DNA of 56,496 nucleotides, counting the filler, from Basidioascus undulatus (Eukaryota), in NCBI GenBank assembly GCA_000826855.1. It is 4 parts of 4 records of this genome, joined end to end, with 100 filler letters (N's around TTAATTAATTAA, not from the genome) between each part and the next. Parts side by side here need not be neighbours in the genome. Positions count along the whole stretch, not along the records: positions 36,320 to 46,361 come from JTLS01001185.1; 3 more parts are not named here. One strand, given 5' to 3'. The position numbers and the translations under genes were made by a program. Shown here piece after piece: positions 1 to 56,496 of this stretch (positions are counted from its first letter, which is position 1; every line of letters begins with the position of its first letter). The notes beneath the pieces were generated by a model. The model saw only the letters and a program-made list of their open reading frames with translations. It did not search any database and was not told the DNA's origin.

Positions 1-977
1 CTGGTCGCCGACTGCCACCCCCATCCGACGCAAGAGCTCGCCAACATCCAGCACTACCTCTCCCGCGCGCGGCGTGCGCTGCGCGAGATGCCCGGCTGTC
101 TGCGCGGCGAGGCGGCGGAGGGGTTGCGTCTAGCGGGGCTGGGCGCGGGTCTGGGTGCGGGCGCAGGTACGGGAGGGGCAGGGCTGGTCGAGCAGGGCCC
201 GTGGGCGACTATGCGCGCGAACATCTTGATCACGCAGGCACTGATCCGGTTCGCGCTGCACGATTATAAGGAGTGCGTCTCGCTCTCCTTCTCTCCCTCC
301 CTGCCTCTCTTTCTTTCGGGTGCGGGAGCTGATGCAGGTGCGGTGAGGAAGGTATGTCCTCAGCCTCCTCGACCCGCTCGACCAGCAACGGTACCGCGAG
401 CAGCACGCTGCTGGCGGCGGGGCGGAAGAGGAAGCGAGCGTCGCGGAGGTGCTCGAGCAGAATTGGGAGACGGACGCGCGCGATGTGCTCGGCGTGCTGC
501 ATAGCCTGCCGCTGCAGAGCATGGCGGCGAATGGATACTCGTTCGTGCGTTGACTTGTCTGTCGGCTAGGAAGGTGGGCGGAGGCTGATTAGACCGGATG
601 GGCGGGCAGACAAGCAAAATCCTCTTCATCGGTCCGTCCTCCCCTTCCCTCGCCCTCCCTTCTTCCCTTTCTTACCATCCCACCTGATTGCCACCCCGTC
701 CACAGCCCAGTCCCTCCTCGACCGCCTCACATCCGGCACAGAAGGCTACACCTACGTCTATAACCTCTTCCAGCTCCTCGGCGACGTCTCCAACGACGTC
801 TCCGAGCACGCCGCGCCCGAATCGGCCGGCCCTGTAGCGGCTTCGGCAGACGGGGACGCACAGGGGGAGGAGGGCGGGCTGGGTGCGGTGGGTGTGACAG
901 GGGGAGGAGTAGGGGCTGGGGCTGGGGTTGGGCCGGAGGCGAAGGCGAGTGGGCTGGGGGCCGACGTGAGCGGATAG
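1..977 (+). CDS. 3' part of a fungal-specific (Zn2Cys6-type) transcription factor, 5' end outside the window
   Basis: Spliced reading: ...WATMRANILITQALIRFAL...; ...ARDVLGVLHSLPLQSMAANGYSF|TSKILFI|AQSLLDRL...GADVSG* (TAG 975-977). This resembles the C-terminal region of fungal TFs; GT-AG introns present. Confidence 0.55.
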
Positions 978-1289
978 CAGAAGCTCGGCGAGTGAGAGAA
1001 GATCCGTGACTTGAGTGAGAGAAGGGGGTGCAAGCTGCTGCGTGTGGGTTGTGCTTGAACGTTGAGGTGATCGGCGTTCGTTCGGCGGCAGGTCGTGCGC
1101 TACACTCTTCCAGATTGGTAAGCACCCTTCGTCAAGTCTCTCCGTCCCTTTTTTGAAACGAAAGGCAAATGACTACAATGTTGCGGCGGCGATGAGAGGC
1201 GCATGGCTTGGGGAAGCAGTTGAGCTGGATTGGACTGTGTACGATCAGCACTCGCTTAACTACTAGGCGTCAATTCCTGATGTTTTCCT

Positions 1290-2050
1290 CACTAAGTGCC
1301 GTTTCAAGTCTTGATTGAACAGTATGTTTGGGCGCCCGAGGGCTGAAGGCGACTGGATGTTCCGAGCTGCGTGCACGCAGCGAGCATAATGTCCGTTGTT
1401 CGTCAGCTTTGGTACACCTAATATGGGGACGCCGTGGGACCATCTAACAGGGTCGTAAGGCTCATAAGAAACGTGATTGTGCTTGCGCATTTTTCTAATG
1501 CGCTGGTCGAAGGGGAAGCATACAGCTCCAGTTGAAAACGGTTGGAGTGCGAAGTGATCGTTCATGAGCCTGCACGACTCTGTCGACTACTCGGTGCTGT
1601 CCCCTCCGATGGATACCCAGCGAATCTGGGTATTTCAGGGGGCCGTTGTTTTTGAGTTGCATTTTTATCTATGTCGACAAGGCAGTACAGGCTCTGCGAG
1701 AGAAGGCACAGCTTTCCGAGCTTTGGGAGAGGCCCAGCCTGCCGACCACATCACTCTTAGCATCAATTGCTGAGCGACTGAAGTCGTTGATGTACTTCTT
1801 GCTCTAACTTTCAGCTTAAGTAAGCGGTTTCCATTGGTCCAACGTCTCAAGTCCAGGGAGCTAGAACGATCGCTCGCTTGCGTGCAAGTGGTGTTACGAA
1901 CAACTTCCTTCTGAAGCCCGACGTTTTGTCGAAATAGACGACTTTTAGAAGAATGCAACAGACCAGGAACCAACCCTCCCCGCACGAGTCTATCCTCCTG
2001 GAGATGATGGGGGGCATGGTATTTAGAGATCTTCGACCGGCCCGGGCTGG
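1290..2050 (-). mobile_element. Highly degenerate Ty3/Gypsy RT-RNaseH relic
   Basis: Eroded motifs in pol order: SRLFRQNVGLQKEVVRN (cf. RSFLG.VGYYRRFV.N), RWTNGNRLLKLKVRA (cf. WT...AF..LK.A), NDHFALQPF...QRIRKM...YEPYD (cf. TDH.AL...RQ.RW...YD). Confidence 0.35.
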
Positions 2051-2313
2051 ACGTCCAGCGTTGCAGGCATGAGACGTTGTCATTCGGACGAGCCTGATAT
2101 GCCCTGCTGGAAGCTCCTCACCCTGTCAAGCGCAGGTCTCGGAAAAGGCACAGAGCGCAGTGCATGACACAAAGAAACGAAACGCTATCAAATGCCATAC
2201 TCCAATGAAGGTCCAAGAGCAAGTACCACAACGCGAGCCTGTACTTTGGCGGCGCTTCTAACGACATATCAGGTGGCCTGAATTTCGACAAACAGATACC
2301 CGCTCCGACTGGT

Positions 2314-4079
2314 CTACTTGCTGCCAGCAGCGGCGGCAGCGATCGTCTTCAGCTCGTCCACCTCGCCCGAGTTCTCGACCATCCCGCGGAAGACGCTGCC
2401 TTCACGCGCGAGGAGGTCGGCAGGAGAGGCGTACTCAACCACTTTACCAGCGTCGAGAACACGGCTGGGTGGGATACCGAAAAAACGGGTCAGCGTCTAG
2501 AGGACCGTGGAACAAGAGAAGACATGGGACAGACGTACGGTCGTAATCTGTAAAGGGGCCGGTTTTCAGCGAGATCTAAACACTGGCTGGAGGCGTTGAA
2601 CGTATCTCACGTACCGATAATATTACACAGGTTTTCCACAGTGAAGTTCCCGCCTTCAGCTTTCGCTCACCGGGGGTGAGCAAGGCAGTTGAAACGGACC
2701 GGTGCGCGACTGTGATCAAGCAGGAATTGGCGAACTCCTCCCGGATCGTCTTCTGAATTTTCGTGTTCAGCCCGCCAACCTCGGAAGATATGAAACAAGT
2801 CCGACTTTGCCTTCGCCAGCGTCGCAAATAGGCTCACGAACGCGAACAGGTAGCATTGCGACGCGTCCCAGCGGTAGGGTCGCCGACGGCGCTGAGGATC
2901 TGTGGGCGGCCGCATGAGCTGACTCAAGATACGGACGATAAGCAGCACAGTGCGACGGACCACGACACATCGCGAAAGGAGCAAGGTAGTTGCAGAACAC
3001 GGAGAAGAGAGTGATCTGTGCATGACGAACAGCGCGTGAGTGTCATGATCTGACAGGGTCCGACCTGCGAAGCGTGGACTGACAAGGAAGTCGACGAAGA
3101 AGTCTTTGGCATTTGCTACAATCAAACGACCGAGGGAAAATTTTTGACTGCGCAGTCAAGATGTCATTGTGAAATGCATGCATATTATACTGGCAGATGA
3201 ACCACTCACGGCATTGTTCGAAAACTTCTCCCGAAGGATCCTGCTCTGCTGCGTCTGGCTGAGCTCCCATACGTCCTTGTCGTCGAGCGTCGCTTCCAGT
3301 CCTCGGGCAACCAGCGGATTGATACAGCTGTAGGAGAGGCGGCCCCACAACGTGGTTTAGTCCTCGAGGGATGGCGAGAGCCCGTTCGCGTAAGGCCGCG
3401 GCGAGCCGAGCGCAGAGGGAAGCGGAAGGCTCAGCGTTGCGAGTAGCGTGACGCAGACAAAGAGATGAACGAGGGCGGGGAGAGGTGGAATGGAAGGCGT
3501 GAAGAGGAGGAGCGAAGAGATTGCCGACAGGAGGAAGAACGCAAGAAGGCCGTAGGACGGCGCCGGCCGCTGGCGGATGACGGAGACGAAGGCCGGGTAG
3601 AGCTGCGAATGCAACGAAAATCATCAGCTACAGAAACCAGACGCATCCTAGTGACCTGCTCACCCAGGTCGCGGCTACAGCCAGCATCGCAACCGCTTTC
3701 GCCTTCTCTCCACCCGCAGCTCTCACTAGCCGATATCCCCCCGATGCTGCCCAACAGCTACCTCGCAAGCACTTAAAATCTGTCAGAACCAGGCGCCTCC
3801 ATCCGCCGCGCTTCTTGCCGTCGTCGTCATCGCCTTCTTCCCTTGGAGGGAGGTAGGCGGGATCGACGTCCTTGATAACGATGAACTCGAGCAGGAGCGC
3901 GGGCGGGCTCGGAAGGAAGGGGAGTTGCAGGATGAGGAGGAGGGCGGTGAAGGCAATGAGCGGTACCGCGGTAGTAAACAAGGACGTGGCAGGTATTGGT
4001 AGGTGACTGCAAAGCCACAGGGAGGTCGGAACCTGGTCAGAGATTGTCGCATGGAAAGTGTGTAACAGGACGTACCCAT
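2314..4079 (-). pseudogene. ABCC/MRP (YBT1-like) transporter pseudogene with a large internal deletion
   Basis: N-terminal TM region; linker WGRLSYSCINPLVARGLEATLDDKDVWELS; start of TMD1 (FCNYLAPF, YLFAFVSLFATLAKAKSDLFH). This is joined out of frame near 2770 to the NBD2 tail KIQKTIREEFANSCLITVAHR...DYD...VLDAGKVVEYASPADLL...SK* (TAG 2314-2316). Confidence 0.85.
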
Positions 4080-4149
4080 TCGTCGCTGTTCGGGCAGACG
4101 TCCAGTTTGGGGATCATGACTTCAAGAGCCCAGTATCTCTAGAACAGTC

Positions 4150-5290
4150 AAGGGCTGTTGTAGTTGGTCCTTCTACCTTCTAAAGAGAAACAAGATAGGG
4201 AGTGAATGATGTGAACGTAAGAGCGTGTGCAAGATTGGGACTGATGAACAAGATGAACGAGTCGAAGTTTGCCTTGGTTTGCAATGACCTTCAGGCATTG
4301 CACCGCCGGCACTGTCTTATCGGTTGTTTCGCAGGGGTGGGCACGAACTGCGGCGGAGAAGACGGCGATACCCGCCAGATTCGCGTGGTTCGTGTGGTGC
4401 GCACGCGATACCATTAGCCTGCAATGGTATTTTTAAGACGTCGTTCTTGTCGGTTCAGTGGTTTATCAACTCAAGACACCTATACGACCGAGCATGCACC
4501 ATAATAGATGTGTTACAGGTAGACGGAGACGGGAGTGAGGGAAACATCTAGGATTGGCAAGGCCGTGCATGCGGTGCAATTGCTCTGACTATTCGCATGG
4601 ATGACGCTTGCACGGTACACATGAACAGGCTTGGGGTAGAAGGACTCGAGTATAGCCCTCCTTTCTGGACTATCCGAATAGGAAACATCACAACGTTAGT
4701 CGAGCGTCCCTGTCCACTTGAAGAGTTGCAAGAAGGAAGGTTGCGAGGCTGCCGGGCTGCCAATCTCCAGCTGGTGAAAGCACTGTCCTCTTATGATTGC
4801 TGTAAGCCTGGTTGTACGAGAAGTTCCTCCAAGCTGATTTTATTGCCCCGAAAATTCTCTGGAACCGAAATCTCCTTCCAGATTTATGGAGCTCAGGTAT
4901 CCGTGCTAGATGTGGAAGGTATCAGCTGCTGGTGGATGTCCCGTTCGGTCCCTCTTTGGGACGACTGGCGACATGGGAACGGTAAAGCTATAAAAAAAAT
5001 TCCTACAAAATCATAAAGTTACACTGGCCCGTCCAAGCAATCTGTCTGAAGAGGAGGGCACGCGCGATGCCACCGTGACGACGATTGGTTGCAAGAGTTT
5101 GATGTGGCCAGGCTGCCACAGTGCCACCTTAATATCTTCTCCCCAAGCCATATAGACAACGTCATTTGGTTGATAGCTATAGGAGATCAGACTCCAGTGA
5201 GCTTGCAATCGAGTTCTGTCCGCCATGAGTGGAGCGGTGGCTCATCAGATCAGCCTGTATGGGCCTGGACCAACTTGCATGGATGATACC
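4150..5290 (-). mobile_element. Possible degenerate Ty3/Gypsy pol fragments
   Basis: YQPNDVVY...IK...KLLQP resembles the integrase C-terminal module (Y..GD.VYL...KL.P). An FKWT fragment lies further downstream. Many stops; lower GC than the genes. Confidence 0.3.
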
Positions 5291-5668
5291 CGAGTTCTGC
5301 AAGACTGGTCAATTTAGTTCAAAGCCCATAAAAGGTTTTGGTTTTCATAATATAATTCGAAAGTCTGTGAAACAGCGTGCCTCTGTAGCTGCTTCTGCAT
5401 GATAGCCAGGTAAAACACCTATGCACCAATGGCCTTATGGCTTCCACACCAGTAAACGAGGGGTTTCTTTCTCGAAAGTAGCACGCCGTGCAGACGCACC
5501 AAAAAAGTCATTCGGAGATCGAAGCCTCCCGGTTGTGCACCGCGCATCGTCCGCGGACTTTGCAACGCCTTACGCGCGGACACCCATCGTGGTGCCTTCT
5601 CTCCTCGTCGCTTCCCTTCGACGCCGCTCCCGACTTTCCCCCTCACTCTCCCCCTTATTTTCCTAACG

Positions 5669-7900
5669 ATGGCGACAATGGGTCCTGGAGGCCAGCCGGT
5701 CTTTGTCATGAGTAAGTCCTGCCGACGTGCTGCCCGGAGCTAGGAATATGAGAGAGCTGACGGCTGGGCAGACACTGGACCTGAGAGGCAGTCGGGGCGG
5801 AAGGCGCAGATTAGCAATATCACGGCTGCCAAGGTGCGCATAACTTGGGAGGTGGCATTGGTGGGTCTGTGTGTACTCACAAATGCTGTACCGGGCGGTA
5901 GACTGTCGCAGACGTCATCCGGACATGCCTTGGGCCGAAGGCGATGCTCAAGATGATCCTGGATCCGATGGGCGGTATTCTGTGCGTTCTTCCCCTGAAA
6001 CAAACACTGGAGTCGGAGGGCTTGTTCTCACCAATGTTCACAGCCTCACCAATGACGGCAACGCCATTCTTCGCGAGATTGAGGTCGCGCATCCGGCCGC
6101 GAAGAGCATGATCGAGCTGAGTCGGACGCAGGACGAGGAGGTCGGCGACGGAACGACGAGTGTCATCATCCTTGGTGCGTCCTGACTCTTTCAGGCTTAC
6201 ACAGAAGGAATTGCAGGGCTTACTCGGGTGCTGCTGGTAGCCGGCGAGATTCTTGCGCAGTCGCTCAACCTGCTCCAACGCAACATCCACCCCGTCGTCA
6301 TCATCTCCTCTTTCAAGGACGCGCTGCAAGAGGCGCTCGCCATCATCTCGCGCATCTCCCGGCCCGTGGACGTCTCGTCCGACGTCGAGATGCTCGCGCT
6401 CATCAAGACGTCCATCGGGACCAAGTTCGTCCAGCGGTGGTCCGACCTCATGTGCCGGCTCGCGCTCACCGCCGTGCGCACCGTCGCGACCTCGNCGCAA
6501 GCCGCCTCGGGCGGCGAAGACGTCAAGACGGTCGACATCAAGCGGTACGCGCGCGTCGAGAAGGTCCCCGGCGGCGAGATCGAGGAGTCCACCGTCCTTC
6601 GCGGCGTCATGCTCAACAAGGACGTCACACACCCCAAGATGCGCCGCCGCATCCGCAACCCGCGCATCATCCTCCTTGACTGCCCGCTGGAGTACAAGAA
6701 GGGAGAGAGCCAGACCAACATCGAGATCACCAAGGAGGAGGACTGGAACCGCGTGCTGCAGATCGAGGAGGAGCAGATCAAGGCGATGTGCGACAAGCTC
6801 CTCGAGTTCAAGCCCGACCTCGTCATGACCGAGAAGGGTGTCTCTGGTGCGTCCCTTCCTACCCTGTTGCGTCGTCTTCGGTGGGCGGGCGTCAAAGGAG
6901 CGGGCGTGTTCTAAGATTGCGACGGGCACGCGCAGACCTCGCCCAACACTACCTCCTGAAAGCCAACGTCACCGCCCTCCGCCGCGTCCGCAAGTCGGAC
7001 AACAACCGTGTCGCCCGGGCAACGGGCGCGACGATCGTCAACCGGATCGAGGACCTGCGGGAGTCGGACGTCGGGACGGAGTGTGGCTTGTTCAAGGTTG
7101 AGAAGCTGGGCGACGAGTGCGTTTTCCTCTCCTCCCATCTCTCCTTTGGGTGCGATATCGGAGACTGACGCTGTTCTCCGCTTGTCAGGTACTTCTCCTT
7201 CCTCGTCGAGTGTCAGTCCCCGAAAGCGTGCACGATCCTCCTCCGCGGGCCGTCCAAGGACATTCTGAATGAGATCGACCGCAACCTGGCGGACGCGATG
7301 TCTGTCGCGCGCAATGTCGTCTTCAACCCCTCGCTCGCGCCCGGCGGCGGCGCGACCGAGATGGCCATCTCCGTCGGCCTCGCCGAGAAGGCGCGCAGCG
7401 TCGAGGGCGTCGCCGGCCTGCCGTACCGCGCCGTCGCGGACGCGATGGAGGTCATCCCCCGCACTCTCATCCAAAACTGCGGTGGAAACGCGATCCGGAC
7501 GCTCACTGAGCTGCGGGTGCGTCCCGAGCGCATGGTGGACTTTGGACGGATCGCTGATGTTTTATTCGGATGCAGGCTAAGCACGCGAGCGGCGAGAACT
7601 CGTTCGGCGTCGACGGCGACACGGGCAAGGTGGTGGACATGAAGACGTACGGCCTGTACGAGTCTGCGTCTGTCAAGATTCAGACGATCAAGACGGCGAT
7701 CGAGGTCCGTAACTTGCTCCTCTCCTACCCTCCTTTTTCACGGGGCCAAGACTGATCAGCCGTGGCATTCTGAACAGTCCGCAAGCCTCCTCCTCCGCGT
7801 CGACGACGTTGTCTCTGCCAAGCGGTTGCAGCAGGGCGGCGGCGGCGGCGGGCCGCAGGTGCAGACGATGGGCGAGGCGGAGGCGGGCATGGAGCCGTGA
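5669..7900 (+). CDS. CCT3: T-complex protein 1 subunit gamma (CCT/TRiC chaperonin), multi-exon
   Basis: [115 protein letters not shown] at 5669, TGA ends 7900. Confidence 0.98.
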
Positions 7901-8326
7901 GATTGTGGGCTGAGGGGAAAGCAGGGGTTGAAGCGGGAGGTCGTGCCTGCTTGGGGGCATGCAGACTAGAAAATTCAGCAATAATGACTTTACATTGTGG
8001 CTGCCTGTTTGGAAGAGAGGAAGTCGCGAACAAATGAGAAGATCGTAACTCGCTGTCGCGCTTGGAACGTGAACCGTTGGTTTGCTACAGTGGCCTCCCA
8101 GGGGCTCTATTACTTCAACAGTCTTGGTGGAGTAGTGGACTATTCAGTTCACTCCGGGAGCTTTGGGAGCAGTTGGTAAAGGCGACATAAGCGGCGGCAA
8201 TTTCGGCGAAGGCGAGGGAGTCCATTTGCGACTTTTGCTCTCTCTCCGCCACGTTCTCGCCTCGCTCACTCAGTCGAATACTGACCGTCTCGAGGTGCCC
8301 CCTTGCTGACCAGTCTTCGATATACA

Positions 8327-9689
8327 ATGTTCGAGGACCTGCACCTTCAATCGCCGCCCACTTGGGCGCCATCGCCTTCGCGCAAGCCTCTACCGGCTCT
8401 GCTTCCCGCGGTCCAGCCGATCCTCCTCTTTCTCGCGCTCGCCCTGCCTCTCTCGCGTCCACTTCGAATTTTCGTCTTCCTCCCACTCAATCTCCTCGCC
8501 GGACTCGCACAAATCTTTCTCTTCACTTCCAACAACCCCGCGGCAGACTACGGCCTCGCCAACGCGGCGGTGTCCTACCTCTTCTGGGCGTCCGACTACC
8601 TCGCCCTCAGCCGCCCAGAGCAAGACCTGCTCCGGGTTGGAGAAGACGCCGCCCCTGCACGCGGATGGGCAAAGGCGAATTGGGCCGCGCAGCTCATCAA
8701 CTCGCCCCGCGGCATCGGCTGGCGCTTCGGCCCGGCTTACTTCGCCCAAGCGCCCGCGTCGAGAAGACGGTTCCTCCTCACCCGCGCGGCGCGCTATGCG
8801 CTGCTCTACCTCGTACAGGACGCGCTCACGACATACATGCGCCAAGTGCCGTTCTTCCTCGGCGTCCGTCCGATGACGGCCCAGCCGCTGCTGATGCGCG
8901 GAGTGCACCTCCTCATGTGCGGGACGATCGCTGCGGCGGCGCTGAACGCACAGTACACGCTCGTTAGCCTTTTCGCTGTGCGCGACTACTTTTCCCAACG
9001 CAACTCCTATCTGCATGATGTGCTGACGCTGGTATGCGTTATGCGCAATAGGTCGGAACGGGCCTCAGCCGCCCTCAAGACTGGCCGGACCTCTTCGGTA
9101 GCCTCTGGGCGGACACGTCCAGCCTAGCGGCCTTCTGGGGAAAGTTCTGGCATAGCATCTACCGTCGGGTACATCCAGACCGGACACTGTTCACCTTTCC
9201 TCTATTCTAACGACCGTGTCCGTTTCTTTTCCTCGCCAGACCTTCACCTCCCACACCCGCGCCCTCCTCCGCCTCCTTCCGCACACATCTCCCCTTCGCC
9301 AACCGCTCGCCGTCATCACCCCCTTCTTCCTCTCCTCGATCCTTCACGCCGCCGGCTCCCGGGCGCTCAACCTCTCCGGCAGCGGCGCCTTCAAGTTCTT
9401 CCTCTCCCAGCCCGTCGGGATCCTCCTCGAGCGCTGGGCGTCCCCGCTATTGCCCGCGAATGCGCTGGGAGGGTGGATCCATAGGGCATGGGTCGCACTT
9501 TTCCTCGCCGCTACCGCGCCGTTCTTGTTTGATGAATTCATAGGAGGTGGGCTGTGGACCGTGCCGGTGAGCTGCTTTCTCCAGCAAATGTGTATGCGCT
9601 TTGGTGCTGACAGTATTTTTTTGTTTGTAAAGCCGGTTCCAGTGAGCGTGGTTCAAGGCGTGTGGAAGGGGAAGTGGTTGCTGTCGTGA
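8327..9689 (+). CDS. Membrane-bound O-acyltransferase (MBOAT_2 / wax-synthase-like)
   Basis: Hydrophobic multi-TM protein with SPRGIGWRF, WPDLFGSL..TSSLAAFWGKFWH and FFLSSILHA (catalytic His), then FKFFLSQPVGILLE; three introns. Confidence 0.88.
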
Positions 9690-10067
9690 ACGCGCCTGTT
9701 GCATAGTTTCGTCTGGATTGAATGCGGATATACCATGACTGCATTGGATGAGGCCTGGCGAGTGCCTCGGTGAGCGCTGGATGCGAAAGAGGTATGAGAT
9801 GCACAGCATGCAATGAGGCGAGGTTCGATGCAGAGCGCAGGTCGACTTGAAGTGTTCGCTGCTCGAAATACAGATCGATACACGAGGGATGATATTGGTG
9901 CGAGCCGGTCAAGAGGCGAGCATGCGGGGCGGAACTGGGCAACGCATCTCAATTCCGCTGTCTCAGCCAGGAGATCTGGACACCGGGACCTGAACGAAAA
10001 CTTGGATCTGAACGAAACGAGAATGAAAATCATGATGTGAAATGGGAGAGGAAAAGAAGCAAAAGAA

Positions 10068-10150
10068 TGGACATATCCGGAATTGAACCGGAGACCTCCT
10101 CCATTCAGCTAATGCTAAGAAGGCGTGATAAGCCACTACACCATATGCCC
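10068..10150 (-). tRNA. tRNA-Ala(AGC) with a short (about 9 nt) intron
   Basis: Acceptor stem GGGCATA/TATGTCC with the G3:U70 Ala identity pair; anticodon stem CCTTC/GGAGG around TT-AGC-A; intron about 10104-10112; T arm TCCGG-TTCAATT-CCGGA. Confidence 0.95.
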
Positions 10151-10399
10151 AACGATCATATATCTGCATTGTTTTTTTAGAATATATTTATCTTCATTAC
10201 TGCACCTCGACCTTCTGAGACGAACCGAACGAGCTAATCCAGTTGTGACTATCTTGCTTTGGCTTGGCTGAAACCCCTTTAAAGGTGGCAATCCCTGGGG
10301 AAGCTGGAAAGCTGATGGCGTGACGCTGCCTAGGGGACTTTGTTGCAAACAAGTCTCGTTCCGGCCTGCTTTCATTAGGAGGCCTTTGACGACGGAGGA

Positions 10400-12230
10400 A
10401 AGTGGGTGCTTTATGACTGAGGTAAAAGGCAAATAATAGCCGGCATTGCAGCACACACGCACTTATCCATAACCGGCGAACTATTGTTTGAGCCGGAAGG
10501 GCACAATGACCTCCGCTTCAAGTCGAGCACACCCCCGCTTTCGTCACTCAGTTTGAAATGAAAAGGAGACACACTTTGCCCAGCCTCGCCTGAGATACAA
10601 AACCAGCGCCCATGCTGCGATCTCCCTTTCGCTACTTCCCACTTCCTCCTCCCCAACTTTGAGTAACAACCTTACTGTGTCCGCTTCAGCAAACCACGGC
10701 ATTAGCATAGGCGCTCCACTTTACGATCCTATGGTTATCCTCCATCTGTTGATGCTGATGGTGGGTTTGTTAACAGGCGCTGGAGGAAAGCCCATGGTAG
10801 GCTGGACGCTCAAAAGTATGCAAATCCTCTTACTCACCCCGAAGATGCATGCTGTCCCTTAAGTACTTTCACCCATTCCGGCTCTCTGCAGGTACGATCC
10901 GTTCAACATCCACTCGCAGCCCGACACCGAAAGTGAGGCTTCATCACTCCCACGGCAACCCCTCAGCCCTCAATATTTCTGACGCCCGTTCGGTCCAACA
11001 GTGCACAAGCGTCGAACACACCACAGCATACTACCTTAAAAAGTACGTGAGACCATTCTCTGATGAGTGAAGGAAAGCCATTCTAACGCATCGCTGTTCT
11101 GCCTTTCCAGGACCGCACAGGAACTGCGAACATTTCTTCAGTGTCCTGCCTGCCATCCACAACACAGCGAGACTCAAAGCCTTGGGGGACTTGAACACGA
11201 ACGCCATTGAATTCGAGGTGTTCCTCGACCACCCAGCGTAACGTCGCAGGCACTCCGTCCTCGGGCTGCAAGGTGCATTGAGATCCTCTTGATCCTAGAG
11301 GGAGTTTCTCTTGCAGTTGCGATTTTTCGCCCCTGTGGAATACACATTGCCCACAGCCGCGGTCGCACACAACACCCCAGTACGCATTCCCCTATACCCT
11401 CTTCCCCCTCCTCTGGTTGTAGTGCTGACAATCCCATCGACGCCTTTCAGGTGCCTTTCCAGTCTCAAGGCTCATCCGCCCAAAGGATAGGTTCCTTTCA
11501 TGCTTGAACATTCCCTTTAAAATCAAAGGACACTCAAATCCAGCCTGCACGAACTTCACGGCGTCAAGGCTAAATTTATCACCCGTCCGACTGGGGGAGG
11601 CAAGAGGCTGGAAAGCTCTTGTTTCTTCCTCGTTGCGCTCCCTCCTCTTCCAATGGGGCGAGCATTACGAGGAAGGGCAAGTGATGCGGTTAGACTTGCT
11701 CGGAGGTACGGCTTTGGACGGTTGCCCGTTCAGGTGTAGTTCGCGACGTCTGGCGGTATGGGAGAAGGCAGGGCAGGCGGATTCGAATCGCTACCAAGCG
11801 ATGACTTGAGATCACCAGCCTCTTCTCAGTCTCCCACTGAAGCAATCCAGAAGAGACTCCCCAACATTACGAGAGTGAACTGTGCTTCTAACGGCTAGAG
11901 AAGCACCCCAAGTAGCATGGTGACCAGACACGGATAAACCAGCTTCTTTGGAGTTTTCACTCTGGGTTTCTGGCTATCCACGTTTTGATCAACAGGAATG
12001 CGGAAAAATATGCAAAAGGTAATGGCCCTGAACACGATCCGCGGAGTGTGCTGGTGGTACGGGACTGCTTCCCATGATGATCCCAGTTCCACTAGACATC
12101 CATAATATTGTCTTCTAATGGAGCATAGGCCATGCATGCTGATGTTAACTCGAGTGATGGGCTCCCGGGGGCAGTTTCAACTGCCGTCACCAGTGTGGAC
12201 GTAAGTGATACCTAGAGGGGATGATGCCCT
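10400..12230 (+). mobile_element. Degenerate Ty3/Gypsy integrase (possibly with chromodomain) relic
   Basis: Colinear eroded motifs: YDPMVIL (cf. YDAILVV), LTPKMHAVP (cf. LTKMAHFIP), HGNPSALNISD (cf. HG.P..IVSD), CHPQHSETQS (cf. YHPQTDGQS), HPSTHSP, WYGTASHDD. A purine tract AGAGGGGA lies near 12214. Confidence 0.5.
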
Positions 12231-13205
12231 AGGTATTATGGGATTCCAGTGACCTAAAGTCCTGTCCAATCAATCGGATACTCCCTCCCCAAGGCGGCTG
12301 TTCGCATCGAGGACAAGCGCGGGACGCTGAGCACCTACGCGAACGGTGCAACGACGAGCAGTGCAGTCATGGAGGTGAGCGAGCTTCCTTGGTCGCCTCT
12401 TACAGAATTTTCGTAAGAGCCTGAATCTTACCTGCTGGAGTACTACTAACTCCCGGTGCTCATTTAGAATCAGCGTCACTTCTGCGGTGAATGCGGGAGG
12501 TCCGTCTCCCCACACACCCTCCCGGCTCCTCAGTTCTTCCTTGTTTTGCACACATTCCCACCTCAATCAACCCAGCTCATAATTGGATTTGCTGTTATTC
12601 TACACCAGTGCTATCGGCATTCAGCTACACAGCCCGCAAGTCTACATCGAAGCGTCGCTGTTCGACAACGTCTCGCCGGCCGGGTACGAACTGTTTGTTT
12701 CGAGGAGGCCGTTGTGGATAAGTGCACAGGAGGGCGCGGAGCAGTTCAAGGGTGACAATTAGGGTGGTACGGGTTGAAGCGTTGGGGTGAGGGATGGTGG
12801 GATGCGGTAGGGGGGCTGGTGTGTAATAGACGAGCGTTGAGCGTTAGCCGTACAACCGGTCCGCCTGCTTTCGGAGCGCATCCTGATGCGCACCCTGGTG
12901 CTACCCGTGATGACGTTCACACAGGCGCCACGAAAAAGTGCGTTGAGTCTATGATATGAAATTAAGAATGCAGAGCTCCATCGTCGCCGAGTGCGTGCTC
13001 CTTTCCCAGCTGCTCCGCTCTCCTCGCTTCCTCCCCAGTACTGCTGCGTAACCTTCCATGTTCTCATCCAAGAATCCAGCCCAACGTACGACTGATACCC
13101 TTCCCTCTCCCACCATGCCTTCCCGTCTCAACCGATGCCGCTCCATCCCACCCCTGTCCGCACCGCCCGCCTCTACCGCCTGCTACAACCCACCACACCC
13201 CTGAA

Positions 13206-13926
13206 TTACCGCAGATGGAGCGTCGCGCCGCCGGACTGGAAGAGAGAAGGGAAAAGATCATGTCAGCATCAGACACGACGGACCGGGCTCATTGTCGAGG
13301 GGCGATAGGTGCGCTCGGCGCGCGGCGCCGTGAAAATAATGAGGTTGGAGAAGGGAGAGCAGATGCCCATATCCCCTCCGGCGTATGAGGGATTCCCGGC
13401 GATGCGAAGCTACCAGAGTGACTCCAACCAACGGCGAACCGGCTTTCCCTCGTTCACACGCCGCGCTCCCGCGCGCCAAATCATCCCCCACAACCACGCA
13501 CCTCGATAGCCTCAATCTCCTCCTCACTCGGGGCAAAGCGCATGCGCGAGTAGTGCGCGGGCAGGTCCCAGAAGTTCTCGTACACGTGCGCCTGCCGCGC
13601 GCCCGCGCTGGACGCGGCAGACGCAGAGGGGGCGGCGGCTTTGGACGTGTCAAAGGAGTAGTTCTTCAGCTTGTCGACAAAGTTCGAGAACGAGTCCGCG
13701 ACCTCTTTGGGCGCGGAGGGGTGCGCGTGGGGGGTGTGCGGTTCTGTTTGTTTCGTGAAAATTTCGATTGGATGAGGATGAACTAATGAGAACGGCCTCC
13801 GGGGGTACGGGAAGCAGGGGAAAGGGGGAAGGAAGACACACCGGTCGGGAGGGTACGCTTGCCGAGGAACTGGATGCGCGGGGTGTGTGCGCGCGCGGCG
13901 GCGAGGACGGTACGAGATGCGCGCAT
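13206..13926 (-). CDS. KGD4: Alpha-ketoglutarate dehydrogenase subunit Kgd4 / mitochondrial S36-YMR31 family, 3 exons
   Basis: MRASRTVLAAARAHTPRIQFLGKR...PHAHPSAP...YENFWDLPAHYSRMRFAPSEEEIEAIE|SGGATLHLR*. Introns 13745-13841 and 13236-13501. Confidence 0.88.
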
Positions 13927-14217
13927 TATGCAGAAGAATGATATTTCGGGAGCGAGGTGGAAGTGTTGAGGATAAGGAGGGTGCTGGAGGGAAGGCAAGG
14001 AGCAGCGGGTGAGCGTTGCCGAGGTTCGCCGACCGGTGCGCCGTAACGTCAGCGCGCTGAGCCGCTCCGATGTGAACATGGCAGTAAGCGACAAAATGTC
14101 TCTGTCTATGCCTCAACAGCCTCTGAAAATGCATAAATTTTACCATGGGCTCATTTGAGAATCAGGGCTTATCCTGTATCTTGTAAAATTCGAAAGCAAG
14201 CTCACGAGCCTGCGCGT

Positions 14218-15410
14218 TCATTGCCTCTCGGTGCACCCGGTAGTGTGCATGCATCGTCTGTGCATACGTCCTCTCCTGAGGAGAGACGAGTTAAGTCGTT
14301 CCGAAGTTCCCTGAAAGGACCGCCAAACCCCTTCGGAAAAAACAACCTGCAGTTTGGCCACAACTTTGCAGAATACAGCCTCGAGGTGCAAACGGTTCAC
14401 GCGTTTACTGGATTGATAAAGGACCTGCACATAACTCTGAACAAGAATAGAATATGAGAAAGGAGTCTCTAAACCATCTTCCAGCCGGCCTTGTCGGTCC
14501 CTTCCTAAGGTCTGCCAGACTGCAATGGTCAAGTTCAACGGCCTCATTGCATCCTGTAGCAGTCGTTTGATTAACGTACGCATGTCGTCATCAGACCATC
14601 CGGAAAGCATGGTAGGAGCATGTAACGCACAAACTCTCGATCACCGCTGCCATTCCTCCGAGTAGGGAAGCCGAAGACGACCTGGTAAAGGACGGTCCCG
14701 AAAAAGTAAATGTCCCAGTCCTCCTTGTGCCCAGCTGAAAAGCCGCGTAGGTCAAGAATGCCGCGAGACAAGGGGGAGTCCCGTCCTGGGTATCGAGCCT
14801 GTCGTCCGGAAGGATGTCAAAGTACTGCGCTCACGACAAAAAGACATGTCAGAGAAGAGAGCCCATGATGGGCTGTGGTTGAGAAAGCAGCCTACTCGGT
14901 GTCTAAAAGTATTCAGCACGTGGTCGCTGAACTTGATCCTCTCGCTCATATCGATCGCGGACCCTACCGCGCAGTACTCCCCGTTGTTTTCCTGAAGCCG
15001 AGCATGTCCCGTTGCCCTAGGGCGAGCTCCTGCGCCCTTGCTCAATGACAACAACCTCCGTAATAGAGGTCGGCGAGTATCGCGGAGCTGGCTGCATCCG
15101 AGCTTGAACAGGATGCTATAGTAATACTGGAAGTCAACGGGACACCTGAGCATCGAGAAGGAGCCTATGTTCTCTGCTAGACGCCGATTTGCAGCACGTT
15201 GGATGGCCATCTGCTCTCGTAGCTCAGCGAGCTTGACCCATAGCTCGGCCATCTGTACGGAGTGCGCTAAGTCAGCGGCGAGTGCTGGATCGTCTGTGAG
15301 GATTGCGGGAGAACCTTTGCGGACGCCATACTGAGGTGGAGCCCGGAGACTTTCGAGCAGGGGCAGGTCGCTGCTTGCAGACTGAGCGGTCCCTACTTGA
15401 CTCGCCATAA
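14218..15410 (-). pseudogene. Unidentified protein-like ORF series, apparently frameshifted
   Basis: Three consecutive protein-like minus-strand ORFs (14752-15726, 14571-14771, 14218-14610) that overlap in different frames; no family recognised. Confidence 0.3.
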
Positions 15411-16591
15411 AATGCTCATCCTTGATGGATGGGGCAAGAATGGCCGAGGAGGGGCCGCGGCGGCTTCTTCGAGCGCTGCGGCAGCATGAGCTCGTTCTTT
15501 GCGCCTGCGTAGCGTCCTCTGGTTGGGCATTGGTTTTATTGGGGGCGGCGAAGAAGTGCAGTTGCGGGGTGGATGAGGAAGGTGGGAGACGCTGAATGTG
15601 GCGAGGGGACAAGCTATGAGTCGCCACATTCCGCTCGCACGATTCCGGTTCAATGTCAGGCGTGTTGCTCAGAGAAGTGTCGAAGGGTTTAGAAGTTTGG
15701 GACAACATCAAGATGCGGAATGGCACTTCTGACTTATCTTGTCATTGGCCTAGCTAACGATCAGCACGGGGCAGCATTTGCAGAGAAGTTTCAGTTGGGT
15801 GAGTGGGGCACGGTGAAGTGGTGGCTGTGTTCTGATCAAGGCTTTATTCAGATCTTCTTTTGGAGATGATATAAGGAAGGAAAATAAAGGAGGGGAAGAA
15901 GCGTTGACGAGCACCACCTGCGGTTTTTGCAAGGTATTTTCCATCGCCCCCCTATGAAGCGAATCTGTCATTTGCGGGTTGGACAGGCATGACTGTCCAC
16001 TACACAATCACACCTTAAACGCACAAAAAATGTCTTCCAATTAGTTCACAACCCTGGCGGGAAACAAACCGATGGCTCATGCCCCGGCCATTGAAGAGCA
16101 CCCAGCAAACAGTTTTTCAGGCAATCGCAAGGTTCGTTCTTAGGTCCGCGATGCATGTTATGAAACGGACCCCAGGGGAACTACTCATATCCGTGGCCGA
16201 CGCGTTCGAAAGAGACTTCCGTTTGCCATGAGCGTCCCATTATCACCATCCCCTATGCGAAAGACCTCGAGTTATGCTCAGCCGCGCTGCAGAATTTCCT
16301 CTCAAGAGACGCACCACTGTCAACCTCCATGTCCTCCCTACCGAATGGAACGGCGGTGTACGGAAATCCAAAGATGAACAGGTAGAGGACCGTGGCAATA
16401 GTAGATCTCCCGGTCCTTCTCGGTCCTCTGCTCACCGGCCGGGAAGCGCAAGAACGTCGCGAGGCTCTGGGCGGTCGCCGTCTGTGTACCCAGGCAACTA
16501 TACGTAACGGTGCTGAAGTACTGGGAGAATTATGAAAAGCGCTGTCAGTACAGTACAGACAGGCGTGCATGTGGGGACGTGGTTGATGATG

Positions 16592-16691
16592 NNNNNNNNN
16601 NNNNNNNNNNNNNNNNNNNNNNNNNNNNNNNNNNNTTAATTAATTAANNNNNNNNNNNNNNNNNNNNNNNNNNNNNNNNNNNNNNNNNNNN
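16592..16691. other. Assembly spacer (44 N + TTAATTAATTAA + 44 N)
   Basis: Six-frame stop linker; the same structure occurs at three positions in the window. Confidence 0.99.
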
Positions 16692-17014
16692 CCCCCAGCA
16701 TCACGGCCGTCCCCTCTCCGCGTTCCTTCTCGCCGCTCTCCCTGCCCTCCCCCCCGCGCCCCTCCTCCGCAATGCGGCGACCATCCCCATCCTCAGCCGT
16801 CTCATCCCCGGACCTCTCCGACTCGCACTCGGCCTCCTCCTCCCGCACACCAACGCCGCTCTCCACTCCTCCCACACCCACATCCGCCTCCCTCGCTGCG
16901 GCACACCGTGGCGCGGATGTGTGGAACGCACCACCAAAGGCCGCGGTCGCCTTTGGTGGGGGCGCATACGCGGCGGGCTGGGACGCAGCGGTCGCGGGGC
17001 GTGTGGCAGCATGA
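16692..17014 (+). CDS. 3' end of an unknown Ser/Pro-rich protein, truncated by the spacer
   Basis: Open frame from the contig edge to ...AYAAGWDAAVAGRVAA* with gene-like GC content. Confidence 0.5.
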
Positions 17015-17599
17015 CGCGATGCTAGACTTTTCACTCCCCACTTTCCATATGTAACGCTTTACACGAGCACACACTTAGTATTAGCAGCATGCGTATGTTG
17101 CACTGCGATGAGCAGCACCCAATGCGCACACCACTCTACCGTTACTGCCTTACAGCCTGCGAATGCCCGCTGCTGGTTCGTACACTGACGAAGTTGCAGC
17201 CCCGTGCTCATTGTCGCAAAGTCGGCTCCAGCACCACCTCTATCCGCTCTGATTTCCACAACTGAATGATGTAGAATGTTCGTCGCTGTATGCAGTGTTT
17301 TCACTGTGTTCCACAATCGGGACAGTCTGGCAGGCTCCACTTCTGACTTATCAAGCCTGGACTCCGACCCCGCCTCCTCTCCAGAATCGTAAGACTAGGC
17401 GGCAGCGCACTTTTCGAGGCTACATGCATGGGAACCTGCTTGCAGCAGACTCGGACGCCGATGACTGGTATGTAGGAAGATGGAGATCATCAAGTGACTC
17501 GGCTGCCGCGTGCGAACGCAGCCCGGGTCAGAACGGTGATTAAAATGGCCTGACCCGCGATGGCGACGTGGAACCCGAAGGCCGCCGCGAAAGCGGTGC

Positions 17600-19000
17600 T
17601 GGGATCGCACCGGCACTGCCGTAGCGACCGGAAGGCCCACTTTTGCACATGATAAACTGGTCGCCTGCTCATGGGCAGGAGTTGCGTGTTAAAGGATGTG
17701 AAAGCGGTCCAAGCAATATTCGGACCAGCTATCTACAAATTGTCAGCAGCCTCCTCCGCAAATGGTCAAGCCTGGACACACTGTCTACTCTAGTGGGCCT
17801 TCCTCGTCTCATCTTTGCCTTTACCGCACATATATAGAGCCCCGAAAGTTATCTATCCGAAATTAAAGACCAGCACCGTGGATCATGATGACGGCGTTCG
17901 GCTCAGTGCCATCCCCTCAGCGAGGTGGCGGTGCTGGATTCAAACGCCGCAATTGCTGCCTTGAGTGTCCAAGTACAGCTAACGACCGTGAAAGACTCTT
18001 GTTGTTCTTTTCATATAGATCTCGAAGCGTGGGTGATAAAGGTTGAACAGCGCGTGCTGCGGTAAGTGCCGGCGCAATGATGCCTTGCCCGCCTTACACA
18101 GCGGCATGCTACTGTGTGCAGCTGGGCAGGATTTTCATGTGGTTAGGAGAACTGCAGGGCTCAGAAGATTTGTTGAAATTCAGGCTCAGCTGTTTGAGTG
18201 CGAGTATGCGGGCCATCCATCCGCATGTGATGGTGATCATGGCCGGCTCCGGCTCGGTGGGGACGACCACTTTGCAACGACCACTTTGCAACGGGTTCAC
18301 TATCAGGACCGAAAACCTGTCCTGTGTGTGTAGCCTCTGAAAGAATATGAGTAATACATCTGCTAGTTCCCCCTGTTTTGAAGCTCAACAATAGGCAAGT
18401 AGGCTATCGCCGTGCCGAAGGCGTGGCTGGAAGGGAAGCGGACCGCCTGGCAATGGCACGGCAGTCGCGGACTACACCCTCAGTTCTACCAACCTAGTTC
18501 CGAAAATAATGGCAAGTCTGTGAACTTTGATTTTACTGGACATATACCCTGCGTCTGCTGATACGCAGTCAGTCCCCAGTCGCTGAACGGCGTGGACATG
18601 TGCCCGGTTGCTCTACACCTACAAGCAGAGTTCAGTCAAGAAGGTATGTTGAGATGAGCTCTGGATTTGAGGTCATTTTAAAAGCTTGTACTAAAGGAGG
18701 AAACGGATCATCAGGGGTGCATTGCGGGTTGAGTGAGTGGCTGGCAGAAGACACCCCGCCATCCGGCCGGTGAAGAGGTGGCTGTTGCCCGTTTGCCCAA
18801 GTCTACTGACCCTCTGCCCTTTGTAGATTGCTTGAATTGCCAATTTTTCGCGTGATAGGTTTGATATCCTTTTCGTATGGTCTGAGAATGTGGGGTACGC
18901 AGCGATGCCAACGCACTGCCAGTCTGAGTACGCTGCGTAACTGTCTGTGAACCACCGGGGATGAGCTGTCTTGCGGTGCCATCTTTCTATATAAAAATAT
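17600..19000 (-). mobile_element. Degenerate Ty3/Gypsy pol relic (RT end, RNaseH, integrase)
   Basis: Gypsy domain order with eroded motifs: GSVDLGK (cf. G..VDP.K), STPFSDWGL (cf. TDASDWG), CKVVVP, PSCTQ..GQGIIAP, IHG, PVYHVQK (cf. PVFHVS.L). Confidence 0.4.
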
Positions 19001-19388
19001 TTTCGAAAAACGAGGACCCAAAGCTCAACAGTGCAAAGGACAGACCGAGATATCCCAGGCTGACCGAAGTAGTTGGCGTTGATGCTGGATGTTTGCGCAA
19101 CAGGCCGCAGTCAGTCTGTCACGGCGAGCTCGCGCCGCACTCCAGTCTGCATCAGACTCCATCATTCCTCCTTGAACTCTTGCATCTTTTCATTCCTCGA
19201 CCATCCTCAGTCCAGTCGATCAAAGACACCAGTCCCGTAGCAACCCAGACTGAAACTGTTGTCTAGCAACACCTCGCAGTCTTATCAGCGCACCGCATCG
19301 CCACTACCGCTCATATAAGAGGCCCCCCACCCTCACTGCCCTCTCTCGCCGCTTTTCTACTGCAATCTCCGCAGCGCGACCTCCCCAT

Positions 19389-21884
19389 ATGTCTTCCGGG
19401 TCTCCCCCGCGCACACCACGACCGTCGACGTCCTCAGCGCGGGACTTCCCCGGGCCCGAGACGCCGCGCTCATCGCGCCTGTCGCGTCTCTTCGCGCGGG
19501 TCAACCCGTTCGCACCGTCTGCCGGCGCACCGAGCGAGGTCGTGCAGGTCCGGCCGACGAGCAGCCCGGGCGCAGACAACTCGCTCGAGACGAGCTTTGA
19601 GCACTTGTCCATCGGCGAGCTCGTCAGCAGGCCGGTCATCAATGGCGGGGGGCGGCGACACTCGAGCGCTCTGACTCTGGTGCGTCCGTTCCGCAACCGT
19701 GTGCTTTCCTCTTGCGAGCCAGGGCTGATGGCGGGGGGTTGGGTACAGGAGATGCAGGTGGCGGCATCCAAGCTCGAGTCCCGGACGGCGGACTCGTCAG
19801 GCTCAGGCTCCTCGACGCCCGATACGCCCACGCGTGTGCGCCGCATGCGCTCCGTCGGATCCTTCTTCTCCCCCACCCGCTTCCGCCGCACCAACTCGAG
19901 CGGCTCGAAGGCCGGGCGGCAGGCGGGCGCGGCGGACGAGTGGGACGAGCCGGGGCAGGAGGTCGGGCCGGAGGTGGACGACGAGGCGTGCTTCGTTGAT
20001 CTCGGGAAGGTGCCTGCTATCGGTGCGTTGCTTTCTCTTCCGGCATGGTAGCTTGGGTGCTGACTGGAACTGATGGTGCGGGTGCGGCCTCCAGACTTCA
20101 TCTCCCAGCTCCCGCCCGAGATTGCGCTCTACACTCTCCTGTTCCTCCCGCTCGAGAGCATCGTCAGGTCCGTTCCCTTTCCCCTACTCTCACCAGCGCG
20201 AGATTCTTATTCCCCCCAGCCCGCAGCGCCCTCTCCGTCTCCCGCGACTGGAACTCCTACGCGTCCGACCAGCTCATCTGGCGCGACCTCTTCCACCGTC
20301 GCGGCTGGACTTTGCGTCCAATCACCCAAACCCCCCCAGGGAGCCCCGGCTTCTCCCCGCTCCCCTCGCGCTCGAACTCCCTCCGGCGGGGGAGCGCGAA
20401 CGACCCAGGGTTCTTCACACCCATGCGGCGGCTGCTGTCGAGCCCGTCCACCGCGACCCTGAGCGGGTCCAACCCCATCCCCTCGCCGCTCCTTGCCGCC
20501 ACGCCGCGCGCGCCCCTCGCGATGGAGTGGATGCGCATGTACAAGGAGCGCCTGGAGATCGAGATGCGCTGGCGCGCGCAGGGACGGTCGTGTAAGGATG
20601 AGGGGTGGGAGCCGAGCATTCGCTGGTTGGAGGGCCACTCGGACAGCGTCTATTGCAGCCAGTTCGATGCGGAGAAGATCATCACTGTACGTAGCCGCCT
20701 TGTCCAGGATTGGCCCAAGCGGGATGCTGATGGTGGCTTGTGGGTGCAGGGCTCCCGCGATCGCACGATCCGCATCTGGGCGGTGCCCTCGCTCCAGCTG
20801 CTGGGCACGCTCGTCAACCATCACGCGTCGTCCGTGCTGTGCCTGCAGTTCCAGGGCACGTTCATGGTCACCGGCGGCTCGGACACGAAGATCCTGTACG
20901 TTACTCGTCGGCTTCCGGTGCCGCTTGGTTCTTATTGCTGATTCGCGTCGCGGGTTGCTCTCAAAAGGGTGTGGAAGCTCGGTACCCGCCGCCATGCTGG
21001 CAAGGGTCGGGTGGTGGGCCGCCTTGAGGGGCACGAGATGGGTGTGCTGGACTTGTGCTTCGACGACGAGCACATCGTGTCCTGGTGCGTATTCCTTTTC
21101 CTCAAAACACAACGCCTTCAGCCCTAGGCTCATCACCTCTCGCTTTTGTTTTCGTTCCACAGCTCCAAGGACACGACGATCCTCGTCTTCTCGCGGCGTA
21201 CGCTGCAGCGCCTGCACCGCCTAGAGGGGCACGACGGGCCTGTCAACGCCGTCGGCCTGCAGCAGGGCCTGCTCGCGTCCGCGTCCGGCGACGGGCGCCT
21301 CAAGCTCTGGAACGTATACACTGGCGAGGTAGTTCGCGTCTTCGAAGGACACGAGCGCGGGCTGGCGTGCATTCAGTTCCGAGTGAGTCCTCATCGCCCT
21401 TAGTGTCTTCTCCACCGCCACCGTCGCTCAGCTGCTCACACCCCGTGCCTGCTCCACAGGGCAACATGATCATCTCCGGCTCGAACGACCGGACGATCCG
21501 CGTGTGGGACGTCTCGCAGGGGGCATGCGTGCGCACGCTCTCGGGGCACGGCGACCTCGTGCGCACGATCGCGTTTGACGAGGACCGCGGGCTCGTCGTC
21601 AGCGGGAGCTACGACAAGAGCGTGCGCGTTTGGGACTTGCGCACCGGCGAGTGCCTCCGCGAGTTCAGGGACGGCCACGAGAGCCTCGTGTTCGACGTCC
21701 AGATGGACTGCGGGCGGATCGTTTCGTGCGTTTCTTTTTCGCCTTCTCTCTGACATGTTTATGCGTGGGTTTGAGAACTGACTTGAGGAACTTGCTTGGT
21801 TGGGACTACAGGACCAGCCACGACCAGCGCATCATGGTCATTAACTTCACCGAGGGCCTCGAGCTCGCCCCGCTGTTCGCCTGA
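19389..21884 (+). CDS. F-box/WD40-repeat protein (beta-TrCP/FWD1/Pof11-like SCF adaptor)
   Basis: F-box DFISQLPPEIALYTLLFL...VSRDWN..ASDQLIWRDLF followed by WD40 repeats (GHSDSVYCSQFDAEKIIT|GSRDRTIRIW, GHDGPVNAV, GHERGLACIQF, GHGDLVRTIAF, SGSYDKSVRVWD). Confidence 0.93.
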
Positions 21885-22423
21885 GCGCGCGCGCCGTACC
21901 AAACTGTTTATTTTCTTCTTTCGGCATTGTTCTGTAGCATCGTGTTTTGTTGGTTCCGCAAGTCAGGTGTTGTACAATAGAATTGCTGCATTACACGCTA
22001 TCGTCCCCGCAGTCGCCTGGGCCTGCTTGATGGAAGCGAGGCTTGAGGCTGGGCGAGAGCAAGCGAGCGAGCAACATGCGCACGTGCAGTTGATTGCTGG
22101 ACTGCGACTCGTCCGATCTGCCCTTTCTCTCTCGCTGGCCGTCTTCCCGCCCACCCGCGCGAGTGTACGCGCACCCGGCCAAGAGCGTGCACGTGCGGGC
22201 TAGGGCGCAGCAAGTGCTCGTGTGCGCCGTCGAATGAACAGCCGGCGTGGGCCCGGTCGTGCGACCGCTCGTGTGCCCGCTATCCCACTTGCAGCCGCAG
22301 GGCCTACGCTGCTGCTGTCGCTTTCAGTCGCTCGCTCGGCTTTCTCACACATTTCGCCCCTCTGGCTGGTTCTTGTGCTGCTGGCACTGCCTTAGACTAC
22401 GCCACGCTTGGGACCGCACAGAT

Positions 22424-23672
22424 ATGGACCCGCCCCGCTGCGGGACTGCCATTGCTTCCACTCCCACCGCCACCTCCTCCTTGTCCTTGTCCTCCCGCTC
22501 CTCTTCACACTACAGTGCCAGCCAGCTGTCTTCCGCGACTTCAACGCTCGCACCACACACATACAGACGCTCTTCCACGCCCTTGTCCTCATACGGCCTC
22601 CCGCCGCTCAAAGACTACTTCACATTCAAGATGCCCTACATGCGGCCCACCGACGAAGACGAGTACCTTCCCCACCCGCTGGGCCCGTCTTCCTCCTCAT
22701 CCGCGCTCAAGCGCAAAGCCAGCGACGTCGACGCGTCCGCGTCCGCGCAAGCATCGCCCCCCCTCCCCCGCCGCCGCACATCCACGACCTCTTCCCCCGC
22801 CGCCCGCCTGCCGCCGACGCCGGAGCCCACGCCCCCGTTCCCCTCCGCCGCGTTCTCCCCGCCCCCGCCCCTCGCGCTCCCGCCCGCCCAGCCGCCTGCC
22901 CCGGCGCCCACGGGCACGGGGAGACGGCCCAAGGCGCCCAAGCATCAGCGCGAGGCGGCGCGCAAGGCGCAGCACTCGGTCATTGAGAAGCGACGGCGCG
23001 AGCGCATCAACGACAAGCTGCAGGAGCTCAGGGAAATGGTGCCGGCGTGTCGCAGCCTGGGAGGGAAGAAGGAGTTCAAACTTGAGGTGCTTGAGCGGAC
23101 GGTGAGTAGCGGGTGGAGTTGGGGATCAAGGAGCACACACGCTGATAGCAGCTGGACCCGGACAGGTCGACTACGTCAAGGATCTCATCGAGCGCCTGGA
23201 CAGCATCGAGAACCCCAACGGTGCTGCACCTACCCGCGCAGGTACAAGCACGAGCAAGCTCAGCCCCTCCGCAACGAGCGCGTCCTCTCCGCGTTCCTCC
23301 GCCTCCCCCACGCCCGTCCCGGCCGACCCCTCGCCCTCCCGTTCCCCCTCGCCCTCTCCCGTCCCCCTTCGCGAGGCCCCCGCGTCCGCGTCCGTCTCCA
23401 CGTCCTCTTCCTCGGACGCGACAGTGGCTGCCGCACGGAGCGAGGAAGAAGCGGCCGCGGACCTCCTCCTCGCGCTCGCGACGCCCGAATCGCCCTTCTT
23501 CCGCATCGGCAGCGGGGGCGGGCGCGCGAGCCCGCCGACGGGCCCGCTGCCTGAGCTGACGCTTCCGCCCGCCGGGGTCGCCCCGCACGAGGAGGAGCGG
23601 CTCGAGGTGAGGCGCGTCACGGGAGGGCTGGGCGTGCTGGACATGCTGCGGATCCATGAAGGGGATAAGTGA
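22424..23672 (+). CDS. bHLH transcription factor, 2 exons
   Basis: RKAQHSVIEKRRRERINDKLQELREMVPAC...FKLEVLERT|VDYVKDL; intron 23102-23166; EEAAADLLLAL motif in the C-terminal part. Confidence 0.92.
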
Positions 23673-24034
23673 GTGTGCGAGGAGAGTGAGATAAGACAAG
23701 GGTTGATGACGTGCGATCGATCGAAACGTGAACGGGGGCCCATGTTTCTTGACGTTTTTGTTGTGATGCATAGACAGTACTGTTAGTGAACTGCATCTCG
23801 GCGTGCGAGGTTTGATGCTCGATGTTGAAATGGTCAGGACATGGTGTACAACTTGACGGCAGGAAGGCAAGGAAAAACACGTGAAGGCAAGCGCGATCGA
23901 CGTCGAGTCCTCCGGGCTTCCCTTTGCACCATCACGATCGCTGCCTCTGCATCTACAAAACTAACGCACATTTCTGTTCAAAGAAACTCATCATTCTTCC
24001 CACCGTGCTCGCTCACGTCATCCAGCCGCTCACC

Positions 24035-26016
24035 ATGTCCATCCGACGCTCCACGCGGATCGCGATGGCCGTGTCGATCTCCACGACCACCACCTCTGCG
24101 CGCGCTCCTTCGCCCACCTTGCCCGCTCCGGCGCTGGGCCCGACAGCCGTCACGGTCGCTGCGTCTCATGCCGTGCAAATAGAGACGGACGCAGAAGGGG
24201 GAGCGGAGGAGGGGCCGGTGAAGAAGAAGCGCAAGGTGACGCGTAAGAAGAAGGTCGAGGAGGAGATGGTATTTCCTGTGAGGGCGAAGATCGCGTGAGT
24301 GGCTTTGGTGAGGTGTCAGGTGTAGTATGGGGGGCGTCGCTGATGGAGGAAGGGGCGAAATGCAGGCATAAGGTCGGGGCGCATGTGTCGGGCGCTGGAG
24401 GGGCGGAGAATGGCATCATCAATGCTGCGAAGATTGGGTGTGTGCCCGCACTGCGTCCGCGTCCCCGTCAGCCTGTCTTGTTCTGATGATGGGGAGGAAT
24501 GACAGCGCCAACGCATTCGCTCTCTTCCTCAAGAATCAGCAGCGCTGGACGTCCGGCCCGACGTCGGAGGAGACGATAGCGGCGTTTCCGAAGCTGTTGG
24601 AGAAGCATGGGTATGCGGCGGACTTGATCGTGCCGCATGGGTCGTACCTGGTGAATATCGCGAACCCTGATCAGTACGTCTCGATTACATTATATTGCAC
24701 TCTTTTCTCTGCCGCTACTGACAGGCTCGATGGTGCTGGCAGGGAGAAGCGGGAAAAGAGCTACGGTGCGATACATGCGGCCCACTTGATCTTTCCCTTC
24801 CTCGATAACTTAACCGGGCGGAGGTAGAATGCTTTTTGGACGACCTGAAACGCTGCGAGCAGCTCGGCCTGAAGCTGTACAACTTCCAGTCCGTCCGCGT
24901 CCGCCCTGCCTCCCGATCTCTCCTTCAGCTCATCGCGTGCGAACGGCCCCGTTCTCAGCCCCGGGTCCACAGTCGGTGCAACCACAGTCGAGCACGCATG
25001 CTCGCTCGTCGCGGACGCAATCAACCGGGCTCATAGGGACACGAAGGGCGTGGCGTGCGTGGTGGAGAACATGGTGCGCTGTCGGAGTTCTATCCCGTCC
25101 CGGACGGGCAGTCCTGAGGCGGCATGAGCGAGGGACAGTCTGGGCAGGGCAACACGCTCGGCGGGCGCTGGGAGGATCTGGCGCTCATTATCGCGGGGGT
25201 GGAGGACAAGACTCGCGTGGGCGTGTGCTTGGATACTTGCGCGTCTGAATTTCTCGCCCTTGGTACTTTGGCTTACTCACGCGCTGCGATCTGGTTCCAC
25301 AGGCCACATGTTCGCGGCGGGACATGATATTCGCACGCGGGAAGCGTACGAGTAAGTCTAGCTCAGCAAAGGCATTTGCGCATCTTGCGGTGGAGGCTGA
25401 TATGTTCGTCGAGGGAACCAGCAAGATGATGGAGTCGTTCGACTCCGTAGTCGGGCTCAAGTACCTCCGAGCGCTTCACCTGAACGATTCGATGTTCGAC
25501 CTCGGAGCGAAGCGTGACCGGCACGCGAACATCGGGCGGTCCGTCCCCCTCCCCTCCGCCTCATCCCCCACGTCTTCCCAACGCTCACTCCGTTTTCCCC
25601 ACCACAGCGGCCAGCTCGGCCTCCTCCCCTTCTCCTTTATCATGACCGACGCGCGCCTGCAAGGCATCCCGCTCATCCTCGAGACGCCGTCAGGCGACGT
25701 CGACGGTGTGTGGGCGACGGAGATTGCGCTGCTGAACGCGCTCGCGGAGAGGGAGGAACTGGAGAGCGAGAAAGTGAGAGGGCTGGTAGAGGAGCTGAGG
25801 AGGATCACGCCGGTTAAGGAGAAGCCAGCAGCGCAGGGGAAGGGAAAGGCGGCGGGGAAGGGCAAGGGCAAGGGCAAGGGCAAGGGCAAGGGCAAGGGCA
25901 AGGGCAAGGGCAAAGGCAAAGGAGGAAAGGGGAAGGAGGAGGAGGAGAAGGAGGGCGAGGAGAGTAGCGAACTGAGCGAGTTGAGCGAGGTTGGGAGGGA
26001 CGAGAAAGTGCTGTGA
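24035..26016 (+). CDS. APN1: AP endonuclease 1 (endonuclease IV family), multi-exon
   Basis: [72 protein letters not shown]...[16 protein letters not shown]; Lys-rich tail. Confidence 0.96.
25837..25935 (+). repeat. (GGCAAG)n microsatellite encoding a Gly-Lys repeat in the APN1 tail
   Basis: Tandem GGCAAG hexamers in frame giving GKGKGK. Confidence 0.95.
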
Positions 26017-27354
26017 GGGATGGGTGAGGGGCGGTGTGTAGTGGCTCGATGGATTTCGCCATGCACCTTTACGCAGACTGCTGCCATCTGCTAGCTCAAT
26101 CTCATGCTGTTGGTGGGGGTACCACTCTGGTGCCCAATCGGCATGTATTGTGCAATGAGTGGTAGTGTCGGACACATCCACTCCCTGAGGTGTACAACTG
26201 GCCATTCCAGGCTGAGCCCCACTGACACTTCCCTTCGTGCCATGTGCTGCGTGTACCCTAATTGTTGTATCAGATTTCGCTTCTAAGACTAGAAATTGCA
26301 GCGGCAGCGAGGGAGAGTGGTCCAAGACCTTCGCCAGTAATCCTTTGCTTTCTTTCTCTACCTGGATATATCAGCTTTACCCACTTGCAGACAGTTCTAA
26401 TATTGACAGGCTGGCGCCATTGGCAGACGCGGTTTCAATCGATGCGAAAAAAGCCAAACGCGTGCGCGCAGCTCGCGCATTTCGGGGAAGACGCGTCAGG
26501 CTGACAGCCGAAGGGTAAGGCGCATGTATCTCTCCTCGCCCTCAACACCTTCCTGTGCACCACCACCTCACAATATCGTACATAACAGGTTCCGACGCAG
26601 ACATCGGCGCCCTTCTGCAGCGCCTGAGCAGCATGGGCGGCCTCGGCGGTGGCCTGGGTGGCTTTGCCGGGGCAGGCGGCAGAGGCGGTCCCCCTCCGCC
26701 GAACTGCGGCGACGGCGGGTGGCCGCCGAAATATGTCAAACTGGCGAGGGCGGATGACGGGCGTGATTTGCCGGACATTACTTCAAAGGTGAGCTGCGAA
26801 CGGTTCGAGGAAGAGGGGAAGGGGGTGAGGGCTGACTAGGATATTGGCGGATCAAGACCTGCTCGCGAGATGGCTTCGGGATCCGGATGAAGGGGGCGTT
26901 TTGGAGTAGCTTTACGGGAGAGGGGAACAGCTGCGTGCTTCTGGGGTCAGGCTTGAGGATGACGAGGGAGTGCACCTGGTTGCGCCTGAGGTGTGATGTA
27001 TGAAGTTCGATATGAGACGGTCGCAGAAATGAGCTTGGTAGAAGAATACCCAGTTCGAATAACGGTACGAGCCAGAGCACGGGGTTGGCATCGGAAGGCA
27101 ACTCGCGATGAGAGGATTGATGAGTGCACGACTTACTTGAATCAAGGCTCGCTTGAATCGTTCGCCGTCCTGAACGAGGCTCATGCGTGAGGGACGGATC
27201 GAAGGTCAGCAACAGCACAAGCTTCCGATACGACGGTAGAGTCGACACTAGAGAGTCAGTGGTGATGTGCCCAACCCGCCCACAGACGGCAGCGCGACCA
27301 ACGGATCAAGATAATTTCAACGGGAAAGTCATCAACGAGTGTCCCCGCGCAATC

Positions 27355-28537
27355 TCACTTAGCCGCAGGCGTCGTCGGCTGGCTTCCTCCTCCCGCGCCC
27401 CACCTGAACCAGCCGCTGCTCCTGCGCCTGATGCCCTCGTCCGTCTCGGGCGCGCTCTCCGCCTCGCCGCCGTCGATCTCCTCAAACCCGCTCCTCGAGC
27501 CCGTGCGGCTGCTCTGGCCGGAGCTGGGGCCCGCCGTACCGGGGCCGCCCTCCTCCTCGGCGAGGCGCGCCAGCTCCACCTCGAGCGCAGCGCGCCGGCG
27601 CGAACGCTCGTCCGCCGTCACACGCAGCGTCGCCGTGCTCGACCCTAGCGGCGAGGCGGAGCGAGCAACGTGCCCTGTCGCGGAGATGGTGGGCGGCGGC
27701 TTTAGCAGCTGCGCACCGGCTGCGAGCGCCGCGGGGCCGTAGGTGGCTACCAGCGAGTTGAAGCCAGAGAAGAGCGCCGCGGGACGGGAGGGCGTTGGGG
27801 GCGGCTGCTGAGGGGGAGGAGGCTGCGCAGCCTGCGCTTCGGCAGCTTGCGCCTGTCAAACGAATCGCAGGTCAGAACACCGATGACCCCTTGGCCATAT
27901 TTGAAGAAACAAAAGGGAGATGGATGGACGCACTCCGAGAACAGTGCCCCGAGCGGTTGCCCACAGCTTCCGTAGCCAGTCTCCCGCCAGTTCCCATGCA
28001 CGCGCGCGCAGCTTGGTGAGCGTCTCGTCGATTTCACGCTCATGCTTGATGAAGAGCGGCTCGAGATAGGTGTTGTAGAGATATGTGGAGCCCTGGCGAT
28101 CAGGTACGGAGGTCAGCGTTCGGCGTGCTCGGCAAGGGAACGGAGGATGAGCGGACCTCGGTTTGTGGCAGCGTGAGCCAGAGGATGACTGGAGATGTGG
28201 ACGAATAAGCTGAGCGCTTTCAGGTTTGAGAGAGCGGTGAGACGCACACAGAGCCTTGACCTCGTAGTAAAACGGCAGCCTTCCCCGCCCGGCACGTCTC
28301 AACGGCTAAGCGTCCCGCCCGCTCCCGCTCCCGTCTTCTGGGCAAGAGATAGACTTACCAGCTGACAGCCCACTCCGCCGCGCCCTCGACGGCGCCGACG
28401 ACGCCCATGACGGACCAGAACATGAGCCAGCGCTCGAGGACGGCCAGGTCGTTGCCCTTGATGGCCTTGTAGGACGCGTAGGCCGGGTAGAGGAAGCCCA
28501 CGAGGGAGATGATGAGCCGGTCGAAGATGTAGAACAT
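27355..28537 (-). CDS. TB2/DP1/HVA22 (REEP/YOP1 family) ER-shaping protein
   Basis: VGFLYPAYASYKAIK...ERWLMFWSV...EWAVSW|LPFYYEVK..F|ILWLTLPQTE|GSTYLYNTYLEPLFIKHEREID; long low-complexity C-terminus. Confidence 0.93.
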
Positions 28538-29512
28538 CGTAGGCAGATTTGGGGATGGGCTGGACATCGAGATGTGTGTCAATGGGATTATAAGAATGCG
28601 GAAGCCTGCAAGGAGGTGAACGAACGTGAAAGAGTGTGGGCGGTGGTGGTGGTTGCGCAAGCGATATCACGCGGATGTTCGACCGCCGAACGCGTGCACG
28701 TCGGCAACGGACTGGGGGGAACGTGGAAGACAACCAAAAGACGTGGACGATGGATTAGAACGCCGAAAAGCGCTCTACAGGGGTGTTATGAGCTGCGCCT
28801 TAGATAGATGAGCAGCCGATTGAGGGATGGTGGTCGCGCGAGCCAAGTTCAAGCAGCACTCGTCCTCGGCAGACGCGCGGCCGAAGCTAGGCACGGCAAG
28901 TGCAACATGTTGCAACGACGTCAGCCCAGCACGCTCGATAAGACGGTTGAAATTTTCAAGTGAAAGGACTGTGGCTCATTATAATCTTTGGGCAATTACT
29001 TCAAAGATCTTGGTTCTTAACACAGCAAGCGCAGGGGACTGGAAAGCAGTGACCCATCCCGTTGCCTGACACCGAAGTACCCCCTCTCCTAGCTCATTTA
29101 CTTCACTATCAAATTCACTGGGCTTTAGAGTGTTGTGAGAAAAGGTTGTCCTCTAAGAAGGTCCAACGTTTTCGATGGACTATGCTGAGGTCTGAACCGG
29201 CAAGAACAGGCTTGCAGGACACCAAACTTTGGGGAACATTTCACTCCGCTGCAGCGTCAAAATGACTTGAGTACTGTCGGCTCGTCAGACTGATTGCTAA
29301 GGTCTTTGCTAGTCCTGACAACAAATAACATGACTACTGAACGAAGACGAACAGCCGCTGGTGCACTCAGCATCCGGCCGCAGTGCGGCCTCGGGGGAAG
29401 AACTTCAGTGACTGCAAAAATGCGACTGCAAAGATTCTGCTTTGTTTTTCCGCTGCCTCTCTTGTCCCACCTCCCTCAAACATCAAAATACTTGTTGTAA
29501 GACTAAAGATAA

Positions 29513-29586
29513 TGGCCATTGCAGGGGTCGAACCTGCGACTTTGGAGTTATTAGCTCCACACTCTAACCAACTGAGTTAAACGGCC
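29513..29586 (-). tRNA. tRNA-Ile(AAT), no intron
   Basis: Acceptor GGCCGTT/AATGGCC; D arm ACTC/GAGT; anticodon arm TGGAG-CT-AAT-AA-CTCCA; T arm GCAGG-TTCGACC-CCTGC. Confidence 0.97.
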
Positions 29587-30168
29587 TTCGTAGACCCTCA
29601 AAGCTGAGTATTCTTGACCAAACAGCTGCTCATTGAAGGGGTTCTTGGGTGTCCGACCACAGTTAAATACAACTTACCACTACCGATCAGAAGCGAGTCT
29701 TGAATACACAGGAGGCGTTACCTGAACAGCGGACGCTGCGGGTCTGCAGTGCCCACTCTGGCACTTAGGACCTTTTATGACGCACGTCAGTCCTAGTGGT
29801 CCGCAGCTGTGTTATATTCAGAGCATTCGAAAGTAGCTTAAGAATGCGACCTCCGGTTGGTCGATCTGATAGAGGTCAAGAAAGGTTCAGCACGCCCGTA
29901 TGTCTGCGACCGACACCCGACGACCGTCGGAGCGTCCCTGCGCAACACCGCGCCGTCCAAGCCAACGGCGGATTCTTTCCACCTGGATTCTTTCCGCCCC
30001 CAGCCAATACAGGCGGTATCTTTCCACCTTCAGCAACACACCCACCTGCGCAGCGTTCGGGCCGAAAAAAAAGTCGATCATGCTCCCCTCGGCGCCGTCC
30101 ACCACCGCATGGTATAAAGAGCTCCATTCCTCTGCCCTCCGAGTCCCCTCACATCCAAGCAACGCACA

Positions 30169-32296
30169 ATGCTCACCCGCACTATCCTCTCCCGCACCGC
30201 CCTCGGCCCCGTCCGCTTCGCCTCGACGCAGGTTGCCTCCGCCATGCGCGCTGCAAAAGAGGAAGGCAGCATCGCGTCTGTGTTTGGCTCGCTGCGCGGG
30301 GAGGAGATCGCGGTCCTGCCCCAGCGTTTCTCGGACCTGAAGAAGGACCTGTGGAAGGAGGGCTTGATGGAGAGCTGGAGGGAGGTGTTGGCTGAGCTGA
30401 AGGGCGCTGTAGAGGAGACTGTGGAGCTTGGGTCGGAGGTAAAGCCTATCCACATTTCTGACTTGTGCGCCCGAGTAATATGACGATATGGTACATCTGC
30501 AGATCATCTCCAAGATTGAGTACTCGGAACTTGAGAAAGGCACCTTGAGCGAAGGCCTTCTCCAGCGCGTCCGCAAGACCGGAACCGTTGTTGTGCAAGG
30601 CGGTGTGTCTGAAGAGGTGCGCACAAAACTCTCTTGAATATTCAAGCTCGCCGCTTAAACGATTTGATACTTTAAAGGAAGCTCTTGGCTGGAAGCAGTC
30701 AATCAAGGACTACGTCGCTGCGAACCGGCCGCTCGTGAAAGGTGCATCTTCCTGTCTCACGCCGTCTTCGCAATGCATTGCAAAATCTAACGCACCTCTC
30801 CTCAAAGGTTTCCCGGCGGACGACATTCAAGTCTTCGAGCTCTACCACTCCAAAGCGCAGACGGCCGCGCGCTCGCACCCCGCCCTTCTCAACACGCAGC
30901 GCTACCTCCTCTCACTGTGGCACACTTCCGACCCCAACACGCCTATCAGCCTTAACACGCCCATCTCGTACTATGACCGTCTTCGCAGTGAGTGTTGCTC
31001 TTGAGCGGGTGTCTAAGCCACGAGACTTAATACCCTGGACTTGTGAGCAGTTCGGCACCCTGGCGACTCCCAGTTCGCCCTTGGACCGCATGTGGATGGT
31101 GGGTCATTGGAGAGGTGCATGCCGATCTTACTTACTTACTATATCCAATGCCTCTTTCTGACCTTTATCCCTTCAAATTCAGGTGGGAAGACCCCGGTAA
31201 GCTTACCCTCATCTCTCCCTTATAAATGACGAGGACCCGCTGGCGATGCTGACGATCGCGTCTTCCCAGGCTTCCGATCGTGCTGGAAGCACATCCTTGA
31301 GGGCGGGTCGTCCTGGCGGTCGCACGATCCGTTTGACGCATCTCCTCGTCTGGGCTCAGTTCAGGATCTTTACAACGGCCCGTGAGTGAACCGGAGCTCT
31401 CGTTGTTTAAGTGCTGCATCCGATTTTGACTGGTCGTGGCACAGCGGCCAATGCTCCGTCTTCCGTCCCTGGCAAGGTGAGTCTCCTGCTCTTGCTCACA
31501 TCACCCTCTCCTCTTCTTCAGTCACTTACCTCACGTCCCTTCCCCAGGCTGGACCGCCCTCTCGCACACGGGTCCCTCCGAAGGGACGCTCCGCGTCCTG
31601 CCCTTCGTGCACCTCGCGACAGCCTACATCATCCTCCGCCCCTTCTTCCGTCCGCGCCGGTCGCTCGAGCACCTCTCATTCGCGGACTGGGAGCTCGACC
31701 TCGAGTGCACGTCTTTCCCCGGGAGCGCGATGGGCCGCTGCCAAGAGCTTTCGCACGCGACGCACCCGCACTTGCAGCTCGAGAAGACGATGACGAGCGC
31801 GCCGGTTGTGAGGCCGGGGGATCAGGTGTACTGGTGCGTTGTCCATTCAACTGAATACCGCGGTGTGACCACCCTATGAACTGGACTGTGAGGGCAATAG
31901 GCACTGCGACGTAGTGCACGCTGTTGAGACTGAGCACAGGGGGCAGGGCGACTCATCCGTGCTCTACATCCCCGCAATCCCTCTCACGCTGAACAAGTAC
32001 GTCCATCCCCACCCCCCTCCACCCTCCTCCCATCCCCTTGATACCCACTCACCCACCTCCATCCACGCAGCGCCGCCTACCTCGCACATCAGCGCTCCGA
32101 CTTCCTCAAGGGCGTCCCGCCAAGCGACTTCCCAGGCGGGGAGGGCGAGAGCAGCTTCGTCGGGCGCGCGACTGCGGAAGACGTCGTCGGCGTGGACGCG
32201 CGCAGGGCGCTTGGGCTGGAGCGCTTCGTTGTTCCGGAGGGGGCCACGCCGGGCGCGAAGACCACGGTTGAGGGGGCCAATGCGATCTTGTTCTGA
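30169..32296 (+). CDS. DUF1479 / Gig2 / YbiU-like 2OG-Fe(II) oxygenase, probably mitochondrial, many short exons
   Basis: KEEGSIASVFGSL..LPQRFSDLKK, YYDRLR|IRHPGD..LGPHVDGGSLER|WEDP, CSVFRPWQ|GWTALS..EGTLRVLP, AYIILRPFF, PGDQVYW|HCDVVHAVETEH. Confidence 0.93.
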
Positions 32297-32985
32297 TGGA
32301 CGATACGATCAGACGGTTTAAATGTACTTTTTGACTTGTCACATGTTGTTGGTAGTGTAACGCTGTGCGTTCTTTCGTGCCACGAAGTCGACCTCCGCTC
32401 AGCACGTGCCCAAGCAGCGCTGCTCTGTGGAGGGTTAGATTGTTCATGCGCTGGAACCTACACAGACCAGCGACGACGAACCGCTTCTCAGTTTACCTAA
32501 AGTGCGTTGTGCATTGACGGTTCTTGCGAGCATGTGTTAGGTCAGCCGCGACGACCTCCCATTCCAGAGCGATGATGCGGTTCTCTGAAAAGTTCCTCGC
32601 TGTATGAATGTGTGCGATTCAAAGTAAACGGGGAGGTCAGCGCAGACACAACGGTGATGGATGTTGAGCGAGTGCGAGCGGCGAGCGACTGAGTCTTGGC
32701 AAGCACTGCGAATGGAAACCGCCAGGACCCAAAAGTGGGTGTTGACGATGCGTGAGCGAATGACAGATTGGTGAGTACCGCCGCGCATATGACCGACGGT
32801 TCTTCGAGAAATCCGAAAGAGAGAGGGCGACCGAAGAGACCGCCGCCATGTGGGCGATCAATGAGCAAGCCGAACGCGCCCGAATAAGATGAGATGAGAT
32901 TATGCAGCAAAAACAACAGTGATTTGATTGATTGGGGAAGGTGACCCACTAAAATGCGTCGGTGATGAATGAGAGGAAGAACGTT

Positions 32986-33822
32986 CTAGTACTTGTAGCG
33001 AGTGGAGTAGTCTGCAGGAGGGAAATACAGAATGATAACTTAGCACACGGGGGCGAGAAGGGAGTAGAAGGGAACCCCATGCCTTTGGGAGAAACAACGA
33101 GACCGCGGCCCTTTGATGCGCCGCGGTAGACGGTCTCGATGATGTCGATCATCTGCAGGTCAACGACGCGCTACGTCAGTACCCGGCGCGGCCTGCACTT
33201 CGCAGCTTCTGATCCCATCCTACCTCCTGCTTATCATCCATAGCCCAGTTGCTATGTCGCGGAACGCAGCGTGTCAGTCCGGCGAGCAGGTGGGACACAA
33301 GAATGGAAAGACGCACATCTTGTTGTTGTTACCCGTGCCCAAATCTATCATGATATGCTTATTCCTGTTTTCCTACAATTTGAACACCAGGCCGCCAAAA
33401 ACTAGAGAAGAAAGACGCACCGGTAAAAGAACATCACCGTGCACTCGTCGTACAACTCGTACATCTGTCCCCGTCCCCACCTTGCATCAGCACCACCGCC
33501 AATTTTCTCACCCTTCCGGTGAACAACCCGACGCACCTTGTTGAAATCCGGCACCTGCGTGATGTCGCACAAGTAAATGACAGCGAAGTTGACGACCTTC
33601 TCAGCGACGGAGTAGAGCGTCTCGTCCATCTTCATGCACTCCGGGTTGGAGTCCTGCCCGAAACGGATGACAACTACGCGGTCCTCCTCGGATAGGATGG
33701 CTTGGTCGACGTGCCAGCCTATTGGGGGGACATGGTGGTTTTGGTGAGCTTGTGAGGTCGCTGGGAGAGGCAGGGGAAGGGGGAGAGGTACCGGAGGGGA
33801 GGTGGGGAAGGAAGTAGGACAT
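32986..33822 (-). CDS. DIB1: Spliceosomal U5 snRNP protein Dim1/Dib1 (TXNL4A), 7 exons
   Basis: MSYFLPHLPS|GWHVDQAILSEEDRVVVIRFG...VPDFNK|MYELYDECTVMFFY|RNKHIMIDLGTGNNNK|INWAMDDKQE|MIDIIETVYRGASKGRGLVVSPK|DYSTRYKY*. Confidence 0.98.
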
Positions 33823-34054
33823 GCTGGGCGGGTTGCGGTCGAATTAAAGATGGTGAGGTCCGACCTGAATAAGACGGGAGGAGAAGGCGTTGGTGGCAAG
33901 ATGGCCGTTGTGAACGAGCTGGAAGGTGCTCTCGATAGCGAGTTGGCCTCGTTTCTACAACCCTAACCTCTAGAGTTCCGCCTGGCAAGCCTGCCTTCCG
34001 GCTTCGCCCTCCCAGGCGACATCCATCACACACTTCCACCGCACACGCACGAAT

Positions 34055-34675
34055 ATGCCCGCCAAAGCGGCCGCAGGACGCGCAGCGCAGCCTAAACGCA
34101 TCCGCAAGCGCAAGCGCCGCACAGCCGCCTCCAGCTCGTCGTCCTCCTCTTCATCTTCCTCCTCCGACTCCGAGTCCGACGCGTCCCCTGCTCCGCCTCC
34201 CAAACCTGCCGCTGCACCCAAGGCGGACGCAGAGAGCAACTCCGATTCCGATTCTGATTCCAGTAGCTCATCATCCTCGTCATCTTCATCCTCTTCATCC
34301 TCCTTGTCTTCCTCCTCCGCAACTAGCCCCAAATCCAAGCAACCCACCAAATCCGCCGCCGCGCCCACCCGGACACGTACGACGCCCTCGCCCTCCCCGC
34401 CACCCTCCTTCCCCGCCTTCCCCTCCGCACCGGCGCAGGCCGCCGAGGCCCGCCAGTCCGCGTTCCGCGCGTACTGGATGAGCCGCGTCGCGGACGGGTT
34501 CGAGGCCGACTTGGACAAGCTGCGCACGCAGGAGCCGGACATGGGCGCGAGCCGGCTCGCGATGCTTGTGGAGAGCTTGGCGGAGGGGATGGAGGTCGTT
34601 GCGCCGGAGGAGAGGGAACTGGTGTTGAGGAAGTTGGCGGAGGGCGGGGAGGAGGGGATGGACGTGGATGGATAG
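34055..34675 (+). CDS. RSA3: Ribosome assembly protein 3-like
   Basis: Basic N-terminus, Ser/Asp-rich tract, then C-terminal FRAYWMSRVADGFEADLDKLR...RLAMLVESLAEG typical of the Rsa3 domain; single exon. Confidence 0.8.
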   Translation: MPAKAAAGRAAQPKRIRKRKRRTAASSSSSSSSSSSSDSESDASPAPPPKPAAAPKADAESNSDSDSDSSSSSSSSSSSSSSSLSSSSATSPKSKQPTKSAAAPTRTRTTPSPSPPPSFPAFPSAPAQAAEARQSAFRAYWMSRVADGFEADLDKLRTQEPDMGASRLAMLVESLAEGMEVVAPEERELVLRKLAEGGEEGMDVDG

Positions 34676-35282
34676 AGGGGATTGGAGGATTGCGCACGTC
34701 ATTTATACCCAACACCAGATGTGTGCCCTATGAGAGTGGCTTTCAGCCGTGACTCCGGGTGGGCGGCTGAGAGCTGGCCATGGACTGGTGCAAGGATCCG
34801 ATGCCGATGAAGAATGCGTGAATAATGGTTCTCATCAGCCGCATACTCGTGTCTAGCCAAACTCATTTGCTTGCACATTCCTTTGCCTTGCAAATTACAT
34901 CGGAAATTCGGGTACTGAACAAGCGAACGTGCGTCGCAGGTGGAAACTGCTCCAGGTCAGTCGCCGCCTCATCTGCATTACAAAATTTCAGGCCTGACTG
35001 CCCCAGCTCTAACCTTGAAACGCTCAGACTTTCAGTCAATTATACATATCCTTTATATTTATCGGCGTCGGTACACCGTCGAGAGCGCTGATGTTGGCTA
35101 ATCAAGGCTGCTGCTAGCTGCTGGCCTGGACGGAACATCCGTGGATAAGTGGCGGACGGCCTCTCGCCACAGGCTCGGCTCACGGCAGGTCCTTACTCAC
35201 CATCCACGACCTGCTCGCTCGTCTCCACCCCTTGTCTCTTTCGTCCCACTCTAGATAGTCTACTCGGTTTACGTAACTCATC

Positions 35283-36219
35283 ATGGTGTGTATCGCTCGT
35301 TCGCGAAGCAGTCGCATCTCGGCTGATCCGCTCTCTTCCCCGCAGGGCAAAGCCGAAGCGGGCACTCCGAAAGCCATCGCGAACGCGATGAAGGCCAAGG
35401 GTGCGTTCACCCTCCGCTCAACGCTCTCCCGATCCTCCTCTTACGGCGTTTGACAGGTCTTCAGCGTCTGCGGTGGTACTGTCAGGTCTGCGAGAAGCAG
35501 TGCCGGGACGAGAACGGGTTCAAGTGCCACACGCAGTCCGAGAGCCACCTCCGGCAGATGCTCGTCGTCGGCGAGAACGCGGGGAAGCACATCGAGGACT
35601 TTTCCAGCCGGTTCCAGTCGGAGTTTGTGGGGCTGCTGTCGAGGCGGTGCGTGTCTTCCAGCCTGGAGGATGGGAGACGGTAGCTGATGAGATGGGGATG
35701 TGGACAGGTTCGGCACGAAGCGGATCCGCGCGAACCAGGTGTACCAGGAGTACATCTCGGACCGGAACCACCTGCACATGAACGCGACGCGGTGGGTGAC
35801 GCTCACCGAGTTTGTGAAGCACCTCGGGCGCACGGGCGTCGCGCACGTGGACGAGACGGAGAAGGGGTGGTACATCGCGTGGATCGACAACTCGCCCAAG
35901 GCGCTCGCGCGGCAGGTGCGTCTCTCCTCTCTTCCTCCCTCCCTTCCCTCCCCCTCCTTTCCATTCGCGGGCGGTGCTGATGGTGGGCTTGGGGTCGTGT
36001 GGTTGTAGGAGGCGGTGATGAAGAAGGAGCGGCAGGACATGGACGACGAGCAGCGGCAGCGGAAGCTGCTGGCAGAGCAGATCGAGCGCGCGCGACGGGA
36101 AGAGGAGGCGAAGGCCGGGTCGGCGTCCACGTCCGCCGAGCCGCCCAGGCCGATCGGCCTCGAGCGCGCAGAGGGCGACCAGCCGATCAAGCTCTCCTTT
36201 TCGCTCTCCAAGCCACCTT
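35283..36219 (+). CDS. RTS2: KIN17/Rts2 zinc-finger protein, 3' end lost at the spacer
   Basis: M|GKAEAGTPKAIANAMKAK|GLQRLRWYCQVCEKQCRDENGFKCHTQSESHLRQM, YQEYISDRNHLHMNATRWVTLTEFVKHLGRTG. Confidence 0.96.
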
Positions 36220-36319
36220 NNNNNNNNNNNNNNNNNNNNNNNNNNNNNNNNNNNNNNNNNNNNTTAATTAATTAANNNNNNNNNNNNNNNNNNNNNNNNN
36301 NNNNNNNNNNNNNNNNNNN
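36220..36319. other. Assembly spacer (N + TTAATTAATTAA + N)
   Basis: Same 100-nt linker; KIN17 does not resume on the other side. Confidence 0.99.
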
Positions 36320-37649
36320 TGGGTATTAATTGGAATGCAGGTGTGTGTGTGATGGAGATGGATGATGGTGAGCGGGGCGGTTTATATATGGCTCAGAGGA
36401 GAACCACAACAGCGGATGGGTCGGCGGGGAGGCAAGAGCAGGCTGAAAGCTATTCGCAATGTGAGGATGCGTCAGGGTAGCAATCCACAGGATGGCGTAT
36501 TACGGAAGGCGGATGGCGGATGGTCAGCCTACTGGCTCACAAACGACAGTGTTTCAAAACATGAGAGGCGGCACACAGGCGCACGGTGGTCGAAAAAGCT
36601 CCTCAAAGTCAAAAAGCGTACAATATGTGAACCTCTTCTTTGAGCGGTAGAAACGTGAAGGTCGAGGAAATGAGTTTCATGCTGGAACCGTGTCCATTCC
36701 TACGAGCCCCGCTGAATGGCAGCTCCATGGTCGGCCTGGCTCATACGAGCCTCTGGTGCGGCGTCGGCCTCCAGATCCCAAAATCTTTCTGAACTGTATA
36801 AATGTGGATTAGACCGGTTTACAGCTGGTCACGAGGCTGCTTCTGCAACCCCCGGTCGTTCGACCCATACGAACACACCCCTCTTCGCTATTGCGCGTCC
36901 AGCACTTGAAATTGTGTGATGTAACCTCTCCCGGAGAAGAGACCACATGGAGTTGAAGCCGGTCATCAGGATGCTGAAGAACTCCGGCAGTTGCGGAGGA
37001 TGACAGGTGCCACCACTAGCACTGCTGTCCTGTTGAAGTCAATGCCTGTCTGGCATCTGCCTGAAGCTGCGCGGCAGTTTCTCGTGACTTTTGGCCTGGT
37101 ATCAGAATTATTGCACGTGCTTCAGATTCCACAACATCCTACGGATATCGCAGCAACCTGAAGAAGAGAGAACCACAGCAGGTCCAAAGTTGCCTTCCGC
37201 CTGTAAGAATAGGACAGGCTGTCCTTTCGATTTATCAAAGGCATAGAGATAGCGCCTGGAGAGTCTGGCTATACCTGTGAAGGAGGCGCATTTTGGGAAT
37301 CAAGATTGCCTGCTGTATATTTGGCTCAGGAAGTCAAACTTCGTGGGGGCTGGCACAGGTCGCAGAGAATATAAGGTCTCACGCGGGGCAGCAGTTGCGC
37401 TCATCATGAATAGAGTCCAAATTTTCAACCGCAAGACTTTGTCTGCTGACTTGCCTTCTGACCGCTCCTCCGCAATTTGTTGCTTCAGCCAAAGTTCGTA
37501 CGCATGACGAACATGTAACATGTCAACTGCTCGGTTCAAGGCCCGATACGCACAAAGGGCAGGCTGTCTTTTCAGGTTGGTGTCATCAAAAGGGGGAGCA
37601 AAGAGAATACCAAAAGCGACTCGTGGTTGCCTTTACGCATTTGCACCTC

Positions 37650-38430
37650 TAAAGCCAGCCAATTGGTTAGGCCGTGCCCCAGCCATGATGCACATGATAG
37701 ACTGCCTTTGCAACCCACTTCTAATATGGCGTAGCGTTTGTGGCGACTTTATAAAATGAGGATAAGTGTAATGAATCGAGCGAAAGCGAGGCAGACCGGC
37801 AGCAGGCATTACCCAGCAGACGAAACGGAGGGGCAAAAGCCGATGCAATAGGAGCAACAGCTTGGGACAGGCGAGAAAAAGGCACCCAGAGCTGTCAGGG
37901 CATGGCTGGATGGCGATCAATAAATTAGCTAGGCAGATGCCATACAGGCAATGACCACAAAGGGAGCGAGGTATGAAAGGGGAGTGAAACAAGAAGAGGG
38001 GAGCGACAACGGGAGACACAACGGGAGACACAACGGGAGCCAGGATCGAAGACCCAGAAGAGAACTTACAATAATGGAGAGTAAGAGAGAACTTTCATGA
38101 CAAGAGCTCCCATGAGGAGGTTCAGCAAGATATAAGGCCATAGGACAACACGGAAGTAGCGGAACTTGAATCGTATATGTTGTACAAGACCATTCATACC
38201 GGTAAACCGAGGAGAAGAAACATGAGCTCCTTGGTCTATCCATGCTGGAAACCAATGGTAATGAAAGCGGGTTCAACTTGCATAATGCACCGGTAGGGGC
38301 GAGGCGGCCGGCCTCCCTGGAAGATAGGGCGGCCTAAAGGTACTAAACGGTGTGAGCCGCATGGCTTCCGGATACTCACTACCAAAGAATCCCCTGTTTG
38401 GCGCAAGGACGCGCTTTGAAGGAACATTCA
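37650..38430 (-). mobile_element. Degenerate Ty3/Gypsy integrase relic
   Basis: DSLVVSIRK..SHRLVP (cf. DAILVVVDRL..AHFIP), EPAFIT, KELMFLL, RLLPLRF, YPHFIKS in integrase order. Includes (GACAACGGGA)x3 at about 38005-38038. Confidence 0.35.
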
Positions 38431-38458
38431 GTCAAGGCTTGCAACATGCAGATCTGAT

Positions 38459-39123
38459 CTATGCAGAGAGCGGCTCAACCGCGACCCCCTCCGCGTCCCT
38501 CACAATCCTGAAGCAACTGTCCGGCGCTCTCGTTCTGCTTGTGATCGTGACGAGATGAAGGCTTCGACAGTGCGCTGCGAGCGTCCGGATGTACGTCTCG
38601 GCGTCGGTCCGCGCGGTCGGCCCATGCGCGAGACGCATGCGCGTGAGGCTCGGAAACGCCGCCAAAATCTTGCCCAGCTCGTTCTGCTCACCCGAACAAA
38701 AGTGAGCGGGCGCCGATCAGCGTAAAGAAAGAAAAGCACTGGACGCACCTCCTGAGGCTTCCAGTAGTCGAGTACGCTACCGTCCCACTCGTCCACCGCG
38801 GGGCATACCCGTGCGAGCTCGCGCACGCACCACCCGATGTCCTCTCCGCTCTCCAGCTCGCCCTGGTCGAATTCGGGCACGCGGACCGCGGGGAGTGCGC
38901 CGTCCGCGAGCGCCTCGAACAGGAGCTTCATGTCGAACCTCGGCTCGTCTGCGCTGTCAGGCACGACGTGCAGGCGGGCAAGCGAGCGGAGGCATACTGC
39001 GCCTGCGCCTGCAAGGTGCCGCACGGTAGACGCGGAGGCGGAGAGCCCCCGGAGGTTGGCGAAGACGTCTTGACGCAGGCGAGCAGGGTCAAGCACGCAG
39101 CGGTCGGCTGACTCTGGCCTCAT
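38459..39123 (-). pseudogene. 3' fragment of a hypothetical (leucine-rich / F-box-associated-like) gene
   Basis: GC-rich coding-like exons (..CLRSLARLHVV..VRELARVCPAVDEWDG..|..LAAFPSLTRMRL..IRTLAAHCRSLHLV) with a GT-AG intron; no clear 5' exons. Confidence 0.4.
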
Positions 39124-39704
39124 GGACGCCGCGCGGCAGTATCCCGATGATATGCCAGCTCCGCGTTACTCCTTCTTTTTCTTTGTTCTTGAACGCCGGT
39201 CGGCTTTTGTGGAGTGAGATGCATGCCCGCTACCCGTTTACCGCGTTCTATGGGTTGTCTATAGCGGGTTATCTATAGCGTGTGCGTTGCAAGTCAGCTG
39301 AAAGATTTAGTCTCCTAATCTCGTAATTCCGAAGTACTAGTCAGAGCGCCTCTCCTATTAGTAAGCTCCATTTCCAGCGGGATCAGACATGAAAGTCTGA
39401 ATGGCTGGATATCAAGACATCGTGCATGTGCGAGTCAGGGGCCGAGACAGGATAGTTGCGGTACGGATTCGCAGGCGCGGAAGGATTGACGGCGGAAGGG
39501 ACTCGGAAGGAGCTCGAGCAAGTCCCGCACTCGCCCTCACGCCGAAGGGTAATTGTTTACGTGCACGCGGGTTGCTGTATGTTTTCACGACAGCTTTAAG
39601 TCTGATGAATATGGTAGCGGTCCTGCTGAGCTTCATATGAAAGCCAGCTCGCCAACGTCCTCTTTTCTTCCCCCGCACGTTCTTCCCACCCGCCCGTCGT
39701 CCTG

Positions 39705-40800
39705 ATGCTTCTCGCCTCTTTTACCCAGTTCATGAGGCCGCAATCACGCGGTTCCGCGCCGCTACTTGTCCTCCTCGTGCTGTGGTATATATCATCCACC
39801 TGCACACGAACGGATTTTTTTACGTGTCGGGTCCCAGCAATCCCCTCACCTCCTTCGTCAGCATCCAAAGCAGCACCACCACCAGCACCACCAGCAGCAG
39901 CAATCATGGCCAGATCGTCCTCTTGACTGATAAGAGGGGTTGGGCAAAGACCCAGGGCACTGCCGGCGCCAGCGTATACCAGCGGCCGCTCTCGCCGGTG
40001 CCGAAGGGGGAGATGCGGATGGCGATCGCGAGCATGAACACGGAAGAAACGACGTATGACCACATCTCGCTAGCGGGCAAGTTCAGTAAGTAAAAATATC
40101 CCCCCTTTCCCCCGGCCTCGCAGCTGATAGGAATGGATAGGTTATGCGACCAAACACAACTACGGCATAAAGATGGATTTTGCGGTGCCGAAGGGCTTCA
40201 AGGCGGGTGCGGTCTGGCACAAGCTGAACATGATCGAGTACTTGGTGCGCACGGGTGACTACGACTGGATATGGTGGATCGACTACGACCTGTCATAACC
40301 AATACCACCATCAAGCTCGAGGATATCATTGCCGAAGCCTTGCACAGCGAGGACGTTACCGACCCGCAGAATATCCACATGATCTTGACTGCTGATTGGT
40401 ACCCCCCTTCCCTCACCCCATCCTTGGGTTCATGCTAACTCACCCCCCTCCCAGCTTCCCTCTCAACGCCGGTAGCATGCTGCTCCGCGGCACACCCCTC
40501 ATGCTGGATTTCCTTTCCGAAGTCTGGACGTGCGGCGATGTGGAGGAGGGAGAGCGGCCGAGCGAGCAGGACTGCATCCGCGACATCCTGGAGCAAAAAC
40601 TGCTCTGGAAGAGCCGTGCCATCTGGATCGCGCAGACCAAGATCAATGCATTCCCAGACGAGATCAGCTGCTGGGATAATAACAAGAAGGGGTGGGCCCC
40701 CGGAGACTTTGTGGCGCATTTCCCGGGAGCTTGGGCACACCTCAAGGACAAGGATCCCTACGGTGTCATGATGAGGAAGTATAATGAGTGGGTTGAGTAA
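39705..40800 (+). pseudogene. Glycosyltransferase family 34 (GMA12/MNN10-like) with two apparent frameshifts
   Basis: YATKHNY, VWHKLNMIE..YDWIWWIDYD, ITNTTIKLEDII, LTAD|CFPLNAGSMLLRG, SEQDCIRD, QTKINAFP, GDFVAHFPGA. Frame breaks near 39782 and 40290. Confidence 0.85.
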
Positions 40801-42459
40801 GTCCCCCCCCCCTCCCCCCCCGGGGCCCTGCGGTCTTCGCGCTTCAGGACGACAGTTTTGACAGGGTGTTGATAGCCGTAAGCAGTAAGGAGAAGCTACT
40901 CGGCAACAAGGATCATTGGATGTCATGAATACCCTCCCTCCCTTTACCAAGGACAGCTACACCCTCTCCTAATGAAAGGTCTTAGAGACCTCTCATGCAC
41001 ACCAACGCACACAACAGACGAGGGACCAATCTATGGACTGTAGGGTTAGGCGTTAAGAGCTCTGCATGCGACGCCGCTAGTGGGCAACAGGAGGAGTAGA
41101 GTACAGGAGCGAGAAGGGCTGCTAGCGGGCAAGAGGAAGGGATACAGGAGCAGGAAGGGGCCAGGCCAGCACCAACACCACATGGGCGAGAGCTTTGCAC
41201 CAGCGGGAGAAGAGTAGACTATGTAGGAATGAGACGATGTTCGGATACTTGATGAGGGTGGACTCGATGGCACGGAGGATGGGACTGGCGGCATGGGGAG
41301 CAGCATTGAGAAGGCGGTCGATGAGGGTGATGCGAGGGATCATGTGGTTGTTGCCGGGGGTGCTTCGGGTGTCGAGAGCGTGGTTATGCCTTGGGCTGTC
41401 TTGCGCCTCTACGCCAGCGGAGCGCGATGGTGAGGTCGGAGAGGGGGAGGGCAAAGATGGGGTCGATGAAGGAGGGTGTGTGGTGAATGTAGCGGCCGAG
41501 TGTGCCGACGTTGGCCTCGGTGGAGCGCCAGTGCCGGCGACGAGGAAGAGCTGGACTAGGGATTTGAGTGCGAGTGGATCATCACTGACATTGGACTGAG
41601 GGCCGTGCGTGCCTCTTTTGCAAGTGGCAGTGCGAGGAGGAGGCAGATGGGCTCGTCTGGGAAGGAAGGTGGGTGTCTCGTCAAGCGACGGATCCGGTTA
41701 GCCGGTGCCGCATGTGCAAGATAGTGTGCATACAGACCCAGAGCGAGGTTCTCTAGGCGCTGGCGAGGGGGAAGCCACTCTGTTACTGCTGCTGCGATCT
41801 TGGCTTCCTGTGTCCGACCTGCGATGACCCATGTCACGGCTTCCACCCAAGCCCTGTGAGCGTCCTCGAGCATGGGCTGGCGCTCCCGCACCTTGCCTGC
41901 CCATAGCCATGCGACGGGGCCTGCATACTCGAGGTTGGTGATACCCCTTGTCCCACATACTCTCATCTCCTTCAGTTAGTTCTCTCTTCCCTGCAGAGTT
42001 TCTACCGTTAATAACATGAGCCTGAGCCGGCATGACATACTGGTGAAGCAACCATCATGGCGATCGGAGTCTCCCAATCCGTATTAGGTACAGATAGGGC
42101 AAGCAGAAACGACTGTGACATATTGTTCTTGTACAGACAGTATTAGGAGCGCTACCTGCCCTGAGGCCCTCCGGCAGCTGGCTTATCTCCGGTCTCGCGC
42201 GGAGGCTTGACTCTTTCGGGACGTTACTCGCGCTGTTGGCGACATCTGACCTGAGCGTTTCTCAGGCGTCCGCTCAGCATAGCAGCGTCCGACTCGTCGG
42301 GAGCGGGGAGCAGGGCGTTGGGAGATCTGAAAAGAAGGCGTGTAAACCCGCTCGCTTTTTCCCAAATAGCTTACTTTCCAGTACTCTTGTGAATCTCATA
42401 CCTCACATCCCACAACACGCACATACCGCAGTCCTCTTCATTCCACCCACTTATCCTTC

Positions 42460-43913
42460 ATGGAAGCCGCCGCAGCCAACTCCTCTTGTCCGGCCGACCA
42501 CATCCTCGCCCCCAACAAGCTCTCCGCCGCCGCCGAGTGCGATGCCCGCCTAACCGGCATCCGGCTCACGTCCAACGGCGGCGATATCAAGGACGTCGCA
42601 TGGCTCGAGCCTACCAGTACGAACGCCTCCGCTAAGGAGATTGGGAGCAAGTACAACCGAGACGGTTACGTCTATGTGAAGGGCCTGTTGCCGGTGGACG
42701 TCGTGAGGAAGATGCGGAGGAAGTGAGCCGCTCTCTTTCCTGCTCCGCGTAGCTTGAAGGATGGGAAGGCTGAACTTGCTGAACTTGAATTACCAACCAG
42801 ATACTTTGAGTTTGTCGCTTCCTCGGGCTTGCTCAAGGAGGGTACAGACCCCGTCGAAGGCATCTATTGCGGCGCTGCCCCGGACGAGTACGCTGGGCCG
42901 GCCACGGCCGCGACGGCTCACGGCGAATCGAACGCAGGCCAGTTCATGAAGCTCGCAACCGAGGCGTACTGCTCGGACTTTTACGAGGAGTTCCAGAACA
43001 CGCCTGGTGAGCAATGCGCCGCTCTTTCTTCTTGTTAGACTCTGGTAGATCAGATGGCTAACTCTATGCGGGATGGGTGCAATAGAGCTGTTTGAGTTCG
43101 CAAAGCGGTTGACGGGCTGGGACAAGGTGCACCTGCTCAAGCGCCAGCTGCTGCGCACAAACGTTCCCGGTGCTGAAGCTACCGGCGTCCACTGTACGCT
43201 CTTTTCCAATTTCCATTATCCCGCCGTCGCTCACTAATCCCTCCTCGCTTCCTCAGACGACCAGATCTTCCTCCGCGCCGGCCCGCCCACAGCCCTCACG
43301 GCCTGGGTTCCCATCGGCCGTGTTACTGCGGAAGGTGGCGGGCTTATCTACCTCGAGCGCTCGCATGAGCTCGGCAAGCAGATTGAGGACGAATTCCAGC
43401 GTCGGGCCGTGGGTTTCACGCAGGAGCAGCGGCTGAGCGCGTACAATGCGAACATGATGCGCGGTGGGATCTTGGCGAGCGATGCGGGAGGGTTCGCGAA
43501 GATGCATGGACGGAGGTGGTTGATTGCCGACTATGAGGTGTGTTTGAGGGACTGGCAAAGCGCGTGGACGGGCGCTGACTCTCGGCTCTTTCACCTCTTC
43601 GTCATAGGACGGCGATGTTGTCTTCCACAAGTGCATCAATTCTTGGTTCTGTGCAGAGCGGTGACCTTCAATTTACATCAATTATTCTCTTTTCTCTGCA
43701 GCCCATTCATGATCCACGCCTCGGCCGTCAACCAATCGCCTGAGGGCCGGATCCGGCTCTCAACCGACCTTCGCTTTGTGCACCCGGACCTGCCGTTCGA
43801 CACTCGGTGCGTTTCCTGCTCTCCCGTACCTTCTTCCGTCCCAAGGCGCTGACCAGATCTGGTTGATGCCGAACAGGTGGATGAACAGTTGGTCTGCAGG
43901 TGACGGCCTCTGA
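42460..43913 (+). CDS. Phytanoyl-CoA dioxygenase (PhyH) family 2OG-Fe(II) enzyme, multi-exon
   Basis: YNRDGYVYVKGLL, ATGVH|YDQIFLRAGPPTALTAWVPIG (HxD), GGGLIYLE, GDVVFH, MIHAS..RIRLSTDLRF. Confidence 0.92.
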
Positions 43914-44410
43914 GTGGCTCAGTTTTGCAACGCATCCTGTTTCCCTTTCTTTGCCTCCATAAATTTCCCTCTTCCTACCGCGCCTCTGCGTTGACGACTC
44001 GCCCTGGAAGACCGAGGAGGAGCGCAAGGCTCCCGAGTCTCGACGCGCCCGCCTTCAGCGTTCTGCCGCGACGGTGCACGCCGAGCCGCTGCAGCCAACT
44101 GCGCGTGCCTGCGCCAGCTTGCCGCGGCACCGCCACGGTGCGCACTGGCCGTAGGTAGCGGCCTGATGGCCGTTCCTTGCATGAACCGGAGAGGACATAC
44201 GGTCTCAGGCGAATATTAGGTGATGGAATGTACTGACTCAAAAGCCGATGCCGGCCAAATAAACCGCCACCCGCCCTCGCCAACGCCCACTTTCGCATTT
44301 TCACTTTGCCCAGCTTCCACGTTGTTTTCACTCATACAAATTCGCTGTCAGACTCTTCATCATCACCGAAAGACAAACCACGCTTTCACATCCTCGCCCT
44401 CACGTAAACT

Positions 44411-44655
44411 TCACCAGGTGCACCCCGCCGGCGAGCTTGGCATCTGCGACCGTCTGCGTCGGGTCCGTGAGCTCGCGGTTGAACAGGTGGTCGTCAGCAC
44501 GTAGAGTCGGTCGCGTGTCGGGGCGGAAGCTGCATGCGGATAAAGACAACTCTCAGAAAGAGGAAGCATGAACAGAAAGCAAGACGAAACACACGCCTCG
44601 ATGTAGTTGCGCAGGTCGGTGACGTTGCGCGTTATGTTGACCCTCGCGAGCATTC
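44411..44655 (-). pseudogene. Orphan UBX-domain fragment (Shp1/p47-like), frameshifted
   Basis: RMLARVNITRNVTDLRNYIEA|...YVLTTT/FNRELTDPTQTVADAKLAGGV resembles the Shp1 UBX domain; frame break within TTT-FNREL. Confidence 0.55.
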
Positions 44656-45079
44656 TGAAGGAGATCGCGTAAGGAGCTTGCGGACAGTGAAAGGACGCCG
44701 ACGAGGGGACCGAGATGACGAGGACAAGGACCTGGACAAGGACGACGCCGACTACGACGACAAAGCTTACTATGAGGATGACGCCAACAAGGAGGAGGTC
44801 GAGGACTCAGAGGACGCGGGCGAGGCGCGGCTGACCAGCGACGCGCGTAAGTCGAGCGTTTGAATGTGCATGCGAGCGCTTGAAGGATGATCACACGCGA
44901 GCGTCTGAATGCCTTCGCATGCGTTTGTAAGGTGAGACACGTGCGAGAGCTGGCACATGCCCGGCCCGGCTTGTGCGCACTTCCTCGAGTAAGAATTGAT
45001 CGACCTGCGATCCTACACAAACGTCATAGATGCCCAAAAAGAATAAACGAGAAGAAAGGAAAACATCGCTAGATCTGCT

Positions 45080-46105
45080 TCAGCCGCCTAAAGACGAGCA
45101 CGCCGCATCAGTCACTGTCGAGGTACTGATGCCAACGTTACTTACTTTGAGCGAGGCACATGGGGGTCCCAGGCCAGATGTCGTTGCAGGTGACAAAGGA
45201 GTTGAGCTCCTGGATCTTGGCGACGCTGACGCCTTGGACAGCGGAGATGCTAGCACAGTCGTCGCCTGTGCATGTTCAGAAACTAAGAGCCCTCCAGCTT
45301 CGGGCGAGTTGAGAAGAAGGAGTTTGGGACGGACCAGCCTTGGAGGTGTACGACCAGGTGCAGGCTGATCCTGATCGCGACGGGTGAGCGTTCGGGTACA
45401 AGCTCTCTTAGAGGAGACGCACCCTTTCCCAGACAGAGAGGAGTCCCCTCCCAGATGTCGTTACAAGTGACAAACGAGTTGTACTCCTGGATTTTGGCCA
45501 CCGTGACGCGGTGGGCGCTGGCGATGCTGTCCCAGGTGTCACCTGTACGTGAACAAGTCTATGAGCCCATGGAGGAAATCCTGTAAGGTCATAGATATTT
45601 AACCGATGACGTACCGCGCTTGGAGTTGTACCAGTTCGTGCACGCGCCAGTAGAGGGAGTGCTCGGGCTGCTCGGGGTGTTTACAGTCTCGGTGCCTATC
45701 ACGATGCATGAGCTCGACCGCCTTGCTTCAGAGTAAGTAGACTACATATGACGCACTCTTGGTCACGTACAGGACGGTTCCGCGCCAAATGTTACTGCAG
45801 TCGACGAAAGAGTTGTGTTCCTGCAGCTTGGCGACCGTCACTCCCTGGGCTGCAGCAATTTCGGCGCAGGTGGCGGCTGTAGGCGTTTGAAACTTGTGAG
45901 TGCATGTGGTTGGGTCATGGCATGTAGGAGAAGGCGGACCAGCTGTGGTTGTGTACCAATTCGTGCAAGCGTCCGCCGTCGGAGTGCTCGGGGTGGAAGG
46001 CGTGGTGGGAGTGTCAGGATTGGTGGGAGTCACACTGCCCTCCCTGTAGACATTGGGACCCGGGATGGTGTACTGCTCGATGCCATCCACTCCGGGCCAG
46101 TAGAT
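45080..46105 (-). CDS. 3' part of a secreted-type protein: AA9-LPMO-like C-terminal motif, P/T linker and three LysM modules; 5' exons absent
   Basis: IYWPGVDGIEQYTIPGPNVY, then three repeats ACT.WY/SY....GD.C..IA....V.VAK.QE.NSFV.C..IW.GT..C, each split by an intron at the same position; ends ..CLAQ|SG*. Confidence 0.85.
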
Positions 46106-46145
46106 CTGCGATGGACATACAGACCCGCTGGTCAGCTTGGCCGTC

Positions 46146-46361
46146 TGTCACGGTCTGTAAGAGCGAGGATCAGGGCTAGGGCGGGAGCGACAGGGGAAAG
46201 GGCGGGAGTGTAAAAATAATGTGACAAGGTTTGACAAAATCCAGGGATTGGACGTTGTTAAGGCGTTCATGACGTAGCCCCCTTTTCAAGGGCGAGCTCT
46301 GCGAGCCCGGATGTAGGAGGTAGTTCGGGAGGGCCGATTGGGATGCGACTGGTGGAACTCG
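46146..46361 (-). mobile_element. 3' end of a chromovirus-type Ty3/Gypsy element: pol tail, PPT and a short LTR
   Basis: Minus strand: EFHQSHPNRP (chromodomain-tail-like), PPT GAAAAGGGGG (46278-46287), then about 129 bp from CGTCATG (46274) to CGTGACA (46146), a degenerate TGTCACG...CGTGACA terminal inverted pair. Confidence 0.6.
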
Positions 46362-46461
46362 NNNNNNNNNNNNNNNNNNNNNNNNNNNNNNNNNNNNNNN
46401 NNNNNTTAATTAATTAANNNNNNNNNNNNNNNNNNNNNNNNNNNNNNNNNNNNNNNNNNNN
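46362..46461. other. Assembly spacer (N + TTAATTAATTAA + N)
   Basis: Same 100-nt linker. Confidence 0.99.
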
Positions 46462-48064
46462 CGTCCAAGAAAACCCCCCCCGCGAGGGTGGAGGATTCGG
46501 AGGGCAGTCTGTAGGCATCTGATGAGGGTACTCTTGCCCGTGCCACCAGGGCCGTAGAGGATGATCATCCTTGCTTGGGATGCCGGGTCCAGTAGGCAGT
46601 TGCCCACGGACCATAGGATGATGTCGAGCTGCATCCTGTCAGGGAAGAGACGGCTCAGGAAGTGGAGTACTACACTGGGGCTCTCCTTGATGCTCCACCT
46701 CGGAAGGACGCTGGATATCCTGATGGGCATGATGGACACTGACTCCACACGTGCCCCGGATGTCGCACTTATCCCACTGGGGTCGCGCCTCACAGCAGGG
46801 ACCGGCAAGTCAGTGGTGGTAACGTACGATCCCTCAATCCTCGAGCTGGTGAACTCGAGTAGCGACGTGGCCGCCTTCGACAGTGTTGTGGCAGCGAAGT
46901 GGCACGACGCAAGGGCGGTACTGCCCCCGGGGATGACTTCGGGCGAGCTTTGCAGGCTCGTCCTTGCCTGCGACGGCTACTCGTTGAGGTCCTCCAACTT
47001 CCCTAAGGGTGGACGACTCTGCGATGGTAGCCGCATGGAGGAAGATAGGGACACTCAGTAAGGTACTGGCAACTCACGGCCAGTGGATCGAGACCAGCGC
47101 CCAGCTCCGTACCGACACCGGCTTCATGCAATCACTAGGTGTAGACACAGCCCCTTGGTCCTCAGACACACCTCTCCTCGCCCGAGACCTGGGCTGGCCC
47201 GCGGATGAGATTTTGAAGAATGACGCTCCAATGGCAGCGCGTGGAGGGGGGGTATCATATACACATATGGGGGTATTGATGGGACTGCAGTCCTTGAAGG
47301 ACGGGTCAAGTGTCGATGTCTAAAACCCGCAGGCTTCCCACAAACGCCCCGCTTCCCTGGCTCGAGAGCGCAGCCCGTATCGCAGACGCGAGGGCGGAGT
47401 ATAGCCATGTCATCCCTGAGGGCTTGCCATTAAACTGAAGGTTCCCGATCGGCGACACCCCAAGGTAGCTGTAATCTGCATCACCTGCCGACTGGCCAGA
47501 TCTGACGAGGTGCCAGCCCCTCTTGCTAGCCGACTGCGTATCAAACGTGTATCCCGCGGGCAGGTAGCGTGCGAGGATCTTAAGGCTGTCTATCCCGAGG
47601 TAGCAGAGGACAGGGTCGTACCCCTCGTACAGGAGCCAGAAGGTAAGCTTGGAACCCCCTATGTTGAGGAACATTACGGTGTCACTCGGGTGGCGCGTTG
47701 TCAGCCCACGGTCCACGGCCGCGTGATAGGCTGCCAGCGACAGTCTACCCTCGACCTGGGAGGAGTTTCTGTACTCTCGCAGGTTCGCGAGCGCCGAGGG
47801 CGGTGCAAGAGCATCGCGGACCTACTCGGCAAGGCGTTGAATCTCTTTGGCACACCAGCGCTCAACTGCTCTGCGGCAGCCGGTTCACAGGGGAGCGAGG
47901 ACGTCTCAAAAGACGCCCGGCCTCGCGCCCGTCGCTGCTGCACCGGTCTCCCGCCACCGCGGGTTGTGCCAGACCTCCCCCTCGTTCTTCTTTCTTATCT
48001 TATCGCAATCTTTCCTATCCCACTACTTGATTTGTCGCACGGTGAAGTTGGGTCGCTTGGGCAT
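46462..48064 (-). mobile_element. Decayed intronless ORF encoding a D5/P4-primase-type SF3 helicase; candidate endogenous DNA-virus or Polinton-like element, truncated at the spacer
   Basis: FLSRLFPDRMQLDIILWSVGNCLLDPASQARMIILYGPGGTGKSTLI (Walker A at 46527-46553). The ORF can be traced back to ATG 48064 through in-frame stops and two frameshifts, with no introns. Confidence 0.7.
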
Positions 48065-48724
48065 GAGCCGGCCGGGCAAGACTGATTACACAACCTACTT
48101 TCGATCGACTTTAACTGGGCGCTCGATCGCACTTACTTTCAGTCTAGTCGGGCACTGACTTCTCCTATCTCGTTGTCACGCTTCGTTTCGTTTAAATGGG
48201 TTCTCACATGCTCTACTCATTCATATCTTGATTCCTCGTGCCTCGCCCCTGCTCACTTAATCCACCCGCGCAACGGGCGGAACGCAGGTCCAGCGGACGC
48301 AGTGTGCGTGCTTCCCTTTCCCCTCCCCATGCCCATGCCTTACTGCAGACTGCTCATGCTCATGCATTCCACGGTCTGGAAAATGCAAGTCATGGTTCAT
48401 ATTCTCGCTCGCTGTGTGTCGATCATGCAGTGCATCGCTGTTCTGAACAACGCAACATCTCCCACAGCTCGACCACATCTTGCGCCTCCCTACTCTCGTG
48501 CCATCTTACCATCCTTCGCTTTGATCAGCTGCATCTCGCAGCCGTCCAGCCTTATCATTTTATCGACTACGTCTTCATCTTTCGGAGTTCGATTCACCCC
48601 ATCATAAGTTCTAGCTGAGATCCTTCGCACTGGCTTTCTGTCATGCGAAGGGTTCCGCGTGGATTGAACCTGCTTGTTCATTCTTCAATCGTCGCAGATT
48701 CACTTTGAAGTCGAAGCCGTCGAC

Positions 48725-50136
48725 TCAATATCCCACTGGCACCATGGAGTTGCCAAACGCGCAGGCAATCATGCTCATTCCAAAGGAGATGCGGTACAGA
48801 AGGATTCCAGAATGACACAGCGTGATGCGACTACTCCTCGACCTCGCCCTCCGCGTCCTCCGCCCCGAGCTCCGCCGCGCACTTCCTCCTGTTTCTGCCC
48901 GGCTCGCTTCCTTCGGGACTCCGGGAGCGCTCTGGATGGGGAGGCGATGGTCGCGTTCGGTACGGGCGAGGGGAAGCGGGAGGGGGAAGGAGGGAAAGGG
49001 AGGGGGACGTCCGGCGTGGGCAAGGGGAACTAGGAGAAGGATGGAAGGTCTAGGTGGAGATGGCTGGGGGGCGTAGCGGGGTAGAAGTAAAGTGGCCAGA
49101 GCGAGGGGGAGAGGGAGGCGGATGGCGAGGAGGTGGGGCTCGGTGAAAGGACGAGGTTTAGAATCCAGGAGGCGGAGCGCCTCGGGATTAATCTGACCGA
49201 GTCCTGGTAACGAACGGGTTGCGTCGAGGATAAAGCCCGATCTGGCGAGTCGATGAGCGCCTCGACGATGCGCGGCGCTATGTGTTCGACCAGGCGACGG
49301 ATGCAGCCGTACCGGGCGTGGTAATGCTGCTTGAGCCCCCGTCGGCGGATACTTGGGAGGACAACGGCATCGGATGTCTGAAAATTGTTCGGAAAGTACG
49401 CGCCGTTGAAGACCGTGAGGAATAGGACTTCGAGCAGGGGGAGGAAGTTGGCAGAGAGGACGGAGCACGTCCATGACCCGCTAGACTGCGCAGCCACGCT
49501 GAGGTGGAGCACCCGCAGGCTGGAGTACGATACGAGCGTGCGCTAGTGGTACGTGTAGAGGCGTAGCGGGGCATGCTTGAGTCGCCGAACGTCGGGAACG
49601 AGCTTCGCGACAGTCGAGGGCGCGAGGTGGCCGAAGAGGCTGGTGAGGCGCGGGAAGCGTATGCGCCCAAGCAGCGACGGCAAGGTGCTGCGCGCGTCGG
49701 AGGGATTAAAAGCGAGGGTGAACGTCCGAACGCGCTGGGGCGGCTCCCAGACGAGTTGTCGCACGTTGTCGAGGCTGTGGAGGAGGAGGTGCTGGTCGGC
49801 GTCCTGAGCTTTGAGTGTTCCTCGGTGATCCGTGACAACGCGCTGAGAAGATGGAAGACAACGTCAGTTATTTTTCTGAAAACCAATAAACTGGACCATC
49901 CCCACACAATATCAATGCGTATGAAAGATATACTCACGTGGATTAGACGGCAGACACGCAGCAGGTTGCAACGCTGCAAGCACCACGCCTTGATGATCTC
50001 TTTGCGCTTCTCGTCGTCCCCTTGCGGAGCATCGGGGATGCCGCGGATCGGAAAGCTTGTCTAGCTCGTCGATGATTTGTTCGTGAACTTCAGCCGGGAG
50101 CGATCGGAGGAGCGGTCGTCGGTGGAGGTCTCTCAT
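48725..50136 (-). pseudogene. F-box-like hypothetical protein pseudogene
   Basis: N-terminal LRSLPAEVHEQIIDEL and LLRVCRLIH; downstream FPRLTSL and LPLLEVLFL segments distributed over several frames. Confidence 0.5.
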
Positions 50137-50261
50137 GGTGGAGCTGGACTTGTGGAAATGTAGCCTGCGCTGCAGTGCCCTAACTCCACACACTCCGTTG
50201 GGTTGGAAACGCATTTGGATGTCGACCTTGGCTGAGTGGTGCCAACCGGTGCACGTAGGTC

Positions 50262-50512
50262 CGGAGTCGGAAAAGCGCGCACAAGCGCAGGGGCGGGCGA
50301 CAGCCCGTGTACAGCAGCGGGGGAATGTTCCTACCATTCTTTATGTGGTCATATACGCATTCGGATGTCTGGATTTGGTCTGGATTCTGATGTCTCCGAA
50401 TGTGGTTACTGCTTGAGCTGGTGCGGGACGCGAAGGGTTGGGAAAGCAGGCACAAGTGCAGGGGCAGGCGACAGCGTGCATACGACAGCGGGGCCATCGA
50501 TGTTCCACTACC
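50262..50512. repeat. Imperfect direct repeat, two copies of about 75 bp
   Basis: GGAAAAGCGCGCACAAGCGCAGGGGCGGGCGACAGC..ATGTTCC versus GGGAAAGCAGGCACAAGTGCAGGGGCAGGCGACAGC..ATGTTCC, about 170 bp apart. Confidence 0.85.
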
Positions 50513-51024
50513 CAGCAGTGTTTATTACAACGAACATCCTGTCACATACCCGTTCAGAGTGAAGCAAAGTCAAGCGGACCGCCAGCTGAGCAGCATTCGA
50601 CAATGTCCAGCACCTGTGATATTATTTTTGGGTTGAATGTCTAACAGTGAGTTAGTGCACCATGGCTTGAAGGGAGGATGATTGACGGAGAAATGTGAGT
50701 GTCACGTCCAGCCGAATTTGTACCCTGCTCTCTGAAAGCGAGTGCAGGATGTTTCGGACTGCACGTAGTGCCATTCGTCGCTCGTGAATTGCGCTGCTCA
50801 CAAGCATGTGACGACGCCAGAAATACTCAACTCGTCCTCGGTCGATGCTTTAAAGCTCTTGGTCAACGCCTGTGAACTCCCCTTCACTCGTCCCAACTTC
50901 GCCAGCGCTTCACAACTCCTAGCATTCACCGCAACCTCCTCTTTCGCCTTGAACACGTGATCCCGCCACACTGTCTGCCATCTTGATGCTGAAGTTGAGT
51001 CTTATGTCCATCTTCTTGTGTCTC

Positions 51025-51975
51025 TCGGCGTTGCTTGGTCGGTCGATCGCCGCCGGCACACCCCCGTTTGCGCGCCTAGTAGTACTGCCCGCCCCAAGAG
51101 CGAGGGAGGATGGCTAGGTCGCGGACCCGCGAATAAGTTGGATGTAGGCTTAGATTAGCGAGCGACCGATCAATACACACGCCCGATTCGTCCGAGAATA
51201 TATGCTGGCTGACGTCCACTTTCTAGAGAGGCGAGGATCAAGACTCGATACACGCACCGGGGCAACGGTAGGAGCTCAATGTGGTGCGTCTTGATTTACG
51301 GCACCAATGTGGATTGATCCTAAGGATGGAAGGCTCTCATAGGGGTCTGGGGCGTTGGCAGCAACAGTAGGGGGAGGAGATGAGGCGGTAGGGGCGGGAG
51401 GTTAACAACCAGATTCATGCGCGTTTCACCTCTCTGAAAGAATGAACCAATGTGGAGGTCTGGCTTGATCTGAATTTAAGTATCACTCCCATCTTGTCGA
51501 GTCCCACGTTGTTGCATGGTCAGTCGACCGCTGCTGGCACACCGCGTCTGTGAGCCTACTTGCCCTGTCTCGCGCCAAGAGCGAGGGACGATGGCTAGGT
51601 CTCGGACCCGCGAACAAGTGGATATCAGCTTAGATGCGCGGTCGACTGATCCTTGCACTCGTCTGGTCGTCCGGAGAATATGTACTGGCTGACGTCCATT
51701 TTCTACAAAGGCGAGGATCAAGACCCGACACGCGTGCCCAACTGTCGGTGAGCAAATGGCAGAGTGCGTCTTGATTCGCGGGGCAATTGTGGCCTCTGGT
51801 TTGACTATGGAGCTATTGGTAGGTTTTTGGCGTGACTGGCAACAACGGTGGTTTGGGGCTCGGGGACGAGACGGTGGGGGAAGGGGGTGGGCGTCGGCGG
51901 TGATAAACGATCAGATTCATACACGCTGACTTCTCTGGAAATTGGACCAACAGGCAAGTCTCCCTCGATTTGATC
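51025..51975. repeat. Diverged tandem duplication, unit about 480 bp
   Basis: Shared blocks CCAAGAGCGAGGGA.GATGGCTAGGTC.CGGACCCGCGAA, CTGGCTGACGTCCA.TTTCTA, GGCGAGGATCAAGAC, GTGCGTCTTGATT and CAGATTCAT, in the same order in both units. Confidence 0.9.
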
Positions 51976-51999
51976 CCTTCAGAACTGGTTCGATAAGTT

Positions 52000-53961
52000 G
52001 TGACTACTAGCAAACCATATAACTGTCCTTCAACCGACACAGCTCGGCACGCCTGCAAGTCTTTTTCACGAGGCGCTGTTCGCGCTGAGTTGCTGCAAGA
52101 GGGTAGGGAGAGTGCCCACTTCTGGAGGGCCCGAATTAAAGGCGTCAGTGTATATGCACCACATACTCGACACAATACTTGTCTTTAAACGTTGGTGATC
52201 CGTCTTGGGTTTGCCGTAGTCATGACACGCAGCTGTATCTCCCTACCGGCGGAGTGTTGAAACCTCGCTCCCAGACGCCCGACAAGCCCTGGGGTGACAG
52301 TACAATTGATAGTTTGATTGAGTGACAACGAGGACCATCAAGTTACAACTGAGCGGAGTCACTCGTGTAGACGTGTTTAAATGTCTGGACGTCTCTGTCG
52401 TTCCACAAGGAAACTGGGAACGTTCCGCACCTCCGAGGCGACGACGCTGCTCTTCCTCTGCGGAAAAGCGGACCTTGAGCTCACGGAACCCTGTGGTTAA
52501 CGATACTTGACGGTTCATCTTCGCTGCTTCTTCTCCACCCAAGTGGCCACCCAGAGGAATCTGGAACTGTCTGGCGAGACGGCTCACGCACACACACACT
52601 CGACAAGCCTTCTCGAGTTAAAGCGATAGACTTCCGTATGGCATACATTATGCATGTCGCATCTTTGCCCGTGCTTAGTCCACGCAGTAAAGGCAGTCAC
52701 GCACTACTCTTCAACTTGCCAAGCAGCTCACCGGGCTAAGTTGTCCAGCTCAACAAGTTCGTTCTCGTCCTTCGCGATAGAGACCTCCCTGGACCGGCCG
52801 TCCAGTCCCTCAATCTCGACTTCCACAGGCCTTTGCTGCAGCTCGCGCCTTTCCACAGCCGGATCGTCCGCACCCTGAGCGGGTCCGAGGAGTGGTCGCT
52901 TTCATAATGCGAGCCGGAAGTGTCGTCCTCATACTAGATCCGTTCCTGAGTATCATCCCCCATCCCAATGCACAAGAAAACATACAGTATCGTCTGATCT
53001 TGACTCATCCTCCTCGGCGGAGACGTGTCCACGGTCGGGGTCGTCGTCATTAAAAACGAACGTCGGCGAGTCTTATGAGCCCCTCCTGTGTAAGCTACAC
53101 CTCTCCCTTCTTAGGAAAGTAAGAATAATCTCACCATGCAGATCATTGTCCGGGGTGGTGACAGCCGAGCGTGGCAAGGGAGACTTGAGCGGGATGTGTA
53201 CTTCTGCCGCCGGGCCACCGTCTCCGGTCGGCGAACGAGAGTTGTCCGAGTCGGAATTGTTGGACCGGGGAGCTGTGTACCTTGTTCCTGCTTGTGACCC
53301 CATCTGATTTCAAATCAAACCCTCAGAAAGCGGCCGTACTCACCCTAGGATGCCGCTCATCTTCTCCTCGTCCGCCTCTCGATGCAGCTTCCTTGTAGGA
53401 TAGGAGACGTCAACTCCGCCGGGTTGGACTTCTGTGCAGACGCTGCACGTTCAAAACGGCATGTCTATTCTGATGCGAGGTGATTGTGCAGAGGTGGGGG
53501 TGGAAGTGTAGGAAAGCGTGAGAAGGACAGCAAGCGCCAGTGATGAAGATGCACAAGCCGCAGAGCACTCCTTGCCTTTTCCGGCGCTTGAAAGGTTTCA
53601 TAGCTCTCGAGAAATTGGTGCATTAAGTGGAGAATCCACGAAATATTGAGGCAGCCGAAGCAAACTGAGGGGATCTGAGGCAACGCGAAGACGCTGTGGC
53701 ACACACTGAAGCAGGCTGAGGTCGAACCGCCGTTGCAAGGCGCCAACTCCCAGTACTGACGCGCCTCAGTATTTTCGGCTTTATTCAATATGCACCACAC
53801 TGAGGCGCGTCAGTGCAATTTCTACTAGGGAATTTTCCCCATACGAGATGCTCGAACGCGAATCCTACGTGAATACAACACTGAAGAGAACCCCGTTAGA
53901 AAGGCGCGACGCGATCGCTGCACTGTCAGCAATCATTCCCTTTGACAGTGCCCAACTAGTG
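52000..53961 (-). mobile_element. Degenerate CACTA/EnSpm-like DNA transposon (5' terminus plus transposase relic)
   Basis: The minus strand begins CACTAGTTGG at 53961, with subterminal inverted repeats. Relic protein pieces: *TCSVC...PGG...T..LH, CDMHNVC, RQFQIPLG...EEAAKM, MVLVV....QLY, LTPLIRALQ. Confidence 0.5.
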
Positions 53962-55541
53962 AATCACCTGTATCCACTCCACCGAGAGGTTTAACCCCAG
54001 TGGCTTCAGTCGCCGCGCGCAGCTGTTCCACCCCTGGCATAGGTCAGGCTGCCGCTGTACATGTCGTGGAGGCGACCTCGCTGCGCACCCCGAAACGACT
54101 GGATGCGCCTGCGGACGCCAACTTGACTTGGTCTGTGGATAAACACCACTGACTTCTGGTTCACGGTTGAATGAACAAACGTGCAGATCATGTTCCATCA
54201 AAGTAGCTGCTGCAGCGGAAGCAGCGTTTCCAGTTCTACACACTGCCCTGGCCAGACTCAGCTCCGCTTCCCCTATATCCTCATCATATATGTGTAGAAT
54301 ACGACAGTTCGCCCGGAGGCGATATCGCTGTTTTAACTGCAAGTCTTTCAACGTCAATTCAACGTGCTGGGTCCCGTCATCCGCGGTTTAACCTGAACTC
54401 CCTCGCCTCATGATCGGCACCCTGCAACACCGCCTCGAACACGAACGATCACCCTGTCCTCCAGAGGGGTGCACCTTCCTCCTATCCACATCGACCTCAT
54501 CACGCCCTTCCTGCACACCTCCATCCTCCAGCGGCCCAGCCCAGGCTTCCCACCAGTCAGCGAGCGTTTTGTCCTGAGAACATCGGGAGACCGGAGACCG
54601 CTCCTGGTATTCGCTCCGAAGTGGGCTTTGAGCTGAACTACTTCGTGAGTCTGATGCTTTGTGCCCGTTAAATTGGGCAGGTGGAGTGTCCCGGGTGTTG
54701 AGGTGTTAGGACGTGGGGGCTGGGCTGTGAAGTGGCAAACGAGGCGGCCTAGGGCCTGAAAGCGTTCATTCATTTCGCTTCGGGCTCGGAGCTGGGAGCT
54801 CGCATTGAGAGAGGTAGCTTCTTGGTCTCCGCTCAACTCGCCGTGCTTGTACATTTACTTGGGATCTTGCAGGTATCCGATGGGAGGATGGGAGTAAAAA
54901 TTCGGGGAATTTAGAGTGAGTGTAGGTGCCTGGCGGGCACACTTGGGGCGAGTTCTTCAGCGGATACCGGGTTTCGAGTGCTCGGGTGCTTGAGTCTGTG
55001 GCCTTTAGAGCGTATGGCATTTGTTGGTGAGGCGTTGCTTACAATGCATGCCTTGCTTACCAGTCTCGAATACCTCTGTTCTGCTATTGGCAGTCACAGC
55101 TGTGTGAGTGCTCTCGCTCAGGCACCGTCTTCACTCCCACTCTTCCATCGAAAATCCCTTTTCGAAATGCCACCTTTCCAATCTATCCTCGACCGTCGGC
55201 AATTTAAGCCTCCGGGGGCAGAGCCAGTCGATTTCCGAGTTCCGAGACTCACACTGAAGCTCGCTCAACTTCGTCGATCACACAACGCTGACTCGGAGAG
55301 TTGCCATTCCCTCCTTCCTCGTTCTTCCCTCGCCGCGCCATCGCGCGGATCAACACAGACTACTCTCACTGGTGGAGCTGTGTGAGGCGGCAGACTGTAC
55401 TCCTGCAGGCGAGGTATCGGTTGGATGAAGTTGCATAAGCGCACGAAGGGGGTCGCGAGAGAGGTGCGTCGCTTGTGCCTGGACTGGAGAGGAAGGTGTA
55501 GGCGGGTGAGTGGAGCTGACGCTCCTTTCCTCCAGCCCACC

Positions 55542-56496
55542 ATGATCCCCTGCTCCTCATCCTACAATCCCTATGCGCACCCACCCCCGCACCCACCGCC
55601 ATTCCCGACCCCCAACACCGCCCCGCGCTCCCCTCCCCCTCACCGCGCGCCCTTCCCACACCCAAACACAAACCCACACCTCCGCCGCCCATCCTCCTCC
55701 TCGGCAATCCACCCCTTCCCCACGCCCACGGAACCCTACCCCTACCCGCCCTTCCCCTCTCCCCACGCCGCTGCCGCGCCACCCCACCCGCGGCCATACC
55801 ACCGCGCCTCGGAGCCCACGCTCGGTCCGGCGGCGTACGCGCGCCCGCCTGCACCCCCGCCGCTCCCACGCCACGCGCACTCCGATCCAGCATACTTCCC
55901 CGCGCGCGCGCACCCTGCACCAGGCCCCGCCCCGCACCCTCCCGCAAACATGGCCGGCGTGGGCGTCGCCGCTGCACGCCGCCAGTCGCTCATGGCGATG
56001 CACCACCCGCCCGCGCTCCAAGCGGGGTACCACCCGTCCTTCGACAAGCGCCTTTCCCTTCCGCCCGAACCACCACCCCCGCCGCCGTCGCCGGGCGGCC
56101 CCTCTGTGTTCCCGAATCCTCATGACCCGAGGTACGTGCGCTCGCCCACCTCGCCGGGCGCGGACCCGGACCCGGAGCTGGCGCGCGCGCTCGCCGAGTC
56201 GGAGAAGACGTTCGAGGCGGACCTGGTGCGCCGAGAGACGCAGCGGCGGGCAGCGGACCAGGAGGCGCGCGCGCTAGCGGAGGTGCGGGAGCGGGAGTGC
56301 GAGGCGGAGCGGGAGCGCGAGAGAAGGGAGCGCGAGGAGGAGAAGGCCGTCGTGGAGGTTGCGCTTGCTGAGAGCTTGCGGGACGAGGAAGAGCGGCGGC
56401 GCCGGGTTGCGGGCGGGGGGGAGATGCGCGCGACCGCACCGCTGAAGCTGCAGCTGCCTGTAGGGGTTCAACAACAACAGCAGCAGCAGCAGCAGC
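55542..56496 (+). CDS. 5' part of a Pro-rich protein with UIM-like motifs, a coiled coil and poly-Gln; runs off the window
   Basis: Open frame from ATG 55542 (just after a probable 5'UTR intron ending at 55535) to the window end; DPELARALAESEK, EKAVVEVALAESLRD; CAA/CAG repeat from about 56469. Confidence 0.75.
   Translation, partial: MIPCSSSYNPYAHPPPHPPPFPTPNTAPRSPPPHRAPFPHPNTNPHLRRPSSSSAIHPFPTPTEPYPYPPFPSPHAAAAPPHPRPYHRASEPTLGPAAYARPPAPPPLPRHAHSDPAYFPARAHPAPGPAPHPPANMAGVGVAAARRQSLMAMHHPPALQAGYHPSFDKRLSLPPEPPPPPPSPGGPSVFPNPHDPRYVRSPTSPGADPDPELARALAESEKTFEADLVRRETQRRAADQEARALAEVRERECEAERERERREREEEKAVVEVALAESLRDEEERRRRVAGGGEMRATAPLKLQLPVGVQQQQQQQQQ

Follow-up and report, generated by a model that had tools for sequence, protein, structure and literature searches.

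At the end of contig G000:C207 in the Basidioascus undulatus assembly, on the minus strand, lies the 3' half of a gene in which the C-terminus of an AA9 lytic polysaccharide monooxygenase (LPMO) is followed by three fungal-type LysM modules. The window, i.e., the whole stretch of DNA that we analysed (56,496 nucleotides, four joined parts), contains seven exons of this gene, and the first of them opens with 20 residues whose origin as an AA9 C-terminus is shown by comparison with paralogues of the same genome and with a broader set of agaricomycete enzymes. Judging from these sequences, we regard a former AA9-LysM3 gene as real and the locus as its 3' half. What the locus is today is less certain; with about even confidence, we read it as most likely a relic cut by a Ty3/Gypsy retrotransposon whose end lies in the intron directly upstream.

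The AA9 tail and its three LysM repeats

The seven minus-strand exons (46105-45940 to 45087-45080; Table 1) join to 651 nt that encode 216 amino acids and a stop codon, and this frame of 216 codons has no stop, no frameshift and canonical splice sites throughout. Its six introns are all GT-AG introns of 52 to 72 nt in phase 1 and sit at equivalent sites across the three LysM repeats, i.e., at the same two places per repeat. The exon model and the Pfam profile PF01476 thereby bear out what the initial annotation had described, namely a first visible exon that opens with the 20 residues quoted there, a P/T-rich linker and three fungal-type LysM repeats with matching intron positions. One exon runs without a break from the AA9 tail through the linker into the start of LysM1 (its first strand), and the fusion is therefore not an artefact of prediction. 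In run X3, one 383-nt contig with a depth of 3.8 spans 44966-45527 and skips the last three of the six introns exactly as modelled. This run is labelled "DNA?" and has intron-skipping contigs that are absent from both DNA runs, so that we read it as RNA. The LysM half at the 3' end is transcribed and spliced, as seen on this one low-depth contig; positions 45580-46211 have no cover in run X3 and are not counted as evidence either way.

Table 1. Features of the AA9-LysM locus and of the sequence upstream of it (positions along the window)
Feature	Position	Strand	Remark
Spacer joining contigs (N runs around a 12-nt linker)	46362..46461	.	another contig beyond
Ty3/Gypsy Pol, last 24 codons, chromodomain-bearing	46289..46361	-	23 of 24 identical to L027; contig ends
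Pol stop codon and polypurine tract	46274..46288	-	between Pol end and LTR
Shortened 3' LTR	46146..46273	-	128 bp versus 346 bp in L027; both ends align, middle and terminal T missing
Leftover host intron, 40 nt	46106..46145	-	AG acceptor; CTGAC, which we take to be branch-point-like by its consensus
AA9 C-terminal tail, 20 codons	46046..46105	-	start of first visible exon; phase-0 acceptor before it
P/T-rich linker and first strand of LysM1 (Cys1)	45940..46045	-	remainder of first visible exon
LysM1 body exon	45757..45876	-	Ala-Ala in place of Gly-Asp loop; Tyr in place of Cys4
Linker and first strand of LysM2	45615..45695	-	exon
LysM2 body exon	45423..45542	-	Cys2 position is Trp; 45423-45527 under spliced contig
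LysM3 first strand, 36-nt exon	45335..45370	-	both flanking junctions spliced in run X3
LysM3 body exon	45146..45265	-	all four cysteines present
Final coding exon and stop codon	45080..45087	-	exon model, spliced contig
3' untranslated region, to limit of spliced contig	44966..45079	-	run X3 contig

The identity of the 20-residue tail, which the initial annotation had assigned to AA9, is carried mainly by the genome's own genes. When a tail profile built from five paralogues of a divergent AA9 subfamily (described below) was scanned against 1884 segments of the window, the first exon matched at E 4.5e-5 with 20.0 bits versus 7.0 for the next segment (in the C213 row of this profile, the final junction is one base off and the last three residues are wrong). 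A phase-0 intron before Ile that matches the acceptor at 46105 is common to three of the five subfamily members and is also found in C1890 and C2325. The closest tail is that of C2217, identical at 10 of 11 residues around the DGIE..YTIPGP motif, and overall the tail is as close to the paralogue tails as these are among themselves. Independently, a tail-only profile of 77 agaricomycete AA9s ranks the first exon top in the window (E 0.021; 11.5 bits versus 6.4), with a score that is within the range of true paralogue tails of the genome and was reached by none of 3000 shuffled first exons. These 77 tails, 73 of which carry Y.[IV]PGP, came from 116 agaricomycete AA9s, the other 39 having given no tail and been dropped.

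Could the tail nevertheless resemble AA9 by chance or belong to another domain such as CE4, the usual partner of this LysM subtype? The family-profile check proposed in the initial annotation succeeded for the LysM (CBM50) modules, three of three by PF01476, but not for AA9, given that PF03443 has no match to the first exon at E up to 1; this miss is to be expected of an exon that carries just the final 20 residues of the domain, close to where the profile itself stops. A profile built on 11 other AA9 pieces of this genome placed the tail at a domain E of 1.2 (3325 segments) and the full-length profile of the 116 agaricomycete AA9s at E 6.2, neither of them significant, and in the PDB the tail region (26 residues) matched only residues 205-221 of NcLPMO9D (PMO-2; 5tkf and 4eir), weakly at E 0.89 and 1.1. 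These misses and weak scores are what such an explanation has in its favour. It has to contend, however, with the subfamily profile, the near-identity to C2217, the intron common to three subfamily members and the independent 77-tail profile with its shuffles, and also with the Y/W..PGP-type tail pattern, which has only three matches among the hit proteins, all of them AA9 ends. Moreover, the C-terminal CE4 segment before the linker, as compared by eye in CE4-LysM proteins and in the genome's own C2670 and C21, has no likeness to the tail. We therefore consider this reading, on sequence grounds, already largely refuted and very improbable.

Scored with PF01476, each of the LysM body exons clears the cut-off of the profile (E 4.8e-6, 3.4e-8 and 4.7e-7). 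Fungal-type LysMs are described, in the accessible text of a review, as having four cysteines that pair as Cys1:Cys4 and Cys2:Cys3 (PMC4392113). This set is complete in LysM3 only, as LysM1 is without Cys4 (Tyr) and LysM2 without Cys2 (Trp), and the Gly-Asp loop of LysM1 is replaced by Ala-Ala. In a census of 117 repeats of the same subtype, taken from 44 of the best 150 proteins of a profile search, Cys2 is a cysteine in 106 of 113 repeats and Cys4 in 103 of 115. By these frequencies, changes at two of the six Cys2/Cys4 sites of the gene at 46105-45080 have a chance of roughly 0.1 and are only suggestive as a sign of decay. The branches between the repeats carry 21 synonymous and 30 non-synonymous changes versus about 26 and 91 sites, respectively; the repeats diverged under purifying selection overall, which tells of past selection and says little on the present. 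Other LysM genes of this genome (L048 on C2670, L051 on C21, L050 on C435, L049 on C336, L052 on C643 and L053 on C1729) have LysMs of a different subtype. By eye from motifs, two of them are CE4-like with about three LysMs, one is GH18-like with five or more, and the rest are LysM-only. The three-LysM gene on C2670 was considered as a paralogue of the AA9-LysM3 architecture and rejected as being CE4-like instead.

The upstream retrotransposon and the search for the catalytic half

The initial annotation had noticed neither the retrotransposon remnant upstream of the gene nor the contig end at 46361. Positions 46146-46361 are the 3' end of a Ty3/Gypsy element that lies 40 bases upstream of the first visible exon, inside the preceding intron and in the same sense as the AA9-LysM gene. 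The part at 46194-46361 recurs on three other contigs. One copy, L027, has a 524-codon frame with rve, H2C2, SH3_Tf2-1 and Chromo domains followed by the polypurine tract and LTR, and thus presents chromovirus features, i.e., an integrase followed by a chromodomain, the polypurine tract and a TG...CA LTR with which the LTR ends in the window align. The likeness of the window copy to these Tf2-like chromodomain elements comprises its last 24 Pol codons, polypurine tract and LTR ends, but L027 has a full LTR, whereas that of the window copy is internally deleted and the contig ends inside the element. Over its internal 89 nt, the window copy is 95.5-96.6% identical to L027 and L028 (3-4% divergence from the nearest copies). 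One unique contig each of runs X1 and X2 (44874-46314) contains the junction of element and gene, which is therefore real and no assembly slip, with the reservation that the assembly may have been made from these same two runs. No twin of the shortened LTR was found in the assembly, and patterns of target site plus LTR (60 matches, 11 inspected by eye and 30 scanned) revealed no 5' junction or target-site duplication. Between the LTR and LysM3 there is no in-frame ATG, so a transcript started in the LTR would yield no LysM protein. The Ty3/Gypsy family as a whole (L027, L028, L029, L067, L073, L086-L088, L090 and L147) has several LTR subtypes and a conserved pol end with a summed contig depth of about 40-50 times single-copy, and many contigs stop 70-180 nt into one of its LTRs.

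The catalytic His-brace exons are not in the window, as the initial annotation had stated: a full-length AA9 profile run in six frames gave nothing better than E 2.3. Searches of the assembly by PF03443, protein queries and motif patterns yielded 28 AA9-like loci without any orphan AA9 front half among them; inspected by eye in six frames, 27 have front and tail on one contig, and one is 5'-truncated with its own tail. A first-exon pattern matched all five subfamily members exactly, including two that had not been used in its design. Its six one-mismatch matches are not AA9, and pattern matches near contig ends on C446, C2396 and C2547 were dismissed as chance. Other front-half queries missed one of the five known members, which limits their sensitivity. 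The assembly comprises 2992 contigs and 32.1 Mb versus 34.3-34.6 Mb of run contigs, and since it is this fragmented and PF03443 misses four of the five subfamily genes, a sixth front half that has diverged further could have escaped detection or assembly. Searches for homologues were negative: the first two exons gave 890 candidates but none at E 0.001, and the three LysM exons gave 140 candidates, again none, which is weak evidence in both cases. An Atlas search with the first two exons returned LysM clusters only, one with a paralogue exon returned nothing of use, and a metagenome scan for the tail motif gave two matches, one of them next to an AA9 gene whose motif contains a stop and neither of them with a LysM. 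A metagenome contig, L159, carries at 2501-2532 an AA9 gene with an in-frame stop in the tail motif and no LysM nearby.

The initial annotation had suggested looking for AA9 exons on other contigs or in paralogues, and this did uncover five related intact paralogues but no orphan upstream half. The five genes, C213 (L101), C2217 (L110), C2240 (L096), C2492 (L111) and C2545 (L020), form a divergent AA9 subfamily that is largely missed by standard profile search in this genome: a PF03443 search recovered one of the five, and the rest were obtained by protein searches with non-tail exons. All five are complete and share the tail motif of the locus; their C-terminus is a short extension that is basic, His-containing or S/A/P-rich, and in none of them was a LysM seen. 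The C2240 model has 20 GT-AG exons and 295 amino acids, matches AA9 at E 4.7e-30 and contains Gln-x-Tyr as well as both copper-site histidines, with His1 following a signal peptide. It was from this subfamily that the AA9-LysM fusion arose. At the site of the usual second-sphere His, which follows the HE-I/L-I motif, C2240 and C213 align with a Gln, and a short basic C-terminal tail with a His pair is found in four of the members. Altogether, there are at least 28 AA9-like loci in 32 Mb, many with long S/A/T-rich extensions. On C836 (L016:1-1300), a second AA9 gene is 5'-truncated and contains an in-frame stop; about 600 nt in front of it is an LTR end that belongs to the retrotransposon family of the LysM locus, and relics of this sort thus occur in the genome. 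This truncated gene adjoins an intact tandem paralogue with 68% nucleotide identity.

Relic, intact gene or LysM-only protein

The initial annotation had proposed a full gene encoding an AA9-LysM3 enzyme. The physical fusion of an AA9 tail to LysM1 stands, whereas a full gene today is put in doubt by the element in the intron, the lack of a catalytic half and the cysteine losses. In the course of events that we favour, at about even confidence, a member of the divergent, intron-rich AA9 subfamily gained three tandem fungal-type LysMs behind a P/T-rich linker, a step shown by tail identity, the common intron and the one-exon fusion. A Ty3/Gypsy element, whose end is seen 40 nt from the acceptor, then went, presumably in this order, into the intron that precedes the last catalytic exon, in the sense of the gene. 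The catalytic exons would thereafter have been lost or separated from the rest, so that a relic with weak transcription remains, in which LysM1 and LysM2 may be starting to drift. This reading is favoured by the lack of an orphan front half and of an LTR twin or 5' junction, by the cysteine losses, by the second truncated AA9 behind a same-family LTR on C836 and by the missing in-frame ATG. Weighing against it are the 216 open codons, canonical splice sites, spliced 3' transcript and overall purifying selection, together with a fragmented assembly, searches that miss members and cysteine changes that are only suggestive. Under neutral substitution alone, frame and splice sites would survive with probabilities of 0.61, 0.37, 0.22 and 0.10 at 1, 2, 3 and 5% divergence, respectively; these values are lower with indels, and part of the element's 3-4% divergence may predate its insertion.

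Several of these observations would also suit an intact gene, with catalytic exons beyond the element, the element being spliced out and a secreted AA9-LysM3 protein of about 480 residues made at low level, which we regard as a tentative, clearly less probable reading. The open frame with its canonical splice sites and the spliced 3' transcript speak for it, as do the fragmented assembly, smaller at 32.1 Mb than the 34.3-34.6 Mb of run contigs, and the imperfect sensitivity of the front-half searches. Moreover, the LTR lacks its middle, which in L027 contains a TATA-like stretch, and an LTR of this kind may disturb transcription little. Yet neither family nor protein nor pattern searches found a front half, although a unique piece of roughly 2 kb should usually assemble, host introns here measure about 50-100 nt, and LysM1 and LysM2 have lost cysteines. 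If intact, the gene would be transcribed through an intron that contains a retrotransposon, and it would encode a LysM-bearing LPMO from a hitherto undescribed AA9 subfamily with genes of roughly 20 exons; this enzyme would be directed at walls rich in chitin, those of the fungus itself or of other fungi. The open and spliced 3' half, in the face of an undetected catalytic half, might also belong to a lectin-like LysM protein in which another signal-peptide exon, located past the element, is joined by splicing to 46105 and the AA9 tail serves as no more than a vestigial spacer of 20 residues, with a product that would mask or protect wall chitin like LysM-only proteins. Many proteins with the same LysM subtype have no other Pfam domain, and the genome has LysM-only genes, but no such first exon was seen, and the tail is still so close to the paralogue tails that either a recent loss or continued catalytic constraint would be needed; we consider this explanation improbable. 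The transposon-cut relic hence remains our preferred reading.

Relation to known proteins and possible function

The view of the initial annotation that this architecture is not a standard one agrees with our searches of proteins and literature, which found no AA9+LysM protein. We compared a profile that combines AA9 C-terminus, tail and LysM with 1.84 billion representatives, and none of its best 150 matches, all scanned locally and 90 of the 150 by Pfam, combines AA9 with LysM; two of them have an AA9 C-terminus, both without LysM. A three-LysM orthologue should rank high in this search, while an AA9 with one unrelated LysM could fall below the best 150. Likewise, PF01476 is present in none of 120 listed AA9 homologues (one subfamily only). 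In the literature we found no AA9-LysM or AA9-CBM50 fusion, bearing in mind that CAZy or the supplements of papers may list one. The accessible text of two articles names CBM1 and, rarely, CBM18 with X280 as modules of AA9 and does not mention LysM or CBM50 (PMC10154629, PMC8615602); the parts available of a fungal LysM review do not mention AA9 or GH61 (PMC4392113), nor is there an AA9-CBM50 in the available portions of two further papers (PMC7551824, PMC5683368). The partners that we observe for this LysM subtype, whose named carriers include Serendipita indica and Marasmiellus scandens, are CE4, GH16, M36 or none, with AA9 absent. Taken together with the intron-rich genes, these carriers point to a basidiomycete as the probable owner of the locus. 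CE4-LysMn and LysM-only proteins of basidiomycetes, e.g., of S. indica, have the same four-cysteine LysM subtype in tandem with S/T/P linkers, and the S. indica genome paper, as far as its accessible text goes, reports LysM together with CE4, M36, WSC and GH88 only (PMC3192844).

Three AA9 proteins invite comparison. MoPMO9A (MoAa91) of Magnaporthe oryzae, a member of the AA9-DUF/X280-chitin-binding cluster, resembles the locus in having a chitin-binding module after AA9, according to the available parts of two papers (PMC9974505; PMC10154629). Its module is a CBM18 (chitin-binding type 1) behind a six-cysteine domain, and such proteins are described there from ascomycete plant pathogens, whereas our locus has three LysMs (CBM50) after a plain P/T linker, comes from a probable basidiomycete and is in hand only as a 3' half. 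Cel1 of Cryptococcus neoformans is a basidiomycete AA9 needed at the fungus's own wall for which, in the accessible text of its paper, no substrate was found among common polysaccharides; unlike for the locus described here, LysM is not mentioned in that text (PMC10166503). NcLPMO9D, the only PDB match to the tail (E about 1), is a single-domain protein of 223 residues as opposed to the LysM fusion.

If the protein was made as a whole, it would, like the paralogues, have a signal peptide and a His brace, and its LysMs would bind GlcNAc polymers, as the consulted part of the LysM review suggests (PMC4392113). The initial annotation had concluded from the LysMs that the enzyme would be aimed at fungal walls rather than at cellulose, but this does not follow: MoPMO9A, in which AA9 comes with a chitin-binding module, is reported to act on the mixed-linkage glucan of cereals and to show no activity on cellulose, and its proposed place of attachment is the wall of the fungus that makes it (PMC9974505). 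Since MoPMO9A thus pairs AA9 with a chitin-binding module and yet cuts a plant glucan, a fungal-wall substrate is, by this analogy, one option and not a consequence of the LysMs. Among possible functions, we lean slightly toward a wall-tethered LPMO in which, by analogy, the LysMs would hold on to own-wall chitin while the copper domain nicks nearby glucan of the own wall or of a host. An attack on other fungi seems a good deal less likely to us, and chitin itself as the substrate would be rather unlikely.

Even as a relic, the locus shows at least one fusion of AA9 with LysM, and with it a second way in which an AA9 came to be tethered to chitin. A whole gene would be a LysM counterpart of the CBM18-bearing AA9s that was reached independently in a basidiomycete, and it would allow a direct test of what such modules do, i.e., whether they direct AA9s to fungal walls or serve as anchors while another substrate is cut. 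A relic would be an evolutionary footnote and a reminder that contig-end fragments beside retrotransposons are not to be read as whole enzymes.

Downstream of the LysM gene, 44444-44903 is an exact two-copy repeat with double depth in runs X1 and X2 whose ends also close contigs C2484 and C648. The assembly join across the repeat is ambiguous, so that genes to the left of 44444 need not adjoin the LysM gene in the genome. Within the repeat, a short minus-strand ORF (about 60 codons), spliced and with high coverage, seems to be UBX-like. Further left, at 42461-43913 on the plus strand, lies a multi-exon gene that, by its motifs, presumably encodes a member of the phytanoyl-CoA dioxygenase family.
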